Under the pieces are notes generated by a model. The model saw only the letters and a list, made by a program, of their open reading frames with translations, searched no databases and was not told the origin of the DNA. From contig CALUQG010000004.1 in assembly GCA_944322855.1 (NCBI GenBank), positions 30,013-94,012 of the forward strand: 64,000 nt of DNA. The letters run 5' to 3'. Source of the stretch: Candidatus Gastranaerophilales bacterium. GTDB lineage: Bacteria; Cyanobacteriota; Vampirovibrionia; Gastranaerophilales; Gastranaerophilaceae. Below are positions 1 to 64,000 of this stretch, piece by piece. Positions within the stretch are counted from its first letter, which is position 1; each line of letters begins with the position of its first letter. The position numbers were made by a program, and so were the translations under genes.

Positions 1-1341
1 ACCAGAGCCGGACTCTATAGACTTCTCGCTGTCGGCGGAGGCGGCGGTGGCGGTGGGGGATATTCTAATGGATTTACCTATAGAGCCTGTACCGGTACAA
101 CCGGCGGACTTGTTTATTCTCAGGTAATTTTGCCAAAAGACCTGAATATGACAATTATTGTCGGAGAAAGCGGCACTGGCGGTCAAAATTCTATGGCGCA
201 GCCTAATCTCGGAAGTATAGGAGGTGGTTCATTAATAAGATTTAACCAGAATCTTCAGACAAAAAGCATGATTGCCGGCGGAGGCGGCAGTGGCTGTGCC
301 ATAGTTTCTCGGCTCGCATGGTCTCCATGTAAATTAAAAATAAAAGGATTTACCAGTTTAGGAAATATTAGAAATATTGATACCGGCAGAGTTTCATGTT
401 CAACAGTACGTTCTACATGGAACCAGTATGCATCCTCTGTTTATTCGTCGTCTGCCAGTGAGTCATCATCAAATATAGATGGAGCCAGAGTTGTAAGAGG
501 CTCAAGGCCGGGTCCTTTGTCTTCATCTGACAATCAAAATGACTCCCACAGGTTCAGGTTGCTAAGTGCATTAACTGACTATAACGATATGTTTGGAATT
601 ACATTCAATGAAGTAACAAAAAAAACAACAGGTGTGTGTAGATTCGGTAATATTCGCAATACAGTATTATGCAAAACTTATGAAAACCACTACGGCGCAG
701 GCGGAGGCGGAGGCGGTGAATACGGTAATGTTGAATTTTCAGCACAGGATGGCATGAACGGATTTGTCGGTATTTCATACAAGCCTGTTCTGGCAGGACT
801 CGGCGGAAAAGCAGGCAAAGTTCTTCAAATTCCTTATTCAGAAATGTCATCCGGTACAATGCTTTTCCCCGGTAAAGGCGGTGCCGGCGGCAGCTATTCT
901 TCAACTTTGTCTAATCGTCCTTCGCATCTAAATGTAGGTCGAAATTCAAGAACAGCAGGCAATGACGGCCAAGCCTCCTACATAAAAAACGGTACACCGG
1001 TGCTCGGCGGTGAAGGAGCTTCTGCTATTGATCCGCGTGATGAAAGCACCTATTCTCAAAATATTAATGCCAACAATATGCCTGTAGGCGGTGATGGTGA
1101 AATGTCAAATGTTTTGACAGTTTCAAAAGCAAAAATCTATGGCGGATTAAGCGGTACAAACACCTCTGCAAACGGACAAACAGGCACAGTATTCAGAAAC
1201 GGTGCAATGATAAGCTCCTTTAAAAACATATACGGTGCCGGCTCAGGCGGAGGCGGCGGAGCTATTACAATAAATGGAACCAACTTTGGCTATGGTTCCG
1301 GCGGAAACGGTTCATCCGGACTTGTGTTTATTCAATGGTAG
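1..1341 (+). CDS. Glycine-rich-domain protein, 5'-truncated by the window edge (Gly_rich / ALK-type glycine-rich fold family, as in secreted or phage-like bacterial proteins)
   Basis: Frame 1 is open from base 1 (TRAGLYRLLAVGGGGGGGGGYSNG...) into listed ORF 130..1341. Repeated modules of poly-Gly runs are followed by short beta-like segments (AVGGGGGGGGGY, IAGGGGSGC, YGAGGGGGGEYG, YGAGSGGGGGAI ... SGLVFIQW*). Confidence 0.6.
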   Translation, partial: TRAGLYRLLAVGGGGGGGGGYSNGFTYRACTGTTGGLVYSQVILPKDLNMTIIVGESGTGGQNSMAQPNLGSIGGGSLIRFNQNLQTKSMIAGGGGSGCAIVSRLAWSPCKLKIKGFTSLGNIRNIDTGRVSCSTVRSTWNQYASSVYSSSASESSSNIDGARVVRGSRPGPLSSSDNQNDSHRFRLLSALTDYNDMFGITFNEVTKKTTGVCRFGNIRNTVLCKTYENHYGAGGGGGGEYGNVEFSAQDGMNGFVGISYKPVLAGLGGKAGKVLQIPYSEMSSGTMLFPGKGGAGGSYSSTLSNRPSHLNVGRNSRTAGNDGQASYIKNGTPVLGGEGASAIDPRDESTYSQNINANNMPVGGDGEMSNVLTVSKAKIYGGLSGTNTSANGQTGTVFRNGAMISSFKNIYGAGSGGGGGAITINGTNFGYGSGGNGSSGLVFIQW

Positions 1342-1349
1342 TGAGTATT

Positions 1350-1380
1350 AAAAGACCGGTAATAAAACCGGTCTTTTATT
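1350..1380. terminator. Rho-independent terminator, bidirectional in appearance
   Basis: There is an 8-bp stem AGACCGGT(1353-1360)/ACCGGTCT(1367-1374) with loop AATAAA. It is flanked by an A-run upstream and a T-run downstream, between convergent genes. Confidence 0.75.
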
Positions 1381-1504
1381 ATTGGCTTTTTTATACTTTT
1401 TATTGATTTTTGTTTGTGCAACTGCCTTGCCCAACCTACGACTCCGTTTTGCCCACCAATTTATTCTGCCAATAATCCAAGACACTTTCCCGGCAGCAAA
1501 GCTT

Positions 1505-1939
1505 TTATTCTTTCCACAAAGACAAGCCTGTCTGCTCATCATTTTTTCTTATTAAATCTTCACCCAGAAGCTCTTGTATCACAACTTCTGCAGCAAAAAT
1601 TGCAGTGCCGTTTACAAGGTGTCCGCCTATACAGCGGCCTTTTCTGTCTGCAGCTGTCAGATGAACGTGACAGAAGGGCTTTCCGTCTTTTAATGAAATA
1701 TTGCCTATGCAAGATACTATCTCCATTGGCTCATCGTATGCGTATGTTGTGTGAATGTATTCTTTGGTAATCTGGTCATAAAATCCGAGTTTTAAGCTGG
1801 AAACAGCACCAATTACACTGATTGCACCTGCTTTGATGTTTTCATCCTGACAAATTCTATTTAGTTCTTCAAGCAAGTCTGTATTGTAGTTTAGTTTTGA
1901 TATAAACGTACGACCGTGTTCAAATTGTTTTAGATACAT
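1505..1939 (-). CDS. PPC (DUF296) domain protein, PD1-like DNA-binding fold
   Basis: The 144-aa ORF has the family-typical layout ...VIGAVSSLKLGFYD...MEIVSCIGNISLKDGKPFCHVHLTAADRKGRCIGGHL..G.AIFAAEVVIQEL. Confidence 0.7.
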   Translation of the reverse strand: MYLKQFEHGRTFISKLNYNTDLLEELNRICQDENIKAGAISVIGAVSSLKLGFYDQITKEYIHTTYAYDEPMEIVSCIGNISLKDGKPFCHVHLTAADRKGRCIGGHLVNGTAIFAAEVVIQELLGEDLIRKNDEQTGLSLWKE

Positions 1940-2120
1940 TTTTTTACCTATTCAAATTATACTGTTTAAAATTGCGTTAAATCGTGTATTTTCATTATTT
2001 CAGAAATAATATATAATATCCAAGTTATAACTTCTTTTTTAACTTTTGTAAAGTTTAAACAAAAAAATATAAAGTTTTTGTTGGAATTAGTCGAAGTAAA
2101 AAGAGTAATATGGTGTATGT

Positions 2121-3242
2121 ATGGAAAATTTTACGTTATTAAAAGAAGACACGTTTGAAGAAAGTCTCGGCGAAATCCTTCAGGTGTCACAAAAAAATGA
2201 AAAACATACTATTCTGCTGGTAGATGATGAGGTGAATAACCTTCAGCTGCTTCGCAGAACACTCCGCCACGATTACAATATTTTGACTGCATCTAACGGA
2301 AAAGAAGCTTTAGAAATTGTTGAAGGAAAAGGAAAAGAAATCGCACTGATTGTCTCTGACCAAAAAATGCCTGAAATGGAAGGGACAGAGTTTCTTAAAA
2401 GAGTTGCAGGTGAATATCCGGATATCATTAAAATCCTTTTAACAGGACATCTGGATGTTGATGCAATTGTGGATTCAATCAACGACTGCCATCTTTATCA
2501 GTATATTGTCAAACCGTTTGATCCGGAAGAACTCAAATTGACAATTGAAACCGGTATTCAAAAATTTGATTTAATGAATAACAAAACAATTATTCTCAAA
2601 GATTTGAGAGAGTTGTTTTATAAAACAATAAAACTAATTGCATCTGCTCTGGATGCAAAAGACCCTTATACTCACGGCCATTCTTTGAGAGTTACAATGT
2701 ATTCTTTGATACTTGCAAAAGCATTAAATTTGGATGATACAACTCTTGAAGAAATAGAAACAGCAGGGCTTTTACACGATATCGGAAAAATCGGTATTCC
2801 GCAAAAAATTCTTTGCAAACCCGGAAAACTGACCGATGAAGAATATGAAGTAATGAAATCTCACCCCCAGCAGGCTGAAAAAATGCTTATGGGGATAAAA
2901 AAACTTACTGTAATTTCAAACTGGCTTCGTACTCATCATGAAAGATGGGACGGAAAGGGTTATCCTAACGGGCTTAAAGGTGAAGAAATACCTATTTCAG
3001 GCAGAATAATTGCTCTGGCAGATACCTATGACGCAATGACCTCCACTCGTTCTTACAGAAAAGCGCTTTCTCATGAGACTGCAATTGCAGAAATTCAGCG
3101 CTGTGCCGGTACACAATTTGACCCTGTACTGGCGGAACTTTTTGTAAAATGTCAGGACGAAATCAAAGCAGCCAAGGAAGATCCGGAAACTTATTATCCA
3201 AAATACAGTTACCTGCAAAAAGAAATTCAAGAAACTATTTAA
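2121..3242 (+). CDS. Response regulator with HD-GYP output domain (RpfG-type c-di-GMP phosphodiesterase)
   Basis: The N-terminal REC domain shows ILLVDDE...LIVSDQKMPEMEG...K. The C-terminal HD-GYP motifs are HGHSLRV, LLHDIGKIGIP and HHERWDGKGYPNGL. Confidence 0.85.
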   Translation: MENFTLLKEDTFEESLGEILQVSQKNEKHTILLVDDEVNNLQLLRRTLRHDYNILTASNGKEALEIVEGKGKEIALIVSDQKMPEMEGTEFLKRVAGEYPDIIKILLTGHLDVDAIVDSINDCHLYQYIVKPFDPEELKLTIETGIQKFDLMNNKTIILKDLRELFYKTIKLIASALDAKDPYTHGHSLRVTMYSLILAKALNLDDTTLEEIETAGLLHDIGKIGIPQKILCKPGKLTDEEYEVMKSHPQQAEKMLMGIKKLTVISNWLRTHHERWDGKGYPNGLKGEEIPISGRIIALADTYDAMTSTRSYRKALSHETAIAEIQRCAGTQFDPVLAELFVKCQDEIKAAKEDPETYYPKYSYLQKEIQETI

Positions 3243-3334
3243 AAAAAATCGGCATGATTTTTGAAAAAACCAGCCGAGATGGATAGAATTAGTATTACGG
3301 AGTTTATAGAGGAGTTTACATGAGCATGAAATCT

Positions 3335-3359
3335 TAGCAAAAATTTTTTTGCTACTTTT
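3335..3359 (+). terminator. Putative intrinsic terminator downstream of the HD-GYP gene
   Basis: Palindrome TAGCAAAA-ATTT-TTTTGCTA (8-bp stem) followed by CTTTTG. Confidence 0.45.
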
Positions 3360-3410
3360 GTCGTATCATGTTAACAAATGTTAAGACGACTTTTGTGTTA
3401 TCCTTAACAA

Positions 3411-4328
3411 ATGGAAAATTTGAAATTTTTTCTTGAATACACTAGGGCATATTCTCTCCCTATGTCAGTAATGGCCTGGATTATCGCTTTTTCTTTTGCA
3501 ATTTTTAACGGCGGAAATATACTGTATGGAATATTAGCTTTTTGGGGCATAGCTTGTGCCCATCTTGGTGCTAATTTGTTTGATGATATTGTTGACTACA
3601 AAAAATATGTAGAAAATAAAGAAACCGGCAAAAATATTAATCTGAAAAAAGGTAAATGCAAAAATTTTTTGGACAACAGACTCTCTGTTGCAGCTGCGTT
3701 CAAAACTACTGCTGTTTTATTTTCTATATCAATTTTTGTAGGATTGTTTTTCGTATATTTATATAAGCTTCCGGTGCTTTTTATCATGGCTATAGCCGGA
3801 ATATTGTGTCTTTTATATCCTAAATCAGGATATTTTGGATTGAGTGAAATAATAATAGGAATAGTATTCTCACCGCTTCTTTTCACCGGTGTTTTTTATG
3901 TTATGACAGGACAGTTTTCTTCAAAGCTTGAATGGCTCTCTGTTTCTTTTGCGCTGGTTGTTGTTTGTCTTTTATATACAGACTTTTTTCTTGATTTCAA
4001 TTCTGACAAGAAAGCCGGAAAAAGGACTTTGCCGATTATCAGCGGCAGCAAGCAGAATGCTTATTATTTATATGTATTTATTGTATTTTTAATTTATGCA
4101 AATTTATTTTTTGGAATACATGCACATGTTTTTTCAGGAAAATATTTTGTGATTTTTGTTTCTGTTCTTTTTGCTTTAAGAACTATAAAAAACCTCTTGA
4201 ATTATATTGATAAAGAGATAGAAAGCGAAAAAAGCTTTTTAGAAATAATGAATGATGTGCAAAAATTTGCAGCTGTATTTTCAGTGCTTTGTATTCTTGC
4301 ATTTTATTTGGACAAGACCGGAATATAA
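3411..4328 (+). CDS. UbiA-family polyprenyltransferase (MenA/UbiA-like; substrate unknown)
   Basis: This is a polytopic membrane protein. The first Asp-rich motif is NLFDDIVDY (NxxDDxxD). The second is DFFLDFNSDKKAGKRTLPI (DxxxD...G..TLP). Confidence 0.7.
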   Translation: MENLKFFLEYTRAYSLPMSVMAWIIAFSFAIFNGGNILYGILAFWGIACAHLGANLFDDIVDYKKYVENKETGKNINLKKGKCKNFLDNRLSVAAAFKTTAVLFSISIFVGLFFVYLYKLPVLFIMAIAGILCLLYPKSGYFGLSEIIIGIVFSPLLFTGVFYVMTGQFSSKLEWLSVSFALVVVCLLYTDFFLDFNSDKKAGKRTLPIISGSKQNAYYLYVFIVFLIYANLFFGIHAHVFSGKYFVIFVSVLFALRTIKNLLNYIDKEIESEKSFLEIMNDVQKFAAVFSVLCILAFYLDKTGI

Positions 4329-4378
4329 AACTTAAAAAATATAAAAGCAGTTATATAAACTATCCGATCGCAATACAA

Positions 4379-4813
4379 TTATCCTTTAATCTGGAACGGA
4401 CATTTTGTGCAGCGTGCTTTGGGCACCAGCACTAGGTTGTCTTCGAGGTCATACATTTTTGCAATACGGGTAACTAGTTTTGAACCGCAGACCGGACACT
4501 CAAGGTTTTCTATATCATGAGCAAGAATTTGATTTTTAATAAATATTGTAGCTTCATTATCCGGCAAAAGAGAAAGGTCGGGGTGTTTTTCATATTTTTT
4601 TATCTCGGATGGTTTAAGCTTCAAACCGTTAGCCAATTTTTGTCGGATTGTTGAAGCGAGGAAGAGTTCCTGACCGCTTTCAATTTCTTCAATGGTTTTT
4701 AAAGGCAGAGCTGACTTTTTTGCCAGCCCTGTCTGTGATAAACCGATTTTTTCTCTCAATTCAGAAACAAATTGAGCAAGTGATTTAGGCTCTGCACTGC
4801 TTTCATTTGTCAT
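4379..4813 (-). CDS. XRE-family HTH protein with C-terminal CxxC...CxxC zinc ribbon
   Basis: The HTH segment is SLAQFVSELREKIGLSQTGLAKKSALPLKTIEEIESGQ. The C-terminus has CPVCGS...CTKCPF. I place the start at the ATG at 4811-4813 (MTNESS...), 1 nt after the secF stop, rather than the longer ORF that overlaps secF. Confidence 0.65.
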   Translation of the reverse strand: MTNESSAEPKSLAQFVSELREKIGLSQTGLAKKSALPLKTIEEIESGQELFLASTIRQKLANGLKLKPSEIKKYEKHPDLSLLPDNEATIFIKNQILAHDIENLECPVCGSKLVTRIAKMYDLEDNLVLVPKARCTKCPFQIKG

Positions 4814-4814
4814 T

Positions 4815-5810
4815 TTAAGCTGCAGCTCCTCTTTTTTTGTTTTCCTGTTTTTCTCTCCACCAGTCAAGTAATGTTGATGCAAAGAATATACTTGAATAAG
4901 TACCGATTGCAATACCTACAATCATTGCAAGGACAAATTCTTTTGTTGTCTCACCGCCGAACAGGTAAAGAGCGCCAAGCGTAATCAATGTTGTCAAAGA
5001 AGTATTAATACTTCTGGCAAGAGTCTGGTTGACACTTGCGTTAACGATTTCAGGGAAAGTCGCTTTTTTGGCAAGAAATCTTGAATTTTCTCTGATTCTG
5101 TCAAATACAACGATTGTGTCATGGTTTGAAAAACCTACAACAGTAAGTACTGCTGTTATAAACAAAGCATCAATGTGTACATCAAAGAATATTCCGAGTA
5201 TTGAGAAAAATCCCAGAACAAACAAAGCATCGTGAGCAAGAGAAATCAGTGCAATTACTGCGTAATCAAGCTGAAATCTGAAAGAAAGGTAAACAACAAT
5301 GCCAAGAAATGCCAGCCCTAGTGCATACAAAGAGTTTACAAACAATTCTTTCCCCAGAGAAGGCCCTATTGAACTAACTTGAACAAGCTCAGCACCCGGG
5401 TAATCGGCTGTGATTACATTTGCTATCTTTTGCTCTGCTGTTTTGTCATTGCTTTTGAAAGCTGTTTTAACTGAGATTACAGTAGCGGTATTGAGTTTTT
5501 CCGCTTTAGAAATAGTATTGTTTGTTCTCAAAACCTGAATCACAGGATTTTCCACCCCTGCATTTATGAGTTTGGTTCTGAGGTTTCCTATTTCGCTGTT
5601 GGGTACATCTTTTTTGACAGAGTATTGTGAAATTGTACCGCCTGTGAAGTCAATACCTACTTTAACAGGATAGTGTGTAGGATAGTTTATCATAGAATAA
5701 ACCATTGCAATGATGCCGGGGACAATCAGCAAAAGTGACAGTCCGAACCAGACCCATCTGTATTTTACGACATCAATCCATTTATGTTGATGTAAAACTG
5801 TTTCACTCAT
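4815..5810 (-). CDS. secF: Protein translocase subunit SecF
   Basis: The ORF shows GIDFTGGT, six TM segments and a SecF-typical C-terminal half. It lies immediately downstream of secD. Confidence 0.9.
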   Translation of the reverse strand: MSETVLHQHKWIDVVKYRWVWFGLSLLLIVPGIIAMVYSMINYPTHYPVKVGIDFTGGTISQYSVKKDVPNSEIGNLRTKLINAGVENPVIQVLRTNNTISKAEKLNTATVISVKTAFKSNDKTAEQKIANVITADYPGAELVQVSSIGPSLGKELFVNSLYALGLAFLGIVVYLSFRFQLDYAVIALISLAHDALFVLGFFSILGIFFDVHIDALFITAVLTVVGFSNHDTIVVFDRIRENSRFLAKKATFPEIVNASVNQTLARSINTSLTTLITLGALYLFGGETTKEFVLAMIVGIAIGTYSSIFFASTLLDWWREKQENKKRGAAA

Positions 5811-5848
5811 TATATTTTCTCCTTAGAAATTATTTTTTATATTTTTTA

Positions 5849-7156
5849 TTAATCAAGAATACCGAATTTTGCTTTTTCTTTCTTTGTTTCGGTAGCTTCA
5901 TAAGCTTTGCCTATTTCTGACTGTTTAATACCGAACCAGCCAGGGTGTTTTAGCTGACCTGCACCAAATAACAGGTGCATGAAGTTTTTGGTAACAGTAA
6001 TTGCGGTAAACATACTGATTACAACACCTATAATCAATGTCAGAGCAAATCCTTTGATAATGCTTGTACCCAGGAAGTACAGAATTACGCAGGTAATTAT
6101 TGTAGTCATATTTGAGTCGAAAATTGAAGTAAATGCTCTGTCAAAACCTGCATTGATAGCTGTAAATAGAGTTCTTCCGGCCTTAAGCTCTTCTTTTGTC
6201 CTTTCAAAAATAAGGATGTTTGCATCAACAGCCATACCGATACTCAGGATAAAACCTGCAATGCCGGCAAGTGTCAATGTAACCGGAACGATTTTAAATA
6301 CTGCAAAAACAAGTATTGAATAAATAATCAATGCAATATCTGCGATAAATCCCGGCAAACGATAGTATAAAAGCATAAACAGCATAACAAGACCGATACC
6401 TATAATACCTGCTGTTTTGCTCTTTGCAATACTGTCAGCACCGAGAGTCGGGCCAACAAGACTTTCTTCAATAATCTTGGCCGGAACAGGCAATGCACCT
6501 GCATTAAGGAGGTCAACCATTTTTTTTGCTTCTTCGTAAGCAAAACCGGAATCACCGCCGGAGATTTGAGCATGACCGCCGAGAATAGGCTCTTGAATAG
6601 TCGGGGCGGATTGAAGCTCACCGTTGAAGAAAATAGCCATTGACTGACCTACCATTTTTGAAGTCAATTCTCCGAATTTTTTTGTACCTTTGTCATTAAA
6701 TTCAAGCGATACAACCCATTGTCCGCCAGGATTTGTTGATATTAAAGCTTTTTTTACATCTTTACCTGTTAAACCTGATGAAATCCAGCCTGTTGCGCCA
6801 TATTTTCCGTCAAGCGGCTTTTTAAATTCCAGTTCTGCTGTTTCGCCAAGAAATTCTTTTGCTTTCGCAGGATCTGAAACGTTAGGTATTTCAACGAGCA
6901 GACGTTTTTCACCTGTCTGTTGTACAAGAGTTTCCGCAACACCCAGAGCGTTAACTCTGTTTTCAATAGCAAATTGCAAACTGCTCATCATATCAGGTGT
7001 GATTTTTGCGATTGTGTCTGTTGTCTGTGCTTCAAGCACTATTCTTGAGCCTCCTACAAGGTCAAGTCCCAATTTTGTCGGTTTTTTAATGATTATCAAT
7101 GCTGCAACTATAGTAAGAGCGATAATCATCCAAAACATAATTTTTTTGTTTTTCAT
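5849..7156 (-). CDS. secD: Protein translocase subunit SecD
   Basis: The ORF shows LGLDLVGGSRIVLEA, a periplasmic domain and then an RND-like 6-TM bundle (MAVDANILIFERTKEE). Confidence 0.9.
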   Translation of the reverse strand: MKNKKIMFWMIIALTIVAALIIIKKPTKLGLDLVGGSRIVLEAQTTDTIAKITPDMMSSLQFAIENRVNALGVAETLVQQTGEKRLLVEIPNVSDPAKAKEFLGETAELEFKKPLDGKYGATGWISSGLTGKDVKKALISTNPGGQWVVSLEFNDKGTKKFGELTSKMVGQSMAIFFNGELQSAPTIQEPILGGHAQISGGDSGFAYEEAKKMVDLLNAGALPVPAKIIEESLVGPTLGADSIAKSKTAGIIGIGLVMLFMLLYYRLPGFIADIALIIYSILVFAVFKIVPVTLTLAGIAGFILSIGMAVDANILIFERTKEELKAGRTLFTAINAGFDRAFTSIFDSNMTTIITCVILYFLGTSIIKGFALTLIIGVVISMFTAITVTKNFMHLLFGAGQLKHPGWFGIKQSEIGKAYEATETKKEKAKFGILD

Positions 7157-7318
7157 TTTTAAGCCTCTCTATGCCCCTGTATAAAATTTTATAATTTCAA
7201 ATTTACTGCATTATTGTAACAAAAAAATGCCTATATAGTATAAAAATTACATAAATAGCCGGGTTGTATATTAAACTTTGTAAAGAATTTCTCATCTTTT
7301 CTAAAAATAAAAAAAGAT

Positions 7319-8668
7319 ATGCCGATAAAAATAAAAAAAGATATTTTTATGCGAATAAATGAAATAGATAAAATTTTTATAAACGAAACTTCTCAAACAT
7401 CATTAAATACCTGTGCAAAAAGTGATGAAAAATTTTTTGATGCAAAGTTTAATGATATGGAGGGTCTGGAAGTTGAGCAGAATGTTCAAACGAACACTCC
7501 TAAAAAATCATCGGATGACAAAAACAAAATTATCGTAGAAAAAAGTTCTGACGGGCTTTCTGAAACAAAATATAAAGGTGATGAGCCACTTGAATACATT
7601 GAAAAAAGAAAAGACGGTTCAACAAAATGGACTATCAAAAAACTTGAAAACGGAAATTTTCAATCAACTCTCTACAGAAAAGACGGCTCAATATATTCAC
7701 AAGGCGAATACCTTGATTTTTATGAAGTATGCAAATTAAATGAAAAAAGATATGATCAAGACGGTGTTCTTGTTCAAAAGAGTTACAACAACGGGTCAAA
7801 TCTTGTACATGAGCGTTATAAAAACGGAATATTAAGAGTTCAGGAAATTACTGACCCTATGGGTGAATCCAGAGTTTTTGAAAGAACTATTTACAATAAA
7901 GACGGAAGCATTTACATTCATCTCAAATACGACATTAACGGTAATGTTGTAGAAAATATCAAAAATGTTTTTAAAGACAAACCCGGCTTTGATAATTTTA
8001 ACAAAAAAAATCTTGACGGAGATATAGATGACGGTTTTGAACAGGGTATGTCCGGCAGCTGTTATTTTGTAAGTACGGTGCAGAGCTTTTTAAATACTGA
8101 AAAGGGCAGAGATATTCTCAAAAAAAGTATTTCGTATGACTCTGAAAATCAAACTGCGACTATAAAGTTTTTAGGTGTAAATAAGGAATACCAGTTTAAA
8201 GATGAAGAAATAAAAAAAGCTATGGGAAGACTTTCCACCGGTGATCCTGATTTTGCTGCTCTGCTTTTGGGATATGAACAATATCGTACGGAAAATTTGA
8301 GAAAATCTATTGACGGCGGTTTTGGAAACGAAGTAATGAAGGCACTGTACGGTGAAGAAGGCGAATCAAATGTATTATTTGGTTCCATGGTTATTCCCAT
8401 TGATAAAGCTACGGTTGATGATATGCAAAATAAACTTCAAAAAGGAAACTTTGCAATAACCGTTCATACTCCTCCTGTCAGTGTGGATACTGAATTTTCA
8501 AAAAAAGACAACGAAATGGGGCTTATAAATACTCATGCCTATTCCCTAAAATCAATTGATGATGACAATGTGTATGTTATCAATCCATCAGATCAAAAGA
8601 TTATAAAATTAAGCAGAGAAAAATTTATTCAAACCTTTACTACTTTTTCTGAAGTGGAGTTGAAATAA
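7319..8668 (+). CDS. Calpain-like (papain-fold, C2-type) cysteine protease with N-terminal YD/MORN-like repeats
   Basis: The C-terminal half has EQGMSGSCYFVSTVQS (cf. calpain QGxLGDCWLL), LINTHAYSLKSID (cf. GHAYS) and VYVINPSD (cf. RNPWG). The N-terminal half has repeats such as LYRKDGSIY, RYDQDGVLV, IYNKDGSIY and KYDINGNVV. An alternative start is at 7349. Confidence 0.6.
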   Translation: MPIKIKKDIFMRINEIDKIFINETSQTSLNTCAKSDEKFFDAKFNDMEGLEVEQNVQTNTPKKSSDDKNKIIVEKSSDGLSETKYKGDEPLEYIEKRKDGSTKWTIKKLENGNFQSTLYRKDGSIYSQGEYLDFYEVCKLNEKRYDQDGVLVQKSYNNGSNLVHERYKNGILRVQEITDPMGESRVFERTIYNKDGSIYIHLKYDINGNVVENIKNVFKDKPGFDNFNKKNLDGDIDDGFEQGMSGSCYFVSTVQSFLNTEKGRDILKKSISYDSENQTATIKFLGVNKEYQFKDEEIKKAMGRLSTGDPDFAALLLGYEQYRTENLRKSIDGGFGNEVMKALYGEEGESNVLFGSMVIPIDKATVDDMQNKLQKGNFAITVHTPPVSVDTEFSKKDNEMGLINTHAYSLKSIDDDNVYVINPSDQKIIKLSREKFIQTFTTFSEVELK

Positions 8669-8908
8669 ATTCCACAGCCTCACTACGGCACTTACTTTTA
8701 TTGCACTTCGGAAACAAAACAGCTTCACACAACTAGTTCCCTGAAGGTTCGTTTTTTTCACGTCAGAGACTGGGTACAATAACTAAACTTTGAAGAGGTA
8801 ATACAGCTTTGCTGTTGTAATATTGATTAAACATTGTTGATTTTCAGTATGAATTTTTGCTGACTATAATGTAAGTGAAGAGAAATCTACATCAGACAAT
8901 TGTATTTT

Positions 8909-9808
8909 TCAAGCAGATTCTTTTTCTGAATAATTTTCTGTCTTTTCAGATTTTTGATACGGAACTGCATAAAGTTCTCCGTAAAATTCTTCCTGATATA
9001 AATCAACATCGGAGTCAGGTTCTGCTGTCAGGAACAAAAGTGCAATGTAAGCGGAAATCTTATCTAATCCAAGTAGTGTTAGGGTAGAAAGTTCAACTTT
9101 GTCTTCTGTTTCAAAGATTTTTTTCAAATTTTCATGCAAGACTTCGACACTTTTTTCAATATATTCATCGTGAGCAAGATTTACAATATCATCCGGAGTC
9201 AGTCTTGCATACGAGCGGACTCTTCTTTTTGCACGTTCATGAGCATTTTTCAAAGACTGTTTTCTGTCGAGTTCTTCATAAAATTGCAGCTGTTTAATCA
9301 GGTCTTTTAAGTTTACCATACGGCTTCTGTTAAGACGTATACTGGTGCGTCTTTGAAGAACTTCATCAAGTGAAATAACATTGCTTGTACTTATTTCTTC
9401 GTCCCAATCGGAAGAATAATCATCCTGCAATTCAAAATCGTCATAATTTTCTTCTTCAATTCCCTCAATCTGGTTTACGTCAATGCCCTCAAGAACATTT
9501 GATTTCAAACGCAGCAGTATTGCTGCAAAAAGCAGTGTACGTCCGGTGAGTCTGAGGTTTTGTGCTTTCATTTGGAATAAATGAGCGAGGTACTTGTCTG
9601 TAACGTCGACAATATCAACATTCCAGGGATCAATTTTGCCGTTCTTTGCCATCTGAACAAGAATTTCAATCCCGTCAACCTGACCTGCTTCATTTTGGGC
9701 TTCAACAGCAGAAATAATTGACATCTCATCCTGACTGATGTCTTCGTGAGAATCATTTTGCGGTATGTAAAATTCATGATTTAAACTTGATTCGGCTGTA
9801 TCTGTCAT
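8909..9808 (-). CDS. scpA: Segregation and condensation protein A (kleisin)
   Basis: The ORF shows IDPWNVDIVDVTDKYLAHL...NLRLTGRTLLFAAILLRLKS. It lies 10 nt downstream of smc on the same strand. Confidence 0.8.
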   Translation of the reverse strand: MTDTAESSLNHEFYIPQNDSHEDISQDEMSIISAVEAQNEAGQVDGIEILVQMAKNGKIDPWNVDIVDVTDKYLAHLFQMKAQNLRLTGRTLLFAAILLRLKSNVLEGIDVNQIEGIEEENYDDFELQDDYSSDWDEEISTSNVISLDEVLQRRTSIRLNRSRMVNLKDLIKQLQFYEELDRKQSLKNAHERAKRRVRSYARLTPDDIVNLAHDEYIEKSVEVLHENLKKIFETEDKVELSTLTLLGLDKISAYIALLFLTAEPDSDVDLYQEEFYGELYAVPYQKSEKTENYSEKESA

Positions 9809-9818
9809 CTTTTATCCC

Positions 9819-12800
9819 TTAGTCCCTCAGTTTAACACCTGTTACACGTGTTATACCTTTTTCTTTTTGTGTAACGCCGATTGTCCTATTAGCTGATTCT
9901 ATCATAGGTTTGCGGTGACTAACTACTACAAATTGCGTATTTTCTGCCTGAGTTTTAACCATATCGGCAAGTTTTTCCACATTGATACCGTCAAGGTTTG
10001 CATCGACCTCATCGAATGCATAGAAAGGAGCAGGCAGATATCTCTGTATTGCAAATACAAAAGCGAGTGCTGTCAGTGATTTTTCGCCGCCGGACATGAG
10101 ATTTAAGCGTGTTTTTTCTTTGTCTCTCGGCTGCGCTTCTATAGACATTCCTCCGGTAAACGGCGACTCAGGATTGTCAAGGAACAAAGTGCCCTCGCCC
10201 TCTGAAAGTTTGTGGAAGATTTCTTTGAAATTATCGTTTATGTGGTTGTATGTATTCATAAACGTATCTTTTTTAAGATTTTCGTATCCCTGCATTCTGT
10301 CCATAATCTGATTTTTTTCATTGGACAGGGTTTCTATTTTTGTTCGCAATTCATTCTGGCGTTCGGAAACTTCATCATAAGACTTTATAGCTCGCATGTT
10401 TACGTCGCCCAGTTCATCCATACGTTTTTGCAGTCTTTGAATTTTTCCTGTGATTTCTTCTACGGAAATTTCTGTTTCTTCCAGTTTTGTGTAATCAACG
10501 CCGTTTTCTTTCAGCTCTTCTTTTATATTTTCAAGCTGCGGTTCAAGCTCTCTTCTTCGTGCTTTGAACGCTTCTATTTGTTCTGCAATTTTTTCAATAT
10601 TCAGCAGGAGCAGATTTTTCTGTTTATCCAATTCAAGATACTGCTCATTAACACTGTCTCTTTCTGTCTGGATTTCAATTAATTTTTCGCCGAGTTCTTT
10701 TATTTTTATTTCGAGAACATCTATCTGTTGATTTAGTGCTTCAATTTCAGTTTTGAATTTAACTTTTTCTTCCGCAAGTGATTCATTATCTTTGAGAAGT
10801 CGTGCAATTTCTTTGTTGTGAGTTTCGATTACATCTGTCTGGAAAACAATTGCACGGTTGTATCCGTCAATATCGTTATTACAGGAGGCAATTTTTGACT
10901 CAAACAGTTTTATTTGATTTTCGGTTTCTTCTGTGAGTTTTTTCAGCTTTGTAAGCTCTTCCGGTGTCATTTTGTCTTCAATCTCTTTGATTTCTTCTTC
11001 GAGTTTGAGGGTTTTTTCACCGATTTCGACATGTTTTTGTTCAATTTTGTCGAGTTCTGTTTCCAGTTGTTTTATTCTCGGTTCAGCTTTTTCAATCAGA
11101 GCTTTTTTCTCATTAATATTGTTTTCATTATCCTGAGACTGTTTTACAAGGTTTTGCAATTCAAGCTTTGCCTGATTGTATGCAGTCATTGAGTTTGAGT
11201 AAGAAATTCTGACTTTATCCAATTTTTCTTCAAGTTCAGATTTTTTACGTTCCAGTTCCGCATAGTTTTTTTCAAAACCTTTGAGTCTTTCTTTAAATTT
11301 TGCAAGTTCATCATCCTGGGTCTGGCTGAATTTGAGACCTGTCCGTTTTTGAGAGCCGCCTGTTATTGAACCTGATTTTTCGAACAGTTCGCCTGTCAGT
11401 GTAACCATTCTGTATTGACCAATGAGTTTTCTTGCCGAATTGTAGTCATCAACTACAAGAGTTTCTCCGAGTGCGTGGAAAAATACGTTCAAATACTCAT
11501 CATCAAAGTCAATTAAGTTTATGGCAAAATCAATAACTCCTTTGTCTTTCGGAAGCTTAAGAGATTTTGGAGCTTTGTTGATTTTGTTTAGCGGCAAAAA
11601 TGTTGCACGACCGGCATTTGCACTTTTCAAAACTTCGATGGCAATTTTTGCGGTTTCATCATCATCTACGACTATATTTGCCATTCTTCCGCCCATAGCA
11701 ACTTCCAGAGCGGTTGAGTACTCTTTGTCAACCTGACCGAGCTGGGCAAGAGTAGCGTGAACTCCTTTGATTTTTGCATTTAAAACAGTATCAACCGCAC
11801 GTCCGAAATTCATTTCATCAAATGCCTGTTTTTGTGCTTCCATCTGAGAAATTTTGCGATAAGCAGTCTGAACATTGTATTGAACATCGTTCATTTCATT
11901 TTTAGTTTTGTCCAGTTCATACATGGTATTTTGCTGGATTGTTTTGAAATCTTCAAGTTCTTTTGCAAGTTCCTGCACCTGAACTTCCACACGATCTTTG
12001 TTGCCTGCAAAATTTTGTTTAAACTCTTCAAATTCATTAATTTTATTTTTTGCGTCTTCAACTTCTTTCACAAGATTTGAAAGTTCTGATTCCATCGGGG
12101 CTTTAGTTTGGATAAGCTTTGTTTCTTCATCTTTTGCCTGTTCAAATTCTTTTCGAAGTTCGTTTCTTTTTGCGACATATTTGTCGGCAGATTCACTTAA
12201 ACCTGCAACCTCCTGAAGCATGTTCAAAAGTTTTGTTTTTTGCTCATCTCTTTGTTCTTCGAGGTTTTTTATTTCATTTTGTTTTTCTTCTATCTGGAGT
12301 TTGTTTTTTTCATTTTTTTGATTAAGGTTTTCAATGCCGTTTTTAGCATTTTCAATAGTTTTCAGGTTGTCCTGAACATTTTTTTCTGCAAAATTTATTG
12401 CGGCTTCTTTTCTGTCAACCTGACCTTTTATTTCTTCAACCTGTTTTTTGACTTCTATTTGTTCTGCTTCACCTTTTTCTTTAACAAGGTCGGAAAGCTC
12501 ATCGAGCTTTGTTTTAACTTTGAGAAGTTCCTCTTCCTGTTTTTTTAGTTTGACCTCTTCTTCTTTTTTCTTTTTATTGGCATCCAGAATACTTTCGTGT
12601 GCTCTTTCGAGTCCTTTTTTAATTTCAAAGAATTTTACGGCAGAAATTTTGCTTTCGAGTTCTGTTTTTTCGTCTCTGAGTTTCTGGTATTTGAGGGCGA
12701 CTTCTCTTTCTGATTTAAGTCTTTCAAGAGTTTGTTCGACTTCTGAAAGTATAAGCAGAGAATTTTGAACACGTGATTCAACAGTGCCAAGCTCATTTTG

Positions 12801-13316
12801 TGCCTGTTCTATACGACGATCAAAGTCTGCCACACCGGCAATCTCATCGATAATTTTTCTTCTTTCAATATCAGAGCAGTTTGTAATACTCATAACGTCA
12901 TTTTGCATAATGACATTGTAGCTGTTAGGTGTGATGTTATATTTTTCTAAAACCGTGTGAACATCAGTCAGAGTGACGATTTTGTCGTTTAAATAATAAA
13001 TGCTGTTGTATCCTTGAGAGGATTTTTTTATTTTTCTTGCAACAGAAAATTCTTTTTCATCAGCACCGTCAGGGGCAAAAGTGACTTTTACAATGGCTTC
13101 ATTTCTTCTTGTGTGCGTGGAGATGAGCTGAGAAATTTTTTCGGCTCTAAGGGTTCTTGAAGTAGACAGGCCGAGCGCAAACAGCACACTGTCGATGATA
13201 TTGCTTTTACCCGAGCCATTCGGCCCCGAAATAGTGGTAAAACCTTTCAAAAACGGTATGGTGATTTTGTTTGCAAAAGATTTGAAGTTATCTATTTCTA
13301 CTTCTTTAATGTACAT
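9819..13316 (-). CDS. smc: Chromosome partition protein SMC
   Basis: The 1165-aa ORF has N-terminal Walker A (GPNGSGKSNIIDS), long K/E-rich coiled coils, a hinge (GVHATLAQLG...GGRMANIVVDD), the signature LSGGEKSL and Walker B FYAFDEVDANLD. Confidence 0.95.
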   Translation of the reverse strand: MYIKEVEIDNFKSFANKITIPFLKGFTTISGPNGSGKSNIIDSVLFALGLSTSRTLRAEKISQLISTHTRRNEAIVKVTFAPDGADEKEFSVARKIKKSSQGYNSIYYLNDKIVTLTDVHTVLEKYNITPNSYNVIMQNDVMSITNCSDIERRKIIDEIAGVADFDRRIEQAQNELGTVESRVQNSLLILSEVEQTLERLKSEREVALKYQKLRDEKTELESKISAVKFFEIKKGLERAHESILDANKKKKEEEVKLKKQEEELLKVKTKLDELSDLVKEKGEAEQIEVKKQVEEIKGQVDRKEAAINFAEKNVQDNLKTIENAKNGIENLNQKNEKNKLQIEEKQNEIKNLEEQRDEQKTKLLNMLQEVAGLSESADKYVAKRNELRKEFEQAKDEETKLIQTKAPMESELSNLVKEVEDAKNKINEFEEFKQNFAGNKDRVEVQVQELAKELEDFKTIQQNTMYELDKTKNEMNDVQYNVQTAYRKISQMEAQKQAFDEMNFGRAVDTVLNAKIKGVHATLAQLGQVDKEYSTALEVAMGGRMANIVVDDDETAKIAIEVLKSANAGRATFLPLNKINKAPKSLKLPKDKGVIDFAINLIDFDDEYLNVFFHALGETLVVDDYNSARKLIGQYRMVTLTGELFEKSGSITGGSQKRTGLKFSQTQDDELAKFKERLKGFEKNYAELERKKSELEEKLDKVRISYSNSMTAYNQAKLELQNLVKQSQDNENNINEKKALIEKAEPRIKQLETELDKIEQKHVEIGEKTLKLEEEIKEIEDKMTPEELTKLKKLTEETENQIKLFESKIASCNNDIDGYNRAIVFQTDVIETHNKEIARLLKDNESLAEEKVKFKTEIEALNQQIDVLEIKIKELGEKLIEIQTERDSVNEQYLELDKQKNLLLLNIEKIAEQIEAFKARRRELEPQLENIKEELKENGVDYTKLEETEISVEEITGKIQRLQKRMDELGDVNMRAIKSYDEVSERQNELRTKIETLSNEKNQIMDRMQGYENLKKDTFMNTYNHINDNFKEIFHKLSEGEGTLFLDNPESPFTGGMSIEAQPRDKEKTRLNLMSGGEKSLTALAFVFAIQRYLPAPFYAFDEVDANLDGINVEKLADMVKTQAENTQFVVVSHRKPMIESANRTIGVTQKEKGITRVTGVKLRD

Positions 13317-13426
13317 TAAGCTTCTCTAATCCCAAGTCAGGTGTTTGTTATATTTCGCCCTGTCTAGACATATATGTATTTTATTTTCTTATAAATATAT
13401 GTATTAGTCAAAAAAGTTAAGAAAGC

Positions 13427-14134
13427 TCAAAGTTTTGCAAGAAGGTCTTCTTTTTTGATTTTTCTGCCGCAGCATTTGTCTTCGTCGCAGTATCCGAGTC
13501 TTTCGCATTTTGGTACAAGATAAGGAGCAAGCCAGGGCTCTTCTTTTAAGAGTTCATCGCACATCATTTTAACCATTGTTCTGATTTCATACTGAGCACG
13601 TGTACAAAGACGTATATTGGCAATATGAATAAGTTCTCTTAGATTTAAAGATGCAACAATTGAGCTTGCAGCAGCATTCGGGAGAACAAATCTTGCGTCT
13701 TCGGCAGGGATACCTGCTTCTGTCATTTCTGTATAGAATTCAGAGATTTTATTCATAAATGTGTTATATTTTTCAAGCAATTCAGGATTTTTTTCAATTG
13801 TCGGAGGAGTAATATAATCAAACTGTCCTTTTTCTTTTACATAGCGTTGTGATTTCTGAGAAAAAGAAACGTGTCTGTGTCTTACAAACTGGTGGGTACA
13901 GGCTCTTGAAATATTTGAAATGGCAAAGCTGACCTGAATGTGTTCAATTGTTGAGTAATGCCCGGAAGAAATTACTCTTTCAATTAATTTGAGCATTTTT
14001 TCTTCATCAACGGCATTATCATATATATTTACGGGCGAATCTGCACTATAGCAGGTTCTGCAGGCGGTATAGATAGTTTTTAGCATATTTTCCGGTTTTG
14101 AAATGAGTTTTACTACCGGTTTATTGTTTTCCAT
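13427..14134 (-). CDS. thyX: FAD-dependent thymidylate synthase ThyX
   Basis: The ThyX signature RHRHVSFSQKSQRY (RHRxxSxxxxSxR) is present at the expected size of 235 aa. Confidence 0.9.
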   Translation of the reverse strand: MENNKPVVKLISKPENMLKTIYTACRTCYSADSPVNIYDNAVDEEKMLKLIERVISSGHYSTIEHIQVSFAISNISRACTHQFVRHRHVSFSQKSQRYVKEKGQFDYITPPTIEKNPELLEKYNTFMNKISEFYTEMTEAGIPAEDARFVLPNAAASSIVASLNLRELIHIANIRLCTRAQYEIRTMVKMMCDELLKEEPWLAPYLVPKCERLGYCDEDKCCGRKIKKEDLLAKL

Positions 14135-14334
14135 AATTTTCCCCTAATTAAATCTCTTTAGACTATCATATCATTTGAAAAATTTTTTGTAAAAATTGTT
14201 ATGAAAATACAATAAGCAGATTTCTTCTCTATAACTACGAGTTTATTTTCTTCTGGTATTTACTTCAAAAACCGGATTATGTAACTCGTTTTTTGTTAGC
14301 ATACTTTGCCCGATGGACAACAGACTTTTTTCCT

Positions 14335-14600
14335 GTCATCCTGAAGCGTGATTTTGGGATTAACGCTTTAGTCCGGTGTGTTCAGGATCTTAGTTTCCGG
14401 TAGGTACACTCCGTTTTGCTTACCCTACTTAGTTTATCTATGCTGTTGGGCAAGTGCCTTGGATTATTGGCAGTTCGGGCGGAGTAACGTCCGCCCTCAC
14501 AGGACGTGCTCGCTCCCTATGGTCGACTCCGCACTAGCCAAAATCCGCTATGCCCAACCGACGACTGCACTAGCCAAAATCCGCTATGCCCAACAGGCTT
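14335..14600. repeat. Composite REP/MITE-like structured intergenic block
   Basis: Inverted repeat ATCCTGAA(14338-45)/TTCAGGAT(14381-88). GC-rich hairpin GGGCGGA-gtaacg-TCCGCCC. Inverted termini CTGTTGGGCA(14443-)/TGCCCAACAG(-14596). A perfect 28-nt direct repeat GCACTAGCCAAAATCCGCTATGCCCAAC occurs at 14531-14558 and 14567-14594 (36-bp period). Confidence 0.7.
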
Positions 14601-14638
14601 CCCTTACGTTTTACTTCAGAAACAGGACTATAAAATTA

Positions 14639-15952
14639 TTAATTATTAAAATCTTTTATAAGCCGTTCTATCCAGTTAAATATGCTTAACAGTTCATAAG
14701 GCTTTGGCAGATACAAATCTGCGCCTGTGTTTAAAATCATTTTCTTGTCATGAACAATCGTAGATAAAACGACTTTTATATCTTTTGTTTTGTCATCCTT
14801 TTTGATTTTGCAGCATAAATCAAGACCTTTAAGAGTCTCTGCATCTCCTGCATCAAGTATTATCAAAGCAGGGTCAAATGTTTTTATCATATGTATTGCA
14901 CTGTCATAATCCATTACGGAAGCAACTTCATAACCTTGCATTTCACCGGTCGTTTTCAAAAGAAAATTCAAAGCTTCGTCGGGTTCTATTATAAGAATTT
15001 TGTTGTTGTATTCTCTGTTAAAGATAGCATTTTTAGCACTTAATTTTGCTCTTTCTACGATATAAGAAGAGTTTGTGCCGGTATTTGCCAGTTTGCAGGT
15101 TGCAATTAAAGAAGTAATCGCAGAGTTAACACTGTCATATTTTTGATATTCGCCGGAAATAATACCTATACTTGTTGACACAAGATTTATTCTTTTTCCT
15201 GCATTGTCATCACCATGCAAAATAATGTAACCTTGTTTTGCATCTTCTTCATTATAGAATTTGTCAACAATTGCATCAAATGCGTAAACAAGAAATGATG
15301 CAATATGTTCTGCTTTCAGCGGATTTGTAAGTATTAAAAATTCTGCGTCAGAAAGTCCGCCTATGTAGTCATTTTCGTCCAGGGCAGAGTTCATAATTGC
15401 TGTGTATGTTTGAAGCATTTTATCAGAGGCAAGGTCTCCGTAAATTTCTTTATATGCCTGAAAATTGTTGATTTTAACAAGCATTGCTGCCCACTTTTGT
15501 CCGCTAGCAAGGATTCTTTTTAATACTTTTAAAGTAGATTTTGTTTCAGGCAGTCCTGTTATGTCATTGGCAAGGTTTTCAAAATGACGTCTAAGATGAG
15601 CATTAATTCTTGCTTTGAATTCTTCTGATTCTATAGGCTCGCTCAAAAAATCATCCGCACCTGCGTCAAGAACATCCAGTTTATCCTGCATTTCAGAAGA
15701 TTTTGAAAGTGCTATTATGCAAGGACGTGAAGGATATGCCAGCATTCTTAGTTTTTTTACAACATCGGGTACAGGCAGATTTAAGCTGTCTGAAACAAGT
15801 ATTGCATCAGGCTCAAATTCCGTAAGAATAGATAATCCTTTTTCCAGGCTTGATTCTATTAATACGCTTACAGAACAGCTTTCTATCAGTTTTTTGTATT
15901 TTGCAGGTAATTCTTTTCTGCTGTCTAAGATTAAAACAAGCTTTGATAACAT
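14639..15952 (-). CDS. Response regulator, REC / degenerate GGDEF / REC architecture
   Basis: The N-terminal REC shows DAILVSD...ALSK...GADDFLSEP. The central cyclase-like domain has GGLSDAEF in place of GGDEF. The C-terminal REC shows ILIIEPDE...LIILDAG...LPKP. I place the start at the ATG at 15950-15952 (MLSKLVL), 1 nt after the kinase stop. Confidence 0.7.
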   Translation of the reverse strand: MLSKLVLILDSRKELPAKYKKLIESCSVSVLIESSLEKGLSILTEFEPDAILVSDSLNLPVPDVVKKLRMLAYPSRPCIIALSKSSEMQDKLDVLDAGADDFLSEPIESEEFKARINAHLRRHFENLANDITGLPETKSTLKVLKRILASGQKWAAMLVKINNFQAYKEIYGDLASDKMLQTYTAIMNSALDENDYIGGLSDAEFLILTNPLKAEHIASFLVYAFDAIVDKFYNEEDAKQGYIILHGDDNAGKRINLVSTSIGIISGEYQKYDSVNSAITSLIATCKLANTGTNSSYIVERAKLSAKNAIFNREYNNKILIIEPDEALNFLLKTTGEMQGYEVASVMDYDSAIHMIKTFDPALIILDAGDAETLKGLDLCCKIKKDDKTKDIKVVLSTIVHDKKMILNTGADLYLPKPYELLSIFNWIERLIKDFNN

Positions 15953-15953
15953 A

Positions 15954-16958
15954 TTACTTGTCCTCCAATGCTTTTTGGCTCTGGTTTGTATATGAAGCCG
16001 CAGGGAGTAAAACTTCAAATATAGTGCCGCTGTTTGGCAGTACAGTGGAGCTTTCAACACAAATTTTACCGCCCATTTTTTCTATAAGATTTTTGACGAT
16101 ATAAAGCCCGAGTCCGCTGCCTTGAGTTTTTCTTGTCAGGTGGTTTTCTATACGGATGAATTTTTCGAATATACGTGAGAGATTTTCAGGTTCAATGCCG
16201 ACACCGTGGTCTTCTACTTTTATGCTGACAAAATTTTCTTTTGTCATAGAGTTTGAAATGCTAATTTTTACAGAACCTCTTTCGTATGAATATTTTGCGG
16301 CATTATCCATGAGGTTTATCATAATCTGCTGAAATTTGTTCTCGTCCACAAGAATATTCGGTACATCTTTTTCACAGTGCAGTTCAAAAGCATGTGTAGG
16401 ATATTGTGCCTTTAGAATATCTATAACCTGTTCTATTTGAGATTTTGCATTGACTGATTTGTATACAAAATTTGATTGTTGAACCTGTATTTTTGAAATT
16501 GACAAGAGATTTTCAACAAGTTTTATAAGGCGATTTGCCTGTTCTTTGATGATAGACAGAAATTTCTGAATTCTTTCTTTATCAAGTTTGTCATAAGACA
16601 ATAACATTGTATCGGCAAAACCACGAATGCTTGTTAACGGAGTTCTGAGTTCATGGCTTACTGTCGAAATGAAATCCGAATATATTTTTTCCATCTGGCT
16701 GTCAACAACAGAAAGATAAAAATATGAATAATATTCGTCATCAAACTTTGTTATTTTATATGTATATTCTTTCAACTGCAGCGTATCAGAGTTTTCCGGC
16801 AAAAATTCATAAATGTTTTTGCCGCTTAACATTTCACAATTTGTATTAAACAGTGCACAGAAAAATTTGTTTGCGTAAACAATTTTGTTGTCATAATCAA
16901 CTGCAAGCACTGCTTCATCAAGATTTTCTATTATATTTTTAAAATTTACTTTTCCCAT
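15954..16958 (-). CDS. Cytoplasmic PAS-domain sensor histidine kinase
   Basis: The H-box is SHELRTPLTSIRGF, the N-box is DNAAKYS and the G-box is GSGLGLYIVKNLIEKMGG. The N-terminal segment is PAS-like and no TM segment is seen. Confidence 0.85.
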   Translation of the reverse strand: MGKVNFKNIIENLDEAVLAVDYDNKIVYANKFFCALFNTNCEMLSGKNIYEFLPENSDTLQLKEYTYKITKFDDEYYSYFYLSVVDSQMEKIYSDFISTVSHELRTPLTSIRGFADTMLLSYDKLDKERIQKFLSIIKEQANRLIKLVENLLSISKIQVQQSNFVYKSVNAKSQIEQVIDILKAQYPTHAFELHCEKDVPNILVDENKFQQIMINLMDNAAKYSYERGSVKISISNSMTKENFVSIKVEDHGVGIEPENLSRIFEKFIRIENHLTRKTQGSGLGLYIVKNLIEKMGGKICVESSTVLPNSGTIFEVLLPAASYTNQSQKALEDK

Positions 16959-17352
16959 AAACTTATTATAGCAATTTTGTTATGTTTTTTTAATAAATTA
17001 AGTTTTTCTTAATCATGTTTTTCATGACAAAAGTCATATTTCAGGTTGATTTATTTGAATTCAAATTTTGTCAAAATAATAATGTACCCCCTAAAAAAGA
17101 TAAAGTGTGGAAATTTAAAAATACCCGGCTATTAATATTCAAAAGAGAGAAATAAAAATGAATTTGAACGAGGAATGTTTACTAAAATATTTGCAAAATC
17201 CTGATGAACTTGTAGATTTAACATCACTGCTTGTTGAGTTTAATGCAAACAATGATTTGTATGAAACCGTTCAGTCTGATAATATATTTAACATACAGCC
17301 GGCTTAGATTGGCTTAAATTAGAGTTTTAATTTGAAAGATTAGACGGTATTT

Positions 17353-19212
17353 ATGGAAAAAATTAAAGAATATTTAAAAGACAAAACCTTTCTCAAATAT
17401 CTTTTGTATTCAATATATATTTTGATAACGGTAGGTTTGTTGTTCAGTTTGCTTTCGCAGCATGATATAAGAGACTTTTTTGCAACTATAGAAAACAAAA
17501 CTTTTGATGTTCGTCAGAGTATACTTGCGCCGTATAAAAAGGTAAACAAAAATATTTCAATAATTTCTGTTGATGAAGAAAGCTATGAATATCTTCTGGG
17601 AAAATACGGTGAGTGGCCGATTTCAAGGAATATTTATGCGGATTTGATTACATATCTTGAAAAACAAAAAACCGGTGTAATTGCGTTCGATTTGATGTTT
17701 GTAAAATCTTTAAAAAGCAGCAATGATGCTGATAATAAGCTGGCTAAAAATATTGCAAAATATGACAATGTTTTTACTTCAATAAATTTTGATGACCAGT
17801 CTTATGAATTGAGAAAGCCTGTTGATTTACCAGATTATTTGAAGGCAAAAGTGGAAAACTTTTCTAAAATAGATTTTAAAACAGGAATGCTTAAATTTAC
17901 TAACTGTCGTGCAATAATAAGCCAGATTATAGACACGACTCCTAATATAGGACACATAAATCTTATGAGAGCCCAGGACGGCATAGCAAGAGATTTGCCT
18001 CCGTTTGTTGTGTATAAAGGTGATTTTTATCCTCATCTTGCCTTAAAAGTTGCAATGAAATACCTTGAACAACAAGAAGATCTGAGACAGGACAATTTTG
18101 TAATTGAAAAAAATAATAATATGAAAATCGGAAAAAGAACTATTCCTATGGCAGGTAACGGTTCGGCTATTCTTAACTGGTATGGTCAAAGCGGTATTAA
18201 TAACGGTGCCGGAACTTTCGACTACGTTCCTATGTGGAAAGTGGAAAAAAGCATGTATGAAGGTGCAAACCTTATCCCGAAAGATTATTTTAAAAACAAA
18301 ATCGTTTACATAGGTACAAGTGCAACTTCTCTTTTCGATTTAAAAAGCGTACCTACCGACAAAATATTCCCCGGGGTTGAAATTCATACCACATTTGTTA
18401 ACAACATTCTTGATGACAATTTTATAAAAAGAGTACATCCTTTGACTGATATTGCTATCAGCCTTTTGCTGAGCCTTTTTATAGGGCTGGTTGTCATACG
18501 AAGCGAGTCAACGGTAATGTCTTCTTTGATAGCCATTTTGACAGGCATAATATATGCAATTACCGCTACGATATTGATGTACTTTTTCAATATTTGGATT
18601 GGTATTGTTCTGCAGTTTGTTTCTATACTGCTGGTATTCATTGCATGTTATCTTGCAAAATATATAGTCAAATCAAGGGATCTTGAATATACCTATGCAC
18701 TTGCCACAACTGACGGTTTAACCGAGTTGTATAACCACAGATATTTTCAAGAACAGATGATACAAAATGTAGAAACAGCCAAAAGATATGAAAAGCCTTT
18801 TTCTTTAATAATGATTGATATAGACTTCTTTAAAAAATTCAATGACACATACGGACACCAGTCCGGTGATGCTGTTTTGAGACAGGTTGCGCATATTCTT
18901 AAGAAAAATGTCAGAAGCACTGATATAGTATGCAGATACGGCGGTGAAGAAATGTCTATTATCCTTACTCACACAGGCAAAGACGAGGCATTGATTACCG
19001 CACAAAAAATTTGTAATGCCGTAAGCGAAAATCCTTTGAAACTTGTAAACGGTAATGATGTAAAAGTTACTATCAGTCTCGGAGTTTCAACATATCCTCA
19101 AAACGGTGAAACACCTGCTGAGATGATTAAATATGCAGATGACTGTCTTTATGCAGCCAAAGAGCACGGTCGAAATCAGGTCGGAAATTTTGCAAAAGAA
19201 AAAAATGACTAA
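17353..19212 (+). CDS. CHASE2 sensor domain diguanylate cyclase (GGDEF)
   Basis: An N-terminal TM is followed by a periplasmic CHASE2-like region (ISIISVDEESY...GEWPISRNIYADLI...VIAFDLMF), three TMs and then a GGDEF domain (DIDFFKKFNDTYGHQSGD, RYGGEEMSI). Confidence 0.8.
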   Translation: MEKIKEYLKDKTFLKYLLYSIYILITVGLLFSLLSQHDIRDFFATIENKTFDVRQSILAPYKKVNKNISIISVDEESYEYLLGKYGEWPISRNIYADLITYLEKQKTGVIAFDLMFVKSLKSSNDADNKLAKNIAKYDNVFTSINFDDQSYELRKPVDLPDYLKAKVENFSKIDFKTGMLKFTNCRAIISQIIDTTPNIGHINLMRAQDGIARDLPPFVVYKGDFYPHLALKVAMKYLEQQEDLRQDNFVIEKNNNMKIGKRTIPMAGNGSAILNWYGQSGINNGAGTFDYVPMWKVEKSMYEGANLIPKDYFKNKIVYIGTSATSLFDLKSVPTDKIFPGVEIHTTFVNNILDDNFIKRVHPLTDIAISLLLSLFIGLVVIRSESTVMSSLIAILTGIIYAITATILMYFFNIWIGIVLQFVSILLVFIACYLAKYIVKSRDLEYTYALATTDGLTELYNHRYFQEQMIQNVETAKRYEKPFSLIMIDIDFFKKFNDTYGHQSGDAVLRQVAHILKKNVRSTDIVCRYGGEEMSIILTHTGKDEALITAQKICNAVSENPLKLVNGNDVKVTISLGVSTYPQNGETPAEMIKYADDCLYAAKEHGRNQVGNFAKEKND

Positions 19213-19664
19213 AAATTTATAAAGCGTAAAAGCTTTTTTATCAGGCCTTTTAATCCGGATTCGTAAAACATAGGGTCATCATGGTAATAAGGCTTATAAG
19301 CTTCTATAATATTTTGCGGAAGCGGATTTCCGTCTTTGAAGGTAAAAGCTATCATCTCAAGAAGCTCAATCTGTTGATTGTTGAATTCTATGCTCTTTGC
19401 TTTTATGTCTTCATCAGCCTCATAATGACAGAGTGCATGCCAAGCAGCATGAATTGAGGCATCTTCACAACCTTTTGGAAAAAGAAGCAGTCCCTTTTTG
19501 ACGCTTATTCTTTCTGTCAAAACGGCAATGATTATGTTCCCGACATATTTTCTTTGCTCTGAAAAATCAACCTCATGCGGCACGGAAGCTGCTTGAGGAT
19601 TGATTTTGTTTTTAATAAAAGATTTTATGTTTGAAAGAATTATACTAATTCTGCTGTTTTGCAT
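19209..19664 (-). CDS. Hypothetical soluble protein co-transcribed with the BlaI-family repressor
   Basis: The 151-aa ORF overlaps the 3' end of the upstream repressor gene by 25 nt. It carries a His/Cys cluster HAAWHALCHYEAD. No family was recognised. Confidence 0.5.
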   Translation of the reverse strand: MQNSRISIILSNIKSFIKNKINPQAASVPHEVDFSEQRKYVGNIIIAVLTERISVKKGLLLFPKGCEDASIHAAWHALCHYEADEDIKAKSIEFNNQQIELLEMIAFTFKDGNPLPQNIIEAYKPYYHDDPMFYESGLKGLIKKLLRFINF

Positions 19665-20041
19665 TCTCTTTGGATTGCACTCATGCCTGCAATAGTTTGT
19701 GCAAGTGAGTTCATGTCATTGTTAAAATACTGATTTGCTAGTTTTTTGATAGCTTGCTGAGCCATTTCATCACGAGAAGAAACGGTTTTGTAAAAGAATT
19801 TTTTGCCCTGTTTGTATCTTACGAGCATGTTCTTTTCAACAAGTCTGTCCATTACTGTTTTTACAGTTGTGTATGCTCTATTTATATCAGAAGTTCTGTT
19901 GATTGATTCTTGTACTTCATTTACAGAAACATCTGTGTCAGAAATTTCTTCAATCATCCAGATAGTTTTCATAATTTCGTTTTCAAGACTGCCATGAGAA
20001 TAGTTCATTATTAATCCTTTATCTTTCATGTCTATATACAA
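19640..20041 (-). CDS. BlaI/MecI/CopY-family winged-helix transcriptional repressor
   Basis: The ORF shows EIMKTIW...VSVNEVQESIN...AYTTVKTVMDRLVEKNMLVRYKQGKKFFYKTVSSRDE, typical of Penicillinase_R. The start is ambiguous (M1, M5 or M12). Confidence 0.75.
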   Translation of the reverse strand: MYIDMKDKGLIMNYSHGSLENEIMKTIWMIEEISDTDVSVNEVQESINRTSDINRAYTTVKTVMDRLVEKNMLVRYKQGKKFFYKTVSSRDEMAQQAIKKLANQYFNNDMNSLAQTIAGMSAIQRECKTAELV

Positions 20042-20142
20042 TTACATTTATAGTAATACAAAATCAAATAAATTAAAACTATTTTTAGGCATAATTTTTC
20101 CTAAAAGTTTTATACAATTTAAAAAATTATATAAATATTTGA

Positions 20143-20415
20143 TTATATACTGTCAAAAAGAGGCCCCATCTCAATTTTTTCGTAACCGCCACCAAGGTCG
20201 ATTACATTTCCTGTACTTTTTGCAGTAGGATGAGATACCTGTTTAATTTTTTGAGAGGTGGATACTCTTTCTTTAAATCCGCCTGTAAAATCGTTAGAGT
20301 TAATAACTACTCCGCTTTGTGTATTGACTACAGGCTTTTCATTGCCTTTACATCCCGTTACCATAAGCAACAAGACACACATTACACAAACCAAACTGTA
20401 ACGAAAAAGTTTCAT
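20143..20415 (-). CDS. Small lipoprotein (hypothetical)
   Basis: The start MKLFRYSLVCVMCVLLLMVTGC includes a lipobox (VTG|C). The longer listed ORF adds an unlikely N-terminal extension. Confidence 0.5.
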   Translation of the reverse strand: MKLFRYSLVCVMCVLLLMVTGCKGNEKPVVNTQSGVVINSNDFTGGFKERVSTSQKIKQVSHPTAKSTGNVIDLGGGYEKIEMGPLFDSI

Positions 20416-20592
20416 TTCAGCTCCTGATTTTACACACTTTATTGCAGATTTACTACTACCATTATAGCACATGTATTTTAAAATGCACTATTTTTTTATA
20501 AAAAATCATTTAAAGAAATGATTAATTTTATATATCTTAACAGATTATTGTATAATTAAAAAAATATCAAGAATAAATTGGCGGAGAAATAA

Positions 20593-22320
20593 TTGGAACA
20601 GAAAAATAAGACAGATATCGAAAAACTGATAAAAACAGCCAGAGGCGAAGAAAAAGCTGATTTGGTCATAAAAAATGCAAAGGTCATAAATGTTTTTACG
20701 GAAGAAATATATGATGCTGATATAGCAATATGCGACGGCACAATTGCAGGAGTTGCAAAAGATTATCACGGAGTTGAAGAAATTGATGTAAAAGGTGCAT
20801 ATGTATCTCCTTCTTTTATTGACGGGCATGTTCATATAGAAAGTTCTATGCTTATGCCGTCTGAATTTGCAAAAATGGTTGTTCCGTCCGGAACTACAAC
20901 AATTGTTGCAGATCCCCATGAAATTTCAAATGTTATGGGTCTTCAGGGGATAAGTTTTATGAGAGAAGCTTCAAAAAATCTTCCGCTGGATGTTTATATG
21001 ACACTGCCATCGTGTGTTCCTGCGACAAATCTTGAAACTTCGGGTGTTGATTTGAACAGTTATGATTTAGCATTGCTGATTGATGCACCCTGGGTGCTTG
21101 GGATTGCGGAAATGATGAATTTCCCGGGCGTTATTAACTGTGACAGCAGTGTTTTAAGCAAAATAAAACTCGGGCTTGAAAAAGCAAAAGTCATAGACGG
21201 ACATGCGCCAAATCTTTCAGGCAAAGATTTGAATGCATACATAGCAGCAGGTGTGCATTCTGATCATGAATGCACTAATCCGCAAGAAGCTATAGAAAAG
21301 CTGCGTTCAGGCATGTATTTGATGGTGAGAGAAGCTACAGGAGCGAGAGACCTGGAGCCTCTTATTCCTGTTTTAAAAAACTACAACACAAGAAAATGTA
21401 TGTTCGTTACGGATGACAGACACCCGAAACATCTGGAAAAACATATCTCCAGAATGGTAAAAAAAGCTGTAAGTTGCGGTGTAGATCCGATAAAAGCTAT
21501 TCAAATGGCAAGTTTAAACACTGCCGAATATTTTAATCTGAAAAATCTCGGAGCTGTTGCTCCGGGGTATAAAGCTGATATTGCTGTTTTTGAAAATCTT
21601 CAGGACTTTGAACCTTCGCTGGTTTTAAAAAACGGAAAACAGGTTGCAGCAGGCGGAAAATTAACTGTTGATTTAAAAAGTAACAATCCTCCTGTTTTGA
21701 GAGGTTCTGTTAACATAAAATATTTATACAGAGAAGATTTACAGATAAAAGCAAACAGCAGTTCTGTTAAGACGATTAACGTTATTCCGGGTCAGCTTAT
21801 AACAAAGGCATCTGTTGAAAAAGTAAAAATAGAAAATGGTTTTGCCCTGTCAGATACAGAAAGTGATGTCTTAAAAATTGCTGTAATTGAACGTCATAAA
21901 GCCACAGGCAACATAGGGCTGGGGTTTGTAAAGGGCTTTGGTTTAAAATCAGGAGCAATTGCATCAACTGTTGCCCACGATTCTCATAATATGATTGTTA
22001 TAGGAACAAACGATGAGGATATGTATTATGCAGCTGTTGAGCTGGTTAAATCTCAGGGCGGAAAAATTATTGTTGAAAACGGAAAAACTTTGGCGCATTT
22101 GAAACTTCCAATAGCAGGTTTGATGTCTGATAAGCCTTATCAGCAGGTAAAGGAAAATATTCTTGAGCTTGAAAATGCAGCGAAAAAAATCGGCTGTAAG
22201 ATAAGCGATCCTTTTATGAGTATGGCATTTTTGTCTTTATCTGTAATTCCTGAATTAAAAATTACGGATAAAGGTCTCATTGATGTTAACAATTTTGAAA
22301 TAACAGACTTGTTTGTATAA
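20593..22320 (+). CDS. ade: Adenine deaminase
   Basis: The ORF shows ADLVIKNAKVINVFT...SPSFIDGHVHIESSM...GTTTIVADPHEI...HECT, the amidohydrolase Ade signature. The TTG start is preceded by GGAG. Confidence 0.9.
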   Translation: MEQKNKTDIEKLIKTARGEEKADLVIKNAKVINVFTEEIYDADIAICDGTIAGVAKDYHGVEEIDVKGAYVSPSFIDGHVHIESSMLMPSEFAKMVVPSGTTTIVADPHEISNVMGLQGISFMREASKNLPLDVYMTLPSCVPATNLETSGVDLNSYDLALLIDAPWVLGIAEMMNFPGVINCDSSVLSKIKLGLEKAKVIDGHAPNLSGKDLNAYIAAGVHSDHECTNPQEAIEKLRSGMYLMVREATGARDLEPLIPVLKNYNTRKCMFVTDDRHPKHLEKHISRMVKKAVSCGVDPIKAIQMASLNTAEYFNLKNLGAVAPGYKADIAVFENLQDFEPSLVLKNGKQVAAGGKLTVDLKSNNPPVLRGSVNIKYLYREDLQIKANSSSVKTINVIPGQLITKASVEKVKIENGFALSDTESDVLKIAVIERHKATGNIGLGFVKGFGLKSGAIASTVAHDSHNMIVIGTNDEDMYYAAVELVKSQGGKIIVENGKTLAHLKLPIAGLMSDKPYQQVKENILELENAAKKIGCKISDPFMSMAFLSLSVIPELKITDKGLIDVNNFEITDLFV

Positions 22321-22433
22321 AACCCGAATAAATGTATAAACTTTGATTTCAATAGTGACACAAAATTGTTAGGGCTTGTTAAATTATTTTTATTTCTTCA
22401 TAATAAAAGTATAAGAATAGATTTGAGGTTTTT

Positions 22434-23132
22434 ATGTGGAAAAGATTTTTTATTATACTGGCTGCAATATTCTTGTTCCAACAGTATGCTTTTGCTGTTG
22501 ATGACAGCCAGCTTGCAAAAGAGATAACAATACAATCAAAAATTGATGAAACCGGCGCCAGACTTTTGAATGCCAATAAAATAGATAAAAGGATAGTTTT
22601 TGCTTATGACAAAGCGGACAAGAACGCAAAACTCAAAATCGATCCGGCAATCACCTCAAGGCAGGTTATTTTGTATGAAGGTGATTATAAATACATAGCC
22701 AATGAAGATGAACTGGCAGCTTTTCTTGCAAGAAAAATATTAATTGCTTTGAAATCATATAACGGTTTATTCAATGGTTATCTCGGTTCTTTTGAAGTCA
22801 AGGCCGCACCAAAGAAGTTTGAACTGGCTGCAGACAAAAGAGCTGTGGATTTTATGGTTACTGCCGGATATCATCCGGTAGCACTAATTACTTTTATTCA
22901 AAAAAGCTGTCCTCAAAAACGTTTTGACAGATTTTCAAACAGAAATCTAACCTCAAAAAGACTGGCTCATATATACGAATATATTTATACAAAATATCCT
23001 TATTATCTTGCAAACAACCCTTATTTTGAAACAGAAGCCTATCAGAATTTTTTGTTAACATCTCTTAATAACAGAAGACTCTTTCAGGAAAAAGTAAAAA
23101 CCGGTTCTAAGGAAGCTGTTGACTATGAATAA
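22434..23132 (+). CDS. Secreted M48-peptidase-like protein with a degenerate active site
   Basis: A signal peptide is present. DELAAFLARKILIAL aligns to the M48 motif ELaaVlaHElgH, but His and Glu are replaced (ARK). The downstream segment ADKRAVDFMVTAGYHPVALITFIQK is M48-like. Confidence 0.45.
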   Translation: MWKRFFIILAAIFLFQQYAFAVDDSQLAKEITIQSKIDETGARLLNANKIDKRIVFAYDKADKNAKLKIDPAITSRQVILYEGDYKYIANEDELAAFLARKILIALKSYNGLFNGYLGSFEVKAAPKKFELAADKRAVDFMVTAGYHPVALITFIQKSCPQKRFDRFSNRNLTSKRLAHIYEYIYTKYPYYLANNPYFETEAYQNFLLTSLNNRRLFQEKVKTGSKEAVDYE

Positions 23133-23697
23133 AAAAGTAATATTTCTTATTCTATTTTTAATATACTTTAATCTGAATATTCAGGCAAAGGCTATTATTC
23201 AGGATGATTTTGTTAATACGACTCTTAAAAATAAAAATATTGAAAAACCTTATGTTCATAATAATTACAATTATGAAGATACAAAAAGGGTGCCTGTAAG
23301 ATTGTCTGTTATTGCTGATATTAATTCAGAAAAAGATCTGACTGAAGGACAAACAGTAGTGTTCAGATCTTTACAGGATGTATGGCACAAGGGAAGAAAA
23401 ATTATTGCAAAAGATGAACTTGTAAACGCCAGAGTGGAAACTATTATCTCCAGCGGAATGAACGGTATTCCGGCAAGTATTATATTCAGTGATTTTAAAT
23501 TTAAAAATGTTGATGAAGGCCAGTTTTCTGATACATACGAAAAATACGGACAGGACAGAAGCCTGTGGGTTTATCCTTTAAAATGGGCTTTGACAATACT
23601 ACCGCCGACAGGCTCTTTGACGAATTTTATAAAAGGAGGACATGCAAAACTCAAGTCGGATGAAGTGGTTGAAATATATTATTATCCGAACTGGTAA
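23119..23697 (+). CDS. Secreted hypothetical protein
   Basis: The 192-aa ORF has a signal peptide (KKVIFLILFLIYFNLNIQA) and overlaps the upstream gene by 14 nt. Confidence 0.5.
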   Translation: MTMNKKVIFLILFLIYFNLNIQAKAIIQDDFVNTTLKNKNIEKPYVHNNYNYEDTKRVPVRLSVIADINSEKDLTEGQTVVFRSLQDVWHKGRKIIAKDELVNARVETIISSGMNGIPASIIFSDFKFKNVDEGQFSDTYEKYGQDRSLWVYPLKWALTILPPTGSLTNFIKGGHAKLKSDEVVEIYYYPNW

Positions 23698-23704
23698 TTA
23701 TTGT

Positions 23705-25051
23705 CTAAAGTAATATTTGTGTTCCTACCATCAATCTGTGAGAGTCCGGCTGGCTGTCGTTCTGGCAGTAGATATAGTTTAATATGAGTTTTAGCGCCTG
23801 ACCTTTCAGGTAGTAATTTGTTCCAAGAGTGTATTCTCTGCGGTTGTTGTTTGCAATATTTCTGTCAGGGTCAAACTGGTCATATCTGGCAAGAAGCTCA
23901 AGTTTTTTTGTAATTCGGTATCCAATAGTTGCAAAAAATCCTTGAGAATGCTTGTCAGTCAAGCCGGAACCTCCGTTTGAACCGTTTGCGTATGCATATT
24001 CAAGTTTTGTCCAGAATTTTTTATACTCATATCCAAGATAAGCCGCCGAAAGATTGTAGCTCATATCATGCTTTTCGCCTGACTGAAAGCCTGCTCCTGT
24101 AACGAGTTTCCCGTATCGGCCGTCTGTTTTTCCAAGGGGTTTAAGGTTCATCCACAAATCTAATTCATGCCCCGGGAAAAAAGAAGTAAAATTAGTTGAA
24201 GAGCTGTATAAACCGGCATCATAATCCATAAGAGAATAATTCCCTCTGACTCTTAGACCGAATTTTCTCATATTAGAAAGGTTTCTTGCTATTTGTGAGC
24301 GGTGTATAAAAGAAAGCGTATAAGGGGATTGTGCACCTTCTATTCCTACACCGGGTCTGGAATTCCCTATTAAAACACTGGTATGCGGTATGCGGTGAGT
24401 TTCTACATATAAATCTTGAAAAAATCTCCCCATGTAAGGAACATTTCCGTTTCTTGGTGTCGGGTCAAGCATTATTCTGAAATTTTCTTTTCCGCCCTTA
24501 AACTTTCCGTCTATCAAAACATTTATAAGTTCGGTATTATATTCAGAATCAGTATCACTGTTTTCTGTGAAAGTTGTTGAAAAATTGCTTTGCATCGCTC
24601 CCCATATGTGAATGCTTTGAAGCGGCCCTTTTTCTGTTTTGAAAGTTAGATAATCTTTTAATAGAGCAGATGGTACATCTGTTCTTTCTATTTCGAGATT
24701 ATAGACATCTTTTGCCGCATTGGAAAGTACATTAAACAGCAAAAATCTTGGCGAATACAAAGGATTTGCAGCATCAAATTTTTCAACCGGCTGTGAATTG
24801 TTGTCTTTTGGTGCGTTTATGAATGTAGGTTTACTTTTTTCTTTGTAAATACTGCTGTCATCAGTGCCGTTGACAGGATCATCATCGTCTTCTTCCTCAT
24901 CAAGAACAGTGTCACTGAAAGGTGCTGTTTCTTCTCTTTTTAAAGGGATAACTTCATCTGTTTGAGCACAAACAGGACTAAATGATACAAATGCAAATAT
25001 TAAAGCAAGAAATAGTCTAATCTTTTTCACAGTATATCTATAATAATACAA
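23705..25051 (-). CDS. Outer-membrane beta-barrel, phosphate-selective porin O/P-like
   Basis: A signal peptide is followed by an acidic linker (EEEDDDDP). Alternating beta-strand patterns run to the C-terminus (YTLGTNYYLKGQALKLILNYIY...MVGTQILL). Confidence 0.6.
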   Translation of the reverse strand: MYYYRYTVKKIRLFLALIFAFVSFSPVCAQTDEVIPLKREETAPFSDTVLDEEEDDDDPVNGTDDSSIYKEKSKPTFINAPKDNNSQPVEKFDAANPLYSPRFLLFNVLSNAAKDVYNLEIERTDVPSALLKDYLTFKTEKGPLQSIHIWGAMQSNFSTTFTENSDTDSEYNTELINVLIDGKFKGGKENFRIMLDPTPRNGNVPYMGRFFQDLYVETHRIPHTSVLIGNSRPGVGIEGAQSPYTLSFIHRSQIARNLSNMRKFGLRVRGNYSLMDYDAGLYSSSTNFTSFFPGHELDLWMNLKPLGKTDGRYGKLVTGAGFQSGEKHDMSYNLSAAYLGYEYKKFWTKLEYAYANGSNGGSGLTDKHSQGFFATIGYRITKKLELLARYDQFDPDRNIANNNRREYTLGTNYYLKGQALKLILNYIYCQNDSQPDSHRLMVGTQILL

Positions 25052-25173
25052 ACAAATACAAATAAAAAATTAATATCTTGTGCTTTTTAAGTTTTTCGGA
25101 TTTTAACCATCTGATTAGAATTGCAAATTTGAATGCTTAACATTCATTAGTGGTTCAAATTATATTAAAAATT

Positions 25174-25500
25174 TCAAACTTTTAGTTTTTTATTTTTAAG
25201 TTTTTCTTGTGCGGTTTTTAATTTTATATTTTTTATTTTGAAGGGCATATAAAATTCAAGATTTGTTCTCAAGTCTCTGAAATAAACTGTTTTTGTTAAA
25301 TCAAGAAACCTGTCGAGATGTTTTCCGCTCATTACATAAAGAAAACTTTTCTTCTTGTCTTTTTTCACTAACAAAAGCAGAATTTCATCAAACTCCTCTC
25401 TGAGTTCACTTTTAAACTTTTGCAGATGTGAATGACTGCCTTTTATTTTTGTAAAACGGCCAAAAGATGGGCTTGAAACGCTGCGGTTTTGAATTTTCAT
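25174..25500 (-). CDS. Hypothetical basic protein
   Basis: The 108-aa ORF matches no recognised family. The N-terminus is MKIQNRSVSSPSFGRF. Confidence 0.4.
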   Translation of the reverse strand: MKIQNRSVSSPSFGRFTKIKGSHSHLQKFKSELREEFDEILLLLVKKDKKKSFLYVMSGKHLDRFLDLTKTVYFRDLRTNLEFYMPFKIKNIKLKTAQEKLKNKKLKV

Positions 25501-25572
25501 ATTTACCTGTTTTATTTGATATTATTCAAATAAAACACGAAAAAATTTTTTTTGCCATAAACTTTAAAAATA

Positions 25573-25758
25573 TTAACCTGCATAGAAAAATCTTGTATTA
25601 AGACCGCCTTCACCTATCTTAAGGCGCACTGATTTTAAACATTTCGGACATCTGCCGACATAAGCGGTGCCTTCTTTATTTTTGTATGCTCTTCCGTATA
25701 CACCGCAGCAGGTGTACATTATACCGACAAAATTTTTTGTTGAAGGATTTTCGTACAT
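25573..25758 (-). CDS. Small Cys-containing protein (possible zinc ribbon)
   Basis: The 61-aa ORF has CC...CPKC spacing (YTCCGVYG...GRCPKCLKS). Confidence 0.35.
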   Translation of the reverse strand: MYENPSTKNFVGIMYTCCGVYGRAYKNKEGTAYVGRCPKCLKSVRLKIGEGGLNTRFFYAG

Positions 25759-25965
25759 TTTATATGCCTTGCAAAAACAAATTTATATAAATATTATACT
25801 ACTTTCTTGTACATATGTCCTGCTAAATTCAATTGCTTTCTTTTAATGCATCCTTTAATGCTTTTTCATACAAAACGGATTTCAAAAAATTGTTTTTCAA
25901 AACATCGTTTAATGTTTCATATTTTTTATATAAAAAATTTTCACTTTTATCCGCATACTGTTTCA

Positions 25966-27030
25966 TTATCTTAGGGCCTCTTTTTCTTTTTCAGCTTTCA
26001 AGACTTTGTTGTCATAGTCAATTCTGCCTATGAGTTTGTTCAAATGTCTTTGAACTTCTCTAAATTGAGTGAGGTTAAGACTTTGTGCACCATCAGAAGA
26101 TGCATTTTCAGGGTCATTATGGATTTCAATCATCAGTCCGTTTGCGCCTGCAACCAGAGCAGCTTTGCTCATCGGTTCAATCAGATACCTGCGCCCTGTG
26201 CCATGGCTCGGGTCAGCAATCACCGGCAGATGAGAATACTTTTTGATGATAGGGATAGCGGCAATATCCAGAGTATTTCTTGTAAATGTAGAATCAAAAC
26301 CTTTAACTCCACGTTCACAAAGAATAACTTTGTCATTGTCATTCGCCATTATGTGTTCCGCTGCAAGGAGAAACTCTCGGATTGTAGCCGCAGGGCCTCT
26401 TTTAAGAAGCACGGGTTTTCCTGCTTTACCGACTTCTTTCAAGAGTTTGAAGTTTTGCATATTTCTTGCACCGATTTGAATTAAATCAACATAATCACAA
26501 AACATCGGAACATCAACTGTGTCCATAACCTCTGAAACAACAAGCAGACCTGTTTTTTCGGCAGCTTCTTTCAAATATTTCAGACCTTTTTCTCCAAGTC
26601 CCTGAAAATCATAAGGTGAAGTTCTGGGCTTAAAGGCGCCGCCTCTTAAAAACTCACAGCCCATTTCTTTTGCGGCCTCAGCTATTTGCATAAGACCGTC
26701 AAAATCTTTTTCAACGGAACAAGGTCCTACCATCATAACAGGTCGTTCCAGTCCTCCAATCTTCACTCCGTTTTTAAATTCAATAATTGTATCGTCTTCT
26801 TTATATTCACGTGAAGCAAGTTTATAAGGTTCTTGAATAAGTTTTACCTCTCTAACCCCTTCAAAAGAAGCGATTGCCTGCGGTTCAACAAGTCTTTTAT
26901 CCCCGATTGCAGCGAGCACAGTCATTACATCGCCATGGTTCAAGACTATTTTAAATCCTTTGTTTTCCATGCTTCTTTTTACTGCATTTATTTGTTCAAC
27001 TGTTGCCTTAGGCTCCATTATTATAATCAT
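25966..27030 (-). CDS. aroF: 3-deoxy-7-phosphoheptulonate (DAHP) synthase, type I-beta with N-terminal ferredoxin-like regulatory domain
   Basis: An N-terminal ~65-aa ACT/FL-like domain is followed by a KDO8P/DAHPS barrel (MVGPCSVE, LRGGAFKPRTSPYDFQGLG, IGARNMQN, LLKRG, DPSHGTGRR). Confidence 0.85.
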   Translation of the reverse strand: MIIIMEPKATVEQINAVKRSMENKGFKIVLNHGDVMTVLAAIGDKRLVEPQAIASFEGVREVKLIQEPYKLASREYKEDDTIIEFKNGVKIGGLERPVMMVGPCSVEKDFDGLMQIAEAAKEMGCEFLRGGAFKPRTSPYDFQGLGEKGLKYLKEAAEKTGLLVVSEVMDTVDVPMFCDYVDLIQIGARNMQNFKLLKEVGKAGKPVLLKRGPAATIREFLLAAEHIMANDNDKVILCERGVKGFDSTFTRNTLDIAAIPIIKKYSHLPVIADPSHGTGRRYLIEPMSKAALVAGANGLMIEIHNDPENASSDGAQSLNLTQFREVQRHLNKLIGRIDYDNKVLKAEKEKEALR

Positions 27031-27049
27031 TTCGGCTTACCTTTTCTTT

Positions 27050-28099
27050 TTACTTTATCAAACTTATTTTTTCTGTATTCTGTGCTGTGAGAATTTGCCA
27101 TAGATTTTCATTACCTGCAAAAGAAGCCATCAGAATCACATCGTTTGTACAAACTACATTTTTTAGTTTTACATTATCTTTAACAGTCACTCCATCCCAT
27201 AGAATGACATTGTCCAAAACCACATTCTTTCCTATATTACAGTTATTTCCTATTACAACATTATTCAAAAATTTTACATCTGACGAAATATCACAGTTGT
27301 CGCCGACAGTGTAAACTGCATCGTATTTTCGGATAATACCGCTTTGAGGTATCATAACTTTTTTGGACAGTGCATCTATGTTTGATTGGATATACTGGCT
27401 GATTGTTCCGATGTCAGACCAGTATGAATAAATCCTATAGACATTTATTTTCTCACCGGCATTGAGCAATGACGGAAAAACATCTTTTGCAAAATCATAA
27501 GTTCTGCCTTCAGGTATAAAGTCAAAAATTCTTTTATTGAAAACATATATTCCGGTGTTAATAAAACTGCTTTTTGCTTCTTCAACAGGAGGTTTTTCCT
27601 GAAATTCAACTACGGTATGGTTTTGTGAGGGAACAACCACTCCATATTTTGAAACCTCTTCATGGTCAATGGAAACAATCGCCATAGTTGCAATACAGCC
27701 GCTTTCGTAATGAGATTTTACAACTTTTGCTATGTCAGCATCATGCAAACCGTCTGCGCTTACAACCAGAAAATCATCCGTATCATTGAAAAAAGACTGG
27801 CACTTTTTTACACCGCCTGCAGTTCCTGCAAGTTCATTTTCATGAATAAAAGAAAAATTTATATCAACAGGAGAATTTGAGCTATATCTGTTTTGAATTT
27901 GTTCTGCCTGATAATATGTATTGGCTATAACACTTTCAACTCCAAATTTTTTCAGTTTTTGAAGCAATATATCCATAACAGGCTTATTCAAAATCGGCAC
28001 AAGCGGCTTAGGAACATTGTGTGTAAGAGGTTCCAACCTAGAGCCGACACCGGCTGCCATAACCATTGCTTTTTTTATCAAAGCTTTCTCCCTGCTCAA
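27050..28099 (-). CDS. NDP-sugar pyrophosphorylase (mannose-1-P guanylyl / glucose-1-P nucleotidyltransferase family) with left-handed beta-helix C-terminus
   Basis: The ORF shows MAAGVGSRLEPLTHNVPKPLVPI...NKPVMD and C-terminal hexapeptide repeats (NNVVIGNNCNIGKNVVLDNVILWDGVTV). Confidence 0.8.
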   Translation of the reverse strand: MSREKALIKKAMVMAAGVGSRLEPLTHNVPKPLVPILNKPVMDILLQKLKKFGVESVIANTYYQAEQIQNRYSSNSPVDINFSFIHENELAGTAGGVKKCQSFFNDTDDFLVVSADGLHDADIAKVVKSHYESGCIATMAIVSIDHEEVSKYGVVVPSQNHTVVEFQEKPPVEEAKSSFINTGIYVFNKRIFDFIPEGRTYDFAKDVFPSLLNAGEKINVYRIYSYWSDIGTISQYIQSNIDALSKKVMIPQSGIIRKYDAVYTVGDNCDISSDVKFLNNVVIGNNCNIGKNVVLDNVILWDGVTVKDNVKLKNVVCTNDVILMASFAGNENLWQILTAQNTEKISLIK

Positions 28100-28236
28100 A
28101 TATAACCAATCTTATGGAAAATTGTAGTATAAATTTGTTTGTTTGTACATTTTTCAGCAGTTTTGCTTTACAATTCTTTCACATTTATTTTTCGTTAGTG
28201 GTAAAATGAAAAAACAAATTATTTGAAAGGTCAGTT

Positions 28237-29070
28237 ATGTTGGATTTATCAAAAACTTATGAAGTCGTTATATTTTCAGTCGGAGATACAAAAGCCGGCA
28301 CAAAAATGGGCAAACTTCAATTGAAAAATCTGTCAGATGAAAGTATTTTGAATTGTATACTATGGGAAGAAGCCTTAAATCGTCTGGATGCCAAAATTTT
28401 CAGAACCGGAAATCATGTAAAAATTCTGGGCGGCTCTTATAACGAAAAATATAATAACTGCCTGATTTCAAGCCTTGAACTCGTAAAAGAAGCCAAAATC
28501 GGGCTTGATGAAGAGGAAAGAAACAAATTATTCAACTCAATAATAGAATATGCAAATGAAATAGAAGATGCTGACTTGAAAAAATATGTAACTGAATTAC
28601 TTTTTGAGCACGAAGAAAAATTCAAAATTTCGCCTGCGGCAAAACTTATGCATCACAATTACCTCGGAGGTCTTGCCGAACATACTTTTGAATGTCTGCA
28701 GATAGCATCTTGCCTGCTCAATAACCTTTACAAAAAGATAGATAAATCAACGGTTTATGCAGCTTGTATTTTGCATGATTTCGGGAAAATTTTTGAATAC
28801 AAAATTGACACAGAATCAGGTCTGATTGAATACGACGAAGATTTTCCAAAAGAATGGATTACACATTCTCAATGGGGATTTTCAAACTGTATGACACACG
28901 GGTTCAAAACCGTAGCAAAAATGATTGCCGCACACCATGGAAGAACAGAATGGGGTGCAATTGTTGACCTCGGAGAAAAAGATCTTGAACCTATTTTATA
29001 TCTTTTGCACCACATTGATGATTTGAGCGCAAAATTTGGTAGAACTGCAATATCAGATTTGGACAGCTAG
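28237..29070 (+). CDS. YhaM-like 3'-5' exoribonuclease (OB-fold + HD domain)
   Basis: An N-terminal OB-like segment is followed by HD motifs HHNYLGGLAEHT, ILHDFGKIFEY and AAHHGRTEWGA. Confidence 0.7.
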   Translation: MLDLSKTYEVVIFSVGDTKAGTKMGKLQLKNLSDESILNCILWEEALNRLDAKIFRTGNHVKILGGSYNEKYNNCLISSLELVKEAKIGLDEEERNKLFNSIIEYANEIEDADLKKYVTELLFEHEEKFKISPAAKLMHHNYLGGLAEHTFECLQIASCLLNNLYKKIDKSTVYAACILHDFGKIFEYKIDTESGLIEYDEDFPKEWITHSQWGFSNCMTHGFKTVAKMIAAHHGRTEWGAIVDLGEKDLEPILYLLHHIDDLSAKFGRTAISDLDS

Positions 29071-29124
29071 CAAATTTTTCTGATTTTGTGTTTTATGTTA
29101 TTAGGTAAAATTTGAGGCAAAAAA

Positions 29125-29634
29125 ATGGTTGACGAAATTGATTTAAACGCATTTGTATCATCTCCATACGCATCTGATTTAAGAAAACAGCAAAAAGCAT
29201 ATTTGAGTGCAAAAAATATCAGAAAAGCGACAGAAACAGTAGAAGAATACCAGGCCAGAATGGCAAAATTCAAAGAAGAACATGAACAAAAACTTATTGA
29301 TGAAAACACGGATGTTCTTGCTCAAAGACTTGCCAATCTTGATATATCAAATATCGGAACCAGAAACAGAACTGCAATAGAAAATCTGATAAAAGATATA
29401 CAGTCAATAAAGTTTTTTGCCTATAATAACAGATACAACAATGCTAATATAGATCTTTCCACACTTGACAAAGCACTCCTTGCAGCGCAGGCAAGATTAA
29501 ATAGTATTAAAAACGGAAAAGAAGACAACACAATCGGCACAGGAATTTTTGCTGATACTTACCGTCTTTCTTCTAAAAATAATGATGACCTGTTAGGCAA
29601 AATGTTAAACAACAACAGTAAAAACAACAGATAA
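29125..29634 (+). CDS. Hypothetical protein
   Basis: The 169-aa ORF is helical and charged, with no recognised family. Confidence 0.4.
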   Translation: MVDEIDLNAFVSSPYASDLRKQQKAYLSAKNIRKATETVEEYQARMAKFKEEHEQKLIDENTDVLAQRLANLDISNIGTRNRTAIENLIKDIQSIKFFAYNNRYNNANIDLSTLDKALLAAQARLNSIKNGKEDNTIGTGIFADTYRLSSKNNDDLLGKMLNNNSKNNR

Positions 29635-29704
29635 TATGGGAATACTGGACGCACTCGGCAGTTTAATACTCAGCATAATGACTCTGTTTGGAGGCTAAAA
29701 GCTT

Positions 29705-30034
29705 CTATTTTTGAGTTTTTGCGTTTTTATCTATACCAATATCTTCAAGTGTTTTGATAAAGTTTTCAGCAGCCGCTTTTTGAATTTCAGGAGGAACAAC
29801 TCTCAAAAGTTCAACTGTTTTGGAAATAACAGGATCTTTGTCATACCAGCGGTTTCCGTTGATGGGCTTAACCATTTCATAAAACTTGTCAATTGTTTCT
29901 TTAGAAACTTTTTCTTCTATTTTTGCAAGAAATACTTCGGCCTGCGCTCTGAGTTCATCTTGATAATTGCGCAAAAGCTCAATAACTTCCATTAAAACCG
30001 GATCATGATCGTACCATCTTTTATATTGAGGCAT
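29705..30034 (-). CDS. Hypothetical protein with internal duplication
   Basis: There are two copies of RWYD[HK]DPV...[VT][IV]ELLR: RWYDHDPVLMEVIELLR and RWYDKDPVISKTVELLR. Its start overlaps the murA 3' end by 14 nt. Confidence 0.5.
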   Translation of the reverse strand: MPQYKRWYDHDPVLMEVIELLRNYQDELRAQAEVFLAKIEEKVSKETIDKFYEMVKPINGNRWYDKDPVISKTVELLRVVPPEIQKAAAENFIKTLEDIGIDKNAKTQK

Positions 30035-31361
30035 TTAGATTTCCTTTTGTGATTTGGCAATGATTATTTAATGAGTTTGAAATATCATCCTCATCATTGT
30101 ATCTTACTATGTTTGCACCAAGATTGGCAAATTTTGTTTCAAAAAGTTCATAACCTCTGTCAATATGGTGCAATGCTTCTATTACACTTTCACCTTCAGC
30201 CATAAGCGCAGCAACAATCAAAGAAGCACCGGCTCTCAGGTCACTTGCTTTAACATTGGCGCCGTTGAGATTTTTTACTCCTCTAACAAGGGCATGGTTT
30301 CTTTCCTGATGAATATCTGCGCCCATTCTTCTGAGTTCCGGAACCTGCATAAATCTGTTCTCATAAAGGCTTTCTGTGATTATGCTAACCCCGTCAGCAG
30401 TTGTAAGCATTGCCATTGCGAGTGATTGTAAATCTGTCGGAAATCCGGGGTACGGCTGGGTAACAATATTTACAGAATTCAAACGCTGGTTACAGCTGAC
30501 TTCAATAACAGTAGGTTCAATCAGTTTTATATTTGCACCCATTTTTATCAGTTTAGAATTGTAAAAGGTCAAATGAGACGGCAAAACATTTTTTATGAGA
30601 CCTTTACCTTTTGTTGCAACAATTGCCGCCATGTATGTACCTGCTTCAATTCTGTCAGGTATAGTTGTATATTCTATAGGGTGCAAATCTTCTTGCTTTA
30701 CACCATTAATAACAATTTCAGAAGTTCCGGCACCGGAAACATCAGCGCCCATTGCATTCAAAAAGTTCGCAAGGTCGACAATTTCAGGTTCTTGTGCTGC
30801 ATTTTGTATTCTCGTTGCACCTTCTGCAAGAATTGCGGCAAGCATAAGATTTTCTGTAGCACCGACAGAAGGAATATCAAGATATATATCTGTCCCTGTG
30901 AGTTTTGGAGCTTTAGCATGAACATAACCGTTTTCTATTTTTATATCTGCTCCGAGTGCTTCCAACCCTTTTATATGAAAATCGACTCTTCTTTCACCTA
31001 TTGCACATCCGCCCGGAAGAGCAACAACTGCTTCTTTACATCTTGTCACAAGAGCTCCCAGTACAATAAATGAAGCTCTCATTTTGCTGACCAGTTCATA
31101 TTTTGCGGTTATACTTGTAATATCAGCTGCATCAATTGCAACAGACTTTGATTTTTTGTCATATCTTGTTTTGACACCTAATCCTTCTATAACCTTCAGC
31201 ATTATTTGAACATCGGTTAACTCCGGAACATTGTGTATAACAGTTTCTCCTTTAGCGAGAATTGCTGCAGCCATAAGTTTCAGTACAGAATTTTTTGCTC
31301 CGCTGATTGAAACTTCGCCATGAAGGGCATTGCCGCCTATTATTTTAAGCTTTTCTACCAA
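30021..31361 (-). CDS. murA: UDP-N-acetylglucosamine 1-carboxyvinyltransferase
   Basis: The ORF shows ISGAKNSVLKLMAAAILA, the catalytic-Cys loop LPGGCAIGERRVDFH and GFPTDLQ. The C-terminal tail is ~25 aa longer than usual. Confidence 0.95.
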   Translation of the reverse strand: MVEKLKIIGGNALHGEVSISGAKNSVLKLMAAAILAKGETVIHNVPELTDVQIMLKVIEGLGVKTRYDKKSKSVAIDAADITSITAKYELVSKMRASFIVLGALVTRCKEAVVALPGGCAIGERRVDFHIKGLEALGADIKIENGYVHAKAPKLTGTDIYLDIPSVGATENLMLAAILAEGATRIQNAAQEPEIVDLANFLNAMGADVSGAGTSEIVINGVKQEDLHPIEYTTIPDRIEAGTYMAAIVATKGKGLIKNVLPSHLTFYNSKLIKMGANIKLIEPTVIEVSCNQRLNSVNIVTQPYPGFPTDLQSLAMAMLTTADGVSIITESLYENRFMQVPELRRMGADIHQERNHALVRGVKNLNGANVKASDLRAGASLIVAALMAEGESVIEALHHIDRGYELFETKFANLGANIVRYNDEDDISNSLNNHCQITKGNLNASI

Positions 31362-31535
31362 AATATCCTCCGGATGTGATGTGTCTGCTATATTATCATA
31401 ATATAACCAACATGTTTTGTCGTATATAATTTAATTAATGTAAATTTTTTTAATTATTGCCTGATGTTTTTTGTAGAAAATATTTCAAATTTTTAATTTT
31501 TTGCCAAAGATATTAATATAAGACATAATTTCAAT

Positions 31536-33008
31536 ATGAAAAAATTATTGAAAAATTTGTTTATATTGCTTCCAGTTTTTGTTTCTTTTTTATGTACAAA
31601 AACCTATGCACTGGAAATTATTTATCCAAAAACTCCAAACACGGAAAGCACTGCTGATACAATTTTTATAATCGGCAATACTCAGCCTGACGCAAAACTT
31701 ACTATCAACGGAAATCCTGTAAAAGTCTATGATAATGGCGGATTTGTTGAGGTTGTACCTTTAAAAAGCGGTTTTAACAGAATTACTATTGATTCAAAAA
31801 ATTCATCTCAACACGATATTATGTATTATATGGTCAAAAAAGTAGCCAAAAAGCCATCATCGCAAACAGATGAACCGGTTATTGAATTCAAAGAAAATGA
31901 AATCATATATGCTGCAACAGCCAGAAGCAACACTCCTTTAAGAGCACAGCCTGATGAATATGCCAGAAGAATTACACATCTTGATGCCAATACGGCTCTT
32001 ATGCTGAATGGAAAAAAGGGTGATTATTACAGAGTTTCACTTGCACCTAATATCAATGTCTGGGTAAAAGAAAAAGATATTGTTCAATATTCTAAGCTTG
32101 AGGGGAAAATGCTTGCTGATGCAACAGGTGTAAATCTAAGTGATGACGGAAATTACAATTACATTAAAACCGATTTGTCTTTTCCTGTTCCTTACAAACT
32201 AACAGAAACTGACACCGGTTTGAGAATGGATTTATACAATATCAAAAAAAATCCGGCAGATACAGTTTTGTTTAAAACATCCGGAGCCGTAAAATCTCTT
32301 GCAATTAATACAATAGGCCCTGATAATGTTTCTTCGTATTTTATAGAGCTAAATCAAAAATTGTGGGGTTATGATGTTTGTTATGAAGGAAATACTCTGG
32401 TTTTAAAAATCAGAAAAGCTCCTGATATAGACAAACAAAAACCTCTAAACGGGCTGACTATAGCCATTGATGCAGGTCATGGCGGCACAGATGATGATGG
32501 GGCAATCGGCCCGACAGGTGTAAAAGAAAAAGATATAAATCTGGATATTGCAAAAAAACTGCAGATACTTCTTGAAACTTCCGGTGCAAAAGTAATCATG
32601 ACAAGAAATGACGACACGGCTGTTGACCTTTATGAAAGAATAAAAATAGCACAGCAAAACAATGCTCTAATTCTTTTGAGTCTTCATGCCAATGCACTGG
32701 AGGATGGAAAAAATCCTTATCTGAAACATGGCAGTGCTTCTTATTATTACAACAGACAGGCAATAAATCTGGCAAGGACTATGCGTGATGCTATGGTAGA
32801 AAATCTCGGAACAATGGATGACGGGGTAGCAATGAAAAGTCTCGCTATAACCAGAGCAACACTCCCTTTGTCTGTTATTCTTGAAGTAGGTTATATGATT
32901 AACCCGAATGACTATGCTCTGTTAACTCAAGACAGTTTTCGCCAGAAAGCTGCGCAGGCAATAAAATCAGGCCTTGAAAAATATTTATTGAATAGTATTA
33001 ACGAATAG
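31536..33008 (+). CDS. N-acetylmuramoyl-L-alanine amidase (Amidase_3, AmiC-like) with N-terminal beta/SH3-like domains
   Basis: A signal peptide is present. The C-terminal domain shows IAIDAGHGGTDDDGAIGP...EKDINLDIA...LLSLHANA...AITRAT. Confidence 0.85.
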   Translation: MKKLLKNLFILLPVFVSFLCTKTYALEIIYPKTPNTESTADTIFIIGNTQPDAKLTINGNPVKVYDNGGFVEVVPLKSGFNRITIDSKNSSQHDIMYYMVKKVAKKPSSQTDEPVIEFKENEIIYAATARSNTPLRAQPDEYARRITHLDANTALMLNGKKGDYYRVSLAPNINVWVKEKDIVQYSKLEGKMLADATGVNLSDDGNYNYIKTDLSFPVPYKLTETDTGLRMDLYNIKKNPADTVLFKTSGAVKSLAINTIGPDNVSSYFIELNQKLWGYDVCYEGNTLVLKIRKAPDIDKQKPLNGLTIAIDAGHGGTDDDGAIGPTGVKEKDINLDIAKKLQILLETSGAKVIMTRNDDTAVDLYERIKIAQQNNALILLSLHANALEDGKNPYLKHGSASYYYNRQAINLARTMRDAMVENLGTMDDGVAMKSLAITRATLPLSVILEVGYMINPNDYALLTQDSFRQKAAQAIKSGLEKYLLNSINE

Positions 33009-33028
33009 AAATATTATACTCAACAGTG

Positions 33029-33057
33029 TTGACAGATGTATTTTGCGGTGATACAAT
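33029..33057 (+). promoter_or_regulatory. Near-consensus sigma-70 promoter
   Basis: TTGACA (33029-33034), a 17-nt spacer, then TACAAT (33052-33057). It lies about 120 nt upstream of the 33177 ORF. Confidence 0.55.
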
Positions 33058-33176
33058 ATAAAAAATTTATGTTTAAGTAATGCCATAGAGGTTAAAATCT
33101 GCATCAGGCAACGCTTAAGCTATATTTTTAAGAAGAGAATTTTTATTCAGAAAGTATTTAAGTACAGGTAGTAAAA

Positions 33177-33743
33177 ATGCAAGTTTGTGTAATAAAAAAC
33201 ACAGAGCCTAAAAATGCGAGCATCCCTCTGGCAATGGCAGCAGGAGCAGGTGCAGGTTTGGCTTTGCGTCATTTTATGCCTGTATATCAACCTGAAATTG
33301 ATTCTGTTATGTTTGGCGCATCTCAGGTGTTGAGAGACAACAATATAAAAAATGCCAAAAAAGCTGTTATGAATGATTTATACAAAGAAGCAAACAAAAA
33401 CAAAAGCAATCAGGCTTTGAGTTTGTTTCTTGAAAGAGCAAAAGCCTCTTTCAAATATGATGCTGCAGGCAGTAATGAAAAATTGAAAAAAGAAGCTGTC
33501 AAAATGGCAAAAGAAGCAAAAGAAAAAATTAAAGCTGCTCCCAAGCAGGTAAGAAAAGAAATTCAAGAACTAACTGCTGCTGCTGTTAACAAAGTTAAAG
33601 CCTCAAAAATTTTAACGGAAGCTAATATCAAAAATGCTGTTAAACAGGCCAGACCGTATGCAGCTTTCCTTCTCCCGGGCATAGCTCTCGGTGCATTAGG
33701 TGCTTATGTTTACAATGTTATCGGAGCTATTAAAGAAAATTAG
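33177..33743 (+). CDS. Hypothetical Lys/Ala-rich protein with hydrophobic segments at both ends
   Basis: The 188-aa ORF has IPLAMAAGAGAGLAL at the N-terminus and AAFLLPGIALGALGAYVYNVIGAI at the C-terminus. Confidence 0.45.
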   Translation: MQVCVIKNTEPKNASIPLAMAAGAGAGLALRHFMPVYQPEIDSVMFGASQVLRDNNIKNAKKAVMNDLYKEANKNKSNQALSLFLERAKASFKYDAAGSNEKLKKEAVKMAKEAKEKIKAAPKQVRKEIQELTAAAVNKVKASKILTEANIKNAVKQARPYAAFLLPGIALGALGAYVYNVIGAIKEN

Positions 33744-33837
33744 CATTTTTTCTTTTAAATTTTTTAACAATTTGTTCGTTTATTTACTTCTCCTTTTGCA
33801 GTATAAGAGTTGTCAAAAGTTTTTTTTCGTATGATAA

Positions 33838-35199
<1,362 letters not shown>

Positions 35200-35223
35200 T
35201 CAATAATTTTTATTGATTATAAT

Positions 35224-35258
35224 AAAACGGATGTGGGTTTTACCTGCATCCGTTTTTT
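35224..35258. terminator. Rho-independent terminator between convergent genes
   Basis: Stem ACGGATG.../...CATCCGT, extended by G-U and G-C pairs, with an A-run before and TTTTTT after. Confidence 0.75.
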
Positions 35259-35265
35259 AATTTCG

Positions 35266-35883
35266 TTATTCAAGAAATCCGCCAAAAAAGTTTTTCAAAG
35301 TATCTTCTTCGCCATTATCTTTATAATAAGTTGTATGCGAATTTCTATAGTCTGTTGAAAACGTTTGATATGAGCTGGGTTTATGATTTGGATGGAATTT
35401 AACTTTGTCGTATTGTCGTTCTACTACAACTTTGTTGTTTTTAAATCCGAATTGTATAGCATTTTGATAACGGTGACCAAATGGGTTACAAAAATTTATG
35501 GAATTGTCATAGGCTGTAATTAATGGGGAACCGTTGCGTTCCACTATAGTTTCGTCATGGCTTATTAATCCTGATTTGAATGCCTGGCTGAATTTTTTCA
35601 GTTTGTATTTCATAAAATCTGTTTCTTTTAACAATGTTGCTGCAACGGATGCCTTACATTTTCCTTCTGAAATAGCTGTGGATATTAGCCTGTTGAACAA
35701 GTATTCTAGTTCATCATATTGTTTGATATCAAAGTTATGGCTTGTAATTTTAGAGAATAAATTGTTGTAATTTCCAAAGTTGACCGTGTCTTTTTTTACA
35801 ACATGATTTATTGTTTGATTTTTATGAGTGTAATGAATAGTTTGAGCAGGTGAGTAGTTTGTTGTAATTTGTTGAATACGCAT
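35266..35883 (-). CDS. Hypothetical protein (orphan), immediately downstream of tRNA-Arg
   Basis: The 205-aa ORF matches no recognised family. The N-terminus is MRIQQIT...DTVNFGNY. Confidence 0.45.
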   Translation of the reverse strand: MRIQQITTNYSPAQTIHYTHKNQTINHVVKKDTVNFGNYNNLFSKITSHNFDIKQYDELEYLFNRLISTAISEGKCKASVAATLLKETDFMKYKLKKFSQAFKSGLISHDETIVERNGSPLITAYDNSINFCNPFGHRYQNAIQFGFKNNKVVVERQYDKVKFHPNHKPSSYQTFSTDYRNSHTTYYKDNGEEDTLKNFFGGFLE

Positions 35884-35991
35884 AGTGTGGCTCCATATTT
35901 TATTTGTAGATGCATTTGTATTTTATTACGTACCATGGAGAGTAGGTCTAATCAATAAAAGGTATAGTAAAGTTAACAAATTTGTAAAATT

Positions 35992-36065
35992 TGTGCCCGG
36001 GGAGATTCGAACCCCCGGCCTGCAGCTTCGGAGACTGCCGCTCTATCCGACTGAGCTACGGGCAC
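35992..36065 (-). tRNA. tRNA-Arg (anticodon CCG)
   Basis: The reverse complement folds as a cloverleaf: GUGCCCG-UA-GCUC-AGUCGGAUA-GAGC-G-GCAGU-CUCCGAA-GCUGC-AGGCC-GGGGG-UUCGAAU-CUCCC-CGGGCAC-A. The anticodon loop is C-U-CCG-A-A. CCA is not encoded. Confidence 0.9.
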
Positions 36066-36505
36066 AGATGAAAATATTTGTAACTAGATTCATTGTAGCT
36101 CAGTCGGAAAAAAATCTAAAGTACTGTTGTACTTTAACTTCGTTAAAGATACAACGGTGAGCTACGGGCACAGATGGAAATATTTGTGACTAGATTCATT
36201 GTAGCTCAGTCGGAAAAAAATCTAAAGTACTGTTGTACTTTAACTTCGTTAAAGATACAACGGTGAGCTACGGGCACAGATGGAAATATTTGTGACTAGA
36301 TTCATTGTAGCTCAGTCGAAAAAAAATCTAAAGTACTGTTGTACTTTAACTTCGTTAAAGATACAACGGTGAGCTACGGGCACAGATGAAAATATTTGTA
36401 ACTAGATTTATTGTAGCTCAGTCGGAAAAAAATCTAAAGTACTGTTGTACTTTAACTTCGTTAAAGATACAACGGTGAGCAACAGGCACAGATGGAAATA
36501 TTTGA
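36053..36505 (-). repeat. Tandem array, 106-bp unit x 4 plus a partial 5th, abutting and overlapping the 5' end of tRNA-Arg
   Basis: Unit starts are at 36053, 36159, 36265, 36371 and 36477 (degenerate). Units differ by a few point changes (A/G at two positions, C/T, G/A). Each contains TGAGCTACGGGCAC, the complement of tRNA nt 1-14. Confidence 0.9.
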
Positions 36506-36545
36506 AAAAATTGCCAAAGAAGATTTTTGAACGCATTATAATAAA

Positions 36546-37883
36546 TTAATTCGATGATTTTTCTTTTCTTTCTCTGAAAGACATTCTCACAGGAGTGCCG
36601 AAGAAGCCGAAAGCTTCTCTCATTTTGTTTTCAAGATATCTTTTATAACTGTCTTGAACAAGGTCTTCATCATTTACAAACAAAATAAAAGTAGGCGGAG
36701 CGGTTCGAACCTGTGTTGCATAATATACTCTGAGTTTTTTCCCTCGTTTTGTCGCAGGAGGGTTCATTGCCATGGCTTCCAGCAGAACTTTGTTCAAAAT
36801 ACTTGTAGAAACTCGTTTTGTACACTGTGCATATACGTCTTTTGCCTGTTTGTAAATATTAACGAGTCTTTGTTTTGTCTTTGCACTTATGAAGATTTTA
36901 GGCGCAAAATCCAAAAACGGGGCATCGTGCATAAGTTTTTGAGTATATTTTGCAGTCGGATCTGATTTGTCTTTGTCTTCCACAATATCCCATTTGTTTA
37001 CAGCAACGATTAAACCTTTTCCTGCTTCAACAACAATCTGTGAAATCTTTTTGTCCTGATCAGTTAATCCGTCTGCTGCATCAATAACAAGCACTGCAAT
37101 ATCACAGTCTTTTATTGCTCTTATGGCTCTGTCAACGGCGAATTTTTCAACACCCCAGTCAACTTTGGCTTTTTTTCTGATGCCGGCCGTGTCTACAAGG
37201 ATAAATTCTTCTCCTTCATATTTTACTTTTGAGTCAATACTGTCACGTGTTGTACCTGAAACATCACTGACAATAACTCTGTCTTCACCAAGCAATGCGT
37301 TTACGATTGAAGATTTTCCTGCATTTGGTTTTCCGACAATTGCAATTTTTATTATCTCACTTTCTTCGGGATTTTCGTCTGCTTCAAAATCTTCGGTTAT
37401 TGCTTCCAGAAGATCGCCGACACCACCTGAACCGTGCAAAGCGGATATGGCATGCGGTTCACCTATTGCGAGAGCATAAAAATCTGAAATCAAGTTGAAA
37501 TGTTCCGGTGCATCAAGTTTATTTACTGCCAGATAGACAGGTTTTCCGCTTCTTCTTAAAACATTTGCAATGTCGTAGTCAACTGGGTTTATGCCTTCTT
37601 TTCCGTCAACAAGAAAAATAATTTTGTCAGCTTCTTCACAGGCAACTTTTGCCTGAGTAAAGATATTAAGCATAATCTCATCTTCATCACCCGGAATAAT
37701 ACCGCCGGTGTCTATAAGTGTAAATTGCTTGTTTTGCCATTCGACATCAAAATAAATCCTGTCACGGGTAACGCCAGGCTGGTCATCTACTATTGATTGA
37801 CGTGAGCCTACTATCCTGTTTACAAATGTTGATTTTCCTACATTGGGTCTTCCGACTACGGCGACAACGGGTCTATTGCTCAT
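36546..37883 (-). CDS. der: Ribosome-associated GTPase Der (EngA), double GTPase + KH-like domain
   Basis: There are two G-domains (GRPNVGKST...DTGG...NKLD and GKPNAGKSS...DTAG...NKWD). The start is set at MSNRPVVAVVG (ATG 37881-37883). Confidence 0.9.
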   Translation of the reverse strand: MSNRPVVAVVGRPNVGKSTFVNRIVGSRQSIVDDQPGVTRDRIYFDVEWQNKQFTLIDTGGIIPGDEDEIMLNIFTQAKVACEEADKIIFLVDGKEGINPVDYDIANVLRRSGKPVYLAVNKLDAPEHFNLISDFYALAIGEPHAISALHGSGGVGDLLEAITEDFEADENPEESEIIKIAIVGKPNAGKSSIVNALLGEDRVIVSDVSGTTRDSIDSKVKYEGEEFILVDTAGIRKKAKVDWGVEKFAVDRAIRAIKDCDIAVLVIDAADGLTDQDKKISQIVVEAGKGLIVAVNKWDIVEDKDKSDPTAKYTQKLMHDAPFLDFAPKIFISAKTKQRLVNIYKQAKDVYAQCTKRVSTSILNKVLLEAMAMNPPATKRGKKLRVYYATQVRTAPPTFILFVNDEDLVQDSYKRYLENKMREAFGFFGTPVRMSFRERKEKSSN

Positions 37884-38166
37884 AAAATAATCCTTTTGTT
37901 TGCAAAATAATTTTAATATAAAAAAGATGAATTTTCTATCTGTCAATGCTTGCTAAACAATACTTAAATTTTTCCTTTAAAATTTTTCGTGTTTATGCAA
38001 GAATTTTATAAGATAGATTATTTCTATCTTTTTAAACGGTTGTCACCCTGAATTCTTTTCGGGGTCTGTCCAAAAGCCATTATTACGATTGGAAAGATGC
38101 CGGAATTTGACGGTATGACAAAAAATAAAATAGTAGTACTAGTAAAATAAAAAAGGAAAAATTAAA

Positions 38167-40251
38167 ATGCCTAGACAAGTCCCTTTGGAAAAAGTTAGAA
38201 ACTTCGGGATTGCAGCTCACATCGATGCCGGTAAAACAACTACAACAGAACGTATCTTGTTTTACACAGGTAAAACTCACAAAATCGGTGAAGTACACGA
38301 TGGTGCAGCAGTAACCGACTTTATGGATCAGGAAAGAGAACGCGGTATCACTATTCAGTCAGCAGCTGTTACAGCTATGTGGAAAGGCCATCAGTTGAAC
38401 ATCATCGACACACCCGGCCACGTTGACTTTACAATTGAAGTTGAACGTTCACTGCGTGTATTGGACGGTGTTGTTGCTGTATTTTGTGCTGTTGGCGGTG
38501 TTCAATCACAGTCAGAAACAGTTTGGAGACAGGCTAACAGATACGAAGTTCCAAGAATGGTGTTTGTTAACAAAATGGACAGAACAGGTGCAAACTTCTA
38601 TCGTGTAGTTGACCAGCTCAGAAACAGACTTAATGCAAATGCTCATCCTATCCAGCTGCCTATAGGTGCTGAAGACAAATTTACAGGTTTGATTGATCTT
38701 TTGACAATGAAAGCTGAAATTTATACAAATGACCTCGGTACAGATATCAGAGAAGAAGAAATTCCTGCTGATATGGTTGAAAAAGCAAATGAGTACCATG
38801 CAGCACTTGTAGAAGCTATTTCTGAATTTGATGATGATTTGATGATGAAGTTTTTGGAAGGTGAAGAACCTACAGTTGACGAACTTAAAGCAGTTCTCAG
38901 AAAAGCTACATGCGAAAACAAAATCGTTCCTGTATGCTGCGGTACTGCATTCAAAAACAAAGGTGTTCAGCTTTTGTTAGACAATGTTGTTAACTATCTT
39001 CCTTCTCCTGTAGACGTTAAAGCTATTGAAGGCGAACTTGAAGACGGTACAAAAGTTGAAAGACATTCATCAGAAGCTGAACCATTTTCAGCACTTGCTT
39101 TTAAAGTTATGACTGACCCTTATGTAGGTCGTTTGACATTCCTTCGTGTATATTCAGGTAAATTGACAGCAGGTTCTTATGTTCTCAATGCTACTAACGG
39201 CAAAAAAGAACGTATTTCAAGACTTGTACAAATGTATGCTGACCAGAGAAATGAAATTCAAGAAGTTTACGCTGGTGACATTTGTGCGGCTGTTGGTTTG
39301 AAAGACACTACAACAGGTGATACATTGTGCGATGAAAAAGCACCTATCATATTAGAAAGAATGTCATTCCCTGAACCTGTAATTTCTGTAGCTATTGAAC
39401 CTAAAACAAAAGCTGACCAGGATAAAATGGGTATCGCTCTTCAAAAACTTGCTGAAGAGGATCCATCATTCAGAGTTAAATCTGATACAGAAACAGGTCA
39501 GACAATTATATCAGGTATGGGTGAACTTCACCTTGATATTATTGTAGACAGATTGTTGAGAGAATTCAAAGTTGATGCAAACGTTGGTAAACCTCAGGTT
39601 GCATACAGAGAAACAATCAGAGGCAACGCTGATCAGGATTCTAAATTTATTCGACAATCAGGTGGTAAAGGTCAATACGGTCACGTTAAAATTCAAATTG
39701 AACCTGCTGAAGAAAATGCCGGTTTTGTATTTGAAAACAAAATCGTCGGTGGTGCTATTCCTAAAGAATACATCGAACCTGCAAGAAAAGGTATGGAAGA
39801 AGCTCTCGAAGGCGGTATTTTGGCAGGATTCCCGATGATTGACGTTAAAGTTACCCTCTACGATGGTTCTTATCACGAAGTCGACTCTTCAGAAATGGCA
39901 TTCAAAATTGCCGGTTCTATGGCTATCAAAGAAGGTTGTAAGAAAGCTAAACCTTGTATCTTAGAACCTATGATGAAAGTAGAAATCGAAGTTCCTGAAG
40001 AAAATACTGGTGATATTGTTGGAGATATCGCTTCAAGAAGAGGCCGTGTTGAAGGTATGGAAATTATTGAAGGAACAGGAATTCAAAAAATCAGAGCTAT
40101 GGTTCCGCTCGCTGAAATGTTCGGTTATGCTACTGATATCCGTTCAAAAACTCAGGGTCGCGGTACATTCTCTATGGAATTTGCTAAATATGAACAGGTT
40201 CCTGCTAACGTTGAAAAAGAAATCATTGAAAAATCAGGCGCTACTGCATAA
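38167..40251 (+). CDS. fusA: Translation elongation factor G
   Basis: The ORF shows [38 protein letters not shown] and all five EF-G domains in 694 aa. It is not flanked by rpsL, rpsG or tuf here. Confidence 0.9.
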
Positions 40252-40278
40252 GATTTTTCGGATTTTAAGTTCATATAA

Positions 40279-40311
40279 AACGGGCTCAAAATATTTTGGG
40301 CCTGTTTTTTT
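40279..40311 (+). terminator. Rho-independent terminator after fusA
   Basis: Imperfect stem GGGCTCAAAA/TTTTGGGCC followed by TGTTTTTTT. Confidence 0.65.
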
Positions 40312-40376
40312 ACTCAATAAAGATGAGTTAATTACCTCTAATCCTGTTATAATGGTATTGTCATCAATTGTAAAAC

Positions 40377-43300
40377 ATGGAAAAGAAAATGATCTGCCCC
40401 AAATGTAAAGCAGAAATAGATGAAAAAGAACTTGTCTGCCCGAATTGTAAAAAGGTTCTGAAACTGCAGTGTCCGGTTTGCGGTGCAATATCAAAAAACA
40501 CTGTTTGCGAAAAATGCGGCTCTGTTATTTTGAACAAATGTGTAAAATGCGGCAGGCTCAATTCAACCGCTCTGGGCAAATGCCCCTCCTGCGGTCTTGA
40601 TATTAATGCAAGTATTGGCTTGAGAGAATCCGTTATAGAAGAATTTGCTGTTCTTACAATTGAAATTGCGAATTTTGATGACATAAAAACTGCGTTTAAA
40701 AGTACAAAAATTACCGAACAATTCAAAAAAAATCTTTACGCAACAATTAAAAAGACGGCATCCTTTAAAAAACTAAGAGTTCAATTTGTTGATGATACTT
40801 TTATTATAAGATTTTGTAAGGATACAAGCTTTTTGGAGTCTTGCAAATCTGCACTTGATTTTTCAATCTATGTTGCACAAACTGTCACAGAGATAAATCA
40901 AAAACTTTTTGATGCAAAAGGAATCGCTCTGAAAGTTCAGATGGCCGTGCAAAAGAGAGATGTTTATTCAAAACCTTCCGAATATAAATCAGGTATTAAT
41001 ATAAATGTTGTTTATTCTTCAAGTGCAAAATCACACTTGTTTAACAATATAGAAGTTGTTGTAGACTCATATGTTTATCAGGTAACAAAAATGAACTATC
41101 CGTACCAGTCTTTGAGTGCGGTTTTTGTTAAAAATCAGATGGTAATGTATTTTGAGCTGATTTTACATAAGATTATAAAACTGGAAAAAGAGCAAAAAAG
41201 TATTGAACAGGCTGTTAAACTGCCGAAAAATTTGGATTATGAACCGGAAGAAGAACCTGACGAAGGCAAGCTTATTAATTTTAGCGGATTGAATTGCACC
41301 TTCTTAAAAGTAAAACAGGAAAATCTTCTTTCCGAGATAGAAAAAATTAAAAACAAGAATATTCAAAATCCGATTATCTCAATAAAAGGGGAAGATAGAA
41401 GTACAAAACTTTCCATAATATCAATTGAGCAGCTTCAAAACATATTTAATGACTCTAATGTTGTTAGATTCAGCTGTATTGATGACAACAGATATTGTGC
41501 ATACGGTTTGTTAAAACAGATGATTCTTGCATACCGTAATACAAATGAAATGAGTGTTTTGCATAATCCTGAGCTGATAGAAGGTGTATCACAGGATATA
41601 AATATTCAAGATTTGTTAAAAATGCATGTTTCTACAAAAGCTCATCCGGAAGATTTGAGATACAGTTATTTTGAATCTTTTGCAAAATTTATTGCAGGTA
41701 TACCTTTTAAAACTGTTTTTGTTATTGATAATTTTGAAAATGCTGATGAGGGGTCACTGGAAATATTAAAATATTTGATTGAAAACAAGGCTCTTGGAAA
41801 TGCTGCTTTTATTCTGTCATGCGCCGGTGATTATTCATTGCATCGCAAAATTTACAAGCTGATGACATCAAATAATTATTTTGAACTTGAGATGCGGCTG
41901 TCAGCAAATAAATCTATTATTTCATCAAACCTGCCTGCTATAAAAGATGTTCAAAATTCTTTCTTTATAGAAAAAGTTCTTGAAAATACAAAAGGATCAT
42001 ACTTCTATTTCAATCAGGCATTGAAATATTTGATTGATACAGGTGTTCTGGGTTTAAAAGATGAAAAATACAAAATAAAACAGGAAAGAATGGTCGTTAT
42101 ACCCAAAGAACTGGATGAACTTGTTCAAAAAAGAATTCAGCATCTGAAAACAATTGAAAATGCGTTTGAACTGTATGCCTCAATACTGCTTTCAGGTGAA
42201 AAATTTCCGTTGGATATTGTAAGAAATCTTGGTATAGATGAAGACGCAAAAATCCTTAAATACCTTGAAAAACATGATTTTATACAGTTAATAGACAAAA
42301 AATATATCTTTGTAAATAATTCAAACTTGTATAGAAGAAATCTACTAAAAATATGTGACAAAGACGAATTGGCAAATCTTTGCGAGAATTTGCTTAAAAA
42401 AATATATATAAATATCACATCTCCGAATTTTGTAAAAGCACAGCTTCTGGAATTTGCCGGAATGAAAAAGGATGCATTTGCCCAGTGGCACTCACTTGCT
42501 ATGGTATCAAGCCAGCTTGGAGATTTTTGTGCTTATTTGAACTGTACAAACAAATTTTTATCACTTGTAGACAATGTTCTTGATTCCGACACGGACAAAA
42601 CTGTAGAACAGGTCAAAATGGATGTTTACGGAGAACTGGCATCAATCTTGTATAAATATTATCCTGACAAAATCATAAAGTTTATGGATATGCTGCTTCA
42701 GAACCTTGAAAGACAAAATGATGACAAAAAAATCAAAGAGATAGCAAACAAACTTGTGCAGAGCTGCTTGATTAGCGGCAACTACAACAACGCTCTTGAA
42801 TATATAGGAAAAATCATTTCAAGAACACAAAGAAGCAGTTTCAATCCTTCCGATAAAAACTTTAATCTGAATTATTTCCTTATACATATGGTTATGCTGG
42901 AAATTTATTTTAATCTGGGCAGACTCAACGAATGTATTGAACTTGGCGATGAATTGTTTAAACATGTAGACTTGAAAACTATTACGGAAAAACTACTTCC
43001 CGAAGGCTTTTCGAAAAAACAGTTTGAAGATGCTATACTGGATGCGCTATTTTTTATAAATGCAGCAAGAGTAATTCAACTCAAACCTGACAGAGCGGAA
43101 AAAATTCAGTCAATAATTTCAAGAAATTCTACTGATTATTCCTGTTTGCGAATATTGCAGGTTATTAATGATTTTATTGAAGGAAAAGATGTCATTGCGC
43201 AAATGAAAGTTGTTCTTCAACAAAAAATCAATGATAAATATTCACCGATACTTTTTTCAATCCTGCAGGGTTTAGTCTCTTTGAAATACAAGGATTTTGA

Positions 43301-43916
43301 AGGGCTGGGAAATTACATGCACAATGCAAAGATGACTTCTGCAGGACTGCGTCTTCACCAGTTTGAATATTTCTGTGATTTGATGATAGGGTATGCTTAT
43401 TTGAACCTTGGAAATATCAAAAAAGCAAAACAAATTTTTTATAATATACTAGATGTTTCATCTGACAAAGGTCTTAAAAATATAGGATACATGAGCTGGT
43501 TTCTTATAGCAAAAATGGAAGCTGCAGGTAATAATATTGAAATGTCAGTTGAAATTCTGAAAAATTCACTTTTGAAAACAGAAAAAGACAGAAATATTTC
43601 TGAACTATTCATAATTCTTGACAAAATTTTCCTTTCGGAAATAATGCTGACCGTTGATGCTTCGAATAATATTGAACAATCATTATACAGCGTTGAGCAG
43701 GCGCTTGATTTGTCTTTGAAAGACGGAATTTACATCTATCTGCCTCAGATGGCTGATATGCTTATGTTTGTTTACAGCGGAATTTTAAAAACCAATACTC
43801 AAAAAGACATCCAGGAATTGTACAAAAACAAAATATACGGACTGCAAAAAATCATGGCGCAAGTTTTTCCTGACTTGCCTAAAACAGCAAATAACGGACA
43901 AAATACAAACGAATAA
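40377..43916 (+). CDS. Large STAND-like signalling protein: triple zinc ribbon, degenerate class-III cyclase-homology domain, degenerate AAA/NACHT-like region and TPR-like helical repeats
   Basis: There are six CxxC pairs in the first 75 aa. FAVLTIEIANFDDI...VDDTFIIRF...GIALKVQMAV resembles a cyclase homology domain, but the metal-binding Asp of the consensus 'FaDi' is Glu. The P-loop position reads IKGEDRSTK. About 600 aa of helical repeats follow. Confidence 0.55.
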   Translation: MEKKMICPKCKAEIDEKELVCPNCKKVLKLQCPVCGAISKNTVCEKCGSVILNKCVKCGRLNSTALGKCPSCGLDINASIGLRESVIEEFAVLTIEIANFDDIKTAFKSTKITEQFKKNLYATIKKTASFKKLRVQFVDDTFIIRFCKDTSFLESCKSALDFSIYVAQTVTEINQKLFDAKGIALKVQMAVQKRDVYSKPSEYKSGININVVYSSSAKSHLFNNIEVVVDSYVYQVTKMNYPYQSLSAVFVKNQMVMYFELILHKIIKLEKEQKSIEQAVKLPKNLDYEPEEEPDEGKLINFSGLNCTFLKVKQENLLSEIEKIKNKNIQNPIISIKGEDRSTKLSIISIEQLQNIFNDSNVVRFSCIDDNRYCAYGLLKQMILAYRNTNEMSVLHNPELIEGVSQDINIQDLLKMHVSTKAHPEDLRYSYFESFAKFIAGIPFKTVFVIDNFENADEGSLEILKYLIENKALGNAAFILSCAGDYSLHRKIYKLMTSNNYFELEMRLSANKSIISSNLPAIKDVQNSFFIEKVLENTKGSYFYFNQALKYLIDTGVLGLKDEKYKIKQERMVVIPKELDELVQKRIQHLKTIENAFELYASILLSGEKFPLDIVRNLGIDEDAKILKYLEKHDFIQLIDKKYIFVNNSNLYRRNLLKICDKDELANLCENLLKKIYINITSPNFVKAQLLEFAGMKKDAFAQWHSLAMVSSQLGDFCAYLNCTNKFLSLVDNVLDSDTDKTVEQVKMDVYGELASILYKYYPDKIIKFMDMLLQNLERQNDDKKIKEIANKLVQSCLISGNYNNALEYIGKIISRTQRSSFNPSDKNFNLNYFLIHMVMLEIYFNLGRLNECIELGDELFKHVDLKTITEKLLPEGFSKKQFEDAILDALFFINAARVIQLKPDRAEKIQSIISRNSTDYSCLRILQVINDFIEGKDVIAQMKVVLQQKINDKYSPILFSILQGLVSLKYKDFEGLGNYMHNAKMTSAGLRLHQFEYFCDLMIGYAYLNLGNIKKAKQIFYNILDVSSDKGLKNIGYMSWFLIAKMEAAGNNIEMSVEILKNSLLKTEKDRNISELFIILDKIFLSEIMLTVDASNNIEQSLYSVEQALDLSLKDGIYIYLPQMADMLMFVYSGILKTNTQKDIQELYKNKIYGLQKIMAQVFPDLPKTANNGQNTNE

Positions 43917-43929
43917 AAAGGTTGAAAAT

Positions 43930-44496
43930 ATGAAGAGATTTTTTTCGATATTACTTTTTTTTCTGATAATTTTTAATTGCGCTATTCCCGGATTTGCTGC
44001 ATTAAAAACAGAAGAAAATGATTATATAAAAATAACACAGCAGTCTGAAACATTGAATAGCAGGTTAGCTCAAAGTTATACAGGGTATGTGTTTACAATA
44101 AAAAATATTTATAATGAGCCTGTTTTTATCAAATCCGTAACTTTCTGGAATAATGCAAATGCTAAGATAGCATATCTTTCAGTAAAACAAACAGACAAAG
44201 AAGCAGCTTCAAAAACTTTTCAAAAAGCCTCTGATATAGCTTTGCCGACTCTGGGATTATCTTATCTCGGAAGCCTTTTTGTAGTGCCTTTCAGTATTCT
44301 TTCAAACAAGGTAGGCAATAATGGTGTACAAAAGGAGGCAAAAGAGTTTGACAAAACATCACTGAAAGAATATACACTGAAAAAGAATGAACAAATTACA
44401 TTGAAAACAATGGTTTTAAACGGACATAAACCGTATTTTAGAATAACATTTAAAAATCCGCTGACAGATGAATTTATGAATATGGAAATGCAATAA
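43930..44496 (+). CDS. Secreted hypothetical protein
   Basis: The 188-aa ORF has a signal peptide (FFSILLFFLIIFNCAIPGFA). It starts 14 nt after the 1179-aa gene. Confidence 0.5.
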   Translation: MKRFFSILLFFLIIFNCAIPGFAALKTEENDYIKITQQSETLNSRLAQSYTGYVFTIKNIYNEPVFIKSVTFWNNANAKIAYLSVKQTDKEAASKTFQKASDIALPTLGLSYLGSLFVVPFSILSNKVGNNGVQKEAKEFDKTSLKEYTLKKNEQITLKTMVLNGHKPYFRITFKNPLTDEFMNMEMQ

Positions 44497-44507
44497 GTAA
44501 GAGATTT

Positions 44508-45443
44508 TTAGACATTTCCAATACCGATTTCTGCAAGAATGTCCTGAAAATTCTTGCTCAAAACTTCTGCAAAGACCATCGGGTCAATTTGTGTAACAAC
44601 AACTGCAAGCAAATCGTCTGGCAAATCATCAACCATTTTTATTAAATCTTCTGGTTCAAGTTTATTCATGTTTTTTACAATTTCGCCTTTATCGAGTTGT
44701 CTGAGAGGGAAAGTCAATGCATTTTTTGAAAATTCCATTAAAAGCTTTGGATCTTCTTTTGTAAGATTCAGGATTAATGCTGATTTTTCTTCTCGTTCAA
44801 AACATTTCAGAGCTGTTTTAAATTTGTCAGGCTCAAGCTGATCCATGAATTTTATTATTTGTTCTTTGCTCATGTTGAGTTCTTCGCCGTCTTTCAAAGT
44901 TTTTCCGTATTCAACTTTCATGAACTGTTCAACCATCTTGTTGAGTTTTTCTTCCGGAATAGTTTTCATAAAATCCAGAATTTTGTTCTTATCAAGTTTG
45001 TCAGAATCGAAGAATTTGTTGAGTTCTTTTTCAGGTATCATTTTCAAAAATTCTTCAATGGAAAAAGCTTGGAAGACGATAGAGCATATTTTGTTTTTCG
45101 GCAATTTATAAATAAGGTTTAAAATCTTTTCTTTAGTAAAAAACATAAGTCCCATCTGCAAATCTTCAAGAGTCAAAAATTGAAGCATATATTCAAGGTC
45201 ATGGGAGTTCATGTTTGACAAAATTGCATAACGGTTTTTGGCATTTGAAAGTTTAAAGAGTTTAACAAGTTCTTTCGGGTCGTTTAAGACCTCCTGCTGA
45301 AAATTTGCAGCCTGAGTGTTTCCCTGAGCAGCTTCGACTTCCATAATTTCGTCGATGCTTTTCATTCCGTATTGATTTAAACGTTGAGTTCCAATCTCAA
45401 AGTTTTTTGTCAGATAGCTTAAATCAATATCCAATCTAATCAT
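44508..45443 (-). CDS. Helical-repeat protein resembling MgtE-N / FliG-type repeats
   Basis: The ORF has reiterated segments such as IPEEKLNKMVEQF, LEPDKFKTAL and LEPEDLIKMVDDLPDDLLAVVVTQIDPMVFAEVL. Confidence 0.4.
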   Translation of the reverse strand: MIRLDIDLSYLTKNFEIGTQRLNQYGMKSIDEIMEVEAAQGNTQAANFQQEVLNDPKELVKLFKLSNAKNRYAILSNMNSHDLEYMLQFLTLEDLQMGLMFFTKEKILNLIYKLPKNKICSIVFQAFSIEEFLKMIPEKELNKFFDSDKLDKNKILDFMKTIPEEKLNKMVEQFMKVEYGKTLKDGEELNMSKEQIIKFMDQLEPDKFKTALKCFEREEKSALILNLTKEDPKLLMEFSKNALTFPLRQLDKGEIVKNMNKLEPEDLIKMVDDLPDDLLAVVVTQIDPMVFAEVLSKNFQDILAEIGIGNV

Positions 45444-45654
45444 GATGGAAACCTTATTTTGTAAACTCCAATTTTTTTATATTGCCAAAACTCTATATTA
45501 TAATAAACGGTTTTTTTCCAGAAATCTTTATGCTTTACAATCTAAATGTAACATTTCTTAATTTAAAAAAACAACAATAAATATGTTTTTGTGTGCTGTA
45601 TAATATTTACAGTAAACGGTTAAAAATAAAAAGAATTATAGAGGTAGTTTTCAT

Positions 45655-47838
45655 ATGTTTTTTGTTTCATTAATACTGATATTGATTTCTTCATACTTTG
45701 TTGTTTCAGTATTTTCACCTGTTGAAAAAAACAAAAAGACTGCCGGTTTTTTAATCTTTTTAATCTCAATTTTTGCTCAGGTTGTGTTGAGTTTTGAGAT
45801 ATTATCTTTGTTTCAGGCAATAAACAGAATAAATATTTTGATAATGCATGCAATATTTTGTGTAATTTCAGGATTTTTCTGGTTTAAAAAGGGAATGCCT
45901 TTTTATAAATTGGCGGTTAAAGAAACTGCATCGAGAATTTTAAAAGCGCTTAAGAAAGATAAAATTCTTATGATAATGGCATTTGGCCTTTTGTTTATGC
46001 TTGTTATCACAATATTTTTGAATGTATTCTTGCCTGTTTCCAGCTATGATGCGCTGACATACCACTTGAACAGAGCGGCGTTTTGGATGTCGCAGGGCAG
46101 CCTCAATCATTTTGATATAGTTGATGACAGAAACCTTGTTATGCCGATAAATTCTGAGATTTTGTATCTTTGGGTTTTGTTGTTTGTAAAAAAAGACATA
46201 GGTTTGAATTTCTTTTCATTTTTCGGTTATATAGCTTCTGTATTAAGCATATATAACATTCTCGGTATTTTTGGATTTTGTGAAAGAAAAAAAATCTGGA
46301 CAATATTCATGCTTTCTGCATTTGCGTCTGTTATTGCGGAAATATCAAGTGTCGAAACGGATATATTGATTGCAGGCCTTGTGCTGTCTTCAATTACTCT
46401 GTTTTTAACATTCCTTAGAGAAAAAAGCCTGTCACTTATATTTTTTAGTGCACTTGCATATGCACTGGCTATGGGAACAAAATCACCGGCTATTATTGCA
46501 TTGCCCGGAGTTTTCCTGTTGATGTCGTTTTTTGCTTATAGGGCTGAAAAAAGAAATTGTTTAAAACCGCTCGGGATATTCCTCGGATTTTTGTTTGCAA
46601 ACTTTGTAATTTTTTCAAGCTACAATTATGTATTGAATTTTATACAGTTTCAGGATTTTCTGGGTTCGGAATCGGCAAAGGCTATCCATGGTTTCAGAGG
46701 AGGATTAAAAGCCCTTGTTGCAAATTATATAAGATATATCTTTATGCTGTTTGATTTTTCAGGTTTCAGATACAGCGAATATGTGGGAGAATACATTACA
46801 AACGCAAAACTTGCTTTGTTTGGATTACTGCATATTCCGCCTGAGCTTGGTGTAGAAATGACAGATGACAATGTCATAAATAACAGGCTGCTTGATGTAA
46901 AAATGGGAACGGGTCTTTTGGGATTTTTGTTATTTTTCCCCGGGGTTGTTATTTCTGTAATTTTGCCGTTTATAAATAAGCTGAGAGGGAAAATTTCAGA
47001 CAAAATCAATTCTATAAGTGCTTTTGGCTGGATGTTTTTGATTAACATATTTTGTTTATCATTTTCAATTGCATTTATGGTATTCAGTATAAGGTTTGTG
47101 ACTTTTCTTGTTGTAATATCTGCACCTGTACTTGTTCTTACATATATGAAAAAAACAAATTTGATAAAACTTTTATTATTGTTTTTTGCAATGTCGTATT
47201 TTTTGATTATAAGTACAAATCTTTCTTCTCGCCCTGTTTTTAATGTAGTGAGGGTTATTTTGCAGCATAAAACATTTGATCAGGCAAGAGAAAAAATAAG
47301 ATGTTCTTTATTAGTGGGATTTGAAGGTAAGATGCCGTTTTGTTACCTTCGTGATATAGTTCGTTCTACCCCGAAAGGTACAAGCTGGGGCATTTTACCG
47401 AGCATGAACAGCAGACTTTATGTAATAAAAATGCTTGAAACAGAAGGATACAAGGTTGATGCACTTATCCCTGAAAAAATAAATGAATATAATCTTTCTA
47501 AATATGATTATCTTGTGACTACGGATGCGGTGCTGACGAGTTCTGTTTTGCTTAAGAAAACTAAAGATACAAAGATAAAATATAAAATTAATGAAAAAGG
47601 TGATGCGTATTTTGAAAAACAATATCCGTTCACATGTGTATACGCAGACCATAATTCTCACAATATTTACAATCCCGATAAAAAAAATCAGGTCATTGTG
47701 ACATCGAGCTGTTATTTTACAAAAGATTTCTTTAAAGAAAAAGGGTTTGATTTTGTAAAAAGTTTCAATTTTCATTCTAATATTATGGAAAATTCAAATT
47801 TTATGACACTATATGAAAATAAAAGTCGAAATAAATAG
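45655..47838 (+). CDS. GT-C-type polytopic membrane glycosyltransferase-like protein (ArnT/PMT-like) with ~200-aa C-terminal soluble domain
   Basis: The 727-aa ORF has more than 10 TM segments. Its loop motif SSYDALTYHLNRAAFWMSQGSL is typical of GT39/83-like families. Confidence 0.55.
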   Translation: MFFVSLILILISSYFVVSVFSPVEKNKKTAGFLIFLISIFAQVVLSFEILSLFQAINRINILIMHAIFCVISGFFWFKKGMPFYKLAVKETASRILKALKKDKILMIMAFGLLFMLVITIFLNVFLPVSSYDALTYHLNRAAFWMSQGSLNHFDIVDDRNLVMPINSEILYLWVLLFVKKDIGLNFFSFFGYIASVLSIYNILGIFGFCERKKIWTIFMLSAFASVIAEISSVETDILIAGLVLSSITLFLTFLREKSLSLIFFSALAYALAMGTKSPAIIALPGVFLLMSFFAYRAEKRNCLKPLGIFLGFLFANFVIFSSYNYVLNFIQFQDFLGSESAKAIHGFRGGLKALVANYIRYIFMLFDFSGFRYSEYVGEYITNAKLALFGLLHIPPELGVEMTDDNVINNRLLDVKMGTGLLGFLLFFPGVVISVILPFINKLRGKISDKINSISAFGWMFLINIFCLSFSIAFMVFSIRFVTFLVVISAPVLVLTYMKKTNLIKLLLLFFAMSYFLIISTNLSSRPVFNVVRVILQHKTFDQAREKIRCSLLVGFEGKMPFCYLRDIVRSTPKGTSWGILPSMNSRLYVIKMLETEGYKVDALIPEKINEYNLSKYDYLVTTDAVLTSSVLLKKTKDTKIKYKINEKGDAYFEKQYPFTCVYADHNSHNIYNPDKKNQVIVTSSCYFTKDFFKEKGFDFVKSFNFHSNIMENSNFMTLYENKSRNK

Positions 47839-47900
47839 CAGTAGTTTTACAAAATTCAAAGACTTTGTTATTTTATTCATCCGGTTTTTGATATACCATA

Positions 47901-49337
47901 ATGAAAATAACTGAATTTTACAGAGAGTTTATGGAAAAATTTTTGAAAAAACCTGAAAAAATATTTATTATTACTGCTTTATTCTGGGGCTTTTTGTTTG
48001 TATTTTTAACTCCGCCGTTTCAAGGCTCTGATGAAACTTCTCATCTGTACAAGATTTACGGATTTACTCAGGGTTCTTTTGTTTTTCAAAAATATACAAC
48101 AGTAAACCCAAAAGATACATCAAAAAAACTCACTTTTTACGGACAAATTCTGCCATACGGATTGATACGGGCTTCAAATGAAAATAGAGAAATTACTTTT
48201 TATCCTGAAAAAAAGACATCTTTTCAAGAAACATTGAACATCTCTAAAATACCTCTTGATAAAAGCAATACAATGTTTGTTGCGCATCCTGTAACACAAT
48301 ATTCACCGCTTGCATATATGCCTGCTGTAGTTGTGATATGGTTTATGACACTTTTTGGTGCGGCACCTTTTTCTATTCTTATTGCCGGGAGATTGTGTGC
48401 TTTATTTGTTTATCTTCTGTGCGGATATTGGGCAGTAAGGCTTTGTCCTTTTAAAAAATGGTTGTTAATGACTGTTTTGCTGGTTCCTACAGCACTTTTT
48501 CAAAGTTCAATACTCGGAACTGATGCTTTGTCGTTCGGGTTGGTTATTCTTTTGTATGCGTACTGTTTAAATCTTGCTTATAACAACAGAATTAACAAGA
48601 TAACCGGAATTCATAATATTGGATTTTTTATTTTGGGTTTGTATATTTGTGTTTGCAAATTTACATATCTGCCTTTGATGTTTTTGTATCTTATTATTCC
48701 TGAATACAAATTTTCGTCAGTAAAAGAAAAAACGCTTAAATTTATATTGATGTTTTTGATAACGGTTTTTGTAAGTTTTGGATTAGTGGCTGTGCATGTT
48801 TATCTTTCCCGTGGACTGGTTTCGTATTCCACAACAATACCGGCCGGTGAATCTTTGAAGTTTATTTTTTCTCATCCGTTTGAATATTTGTTTATGATTT
48901 TCAATACATTATTCAAATATTTTGGATATTATTTGAACGGAATAATCGGCTTGTTCGGGTGGTCTGATACATTTTTGCCTTTCTGGTCAGTATGTTTGTA
49001 TTGCGCAGCTTTAATTTATTCTGCTGTTATAAATTTTGAAAAAGATATATTAGACTTGGCTTTAAAAGACAAAATGGTTCTGGCTGTTTGTACTGTTTTT
49101 TGTCTTTTGCTTGTAGTTACAAGCTGTTTTACGGTATTTGAGCCGGATATGAAAAATCATATTATTAACTGGATACAGGGCAGATATCTTTTGCCGGTTG
49201 TGCCTGCAATACTGCTTCTGTTTTCAAATAAAAAACTGTTTTTTAATTCTTGTATGTCAAAAGTTTTTCTTGTTGTTGTAATAAATTTTGTGCTTTTGGT
49301 CAGTTTGGTTACAATTTTAAAGAGGTATTACTTCTGA
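47901..49337 (+). CDS. DUF2142-like polytopic membrane protein (GT-C superfamily candidate)
   Basis: The first extracytoplasmic loop reads TPPFQGSDETSHLYKIYG. About 11 TM segments are present. It is a paralogue of the next gene. Confidence 0.55.
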   Translation: MKITEFYREFMEKFLKKPEKIFIITALFWGFLFVFLTPPFQGSDETSHLYKIYGFTQGSFVFQKYTTVNPKDTSKKLTFYGQILPYGLIRASNENREITFYPEKKTSFQETLNISKIPLDKSNTMFVAHPVTQYSPLAYMPAVVVIWFMTLFGAAPFSILIAGRLCALFVYLLCGYWAVRLCPFKKWLLMTVLLVPTALFQSSILGTDALSFGLVILLYAYCLNLAYNNRINKITGIHNIGFFILGLYICVCKFTYLPLMFLYLIIPEYKFSSVKEKTLKFILMFLITVFVSFGLVAVHVYLSRGLVSYSTTIPAGESLKFIFSHPFEYLFMIFNTLFKYFGYYLNGIIGLFGWSDTFLPFWSVCLYCAALIYSAVINFEKDILDLALKDKMVLAVCTVFCLLLVVTSCFTVFEPDMKNHIINWIQGRYLLPVVPAILLLFSNKKLFFNSCMSKVFLVVVINFVLLVSLVTILKRYYF

Positions 49338-50725
49338 TGAAAAATATTGCTGAATTTTTAAAAAGAGAATTGTTTTCCGTACAGAATGTTTTTCTTGTTT
49401 CATGCTTGTTTTGGGGGATTTTATTTCTGTTTTTAAACCCTCCTTTTCAGGCTCCTGATGAGGATGCGCATTTTTTTAAGATGTATGGATACACTTCAGG
49501 TTCATTGAATTTTAAAAAGCTGAATAATTATTCAGGACAGATTTTGCCTGAAAGTTTGATTAATATACAAAAATATTATTCTTCTGCAAAATATGACAAG
49601 AAAACAAAAACCTCTTTAAAAGAACTGAAAATTGTTTCAGAACAAAGACTTGAAAAACAAAATACAAAGTTTTTACAATTTATTACTTCATGGTATACTC
49701 CGCTATCTTATTTTCCGTCTTTTATTGTTTTATGGATAATGAAAATTTTGAATGTAAAACCGCTGATGATGATTTATATCTTGAGGTTTTGTTCTCTTCT
49801 TGCGTATCTGGCTCTTACTTATGCAGCTATCTGTATAATGCCTTTTAAAAAATGGCTGCTGGCTTTGATTGCGTTTTTGCCTCTTTCTGTTTATCAGGCT
49901 GCTTCAATCAGCACGGACGGATTGACTATCGGGCTTGGCTTTCTGCTTGCTGCATATACGTTAAAATTAAAATTTGATGAAAACTCTGAAAATAAAATAG
50001 GTTTAAAACAAATTTTTGTATGGGGATTTATATTCATATATCTTTGTTTTTGTAAATATGCATATTTTCCGCTGGGTCTGTTGTATTTGATTTTGCCTCA
50101 AGAAAAATTTGAGAATAAAAAATATTACCTGAAAGGATTTTTGATAATAAATTTGATAAATTTGTTTTTGATTTTAGTTTTTCTTGCTGCAAATTTTTGG
50201 ATTACAAAAGATGTAATAACTGAACTCACTGCAAAAACTGGAAGCAAAATAATTATTCTTACAGATATCTTGAAAAATCCTTTTGAATATTTGAAAAATG
50301 TTGCTTATACTACTAACAAACGTTTCGGGTTTTATTTGTGTAATGTAGTTTCCAGTTTTGGGTGGACATATACAATGATTCCTGCTTTTTTGACAAAGAT
50401 TTATTACATACTGATGTTTCTTGCTGTATTCTATGACAGAAAAATGAAGGAAGAAATTTCATTAAAAGACAAATCTATCTTTATTTTGTCGGTTTTATTC
50501 AGTTATCTTGTGATAATCACTTCTGTATTGCTGCTGTATCAAAGATATCCTTTGATACTTGGAGTGCAGGGAAGATATCTGACAATATTTTTGCCTTTGA
50601 TTTTTTTGCTATTCTGTTCAAAAAAAATAAATATTTCAAACAAAATAATGCCGCTGATATTCTTTATTGCATCAAATATATTGATGTTTGGAGCTCTTTT
50701 GACTATGATAAACAGGTTTTACTAA
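49337..50725 (+). CDS. DUF2142-like polytopic membrane protein, paralogue of 47901..49337
   Basis: The ATG overlaps the upstream TGA (TGATG). The loop motif is NPPFQAPDEDAHFFKMYG, and the ORF is colinear with its neighbour. Confidence 0.55.
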   Translation: MKNIAEFLKRELFSVQNVFLVSCLFWGILFLFLNPPFQAPDEDAHFFKMYGYTSGSLNFKKLNNYSGQILPESLINIQKYYSSAKYDKKTKTSLKELKIVSEQRLEKQNTKFLQFITSWYTPLSYFPSFIVLWIMKILNVKPLMMIYILRFCSLLAYLALTYAAICIMPFKKWLLALIAFLPLSVYQAASISTDGLTIGLGFLLAAYTLKLKFDENSENKIGLKQIFVWGFIFIYLCFCKYAYFPLGLLYLILPQEKFENKKYYLKGFLIINLINLFLILVFLAANFWITKDVITELTAKTGSKIIILTDILKNPFEYLKNVAYTTNKRFGFYLCNVVSSFGWTYTMIPAFLTKIYYILMFLAVFYDRKMKEEISLKDKSIFILSVLFSYLVIITSVLLLYQRYPLILGVQGRYLTIFLPLIFLLFCSKKINISNKIMPLIFFIASNILMFGALLTMINRFY

Positions 50726-50734
50726 GGAGAAAAG

Positions 50735-52144
50735 ATGTATAAAAGGCTATGCACAAAAAATATTTTGAATATAGTTATACTGGCAGTTTATGCGGTTTTT
50801 ACTTTTGTAATGCTTTTACACCATGAAATCTGGGCTGACGAAGCACAGGTCTGGCTTGTTGTAAGAGATTTATCTCCTGTGGGGATTTTTGAACATGTCA
50901 GAACGGAAGGGCATCCGCTTTTGTGGTATCTGATGGTTTTTCCGTTTGCAAAAATATTACATTTTTCAAATGCGATATTTTCTATGCAGCTATTGAACTG
51001 GCTAATTGTTCTGGCAGGTATGGCTGTTTTGTTTTTTAAATCACCTTTTAATATATATGTAAAATCTTCGATACTTTTGAGTTCAGGTTTTTTATACTGG
51101 TTCCCTTTAAATGCAAGAAGTTATTGCCTCATACCTTTTTTGATTTTTCTTCTTGGAGGAATTTATAACAGAAGAAAAGAAAATCCGGTAATATACGGTT
51201 TATTGATTATTCTTCTGGCAAATACTCACATAATAGTGTTCGGATTTTGCAGTGCTCTTGCTATGCTGTTTGCTTATGAGAGTATAAAATCAAGAAATAA
51301 AAAAGCTATTGTATCTGCAAGCATTGTTTTATTATCATTACTAAGTATTGTTTTATATCTTTTCGGCGCTCAAAATGAGAATTTTGTTGTAAAAGATTAT
51401 TCAAAAACCGTTGATTTAGCATATATTAAAGCAATTTATTCAAAAGTAATATTTTATTTACATGGATTTGTAAATATTTTTAATACGCTTTTAATCAGTT
51501 TATTTCTAATCTTTTGTGGTGTAATATTTTTTGTAAAAAATAAAAAAATATTCTTTATTTATGTTTTCACTCTTTTATACCAGTTTTCAATATATGTTTT
51601 TGTGTGGGGAATATTATCACAAAGAGCATATATTCTTCTGCTTGTGATTATCTTTTGTTTTCAGGTAATATATAGAGAAATTGAAAGACCTGTAATAAAA
51701 AATATTATAACTGTTATGCTTGTATCAGTTTTTTTATTTTCATTTCCGGAAGCAATCAGATTATTAAAACAGGATTATCTCTATGAATTTTCAGGCGGAA
51801 GAAAAACAGCGGAATTTATAAAAAAGAATATTCCTCAAGATGCTTTTATTGTTACAAATTATCCGATTACTACAGTGTCAATAAGTGTTTACCTACCCAA
51901 AAACAAATGGAAATTTTATTATGACGGCTACAATGATTTTTATACATATGCAGCATGGAACAAAGTTTCTATGAATTCTCAAGCACCGGTGAATATAATA
52001 AAACATCTGCAACAGCACAAATTGATTTATATAATTTTAAGTGCAGGCTCTTTCTATCAAGATTTAAAACCCGTTTATGAATCAAACAGCACTGTGTTTA
52101 CAAATCAAGAAAAGTTCAGAATTTACAAATTAGAAGGATTTTAG
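50735..52144 (+). CDS. Polytopic membrane protein with acidic first-loop motif (GT-C-like candidate)
   Basis: The motif LLHHEIWADEAQVWLV follows directly after TM1. About 11 TM segments are present. It is a paralogue of the next gene. Confidence 0.5.
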   Translation: MYKRLCTKNILNIVILAVYAVFTFVMLLHHEIWADEAQVWLVVRDLSPVGIFEHVRTEGHPLLWYLMVFPFAKILHFSNAIFSMQLLNWLIVLAGMAVLFFKSPFNIYVKSSILLSSGFLYWFPLNARSYCLIPFLIFLLGGIYNRRKENPVIYGLLIILLANTHIIVFGFCSALAMLFAYESIKSRNKKAIVSASIVLLSLLSIVLYLFGAQNENFVVKDYSKTVDLAYIKAIYSKVIFYLHGFVNIFNTLLISLFLIFCGVIFFVKNKKIFFIYVFTLLYQFSIYVFVWGILSQRAYILLLVIIFCFQVIYREIERPVIKNIITVMLVSVFLFSFPEAIRLLKQDYLYEFSGGRKTAEFIKKNIPQDAFIVTNYPITTVSISVYLPKNKWKFYYDGYNDFYTYAAWNKVSMNSQAPVNIIKHLQQHKLIYIILSAGSFYQDLKPVYESNSTVFTNQEKFRIYKLEGF

Positions 52145-52147
52145 TAT

Positions 52148-53677
52148 ATGATTTTATTGAAAAAAAATCTTTTATTAAATATATTATTAACTTTTTTGTA
52201 TGCATTAGTAACATTAATTTTTGTGTTGCACCATGAGATATGGGCTGATGAAGCACAGGTCTGGCTTCTGGCAAAGAATTTGTCCGTATTTGAATTGTTT
52301 AAGCATCTTGTCAATGAAGGTCATCCGTCATTTTTCTACCTCCTTGTAATGCCTTTTGCAAAAGTGTTTTCACCGATTTTTGGCGCAAATGCAATTATTT
52401 CTATGCAGCTTATATGCTGGCTCGCTTCTGTGGGAGCTGTATTTTTTATATTACAGTTTTCTCCGTTCAATAATTTTTTGAAAACAGCAATAATTCTAAG
52501 CTCTGGTTTTTTATATTTTTTTCCTGTCATTGCAAGAAGCTATTCAATCTTGCCCATATTGATTTTTGCATGTGCAATTCTTTATAAAAAAATAAAAGAA
52601 AATCCAAAATTATATGCTATTCCATACGCAATAGTTCTGGCATTATGTGCAAATACACATGTGATAACATTCATGTTTGTATTTTTGCTTGGAATATTCT
52701 TTGTCTATGACTCTTGTGTTAAAGAAAAAATCATCACAAAACAAAATATCATTGCGGCATTAATTATATTTTTGAGCCTTGCGGCAGTTGTAATACAGCT
52801 TTTGGGAACATTTTCTCAAAATGGTTCTATAAGATTTGATATACATAATTTGTGGACAGAAACAACAAAAACTTTCAGTCTCTTCTTTTTAAATTCTGTC
52901 GGTCTGGTGTATAAAAGTATGTTTGACAAAATGCATGTGACTTTTGTCGCTGCATCGGCTGCAATAACAATGTTTTTTATTTTTGTTTTGCTTTTTGTAC
53001 AGCTGTGGTTTACGCAAAAAAGAATGGCTTTTTTAGCCTTTTTATCAATAGGATTTCAATTTTTTATCTATATTACAAGCTACAAAGCAATGTTATATCA
53101 AACAAGGATTTTTTCGGCTTATATAATACTGATTTTTTGCTTCTGGATTGCTTTTCAGGATGAAAGATTTAAAGAAAGTGTCAAAATATTCGGCAAAAAA
53201 TCTTTGAATATGACACTGGGTATATTCTTTCTGATGACATTTTTTTGCGGCTTACATGCAGTGTTTCTGGATATGATGTTTAACTATTCATCTGCAAAAC
53301 AAACAGCGGACTTTTTAGAAAGAAATATTTCGAAAGAAGCTGTAGTATTCCCGAATATAGACGCTTTCGGCCTTGCTGTATATGCTTTTGCCCCTGATGT
53401 AAGATTTTTTAGTATATATAAAGACAAAGATATAAAATACATGCAGTGGTATACCCCCGGTGTATATCCTGACAGTGTTTTTTCACATATGGTTGAAACA
53501 AAAATCAAGGAAAATAAGTTTAAAAAAACATATATTCTTGTTTCATCTGTAATGAATGTTCAACATCTTGAAAAAACAATTCCGGATAAATATAAACTTG
53601 TATTCAAATCAAATCCTTCAATTGCCACGGGCGAGGCTTTCAGGGTTTATGAGTATACTGAAGGTAATAAAAAATGA
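52148..53677 (+). CDS. Polytopic membrane protein, paralogue of 50735..52144
   Basis: The motif VLHHEIWADEAQVWLL is identical. The N-terminal ~180 aa are colinear (EGHP..FYL.V.PFAK, ILSSGFLY.FP..ARSY). The stop is TGA. Confidence 0.5.
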   Translation: MILLKKNLLLNILLTFLYALVTLIFVLHHEIWADEAQVWLLAKNLSVFELFKHLVNEGHPSFFYLLVMPFAKVFSPIFGANAIISMQLICWLASVGAVFFILQFSPFNNFLKTAIILSSGFLYFFPVIARSYSILPILIFACAILYKKIKENPKLYAIPYAIVLALCANTHVITFMFVFLLGIFFVYDSCVKEKIITKQNIIAALIIFLSLAAVVIQLLGTFSQNGSIRFDIHNLWTETTKTFSLFFLNSVGLVYKSMFDKMHVTFVAASAAITMFFIFVLLFVQLWFTQKRMAFLAFLSIGFQFFIYITSYKAMLYQTRIFSAYIILIFCFWIAFQDERFKESVKIFGKKSLNMTLGIFFLMTFFCGLHAVFLDMMFNYSSAKQTADFLERNISKEAVVFPNIDAFGLAVYAFAPDVRFFSIYKDKDIKYMQWYTPGVYPDSVFSHMVETKIKENKFKKTYILVSSVMNVQHLEKTIPDKYKLVFKSNPSIATGEAFRVYEYTEGNKK

Positions 53678-53680
53678 TAC

Positions 53681-54391
53681 CTATTCAAAGAATTGTGAAA
53701 AGACTTTGTAGTAGAGGAATAATGCAAATAGTATCAAGATGATACCGCTTATTTTAGTCAAAATGTCTGTATATCTGGCAAATGAAGACAGATTTTTCAA
53801 AACAGACGTAAAAAGTCCAGCAACAAGAATAATCATTCCCTGCCCGAGAGAAAACAAGAACAACATTAAAGCCGCATAAGCGATGTTCGCTGTCATAGAA
53901 GCAGCTGCCATAATTCCGGCAAGTATAGGTGTAGAGCAGGGAGTAGTTGCAAAAGCAAAAACAAGACCCAGTATAAACGGATAAATGATAGAATTATGTT
54001 TTTCGCTTTGAGGAAATTTTTTCACAAATACCGGAAAATTTATCTCAAGCAGCCCGATTAGATTTAAACCGAAAATCAGAATAAGAGAAGTCAGAGCAAG
54101 AACAAAATAGACTCTTTTTCCTGCACCGAAGACTTGTCCTGTCATAGCTGCAATGATACCGATTACGGTAAGAGTAACAGCCAGACCAAGTATGAAAAAT
54201 AGTATTTGTATAAAAGATTTTGATGTTTTTTGTTCCGGTGATGCACCTATATAACTGACAACTACTGGGAGCATACCAATTCCGCATGGTGAAAGAGACG
54301 CAACTATACCTCCCAAAAAGCATAAAATCAGTATTACAAATGAAAATTCTTCCCTGACATGAGTCTGAAAAAAAGTAATAAAATTGTTCAT
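53681..54391 (-). CDS. ccdA: Cytochrome c-type biogenesis / thiol-disulfide electron transporter CcdA (DsbD family)
   Basis: There are six TM segments, with SLSPCGIGMLPVV and TTPCSTPILAGI Cys motifs. Confidence 0.8.
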   Translation of the reverse strand: MNNFITFFQTHVREEFSFVILILCFLGGIVASLSPCGIGMLPVVVSYIGASPEQKTSKSFIQILFFILGLAVTLTVIGIIAAMTGQVFGAGKRVYFVLALTSLILIFGLNLIGLLEINFPVFVKKFPQSEKHNSIIYPFILGLVFAFATTPCSTPILAGIMAAASMTANIAYAALMLFLFSLGQGMIILVAGLFTSVLKNLSSFARYTDILTKISGIILILFALFLYYKVFSQFFE

Positions 54392-54410
54392 CTGTCAAAA
54401 ATCCTGTGAA

Positions 54411-54812
54411 TTATTTTACAAGTTCATTTAAAATATGTTCCAGCTGTTCTTTAGCCAGACAACCTTCTGTTTTTTTGTAAACAGAGCCGTCTTTTTTGAT
54501 AAATACCATTGTCGGGACAAGAGTTACATTATATTTTTTGACCATTGCCTGAGAAACACTGTCTGAAGCCTGTCCGTCAATATTTTGATAAGTTACTCTG
54601 TCAGAATATTTTGGCATAACTTCTTTTACAACGGAATCGAGTTTTTTGCAGTCCAAACACATCGGAGAATAAAATTTCATAACAACCGGTTTGGACATAC
54701 TTTGAAGCGCCTGTGCTTCAAATGCTGCTTTGTTTGCCGCATTTTTGTCAAGAGCATAATAAGCAACAACCGGAATAACAAGTATGGCCAGAGCAATAAT
54801 CCAATTTCTCAT
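54411..54812 (-). CDS. Membrane-anchored thioredoxin-like protein
   Basis: An N-terminal TM anchor is followed by a thioredoxin fold with CxxC (FYSPMCLDCKKL). It lies upstream of ccdA on the same strand. Confidence 0.75.
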   Translation of the reverse strand: MRNWIIALAILVIPVVAYYALDKNAANKAAFEAQALQSMSKPVVMKFYSPMCLDCKKLDSVVKEVMPKYSDRVTYQNIDGQASDSVSQAMVKKYNVTLVPTMVFIKKDGSVYKKTEGCLAKEQLEHILNELVK

Positions 54813-54932
54813 AAAATTCTCCTTATTTTCTATTTAACTATACCATACAATAATTTTTCTGTATTGCTATTGGTAATTTGAGCTAATTTAACTGATTATT
54901 TAATAAATTAAAAATAATAGATAAAGAACTAT

Positions 54933-54961
54933 TTGTAAAAAACGAATTTTTTTGCTAATAT
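54933..54961 (+). promoter_or_regulatory. Candidate sigma-70 promoter for tRNA-Ser copy 1
   Basis: TTGTAA (54933-38), a 17-nt spacer, then TAATAT (54956-61). The tRNA starts 26 nt further on. Confidence 0.4.
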
Positions 54962-54986
54962 GAACATACCTTGAAATCAAAACTAT

Positions 54987-55076
54987 GGAAAAGTGGCCGA
55001 GTAGGCTGAAGGCGGCACCCTGCTAAGGTGTTAGGTGGAGTAATCTGCCTCGAGGGTTCGAATCCCTCCTTTTCCG
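54987..55076 (+). tRNA. tRNA-Ser (anticodon GCU), copy 1
   Basis: The acceptor GGAAAAG/CUUUUCC is fully Watson-Crick. D-stem is GCC/GGC. Anticodon arm is GCACC-CUGCUAA-GGUGU. There is a long variable arm and a T-arm GAGGG-UUCGAAU-CCCUC. Length is 90 nt. Confidence 0.9.
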
Positions 55077-55082
55077 ATTTTT

Positions 55083-55114
55083 AATCCACCCTCAACAGAA
55101 AGGTGGATTTTTTA
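55083..55114 (+). terminator. Rho-independent terminator after tRNA-Ser copy 1
   Basis: ATCCACC-ctcaacagaaa-GGTGGAT followed by TTTTT. Confidence 0.8.
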
Positions 55115-55253
55115 ATGGTTTTTGTTGTATTAAATGTACTTTTTTGAGTAATTTGGTATGGTTTGACAGACATTACAGGAATTTGATTTTTTGAACTAAT
55201 AGGGCTGTGTTTCAAATATATCTTGATTTTTTAGTCGGAAATCACTAAAAATG

Positions 55254-55392
55254 AAATTCCTGAACTGGCAAAAAAGTCCGATTACTGTCCGTCAATGTCT
55301 AAAACCAAACAGTGGCTCAAAAGCTTAAATGGTGAGAATTTAGACACAGTTTAAGAAATTCCTGAACTGTCTGTCAAATATTCCTGAACTGG
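55254..55392 (+). repeat. Three direct copies of a 13-14 nt motif A[AT]ATTCCTGAACTG
   Basis: Copies are at 55254-55268, 55356-55370 and 55378-55392, in ORF-free DNA. Confidence 0.8.
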
Positions 55393-55418
55393 TTGTTCTT
55401 TTACAACCAGTGTTTTTT
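55389..55418 (+). terminator. Orphan terminator-like hairpin at the breakpoint of the tspO remnant
   Basis: Perfect 8-bp stem CTGGTTGT-tctttt-ACAACCAG followed by TGTTTTTT. No ORF lies upstream of it. Confidence 0.5.
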
Positions 55419-55601
55419 GGGCTTAAAAAGATTTTTTTAGCACTTTTAATTTGCACTCTGTTATGGCTCTCGATAATCTGCTTAATCTTACTGTTTTACA
55501 AACATTCCAAACTTGCCTCTTTACTTTTAGTACCATATTTTCTTTGGACATCTTTTGCATGGTATCTTAATTTTTCACTGTGGATTTTAAACAAAAATTA
55601 A
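55410..55601 (+). pseudogene. tspO: TspO/MBR (tryptophan-rich sensory protein) C-terminal remnant
   Basis: The translation ...QPVFFGLKK...LLWLSI...ASLLLVPYFLWTSFAWYLNFSLWILN matches the last ~2.5 TM helices of TspO (LLxPYxxWxxFAxxLN). The frame is open only back to a TAG at 55341-43, so the N-terminal ~85 aa are missing. Confidence 0.5.
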
Positions 55602-55700
55602 AATATAAAATTTTAAAATTAGTACTTGAAATAATTATTTTATGGCATAGACTTATTATGTAAATAGCAGTTTAACATTAATAACAGATAGCGTAATAGT

Positions 55701-56231
55701 ATGTCATTTATACATAGATTGTGTGAAAGGCTTGGAGAAAACAACAAGCCGATTTATACCGTTTTGGCCGTAGCCTGCGGGAAAGGTACAGTAAGACCTA
55801 TTTTAAGTATCACCGATAAAAAAGAGTCTCCTGATGCTAGAAAATATGCCGCATTGAGAGAATTAATGACGGAATTTATCGGAGTCCCAACAACAATGGC
55901 TCTTGGGTTACTCGGTGAAACTTGTGCAAATTTTATTGCAGGTAAAGGTTCAACAAAACACAAAAACGCAAGTTCTATATTATCGTTCTTGGGTATATGC
56001 CTTGCAGCAGGATATTTTGTTCCAAAATTCTGCAATATAGGAATGCCACCTGTTATGAAGAAATTAATGCCGAACTATGACCCAAATGCAACAAGCAGAT
56101 ACGATAATGCAGTAAAATTAACAAACACTGTAAACAAGCCTCAAAACTTGCAAAATACAACACAAATAAATTATTCAGTATATAAAGTAAGCAAAAATAC
56201 ACCGTATTTTCGCGCGGGAATGAGAGTGTAA
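55701..56231 (+). CDS. Hypothetical small membrane protein (paralogue A)
   Basis: The 176-aa ORF has two hydrophobic segments. It shares K.T.RP...DK....KYAA..E and a C-terminal SSI.S......PVM with the next gene. Confidence 0.5.
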   Translation: MSFIHRLCERLGENNKPIYTVLAVACGKGTVRPILSITDKKESPDARKYAALRELMTEFIGVPTTMALGLLGETCANFIAGKGSTKHKNASSILSFLGICLAAGYFVPKFCNIGMPPVMKKLMPNYDPNATSRYDNAVKLTNTVNKPQNLQNTTQINYSVYKVSKNTPYFRAGMRV

Positions 56232-56234
56232 ATT

Positions 56235-56834
56235 ATGCAAATCACACCATTACAAAAAACATTAATAAACATAAGGAAAACAGCAACAAATCCTAAATTT
56301 GCAGAATTTGCCAGAAACACAGTCTGCGCTATTTCTGTAGAAACCACATTAAAAGCAACAGGCAGACCGGCTTTTATTTACTACGACAAACACGCAAACA
56401 AACAATCAAAAAAATACGCGGCGACAAAAGAATTCTTGTACCAATCATTTTGTCTCGGTTTATATTTAAGCCTAATAAACAAGTTTAAAAACAAAACTTA
56501 CAAAATATTAAGCAAACATTTTGCAGACAAAAACCCCGAAGATAAAAGGAAACTTGAACTTTATGATAATTTCCAAGCAAAAATAAAAGGGGCCAAAGAC
56601 AAAGAAGCAAAAGCTCTATTGGAAAAACAGTTCAACAGACTTTTACATACAAACAAAGACTACCACTTTGGAAAAGGAGTAAAAGAAGTTAGCTCAATTA
56701 TATCAACAGTGATAATCCTTGCTTTGTGCGCACCGATATCATCACAAATCATATTACACCCTGTTATGGATATGATATTTAAAAAGCCATCAAAAAATCA
56801 AAAACAACAAAACAATGTCAAAACAAAAGCATAA
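56235..56834 (+). CDS. Hypothetical small membrane protein (paralogue B)
   Basis: The 199-aa ORF starts 4 nt after paralogue A. It has the same motif order (KATGRPAFIYYDKHANKQSKKYAATKE; SSIISTVIILALCAPISSQIILHPVM). Confidence 0.5.
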   Translation: MQITPLQKTLINIRKTATNPKFAEFARNTVCAISVETTLKATGRPAFIYYDKHANKQSKKYAATKEFLYQSFCLGLYLSLINKFKNKTYKILSKHFADKNPEDKRKLELYDNFQAKIKGAKDKEAKALLEKQFNRLLHTNKDYHFGKGVKEVSSIISTVIILALCAPISSQIILHPVMDMIFKKPSKNQKQQNNVKTKA

Positions 56835-56850
56835 TAATCTGCTAAAAATT

Positions 56851-56878
56851 TTGAGATATGTATTTTTTGTAGTAAAAT
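56851..56878 (+). promoter_or_regulatory. Candidate sigma-70 promoter for tRNA-Ser copy 2
   Basis: TTGAGA (56851-56), a 16-nt spacer, then TAAAAT (56873-78). The tRNA starts at 56889. Confidence 0.5.
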
Positions 56879-56888
56879 CAAAGAAAGA

Positions 56889-56978
56889 GGAGAGGTGTCC
56901 GAGTAGGCTGAAGGCGGCACCCTGCTAAGGTGTTAGGTGGAGTAATCTGCCTCGAGGGTTCGAATCCCTCCTTTTCCG
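56889..56978 (+). tRNA. tRNA-Ser (anticodon GCU), copy 2, with a chimeric-looking 5' end
   Basis: It is identical to copy 1 from nt 11 onward. The 5' end GGAGAGGUGU gives two G-U pairs in the acceptor stem and a U10-C25 mismatch in the D-stem. Confidence 0.8.
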
Positions 56979-56984
56979 ATTTTT

Positions 56985-57016
56985 AATCCACCCTCAACAG
57001 AAAGGTGGATTTTTTA
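56985..57016 (+). terminator. Rho-independent terminator after tRNA-Ser copy 2 (identical to 55083-55114)
   Basis: It lies within the 142-bp perfect duplication. Confidence 0.8.
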
Positions 57017-57101
57017 ATGGTTTTTGTTGTATTAAATGTATTTTAATGTCCAGTTCGTTGTTGTACTTTTTTGAGTGATTTAGTCGGAAGTGAATCAAAT
57101 A

Positions 57102-57311
57102 TCGGTTGGGCATATTCGCTCAACGACACTAAATATTAGCCGTCGGAAGTTGTTTGATTATACCAAAATCAAACTGGACGAAAACGGACTTTATTAGGAC
57201 ATAAAGTTACAAAGAATATTTTGAAATTAGGCTGAAACTAAACAAAAATCAAAGAAAATCCCGATTCCCAATAATGTCCAGTTTTATCGTTGGGCAGGTA
57301 TGCCCAACCGA
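57102..57311. repeat. MITE/REP-like element, copy A (~210 bp) with palindromic inverted termini
   Basis: The left end is TCGGTTGGGCATATTCGCTCAACGA. The right end reads TCGGTTGGGCATACCTGCCCAACGA on the other strand. No ORF lies inside. Confidence 0.65.
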
Positions 57312-57389
57312 TATTCCTTACGGTACTTTACTTTGGATGAAAAAAAATAAGATATGCCGAACAGCAAACCCCATTATCAAACCAAATTA

Positions 57390-58796
57390 TTATCCATATA
57401 AAATTGGTATCTCGTATCTTTCTGCAAATTTAGCAATATTTTCTGTGATTTCATAACCTTTAGGCAAATAAATACCTTCTATATTTGGACGCATAATGCC
57501 TTCAAACATTTTCTCTTTACTAGTTATAGTGGAGATTGCTTCATATAATTCATTATCCAATTTTTCGACATCTTCTATATATTTGACATTGCCTAATTTT
57601 TGAATTCTTTGATTATATTCATCAAGACTTATATTCATTTTTTTTCGAATCAAATTCGGGATATAATTATTAGCTTCATTTTCAGCTTGTAAAAAAAGAT
57701 TCTGTATATTATACAAATTTTTCTGTGCACCATAACCTGATGACATATCTCCTTTAGCTTGAATCATTAGATCTTTTGTTGATTTAGGCGAGATAATTAG
57801 TCCAATTCGATTTCCCCCTTTTAAATATCCGATTCCGCCTTTATAGCCCGTGCATAGTATTGCATTTGGATCTGTTAACAAGAGTCCTTCCAGACGTGAT
57901 AAATTCGCCTCATCCAAATTATGAATCATGTACTTCCCTGAGGCTGGCAATTCTCCGGTTTGAATTGAGAAGCCATGAGAGATTGTTGTATTCGTGGGGA
58001 TTGTTGCTAAAGAATTAGTTAATGGCGGTTTTATATCCAGTATACAACCGCTATTTATTTTTAATGGACTATTGGGTAAAAATTTCTTACCTCTTGGGAT
58101 TTGTTCTAATAAAGAATTTAAAATTCTATCATAAGTCGTTTCGACAGCTTTTTCATAAGCGTTTTTGCTTTGTAGATATGTCTTATAAGCAGTCTTATCA
58201 AACATATCTTTTGGCATTTGCGGGCTTTTTAAATCCTTTATATCCCTAAAAATAGCAATATCTGGTAAGTTTTCGACAAAGTTTTTATTACCGCCTCGAT
58301 AATTAATTGAAATAAATGAATTTATAAAACTTTTTTTATCTTCTATTGATAAATTCTTGAAGTTTTCCAGATTAACATCTTTAATTTTATCAAAATCTTT
58401 AAATTCAAGGCTATGTATTAGTTTTTCGTTTAAGGCTTCTTTTGATTTGATAAATTTTCCGATAGTTTCCGCAGAATGCCCTCTGCGTTTCACAACGTCA
58501 AGAAATCTTAGATATAAATTTGTTCCAATATCACTTTCTTGAATAAATTGTCTCGTTAAATTTAACGAATTTTCATTTAATAACCCTAAAACAACCTTTT
58601 GATCTCTCAAGTCGCTAAAAGTATTAATAATATGAGAGATTTCATTTGTTTTAATGCAATGACTTGCTGTTGGAATATATTTCAGCCCAACAGTATTAAC
58701 ATTTACAGGTCTTGTCGCAAGCAAACTTTTACCACCTGTCCGAGTCCAGGCAATAATTTCTTTGCCGATAGTTGTTCCAATCTTTTCTAATCCCAT
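57390..58796 (-). CDS. Hypothetical 468-aa protein (orphan)
   Basis: This is a long ORF with no recognised motif and no signal peptide. It is flanked by the two MITE-like copies. Confidence 0.5.
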   Translation of the reverse strand: MGLEKIGTTIGKEIIAWTRTGGKSLLATRPVNVNTVGLKYIPTASHCIKTNEISHIINTFSDLRDQKVVLGLLNENSLNLTRQFIQESDIGTNLYLRFLDVVKRRGHSAETIGKFIKSKEALNEKLIHSLEFKDFDKIKDVNLENFKNLSIEDKKSFINSFISINYRGGNKNFVENLPDIAIFRDIKDLKSPQMPKDMFDKTAYKTYLQSKNAYEKAVETTYDRILNSLLEQIPRGKKFLPNSPLKINSGCILDIKPPLTNSLATIPTNTTISHGFSIQTGELPASGKYMIHNLDEANLSRLEGLLLTDPNAILCTGYKGGIGYLKGGNRIGLIISPKSTKDLMIQAKGDMSSGYGAQKNLYNIQNLFLQAENEANNYIPNLIRKKMNISLDEYNQRIQKLGNVKYIEDVEKLDNELYEAISTITSKEKMFEGIMRPNIEGIYLPKGYEITENIAKFAERYEIPILYG

Positions 58797-58982
58797 AAAA
58801 ATATCTTTTATTTCCCCTAGTATTTATATAAAGTATTATCCTTTTCAAAAATTGCATAGAGATTACAAAATATTACAAAATGTATAACCTTTACCCACAC
58901 AGGAACAACAAAAAATAGTCAAACTATCTGTAACAAATAATCAAACCTTGTGTTCCTTTACAGTTGTCTATAGAATAAATTG

Positions 58983-59150
58983 TCGGTTGGGCATACTTGC
59001 CCAACAACTCTAAACATTAGCCGTCGGAAGCTGCTTGATATTGAATTCTTAAGCTGGTTTAAATCGGACTTTATTAGAAATTTTCAAAAATCAAAGAAAA
59101 TTCCGGTTCAATTAATTATTTATTAATCTTTGCCGGTGAAGCCCGACCTA
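58983..59150. repeat. MITE/REP-like element, copy B (shorter, same orientation as copy A)
   Basis: TCGGTTGGGCATACTTGCCCAACAACTCTAAACATTAGCCGTCGGAAGCTG... aligns with copy A through ...CGGACTTTATTAG and AAAAATCAAAGAAAAT[CT]CC. The distal terminus is degenerate. Confidence 0.6.
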
Positions 59151-59229
59151 CAAATTTTACATTGCACTTGTTGAAATGATATTGTCTAGGGTTATATTTA
59201 TTAAAATTAAAAAATGCATAACTCTATAA

Positions 59230-59880
59230 TTAATATCTGAAGTATCTATCCTGACAAATTTTGTATATAGGATCTTTTTCTTTCATAAGTTTTATAAGAT
59301 TATTAATTTCTTTATTTTTACCTTCTTTTTTCAGAGCCATTATAGTTTTACAACTATCCAATAATCTTTTTGCAAATTTAGAATTTTGTTCATTCATATC
59401 ACTTGATTTATTCAAATTAAACTCTAATGTCAAAAGAACATGTTGTGCAGCATCAGATATTTTTTGACCTTTTTTGGAAAAAGTTTCCATACTCCCATAG
59501 GTAAATATAGAATATGTACCAGACGATTTATCAATTAAATTTTTTTCTGACCAAAAGTAATTAAAACAATCGTGCATGAATTTTAAATCTTCTTTAGCTA
59601 CAGCTTTATTATTTTCGAAAAAAAAGGGAAACATTTTCTTGTTTACAAATTCTATTACATTAAAAAGTTCAGGATTATCTTGCCATACCAATTGTTCGAG
59701 TATACGTCTAGTTGGTGGAAATCCTTTAAAATTTATGTTTGCTTTATTGTAATTTGCTAAAATGTTTTCAGATTGAACTTTTGGATTATTTGAAATTATA
59801 ATTCTCTGTTGCTCTGTTTTATTATAATTGTATTTTCTGTAGACAGTATGCTTTGGGGGATTATTTATTGTTACATTCAT
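59230..59880 (-). CDS. Hypothetical 216-aa protein (orphan)
   Basis: The ORF matches no recognised family. An N-proximal ANINFKGF motif is present. Confidence 0.45.
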   Translation of the reverse strand: MNVTINNPPKHTVYRKYNYNKTEQQRIIISNNPKVQSENILANYNKANINFKGFPPTRRILEQLVWQDNPELFNVIEFVNKKMFPFFFENNKAVAKEDLKFMHDCFNYFWSEKNLIDKSSGTYSIFTYGSMETFSKKGQKISDAAQHVLLTLEFNLNKSSDMNEQNSKFAKRLLDSCKTIMALKKEGKNKEINNLIKLMKEKDPIYKICQDRYFRY

Positions 59881-60017
59881 ATTATATACCTTTTAATATT
59901 TATATTTATTATTTATAAACCAGCTAAAAATAAAATTTGCTACATTTCAAAATTTTATTAGCAAAAAAAATTTTTATAGTTGTTAGTTGTATATGTACAA
60001 CAGAGGGCCATTATAAT

Positions 60018-60542
60018 ATGATAAAAGTCGCACCATTAAATTTTAATCAAAATTCTTTAAGGGTTACCAGCTTTAACGGAAGAAGAAAAAAAGAAGCTGA
60101 AATTGCTGTGAATATTATCAATGTTGATACTCCTGACATTCACGTGCAGTCAAAAAAATTGGTTACAAAAGCTACCGAATTAATAAACGAAGCCTGGGCA
60201 AATATTAAAGAGAAGAAATTACATAACAGTTTTCCTGAATTTGTAAAAAAAGATTCTAAAGGCTATACCATAACATTGAAACCGGTATACAACAATGAAA
60301 AATTATTATTGTTAGAAGTTGATAAAGGTAAAGTTGTAGACAAAATTTTTGTTAACCAAAACAATCCAAAATATTTCAAATATGAACAATCAATAAAAAC
60401 TGATTTTGGAACTGCTACAACAAAAACTTATGACAGCAGACGTCAGAATAACAATCCGCTGCTTGTTGATAAAGTTAATGAAGCTTTGCAGGATTATATT
60501 CCTCTGTTTTTAAAAGATAGTAAAAAACGCTCAAGAATTTAA
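60018..60542 (+). CDS. Hypothetical 174-aa protein (orphan)
   Basis: The start is set at the ATG at 60018 (MIKVAPLNF...), preceded by AGAGGG. The listed TTG start at 59937 adds a hydrophobic leader of doubtful reality. Confidence 0.45.
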   Translation: MIKVAPLNFNQNSLRVTSFNGRRKKEAEIAVNIINVDTPDIHVQSKKLVTKATELINEAWANIKEKKLHNSFPEFVKKDSKGYTITLKPVYNNEKLLLLEVDKGKVVDKIFVNQNNPKYFKYEQSIKTDFGTATTKTYDSRRQNNNPLLVDKVNEALQDYIPLFLKDSKKRSRI

Positions 60543-60794
60543 ACGAGATGAGGTTTCTTATCCGGCAAATTTATCCTGCCTGTTGAATTCCAAATTTTCA
60601 CCATCATCAGGGACGAGAAGATTATTAATAAGATTTTATTTTTAAACTCTTTTATAACTAATTTAGTTTTTTATTATGGTAAGAAAAAAGCAAGATGCAT
60701 ATAAAGCCCACTTAAGGTGCCTAAGGATATAACGGAGATAAGTTTCCTTAATTTGTATTAAATCAACTGGAGAGTATTTGTATAAATTATTTTG

Positions 60795-61547
60795 TTATTT
60801 CATCAGCGGTAGTTTTTCAAGCATATTTTTTAATTTGATTGCAATTCTTGGCATTGGTTCTGCGACAGTCAGCCCTACAATATCGAATTCTTTTGCAATA
60901 TCATTAATTACTCTGACAACTTCATTTATTTTCATGCCGTTTTGTACTACTCCTACTGCAGCGATTATCTCCTTAGGATCTAAAACATCCATATCAAAAT
61001 GAATAGCCACATGTCTCGTATTCAAAGCTTTTAGCCATTCAATTATTTTTTTACTGTCCTGAGAAACTTCTGCTGAAGTCAGGTGTTTGATTCCGTATTC
61101 TTTCTGTCTGTCTTTGATTTGTTGTCTTTCCCAATCTCTTAGCCCTACGAATAATATTCTGTCAGTATTAATTTTCGCAGGAAGCTCAGCAATGATTTTT
61201 TCATCGCCTTTGCCTGTGATTGCGCTAACAGCCATTGCATGATAGCCGTTATATGTTTTATCTTCAGGCAGTGTTATATCAGGATGTGCATCAATCCAGA
61301 CTATTGCAATATCATTATTATATTTTTTTGCAAGGTAAGTAAAAGGCACAACGCTAACGGAACATTCTCCGCCGAGTACTGCTATTTTATCCGGATTTGC
61401 TTCTTCTATAATTTTTAGAGCATCTTTTCTCTGCTTTAAAATTTCTTTATAGCCGAGGATACCATTTTCTTCTATTCTGTTTATATTATCTGAAACAGGA
61501 ACTGTTAAAGTCTGATTTTTTGTTTCAGGAGCAAGAAAGTTAAGCAT
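60795..61547 (-). CDS. Arginase/agmatinase/formimidoylglutamase-family (ureohydrolase) protein, apparently N-terminally interrupted
   Basis: The family motifs VWIDAHPDI (DAHxD) and HFDMDVLDP (DxDxxDP) are present. The GGDHS position reads GGECS. The frame continues upstream to the ATG at 61665-61667 except for one TGA at 61626-61628. Confidence 0.65.
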   Translation of the reverse strand: MLNFLAPETKNQTLTVPVSDNINRIEENGILGYKEILKQRKDALKIIEEANPDKIAVLGGECSVSVVPFTYLAKKYNNDIAIVWIDAHPDITLPEDKTYNGYHAMAVSAITGKGDEKIIAELPAKINTDRILFVGLRDWERQQIKDRQKEYGIKHLTSAEVSQDSKKIIEWLKALNTRHVAIHFDMDVLDPKEIIAAVGVVQNGMKINEVVRVINDIAKEFDIVGLTVAEPMPRIAIKLKNMLEKLPLMK

Positions 61548-61728
61548 GAAAGAGCCTAAAATATAACCTCTTGAAGCCTTATCAGGTTCAAGTTCAGGAA
61601 GAAGACCTGCAATATTACCACCCTGTCACTGCGGATATAGCAATCTTATGATAGAATTTTTGTTCATGATATTGATTTCTTTCTCCTGATAAAATTTTTG
61701 TACATGCTTTGCTGTTTTTTTAAATTTC

Positions 61729-61762
61729 CAAAAGACCGGATAAAAATTTATCCGGTCTTTAT
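61729..61762 (-). terminator. Rho-independent terminator after the 61786..62511 gene
   Basis: A 10-bp stem AAGACCGGAT/ATCCGGTCTT with an 8-nt loop is followed by a T-run on the minus strand. The stem sequence resembles the terminator at 1350-1380. Confidence 0.7.
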
Positions 61763-61785
61763 ATTATTTATTTTACCTTGTTTTC

Positions 61786-62511
61786 TTATTTCTGCATATA
61801 CAATTTATTAAATTCTGCAAAAAATGTATCCGCAACAGTCTTGACTGAATATTCACCGAGAGTTTTTTTATGCATGTTCAGAAAACCGTATTTTTTAGAA
61901 GAAGTTGTAATTAAATCAGAGTTTGCCATAACTGCCATCTTGGCTTCATTTATATAAGATTGTATTTCATCAGTCATTTCATCACCAATTTCAGCAATCA
62001 GCCCTTTTTCCAATGAATTTAAATCTGCTTCCATTTGTGTTAACAATTCTGCTCTTCTATTTTCTTCAGAATTGTCTTTGCTTTCAACTTTACGTTTTTC
62101 ATCCGATGCATAAGCTTTGGCTAGACCTGCTTCACTTATTACATCGACTGTGTTATAACCTGAAAAAGTATTTGTTTGCGCATTTGAGTTTTGTTCATTA
62201 TCATTTGTTTGTACATTGGAATTTGTTTCTGTTTTTATACCGGCAAATTGAAGCAAAGCCTGCATCATTGTTGTCATCATTGTTGTTAATGCTGACAGTA
62301 TACTTGCCAATCCATTTATTGAATTTGTTTCAGAATTTTCTGTTTGCTGCGTTTCATTTTCAGCCAAACCGGATTCTTCATCTGCCGATTCTTTTGCTTG
62401 TGTTTGTTCTGTTGTTTGTGTTTCCAGAATATCTTCTACTGTTTCTGTAACAATAGCCTGAATGTCTTCAATGCTTACATTTGTGCCAACTCCAGTAATA
62501 CCATTAACCAT
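61786..62511 (-). CDS. Hypothetical acidic protein
   Basis: The 241-aa ORF has a Glu/Thr/Gln/Asn-rich N-terminal half and one hydrophobic stretch (LASILSALTTMMTTMMQALLQFAG). Confidence 0.45.
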   Translation of the reverse strand: MVNGITGVGTNVSIEDIQAIVTETVEDILETQTTEQTQAKESADEESGLAENETQQTENSETNSINGLASILSALTTMMTTMMQALLQFAGIKTETNSNVQTNDNEQNSNAQTNTFSGYNTVDVISEAGLAKAYASDEKRKVESKDNSEENRRAELLTQMEADLNSLEKGLIAEIGDEMTDEIQSYINEAKMAVMANSDLITTSSKKYGFLNMHKKTLGEYSVKTVADTFFAEFNKLYMQK

Positions 62512-62775
62512 TTCCTACCGACCTTTCTTTTTTTAACTACAGAATTTATATCGGGTGATTGTTTATTTTTCTTTAAGAAATATAATAAAACTGCTTTAGA
62601 TTTCTTAATAATTCATAAATTAGTAAGATGTTTATTAGCGCTAGTTTTTTAGATATATTTTTAATTCGATTTCAAATACCGGTAGTGACTCTGCGGTATT
62701 ATCTTTCTGTCACTTTGGAGATAGTCTTATGGTAAAATTTGTGTTTACGATATTAATTTCTATCAAATAATAAAA

Positions 62776-64000
62776 TTAACAGACAAACTTTGCCGTTTTT
62801 GAGTTTTTGCATTTTTTTAAATCTTCCAAAACTCCGGAAAATACTATTTCCCCACCGGCTTCGCCGCCTTCCGGCCCCATATCAATAATATAATCTGCAT
62901 TTTTTATTACATCTAAATCGTGCTCGATGACAATTACAGTTGCACCGTTTTCAATCAATATTTGAAATACACTCAAAAGCGTTTGAACATCCAGCGGATG
63001 GAGACCTATTGTCGGTTCATCAAAAACAAAAACTGTATCTGATTGAGCTTTTCTCATTTCACCGGCAAGTTTTAGTCTTTGTGCTTCGCCTCCTGAAAGA
63101 CCGGGTGTCTGTTCTCCGAGTGTCAAATACCCGAGGCCGAGTTCTTGCAGTACTTTTAATCTTTGGGATACAAGTTTCAAATCCTTGCAGACATTTAAAG
63201 CCGTATCAATATCCATTGCCATCATCTCCGGCAAAGAATAAGAATTGTATTTTATGCTGTTTGCAATTTTGGCATATCTTGAACCACTGCAATCAGGACA
63301 AGGAATATCCACATCAGGCAGAAACTGTACATCCAAATTGATTTCACCGGTTCCATCACATACAGGGCAGCGGAGTTTGCCTGTGTTATAAGAAAAGTCT
63401 CCTGATTTGTAGCCGAGTTCTTTTGCTTTAGGTGTTTTTGCAAATATTTTCCTTAGTTCATCATGGACATTTGCATAAGTGGCAACAGTGGAACGTACAT
63501 TAATGCCGATTGGAGTTGCATCAATAAGTTTAACCTGTTTAATTTCAGGAGCATCAATGTTCAAAACGTGTTCGGGCATTTTCTTTTTGGATGTAACAGC
63601 TTCAAGAGCAGGTACAAGACTTTCGAGTATCATTGTAGTTTTCCCTGAGCCGGAAACACCTGTTACAACAGTAAGTTTGCCTTTTGGAATACAAACCTCT
63701 AACGGTTTTACCGTATGAATTGATGAAGTAGACATACAAATCATGCCTGCATCAAAGATTTTTTCTTTATTTTCGCTGTTCCTTACACAAACATTTTGTT
63801 CACCTGAAAGAAAACCGCCTATTAAAGAATTTTTGTTTTGTTCAATATCTGATATAGTTCCTTCAGCAATAACATAGCCGCCGTTTGTACCTGCTTTGGG
63901 CCCCATTTCAATCATCCAGTCTGATTCTGACAAAATTTGTGTATCGTGATCGACTAATACAACGGAATTTCCATCTGAAATCAAATCATGAATAACACCT
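62776..64000 (-). CDS. UvrA-family ABC ATPase (excinuclease A or UvrA paralogue), C-terminal part; the gene continues beyond the window
   Basis: The ORF shows Walker A (VTGVSGSGKTT), a UvrA-type zinc module (CPVCDGTG...CPDCSGSRY), the signature LSGGEAQRLKLA and Walker B (VFVFDEPTIGLH). The frame is open to base 64000. Confidence 0.75.
   Translation of the reverse strand, partial: GVIHDLISDGNSVVLVDHDTQILSESDWMIEMGPKAGTNGGYVIAEGTISDIEQNKNSLIGGFLSGEQNVCVRNSENKEKIFDAGMICMSTSSIHTVKPLEVCIPKGKLTVVTGVSGSGKTTMILESLVPALEAVTSKKKMPEHVLNIDAPEIKQVKLIDATPIGINVRSTVATYANVHDELRKIFAKTPKAKELGYKSGDFSYNTGKLRCPVCDGTGEINLDVQFLPDVDIPCPDCSGSRYAKIANSIKYNSYSLPEMMAMDIDTALNVCKDLKLVSQRLKVLQELGLGYLTLGEQTPGLSGGEAQRLKLAGEMRKAQSDTVFVFDEPTIGLHPLDVQTLLSVFQILIENGATVIVIEHDLDVIKNADYIIDMGPEGGEAGGEIVFSGVLEDLKKCKNSKTAKFVC

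Follow-up and report, generated by a model that had tools for sequence, protein, structure and literature searches.

A copy-number-variable tandem array of a 106-bp module at the 5' end of the tRNA-Arg(CCG) gene in an uncultured human-gut Gastranaerophilales lineage

In Escherichia coli, the tyrT locus carries about three tandem 178-bp repeats (rtT RNA), each of which includes the tRNA's terminal ~19 nt, and these repeats are co-transcribed with the tRNA. Integrative elements that target tRNA genes usually replace the 3' part of the tRNA, and the transposases of the IS200/IS605 group use some base pairing between guide and target. In plastids of the Brassicaceae, Solanaceae and Asteraceae, one to seven tandem partial tRNAs lie 5' of the functional trnF(GAA) gene as pseudogene arrays (PMC3786074); the copy number of these arrays varies between lineages, promoter motifs are interleaved with the copies, and their origin has been attributed to slippage and recombination (PMC3786074). 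The plastid copies measure 32-73 bp and consist mainly of anticodon-, T- and D-domain sequence, mostly without acceptor stems (PMC3786074). Partial tRNAs also flank and separate the integrative elements called tycheposons (bioRxiv 10.1101/2020.12.28.424599).

The locus described here belongs with these tandem partial-tRNA repeats and tRNA-gene insertions. It lies in a 64,000-nt stretch of DNA, referred to below as the window, from a Candidatus Gastranaerophilales bacterium (NCBI GenBank assembly GCA_944322855.1, contig CALUQG010000004.1, positions 30,013 to 94,012 of the forward strand). An intact tRNA-Arg(CCG) gene without an encoded CCA occupies 35991-36066 of the minus strand (ARAGORN; Rfam RF00005 tRNA, 66.3 bits), and at its 5' end four full 106-bp modules and a 15-nt partial copy extend over 36066-36504 on the same strand. 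A tandem 106-bp array had been proposed for this site in an initial annotation made from the sequence alone, and two repeat searches bore it out: Tandem Repeats Finder, run on the window, reported 36052-36504 with a period of 106, 4.3 copies, 97% matches and no indels, and a separate search of the window returned an identical register. Module 1 (36066-36171; repeat searches and a covariance-model match of 79.9 bits) adjoins the tRNA; it is followed by module 2 (36172-36277; repeat searches and covariance model), module 3 (36278-36383) and the most distal module 4 (36384-36489), the latter two located by covariance model and sequence. The parts of modules 2 and 3 are those of module 1 shifted by +106 and +212, respectively. 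The partial fifth copy (36490-36504, minus strand; CAAATATTTCCATCT) corresponds to the last ~15 nt of the module's leader and forms a truncated distal end of the array, 41 nt past the stop codon of der (36546-37883, minus strand; GTPase Der/EngA, Pfam MMR_HSR1 and KH_dom-like), which lies upstream and is co-directional. Along the minus strand, the order is der, a 41-nt spacer, the partial leader, four modules, tRNA-Arg(CCG), a 205-aa ORF without a Pfam match, and the enolase gene. The interval from der to the array showed no G+C-rich terminator, so that der transcription probably enters module 4. The Rfam covariance-model search gave RF00005 tRNA as its sole match, leaving RtT, T-box, tRNA-like and other families unmatched; a weak L20-leader match at 35171-35267 overlaps a hairpin of terminator type at the enolase gene's 3' end. 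Elsewhere in the window, two tRNA-Ser(GCT) copies that differ only in their first 12 nt flank a 1.8-kb insert. No integrase was found in the ten window ORFs scanned against Pfam, which included those of the array flanks and of the tRNA-Ser insert.

Each module begins with a copy of tRNA nt 1-14 (the stub) and continues with a bulged hairpin of 13 bp, then a T-run, a D-arm complement (anti-D), a TACAAT box and a leader of ~26 nt. The genuine tRNA nt 1-14 lie at 36052-36065 and the stub copies at 36158-36171, 36264-36277, 36370-36383 and 36476-36489, all on the minus strand; the stubs read GTGCCCGTAGCTCA, as the initial annotation had noted, except that the most distal one, in module 4, is degenerate with two changes (GTGCCTGTTGCTCA). 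After the stub come CC and the hairpin, which has one bulged base and a GAA loop; in module 1 it spans 36126-36155. This stem had been annotated with 12 bp and does exist, but its pair count is 13. An alternative 8-bp hairpin, TAAAGTAC-AACA-GTACTTTA, followed by GA and T7 (36108-36136 in module 1), overlaps the bulged hairpin, so that the two mutually exclusive hairpins that had been described are both present in the window. Further along module 1 are a -35-like TTTAGA (36115-36120), the anti-D (36095-36108), a -10-like TACAAT (36092-36097) and the leader (36066-36091), all on the minus strand. The anti-D is the 14-nt reverse complement of tRNA nt 7-20 (36046-36059), and the repeat search recovered the previously noted perfect 14-nt inverted repeat, 36046-36059 versus 36095-36108. 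With at most one mismatch, the anti-D 14-mer (TCCGACTGAGCTAC) occurs five times in the window, compared to 0.01 occurrences expected by chance; the anti-D of module 3 (36307-36320) has a single C-to-T change that would still allow a G-U pair, and once G-U pairs are counted the anti-D/D-arm helix can reach ~18 bp in RNA. Apart from the pair count of the bulged stem, every detail of the initial description held, and the pattern of variants between units was also as first described: units 1 and 4 carry TAGTTAC...TTTTCATC, and units 2 and 3 carry TAGTCAC...TTTCCATC.

Several familiar kinds of repeat were considered and rejected for this array. Whole 106-bp units that are 97% identical, with no spacers, do not form a CRISPR array, and a period of 106 is not divisible by 3 and comes with no conserved ORF, which excludes a coding or leader-peptide repeat; the earlier statement that the array is neither coding nor CRISPR stands on both counts. 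On reading the sequences, the leader's short ATG frame is not retained in some units (AATAAAT) or in other species, and the GTT...AAC boxes have the wrong polarity for an integron attC site. A palindromic operator for a dimeric regulator is unlikely, given that there is one half-site with a conserved extra base (the bulge, whose identity varies). A fold-back palindrome or tandem inversion duplication of local DNA was rejected, as the 35-nt loop does not form a palindrome and neither the core nor the leader derives from the flanking DNA.

The array shares with the plastid trnF arrays the presence of tandem partial tRNAs 5' of the gene and a variable copy number, and its head-to-tail repeats each contain a fragment of the adjacent tRNA; however, the repeated tRNA piece is here exactly nt 1-14, and no conserved foreign hairpin core, inverted D-arm copy or mirror-image 3' version has been reported for the plastid arrays. 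The E. coli tyrT repeats likewise contain a tRNA terminus, but they lie on the 3' side of the gene and have no inverted arm copy, and Rfam RtT is unmatched in the window. Like the integrative elements that target tRNA genes, the modules have a replacement end and leave a displaced partial tRNA, and successive integrations of such elements repeat partial tRNAs. Those elements, however, are kilobases long and encode a recombinase, whereas the module has ~92 bp of non-tRNA sequence, no recombinase, a predicted promoter with a 5' end, and an inverted copy of the adjacent arm. REPINs and the miniature elements of the IS200/IS605 group resemble the module in being ~100 bp long, hairpin-rich, non-coding and sometimes clustered; they differ in having many dispersed copies, in not being tRNA-specific and in neither duplicating nor replacing part of a gene. 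Attenuators and T-box leaders also have mutually exclusive hairpins, one with a U-run, upstream of a gene of the translation apparatus, but they control mRNAs and have conserved sensor elements, while the module precedes a tRNA gene, its terminator alternative is not conserved across species, and it has no Rfam match. The initial annotation had known of no described element of this organization, and the databases and papers searched returned no match either.

At least 22 contigs, drawn from independent metagenome assemblies of the human gut, encode a Der protein identical to that of the window, and ten of them were fetched and inspected. The array is present in all ten, with module counts that differ, for example one in L009, two in L003 and four in L004, so that copy number varies among close lineages. 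N runs lie inside the array in four others, and four contigs end in it. Differing counts together with these gaps and contig ends indicate that the locus is a variable-number tandem repeat poorly resolved by short reads; the exact copy number in short-read assemblies is uncertain, and four modules is a plausible count for the window. That a single unit was wrongly expanded or collapsed during assembly can hardly be credited. Copy number is indeed hard to obtain from short reads, as the N gaps and contig ends in several assemblies attest; against an artefact stand the consistent pattern of point substitutions between units, the occurrence of one, two or four modules with their own variants in independent assemblies from different samples and assemblers (the four modules of L004 have unit variants unlike those of the window), and the presence of one or two modules on 0.6 Mb contigs in other species. 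An assembly artefact was rejected on the ground that independent assemblies carry their own unit variants, in agreement with the initial annotation, which had argued the same from the substitutions.

A Der search of genomes placed the lineage in the Gastranaerophilales (Melainabacteria), near "Candidatus Limenecus", the best species representatives being 93% identical. As had been suggested, related genomes were searched for the leader and its anti-D, and five other species were found to carry one or two modules in the same tRNA-Arg(CCG) gene, at the same site between nt 14 and 15. There are at least two modules in L020 and two at the tRNA-Arg(CCG) 5' end in L026; L031 has one, which is fixed in 10 of 10 strains of its species looked up, and L091-L093 have one (L092 and L093 on contigs of ~0.6 Mb). 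In the species of L108-L116 the units are 107 nt long, in one to two or more copies, the contigs break in the array, and its distal end is truncated inside a unit. Most related species have the tRNA-Arg(CCG) gene between a gene of the HIT family and der, in either orientation; in the window, by contrast, the tRNA is downstream of der. In L017, L027, L029, L030, L021 and L024 the site is empty. In the close relatives L029 and L031 an empty and a filled allele can be compared: the HIT proteins share 97% identity, little distinguishes the native promoter regions ahead of the tRNA, and the difference is exactly one module after tRNA nt 14. Accordingly, L031 reads as native promoter, leader, nt 1-14, a module ending in a second nt 1-14, and then nt 15-76. 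In L093, the distal stub (GTGCCAG) is a perfect complement of the 3' acceptor strand, and the functional copy next to the tRNA (GTGTCAG) makes a U-G pair with it, as would be expected had the stub been the gene's original end before it was displaced.

The module is a discrete indel with exact boundaries and variable copy number that recurs in six species. The interpretation that we consider probable, if with considerable room for doubt, is that the array represents a copy-number-variable tandem amplification of a 106-bp "5' replacement module" lodged at nt 14/15 of the tRNA-Arg(CCG) gene. A module placed between nt 14 and 15 would bring a fresh nt 1-14, making the downstream gene whole again, and the displaced original 5' end would stay behind as a dead 14-nt stub. 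Because the 14 nt in front of each module are repeated at its end, slippage in replication or unequal recombination between these direct repeats could add or remove whole modules with no special machinery, leaving one, two or four or more copies per strain, and an empty site when the last module is lost. Among the three readings that the initial annotation had offered, its recombination scar, an origin at the DNA level, is the best fit to the filled and empty alleles and to the variation in copy number. In the Der tree, module bearers and non-bearers are interspersed, a scatter equally compatible with insertion and with a module present in the ancestor and lost repeatedly.

A related module was also found in another tRNA gene, and mirror-image modules at the 3' end of tRNA-Arg. 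Following the earlier suggestion that other tRNA genes be searched, a module was found splitting tRNA-Ile(GAT): in L013/L177 this gene is preceded by a stub of nt 1-19, a hairpin with a GAA loop, a 19-nt anti-D and a 23-nt leader, and the anti-D complements nt 10-28 of the gene's own D arm with one wobble. The independent assembly L180 begins inside the tRNA-Ile module and reproduces it, and an empty tRNA-Ile(GAT) allele with the same native promoter is present in related genomes such as L139. A search for further species with the Ile module by way of the neighbouring DUF6812 and HTH proteins found none, although it did return empty alleles and confirmed the module once independently. CTTT(AA)CGAAGTTAAA(G/T)TA is common to the Ile and Arg cores, a score reached in 0 of 2000 shuffles. 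Tandem 87-nt units were found at the tRNA-Arg 3' end, one in L031, at least two in L023 and five to six in L026, with L029 in the empty state. Each of these units consists of the tRNA's final 12 nt, a ~21-nt trailer, 13 nt complementary to the T arm (nt 49-61; "anti-T") and two small hairpins, and is thereby the mirror image of the 5' module in geometry. In the window's own 3' flank, a degenerate anti-T-like stretch, TTGATTAGACC (35945-35955, minus strand; compare TTGATTCGAACC in the 3' modules of relatives), could conceivably be a trace of a 3' module, a suggestion made with low confidence from reading the sequence. The 5' and 3' modules were also considered as the two ends of one tRNA cassette, and this was rejected since similarity between their ends as terminal inverted repeats was not significant. 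Between the 5' and 3' cores there is little homology; a resemblance to the reverse complement of the Arg 3' core was seen for the Ile 5' core alone, in a gapped alignment.

The existence of the Ile module and of mirror-image 3' modules, each with a locally copied anti-arm, argues for a recurrent, target-related process rather than one accident, and the first module may have arisen by target-templated insertion or a template switch. Across 554 kb of related DNA, a covariance model of the Arg core had its only matches upstream of tRNA-Arg(CCG), the core was absent from the IMG/VR, phage and plasmid collections, and no associated recombinase, transposase or autonomous parent element was found with the modules. 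A viral carrier was rejected, relaxed patterns having given only apparent chance matches that by-eye inspection placed within coding sequence. With no core found elsewhere in these data, any mobility would be deduced from only two target genes and two gene ends. As a tentative proposal, the modules could be tiny non-autonomous elements that insert in the first arm of a tRNA gene met on either strand (in the D loop for one strand and in the T stem for the opposite one), with an arm-complementary segment as guide or templated footprint, a self-healing end with a promoter, and a recreated target that gives rise to arrays. Inserts that split tRNA genes yet leave them intact make up a small family that appears to be undescribed, and none matching it was found in Rfam or the papers searched.

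The layout of a displaced original end and a replacement end is also that of a tRNA-targeting integrative element, and the array could be viewed as what remains of a larger integrase-driven element that recombined, perhaps repeatedly, in the D arm through an attP carrying the tRNA 5' end and a promoter, and that then lost its cargo to leave tandem attL/attR-like remnants. In the filled L031 allele, compared with the empty L029 allele, a direct repeat of the tRNA bounds the insert and the gene is restored; the distal stub in L093 appears to be the original end; a tyrosine-recombinase gene adjoins an island near tRNA-Ile in L178; and the window's tRNA-Ser(GCT) pair around its 1.8-kb insert, with only the first 12 nt differing, would suit such a mechanism. 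Nevertheless, an integrase is absent in or beside every module, the non-tRNA part is only ~92 bp and is conserved as such in six species, and the core was not found in the viral, phage and plasmid collections. Attachment sites do not need a matched inverted copy of the D arm, and the length of the duplicated target varies by gene and end (14 nt for Arg 5', 19 nt for Ile 5' and 12-24 nt for Arg 3'). An origin from attachment-site remnants is therefore considered improbable.

That the module is a non-autonomous element of the REPIN or IS200/IS605-derived kind, travelling in single-stranded form through a Y1 HUH transposase that acts in trans and recognizes the bulged subterminal hairpin, with the tRNA complement aiding target choice, was judged very unlikely. 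The conserved bulged hairpin does lie 2 nt from the distal end of the module, the module regenerates its own target proximally, which would favour tandem insertion, and modules occur in both orientations relative to the tRNA. A REP-flanked, RAYT-like gene is inserted in a 3' module in L023; its assignment is putative, from HxH and Y motifs read by eye, and the REPs beside it (GTAGGTTGGGCA...) are unrelated to the module. REPINs and similar elements number tens to hundreds of copies, while the covariance model found the core only at the tRNA and no dispersed copies in the 554 kb, and the similarity between the two module ends was not significant.

To compare the modules as structures, the stub, CC and hairpin were aligned across species and proved almost invariant, whereas the leader was unalignable. 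All 13 hairpin pairs form in every species compared (5-6 species), with compensatory changes at two pairs (U-A to A-U and A-U to G-C), and the position of the bulge is kept while its base varies. The 13-bp hairpin is the minimum-free-energy fold of the isolated core in six of six species, at -11 to -14 kcal/mol. In the species with Arg modules, the anti-D always matches the D arm of its own tRNA: where positions 16 and 17 of the D loop are T and C (the window species, L020 and L110), the opposite anti-D bases are A and G, and where they are C and A (L031 and L091), the opposite bases are G and T; in L026 there is one G-T pair. The T-run can lengthen the anti-D/D helix over nt 21-25 by A-U and G-U pairs. 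Conservation of the hairpin and matching of the anti-D are not explained by a neutral scar, and they point to a constraint on RNA or single-stranded DNA.

A promoter-like TTTAGA-17-TACAAT was found by consensus scan in every unit of the window, its -10-like box 26 nt before tRNA nt 1, and a TACAAT or TATAAT box follows the anti-D in all Arg modules. The match is weak, at 9 of 12 consensus positions, and the scan was not enriched over shuffles (10 sites compared to 6.0 +/- 2.4 expected). If this predicted promoter is real, each module would be a small transcription unit ending at the hairpin and U-run: upstream modules would yield transcripts of ~85 nt (leader, stub, hairpin and U-run), the last module would yield ordinary pre-tRNAs, and the tRNA would be made only from the last promoter. 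Because the anti-D lies between the -35-like and -10-like boxes, a module's transcripts from its own predicted promoter would lack it. An RNA that contains the anti-D could come from der read-through. Free-energy folding of the minus-strand read-through RNA, which the initial annotation had proposed, gave structures far more stable than shuffles (z = -7.2 and -6.2). In the predicted fold, with which a six-species consensus fold agrees, the anti-D pairs with the real D arm and the stub with the 3' acceptor strand, giving a cloverleaf-like RNA in which a large insertion replaces the D arm; such a read-through RNA would be misfolded as a tRNA. The suggestion that the leader sequesters the D arm can thus be retained as a prediction for read-through RNA.

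These structures raise the possibility that the module acts as an RNA leader with a three-way switch. In such a leader the anti-D would have two alternative partners, the upstream stub (8 bp) and the real D arm (14-18 bp); the conserved hairpin or the terminator hairpin with its U7 would decide between termination and the folding and maturation of the pre-tRNA, and the array would reiterate the leader. The low z-scores of the read-through folds are in keeping with this, as are the six-species consensus, which keeps the 13-bp hairpin and an 18-bp anti-D/D helix in which two pairs have changed on both sides, the extension of the helix to nt 21-25 through A-U and G-U pairs only, which is an RNA-type pattern, the conserved position and variable base of the bulge, and the same logic of stub, anti-D and D arm at tRNA-Ile. 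The mutually exclusive hairpins and the U-run that had prompted an attenuator reading are real in the window; however, a well-formed terminator-like hairpin is limited to the species with several copies (that of the window, L026 and L108-L116) and is absent in the single-module L031 and L091, where only the 13-bp hairpin forms, so that the terminator arrangement is not conserved among the relatives. The attenuator reading is further weakened by the position of the anti-D between the promoter boxes, which leaves it out of the proximal-promoter transcript, and by the mirror-image 3' modules, which would not be expected if the RNA were read in one direction. In addition, the close relatives L029, L030, L017 and L027 lack the module, the sequence shared by the Ile and Arg cores sits in different structural contexts, covariation in an inverted repeat can also come from templated correction at the DNA level, and there is no evident ligand or sensor and no Rfam match. 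An RNA switch or attenuator is possible, less well supported than the DNA-level module, and in our judgement unlikely.

The array has consequences for how this uncultured human-gut lineage is studied. It provides a hypervariable marker of strains, short-read assemblies repeatedly break in it, and module arrays explain the differing places and orientations of tRNA-Arg(CCG) in closely related genomes. Should the modules function at the RNA level, they would offer a rare example of a leader whose structure gates the folding of a bacterial tRNA precursor. If they are mobile, they would represent a new way for DNA to enter an essential gene without killing it, and the matched anti-arm would hint at a choice of target based on base pairing or at templated synthesis.

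At three related Gastranaerophilales loci, the 3' end of tRNA-Arg(CCG) is followed by tandem units of 87 nt (L026 1322-1800, L023 1-230 and L031 2316-2420). In each unit, the final 12 nt of the tRNA are present together with a trailer that varies, 13 nt complementary to the T arm, and two hairpins. The 3' array is a mirror image of the 5' array, the 106-bp modules that lie upstream of tRNA-Arg(CCG) on the minus strand of the window. One of the 3' modules of L023 is interrupted (~230-1000) by an inserted gene that, from HxH and Y motifs recognized on visual inspection, looks like a REP-associated tyrosine transposase gene, and REP-like hairpins (GTAGGTTGGGCA...TGCCCAAC) are found on both sides of this gene; a similar REP-like sequence, GGTTGGGCATATTCGCTCAAC, is present in the window at ~57105-57125. 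In the window, a 16-nt palindrome (AAAGTTAACAAATTTG / CAAATTTGTAAAATTT; 35969-35992) begins at the 3' end of tRNA-Arg, and the stretch of ~23 nt that carries it is missing from the 3' trailers of relatives.

A 5' module is also associated with tRNA-Ile(GAT) (L013 5653-5760, which is the same as L177 ~710-818; L180 1-65), where a stub of the gene's own nt 1-19, a hairpin with a GAA loop, and 19 nt complementary to the D arm of that same tRNA are located upstream of the gene; the empty allele, the same tRNA gene without the module, was found at L139 2900-3030. Additionally, an HTH-HipA toxin-antitoxin pair lies between tRNA-Ile and der, the gene encoding GTPase Der (L177/L178 1-1200). This pair is 3' of tRNA-Ile in L177, and in L178 it adjoins a tyrosine-recombinase gene of 179 aa (Pfam Phage_integrase); the pair and its recombinase neighbor suggest an integrative island at tRNA-Ile.

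The window also carries two tRNA-Ser(GCT) genes (54986-55077 and 56888-56978) spaced 1.9 kb apart. The copies are identical from ~nt 13 through ~80 nt beyond the 3' end, while the first 12 nt (GGAAAAGTGGCC vs GGAGAGGTGTCC) and the upstream DNA are unlike; because the copies diverge only before ~nt 13, the junction falls in the D arm, as it does at tRNA-Arg. Two ORFs in the insert between the copies (55078-56887), at 55701-56231 and 56235-56834, had no match in a Pfam search, and the insert also has three copies of ATTCCTGAACTG (55256-55267, 55358-55369, and 55380-55391) that resemble recombinase arm sites.

A weak Rfam match to the L20 leader (35171-35267, plus strand; 26 bits vs a gathering score of 58.7) overlaps a terminator-like hairpin with a 15-bp stem (35224-35256) at the 3' end of the enolase gene, and is probably not a genuine L20 leader. 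Immediately upstream of the arrays is a non-coding stretch of ~250 nt that is conserved and richer in G+C (e.g., GCCTGCCGACAACAATC...CCTCAGGATGACAATTAA; L108-L112 ~1000-1260, L017 2180-2350, and L026 760-900), for which an Rfam search returned no match; the GGCGGCAACTGCGACAC segment is common to L017 and L026, in opposite orientations.

The placement of tRNA-Arg(CCG) was compared over L011-L033, L091-L093, and L108-L133, the loci around der and the HIT-family gene. Close species differ in both its location and its orientation: the gene occupies the HIT-der interval in either orientation, sits beside a sigma-factor gene, or is away from both der and the HIT gene, and in the window it is downstream of der. 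The tRNA-Arg(CCG) gene seems to be unusually prone to rearrangement.

Follow-up and report, generated by a model that had tools for sequence, protein, structure and literature searches.

A chimeric second tRNA-Ser(GCU) gene in a gut Gastranaerophilales bacterium: acquired DNA and probable gene conversion behind a native tRNA gene

Two tRNA-Ser genes and the DNA between them

The window analyzed here is a stretch of 64,000 nucleotides from contig CALUQG010000004.1 of a Candidatus Gastranaerophilales bacterium (genome G000). ARAGORN predicts tRNA-Ser(gct) genes at 54986-55077 (copy 1) and 56888-56978 (copy 2), both of them Ser(GCU) (Table 1). Positions 54997-55138 and 56899-57040 match exactly over 142 bp at an offset of 1902, confirming what an earlier note had seen by eye. 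The repeat grows to 156 nt at 97% identity if three mismatches in tRNA nt 1-10 are admitted. Past the identity block, the offset shifts by 25 nt (spacing 1927 versus 1902; repeat search, family D4), where the earlier note had counted a 22-bp insertion. The 5' end reads GGAGAGGTGT in copy 2 versus GGAAAAGTGG in copy 1, and the deviating end of copy 2 results in G4.U69, G6.U67, and U10.C25. The two acceptor G-U pairs and the U10-C25 mismatch described earlier were thus recovered, as were the fully Watson-Crick stems of copy 1. The trailer of copy 1 contains a terminator hairpin (TCCACC...GGTGGA followed by T6, 55085-55107). A promoter-like sequence had been proposed for each copy; it stands for copy 2 (TTGAGA-16-TAAAAT, ending 10 nt upstream of the gene), with no comparable match upstream of copy 1.

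Copy 1 is the native tRNA-Ser(GCU) gene. The order Trx-CcdA-tRNA-Ser(GCT) is found at 15 of 15 loci with enough flank from the same genus of Gastranaerophilales, and each of these congeners has a single Ser(GCT). Neither copy 1 nor its trailer varies among conspecific contigs, whichever of the three alleles described below the strain carries, and no Ser(GCU)/Ser(CGA) hybrid or reciprocal product occurs at copy 1 among these contigs. The downstream side of this tRNA gene varies between species, and the contigs of many relatives break at it. We also inventoried the serine isoacceptors, since the earlier note had suggested that one might be missing from the genome. All four anticodons are present (GCT twice, TGA, CGA, and GGA); with a native Ser(CGA) on contig C14, none is missing, and the gene overwritten at copy 2 would have been a redundant import. 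AGY codons are used at 16.6 per 1000 and UCG at 3.4 per 1000.

Table 1. Features at the tRNA-Ser locus (window positions)
Feature	Position	Strand	Remarks
Copy 1, native tRNA-Ser(GCU)	54987-55076	+	Stems fully paired, CCA not encoded; ARAGORN, Rfam tRNA model 57.1 bits
Copy 1 trailer	55077-55134	+	Ends in TTAAA; within the 142-bp identity block; from sequence
Transposon-end composite (TGTAC...TTTTACA), 271 bp	55135-55405		No ORF; three ATTCCTGAACTG repeats plus an inverted pair
tspO 3' fragment	55406-55601	+	Last 65 codons; Pfam TspO_MBR, E 2.8e-16, profile positions 87-145 only
orf176, orphan protein, in acquired segment	55701-56231	+	97.7% amino acid identity to L094; no Pfam match
orf199, orphan protein, in acquired segment	56235-56834	+	99.5% amino acid identity to L094
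Promoter-like TTGAGA-16-TAAAAT of the imported tRNA gene	56851-56878	+	Same sequence 5' of tRNA-Ser(CGA) in donor contig L094
Chimeric tRNA, whole (copy 2)	56889-56978	+	Rfam tRNA model 43.0 bits
Remnant of imported tRNA-Ser(CGA), nt 1-16	56889-56904	+	GGAGAGGTGTCCGAGT; only part left
Putatively overwritten tract	56905-57040	+	tRNA-Ser(GCU) nt 17-90 plus 62-nt trailer with terminator; 100% identical to copy 1
Start of tRNA-Ser-linked module (TGTATTTTAATGTCC...)	57037-57061		Interrupted after 25 nt; intact in alleles A and B
1901-bp mobile element (TGTAC...TTTACA)	57062-58962	-	Empty site in alleles A and B
orf468, inside the 1901-bp element	57390-58796	-	No Pfam match; relatives effector-like
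Interrupted module, continuation	58968-59150		Hairpin GGTTGGGCATACTTGCCCAAC, plus GCCGTCGGAAG and CGGACTTTATTAG; collinear with alleles A and B

The DNA bracketed by the repeats consists of two parts. The part next to copy 1 is the composite of transposon ends, which is flanked by TTAAA on the left and ACCAG on the right and has no target duplication; we therefore read it as a recombinant joint. Its ends are matched, at 95-96%, by the termini of contigs C16 and C10 and by two loci of G043, and the metagenome contigs L060-L064 break within it. The iterated 13-mers reported from the bracket correspond to GAAATTCCTGAACTG, present in three copies.

The second part begins at 55406, exactly where homology to the donor-species contigs L089, L094, and L095 begins. 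Over 55406-56904, identity is 97.3% to L094, 99.4% to L095, and 96.5% to G043:C39. By comparison, the neighboring MatE, HAD, and LUD genes on those contigs and their orthologues on C3 of G000 share 81, 60, and 77% identity as proteins and about 70-74% as DNA. The start falls within tspO, which is intact in the donor-species contigs (...GGACACCAGTG); the call of a decayed tspO was sound, the TspO_MBR match being confined to the end of the profile. Downstream, orf176 and orf199 are orphans, as had been proposed, and their suggested paralogy comes down to a weak resemblance (BLASTP E 3e-4 over 42 aa). This gene pair lies beside tRNA-Ser(CGA) in a synteny conserved across the genus, and in the congeneric donor species the segment ends in the sole tRNA-Ser(CGA). 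Judged by these identities, the bracketed 1.5 kb (3' tspO, orf176, orf199, promoter, and copy 2 nt 1-16) was acquired horizontally from a congeneric species. Among the scanned bracket frames (orf176, orf199, and the tspO remnant), we found no integrase, other recombinase, or Pfam family besides TspO_MBR, in agreement with the earlier view that the bracket holds no integrase. The sequence upstream of site 2, the position of copy 2, had no match in the JGI metagenome contigs scanned.

Mobile-element sequences also lie behind copy 2. A module starting with TGTATTTTAATGTCC, which is likewise found 3' of tRNA-Ser genes in many congeners, is interrupted by the 1901-bp element, with the target duplication GTTGT on its left (57057-57061) and right (58963-58967) sides. 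Copies of this element, 99.8-99.9% identical, occur in at least eight unrelated contexts, and 5-bp duplications accompany it in five to six contexts (GTTGT, ATTCT, TAAAT, CTGAT, GTGGG, and TCAGT). The continuation of the module is 77% similar to 57092-57197 inside the element. For the TGTATTTTAATGTCC module, which may be a transposon end or a conserved tRNA-linked element, searches for a right end and a target duplication (ACA+TTAAA, ACA+ACGGG, and the like) gave no match, and we found no rve-family (PF00665) transposase gene in the G000 genome. Related TGTA ends occur at one fixed point behind tRNA-Ser(GCU) (TTAAA/TGTA..., the slash marking the joint) and behind other tRNA genes. The similarity said to resume after the identity block is real in its traces, with related TGTA...TACA transposon ends as its source. 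The 1902-bp offset of the repeats and the 1901-bp length of the element are taken as a coincidence, as the two share nothing beyond a short end motif.

The chimeric gene and the alleles of site 2

The joint of copy 2 lies inside CCGAGT (56899-56904), which is common to both parents. Its first 16 nt are identical to alleles A and B, to the donor tRNA, and to the genome's own Ser(CGA) and Ser(GGA). We considered the last two as the source of the 5' end and rejected them, as the flanks point to the imported Ser(CGA) paralogue. The chimera is recognized as a cloverleaf with a long variable arm (ARAGORN Ser(gct); Rfam 43.0 versus a gathering score of 29), and it scores below both parents (57.1 and 47.8). 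G4.U69, G6.U67, and U10.C25 weaken its acceptor and D stems. The minimum free energy is -32.1 (chimera) versus -35.5 kcal/mol, with a misfolded D and anticodon region and no clean cloverleaf at the minimum; the parental Ser(CGA) likewise has no Watson-Crick 10-25 pair (U.U). The identity elements of Escherichia coli SerRS are G1-C72, G2-C71, A3-U70, C11-G24, G73, and the variable arm. All of these positions are kept in the chimera. Expression signals are visible at the sequence level as the promoter-like site and the copied terminator.

Conspecific contigs carry three alleles at site 2, with an identical left flank and a collinear right flank. Allele A, found in 6 samples (L055, L056/L085, L086, L088, L066, and L067), is a complete Ser(CGA) identical to the donor-species gene. 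Allele B (4 samples: L057/L065, L058, L090, and L068) is Ser(CGA) as far as the T-loop and continues as Ser(GCU) 3' end and trailer, with a T-arm joint at AATCCC. Allele C, the form in the window, has Ser(CGA) nt 1-16 followed by Ser(GCU) and 62 nt of trailer, joined at CCGAGT; it is present in G000 and 6 samples (L051, L052/L087, L053, L054, L059, and L092). None of the other 27 species in the genus has the chimeric joints. Of the 22 conspecific contigs with Trx that were read (ten of them examined), none represents an island-free strain.

The replaced tracts differ in their relation to copy 1. The allele C tract matches it at 142 of 142 positions. The allele B tract deviates at three trailer sites, implying that it is older or came from another template, and it also bears a different transposon-end variant from the resident copy 1. 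No contig was found to contain a template for allele B, which would have to combine a trailer bearing 3 substitutions with 53 nt of uninterrupted transposon left end. Another species as the source of the allele B tract or the copy 1 trailer was considered and discarded, since the trailers of G008, G019, G004, G006, G013, and G043 all differ. At the right joint of allele C, identity amounts to 4-5 nt (TGTA or ATGTA). RecA-dependent exchange would be expected to use a longer stretch, and so short a one is unusual for simple RecA-dependent conversion. One allele B contig, L090, and allele C have one 8-SNP patch in common. Among A alleles, we observed two independent stem-breaking changes, A3.A70 (L055) and A49.C65 (L056, L085, L086, and L088), with Rfam scores of 42.9 and 40.5 versus 47.8 for the intact Ser(CGA). 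Constraint on the imported Ser(CGA) gene thus appears to be relaxed.

The evidence base consists of short-read metagenome assemblies only. The 142-bp repeat exceeds the usual k-mers, so the linkage of allele C across the repeat depends on the assemblers' repeat resolution. Contigs L051, L052, and L059 cover both tRNA copies, and six further public samples yielded the same structure, so a single faulty assembly does not account for it. Across 1499 bp, the allele C contigs agree at every position (100% identity), and the linked 1901-bp insertion is common to all of them.

How the chimera may have arisen

The three alleles, the 6-nt microhomology joints, and the unchanging copy 1 make gene conversion the best reading. 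An imported, redundant Ser(CGA) gene was most probably overwritten by the resident Ser(GCU) through non-reciprocal recombination (probability roughly 0.85). Recent gene conversion over another serine isoacceptor had been one of three options in the earlier note, and it is the one borne out by the full or half-converted Ser(CGA) of conspecific strains at the same site and in the same flanks. A 1.5-kb congeneric segment (3' tspO, orf176, orf199, promoter, and tRNA-Ser(CGA)) would have lodged just 3' of copy 1, among the transposon-end sequences that accumulate behind tRNA-Ser genes in the genus. The imported tRNA-Ser(CGA) was redundant because of the genome's own copy on C14. Recombination templated by tRNA-Ser(GCU) would then have replaced nt 17 to 62 nt beyond the 3' end of the imported gene, with the left joint in the D-arm microhomology CCGAGT (6 nt) and the right joint at a TGTA common to two transposon-type termini. 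This would have yielded an additional Ser(GCU) gene whose promoter and first 16 nt are foreign.

We infer the order A to B to C from parsimony (lost donor sequence is not regainable) and from the 8-SNP patch common to L090 and allele C. The template was presumably the neighboring copy 1; with lower probability, it was the corresponding locus in a conspecific strain, a variant for which no donor was observed, as no island-free strain appears among the 22 contigs. RecA-type repair with one microhomology end may have been at work, and the chimera may be expressed. What we see is ordinary recombination caught in steps rather than a new kind of element.

A different route to the same arrangement, which we consider improbable, is a Campbell-type event. 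Here, a 1.9-kb circle carrying trailer, transposon ends, 3' tspO, orf176, orf199, and a chimeric tRNA would have been excised from an allele-A chromosome by recombination between its two tRNA-Ser genes and inserted through homologous recombination at the native Ser(GCU) locus of an island-free strain; the outcome would be equivalent if an A-type chromosome and one free of the island exchanged unequally. The 142-bp repeat would then represent the homology used in the crossover, now present twice, and the locus may continue to give rise to circles or tandem copies. A single crossover leaves a direct repeat around exactly one unit, and rightward of nt 17, allele C (body, terminator, TTAAA, TGTATTTTAATGTCC...) is laid out like an undisturbed Ser(GCU) locus, e.g., that of G006. 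The three differences between the resident copy 1 and the tract in allele B also suggest a template on another chromosome. However, the 22 contigs read include no island-free conspecific one, the reciprocal product was not seen at copy 1, and an allele-A chromosome is still required beforehand; assemblies alone do not distinguish this event from conversion. Collapsed or misjoined Ser(GCU) and Ser(CGA) reads of mixed strains are a very unlikely cause of the chimera. In its favor, the assembly is a 33-contig bin recovered from a metagenome, the alleles vary between strains, and common k-mers fall short of the repeat length. Yet the joints GGTGT/CCGAGTAGG and AAATGTA/TTTTAATG recur unchanged in the assemblies of six other samples, which come from two or more projects that used different assemblers, and each is short enough for single reads. 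The complete identity of allele C contigs over 1499 bp and their shared linked insertion also speak against an artifact.

We give very little credence to the 142-bp copies being attL and attR of a site-specific element in tRNA-Ser(GCU) that later lost its integrase. tRNA genes are classic integration sites, and the variable downstream side and the breaking contigs of many relatives fit such a site, but allele A has the same insert without the repeat. The foreign DNA starts 268 nt past repeat 1 instead of at its end, and a repeat running from nt 11 to 62 nt beyond the tRNA is not what a core in the T-loop or anticodon loop would give. Directly before repeat 2 stand 10 nt that form a perfect Ser(CGA) 5' end, and there is neither an integrase in the bracket nor an rve-type gene in the genome. 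The suggestion of an element that carried its own tRNA-Ser holds in that the acquired DNA brought a tRNA-Ser(CGA); it fails in that the 142-bp repeats are not the ends of that DNA, which has no integrase. The idea that the repeat brackets an insert falls as well: two different tRNA-Ser genes with the same intervening genes lie here, a finding that the earlier note had itself named as contrary. It is equally hard to credit that the tRNA-Ser(GCU) region was duplicated in tandem long ago and that everything outside the tRNA block then diverged. The repeats are direct and in tandem orientation, with similarity traces after both copies, but these traces are mobile-element termini that also occur elsewhere, and the Ser(GCT) gene is single in congeners. 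Between the copies lies DNA that matches the tspO-orf176-orf199-tRNA-Ser(CGA) locus of another species at 97-99% identity, which contradicts this option of the earlier note.

Related systems and significance

With gene conversion as the preferred reading, the closest known systems are concerted evolution of tRNA genes in general and, in Schizosaccharomyces pombe, intergenic (ectopic) conversion between serine tRNA genes at dispersed loci (Amstutz et al. 1985, Cell 40:879, cited in PMC4981973). As far as that account goes, both cases involve non-reciprocal transfer between non-allelic serine tRNA genes, an unchanged donor, and hybrids with tract ends inside the tRNA. Unlike in S. pombe as described there, the present genes are different isoacceptors, the identity runs at the joint are about 6 nt, the tract extends 62 nt beyond the gene, the recipient was horizontally acquired, and the alleles are natural ones of a bacterium instead of products selected from crosses. 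tRNA remolding or anticodon shift (PMC4981973 and PMC4783518; experimental anticodon switching in yeast, PMC3868979) resembles our case in that the tRNA of one locus changes the codons it reads (here from UCG to AGY), remaining a serine tRNA. Even isoacceptor remolding is reported to be rare in bacteria (PMC4981973). Whereas remolding is an anticodon point mutation in a duplicated gene, the anticodon arm, variable arm, T-arm, and 3' acceptor strand would here have been recombined in, and the step from CGA to GCU is unreachable by a single substitution.

In homology-facilitated illegitimate recombination of naturally transformable bacteria (PMC6382021 and PMC8116780), one tract end likewise lies in a microhomology of a few nucleotides, and the other side has, or here may have had, a longer anchor (possibly the trailer in allele B or the common tRNA-linked module). 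Our case differs in that a single chromosome may contain both template and recipient, microhomology also marks the right joint of allele C, and the transformability of these bacteria is putative. Tyrosine-integrase islands in tRNA genes are bounded by attL and attR direct repeats made of the 3' part of the tRNA. The present locus shares with them foreign DNA directly 3' of a tRNA gene and a direct repeat with tRNA sequence on both sides. Unlike them, it has no integrase, its repeat lies off the boundary of the foreign DNA and is missing in the island-bearing allele A, and a genuine tRNA 5' end and a promoter stand before its second repeat. Tn7-like and Mu-like DDE transposons have TGT...ACA termini, make 5-bp target duplications, and insert behind conserved genes such as tRNA genes. 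The 1901-bp orf468 element is similar in its TGTA...TACA termini and 5-bp duplications; it differs in having no transposase gene, in minimal terminal repeats, and in a genome with no rve-family gene.

The odd chimeric tRNA is thus explained without a new mobile element. Within a single uncultured gut species, the alleles make up a natural series of a rare kind, with an acquired tRNA gene that is intact, half-converted, or almost fully converted to the resident isoacceptor. Change of isoacceptor in bacteria is usually ascribed to anticodon point mutation; in this species it would have come about by recombination at 6-nt D-arm and T-arm microhomologies. As identical tRNA copies in a metagenome bin can hide recent conversion, flanks rather than sequence should decide on tRNA orthology. 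In the long run, the transposon ends and the effector-like 1901-bp cassette, which is mobile between species, may prove more interesting than the duplication. It is also conceivable, though we think it unlikely, that overwriting is adaptive and recurrent. The shared module and the TGTA...TACA landing site would then be portable homology behind all tRNA-Ser isoacceptors, tRNA-plus-cargo units would move between species, and the genome would re-template a redundant import into the isoacceptor it needs more, in keeping with the higher use of AGY than of UCG codons, with the chimera expressed and charged. If so, this would be natural isoacceptor switching by recombination in bacteria.

Two tRNA-Ser genes in the window

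ARAGORN predicted two tRNA-Ser(gct) genes in the window, copy 1 and copy 2 (the latter at what we call site 2), with Rfam tRNA scores of 57.1 and 43.0 bits, respectively. Sequence comparison found identity over all 142 bp of the perfect duplication that the earlier note had claimed at an offset of 1902 bp. The different 5' end attributed to copy 2 was also found in the sequence: the two copies differ at nt 4, 6, and 10 only (GGAGAGGTGT in copy 2 versus GGAAAAGTGG in copy 1), which gives copy 2 two G-U pairs in the acceptor stem and U10-C25. The chimera starts with GGAGAGGUGU, its first 10 nt tell it apart from copy 1, and its nt 1 to 16 match the 5' ends of the genome's Ser(CGA) and Ser(GGA) exactly. 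The genome bin (G000; 2.01 Mb in 33 contigs, 34% G+C, from a metagenome, with the window on contig C4) encodes Ser tRNAs GCT (twice), TGA, CGA (on contig C14), and GGA (on C19); a missing Ser isoacceptor was looked for across this tRNA set, and none was absent. All sequences compared were short-read metagenome assemblies.

Copy 1 is native to this genome. A single tRNA-Ser(GCT) adjoins Trx-CcdA in 15 of the 15 congeneric loci with enough flank, and no conserved sequence follows it across those loci. G10 is present in the Ser(GCT) of all congeners, and the acceptor stems co-vary (mostly GGAGAAG, with GGAAAAG in G000 and congeners G008 and G019). No conspecific strain differs in copy 1 or its trailer. 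In nine congeneric assemblies (G002, G004, G005, G006, G011, G018, G019, G020, and G024; loci L004 to L020), a contig ends at most about 900 bp from tRNA-Ser(GCT), which suggests repeats or strain variation at the site genus-wide.

Features of the locus and related sites (window positions unless a contig is named)
Feature	Position	Strand	Description
tRNA-Ser(GCU), copy 1	54987-55076
142-bp repeat	54997-55138; 56899-57040		identical copies
Composite, 271 bp	55135-55405		ORF free; begins TGTAC, ends TTTTACA; flanks TTAAA / ACCAG
102-bp indel	55268-55369		between two GAAATTCCTGAACTG repeats
8-SNP patch	55764-55814
Chimeric tRNA, copy 2	56889-56978
Module	57037-57061 + 58968-59150; C19:38569, C3:44740, C14:248, C10:61002 (all G000)		starts TGTATTTTAATGTCC (with variants), then hairpin GGTTGGGCATAC..GCCCAAC, GTCGGAAG, CGGACTTTATTAG
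Mobile element, 1901 bp	57062-58962		TGTAC...TTTACA; 5-bp duplication GTTGT; splits module in G000
Palindromic repeat	57289-57330		GTTGGGCAGGTATGCCCAACCG
orf468	57390-58796	minus	within 1901-bp element
orf468, residues 1-42	58671-58796	minus	MGLEKIGTTIGKEIIAWTRTGGKSLLATRPVNVNTVGLKYIP
Arginase-family gene	60795-61667	minus
Pair of ~100-nt copies	C10:60700-61215 (G000)		..AAATCCTC.CTGGTTCTA.TCTTCGAGCATCCTGATCTGTAAGGCTCG..; T-run at end of each

Origin of the DNA between the copies

The bracketed DNA contains the decayed tspO described earlier (a 65-codon 3' fragment) and the iterated motif, GAAATTCCTGAACTG, in three copies. Both orphan ORFs (orf176 and orf199) are also present, and their mutual resemblance is weak. 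Four metagenome contigs (L094, L095, L089, and L096) and the congener G043 carry the order MatE-HAD-LUD-full tspO-orf176-orf199-tRNA-Ser(CGA). The similarity of these donor-type loci to the window begins exactly at 55406, with 96.5 to 99.4% DNA identity and protein identities of 98.5% (tspO fragment), 97.7% (orf176), and 99.5% (orf199), whereas the neighbouring MatE, HAD, and LUD reach no more than 81, 60, and 77% identity to their G000 orthologues on contig C3. The haplotype of L095 is that of alleles A and B of site 2 (described below). Within the genus, the orf176-orf199 pair normally has a tRNA-Ser(CGA) beside it, and we found no other Ser(CGA) in G043. Given this contrast in identity and the Ser(CGA) at the donor locus, the segment was imported recently from a G043-like congener, together with that species' tRNA-Ser(CGA). 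The imported gene is redundant, since C14 of G000 still carries a native Ser(CGA), with flanks unlike those of the import.

At the left joint of the import lies the composite. The intact donor tspO reads GGACACCAGTG at the corresponding point, which resembles half of a 5-bp target duplication; the composite is thus a recombinant joint of two insertions. Parts of it are found again at the ends of G000 contigs C16 (behind tRNA-Met) and C10, as well as in G043 at 95 to 96%, and the assembly breaks inside it in five conspecific contigs. The ~100-nt pair on C10, beside transposon-end fragments at the contig end, could represent either a structured RNA or a repeat.

A module that is unbroken in alleles A and B of site 2 begins with the 25 nt after copy 2 (TGTATTTTAATGTCCAGTTCGTTGT). 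In many congeners, the TGTATTTT module stands behind tRNA-Ser genes of several isoacceptors, and in G006 it immediately follows the terminator of the sole Ser(GCT); the module starting TGTATTTTAATGTCC lies 10 to 560 bp behind tRNA-Ser genes across the genus and, in G000, also behind tRNA-Ala. TTAAA/TGTA stands at equal distance from the terminator in copies 1 and 2, which points to a landing site for TGTA-ended elements that is defined by the tRNA. The earlier note saw similarity resume after a 22-bp insertion behind the identity block; a short match does return, but the register shift is 25 nt (repeat family D4), and the source of the match is the likeness of the left end of the 1901-bp element to TGTACTTTTTTGAGT, after copy 1 at 55135.

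The 1901-bp element lacks a transposase gene. Copies with 99.8 to 99.9% identity occupy at least 8 unrelated contexts, of which five show 5-bp duplications of their own, and occur in reference genomes of at least three other species; two copies (L081 and L083) lie directly behind a tRNA gene. The exact orf468 protein is found in 106 index blocks, 60 of which are on contigs shorter than 2 kb. Its N terminus shares 70 to 80% identity with those of many otherwise unrelated proteins of 260 to 450 aa, some of which carry PF03496 (ADP-ribosyltransferase exoenzyme) or PF05394; orf468 thus looks like a member of a polymorphic effector family with a common N-terminal module. The palindromic repeat occurs at more than 30 sites genome-wide, on many contigs and in both orientations, with a 50-bp-spaced array at the end of contig C11, and behaves like a REP-type element.

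Alleles of the second tRNA gene and its probable overwriting

We recovered many conspecific contigs from independent metagenomes by exact-protein look-up. All share the stretch from the truncated tspO through orf199 and the promoter to tRNA nt 1 to 16, and all are collinear on the right side (orf216, arginase, and onward). Between these flanks, site 2 takes three forms. Allele A (6 samples, among them ERZ24773497) is a full tRNA-Ser(CGA) with an encoded CCA; its stems are perfect in L066 and L067, with A3.A70 in L055 and A49.C65 in L056, L085, L086, and L088. Allele B (4 samples, among them ERZ24773495) begins as Ser(CGA), which extends through the T-loop; after a joint within AATCCC it has the 3' T-stem and acceptor strand of Ser(GCU), and behind these the trailer and then 53 nt of a transposon-type left end. 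Allele C, found in G000 and 6 further samples (ERZ24773235 and ERZ24773245 among them), is the form seen in the window, with its joint within CCGAGT; single contigs (L051, L052, and L059) span both tRNA copies. Rfam scores are 47.8 bits for intact Ser(CGA), 43.0 for allele C, 42.9 and 40.5 for mutated A, and 39.1 for allele B. None of the 27 other species in the genus has the chimeric joints.

Strains also vary elsewhere. The 102-bp segment is missing in allele A strains L055, L056, L085, L086, and L088 and in L061, an indel polymorphism from repeat slippage or recombination. The arginase-family gene is predicted to encode 290 aa in A/B strain contigs (L055 to L057, L065 to L068, and L070 to L074), against 250 aa in G000 and L069, of the allele C lineage, which fits a lineage-specific premature stop or a truncated start.

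Donor-species sequence at site 2 gets shorter in the order A, B, C; what replaces it is Ser(GCU) with its trailer, and copy 1 is unaltered. This pattern argues for non-reciprocal recombination, and we give a probability of about 85% to site 2 having been overwritten by recombination. Gene conversion overwriting a different Ser isoacceptor, one explanation offered earlier, agrees with the three alleles beside an unchanged copy 1. The idea of an element carrying its own tRNA-Ser survives in part, in that the bracket was imported with Ser(CGA), but the attL/attR model of an integrative element fails its defining tests, and a profile search of the bracket gave no integrase, as had been claimed. 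Allele A is probably ancestral, since lost sequence cannot return. An 8-SNP patch in L090 (allele B), common to all C alleles, suggests a B-like background for the origin of C. Over 1499 bp the C contigs do not differ from one another, and each has the 1901-bp insertion; C therefore appears to be a young clone.

The resident copy 1, at 100% identity, may have served as template for C. The ~130 bp of 97% homology in allele B would start the exchange, which would run leftwards to CCGAGT; on this route, the 53-nt end fragment would also have to be deleted between ATGTA repeats. Other possible templates are the native locus of a conspecific strain that lacks the island and a circle that integrated through one crossover. 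Either would account for the right side of C looking like an undisturbed Ser(GCU) locus, but none of the conspecific contigs examined is island-free. The source of the allele B tract was sought among the contigs and congeners, and none was found.

Possible function of the chimeric tRNA

The chimera has a promoter-like site and the copied terminator, and its stems are weaker than those of copy 1. It retains the positions important for SerRS in E. coli tRNA-Ser. AGY codons are used about five times as often as UCG (16.6 versus 3.4 per 1,000), so an extra Ser(GCU) gene is no less useful, at the least, than an extra Ser(CGA). Two stem-breaking mutations among the A alleles point to little constraint on site 2, which makes neutrality of the chimera the default reading. 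Isoacceptor remolding has been described as rare among bacteria (PMC4981973); the outcome at site 2 is like remolding but, unlike it, was reached via recombination. The locus is a clear natural example of tRNA isoacceptor change by recombination.
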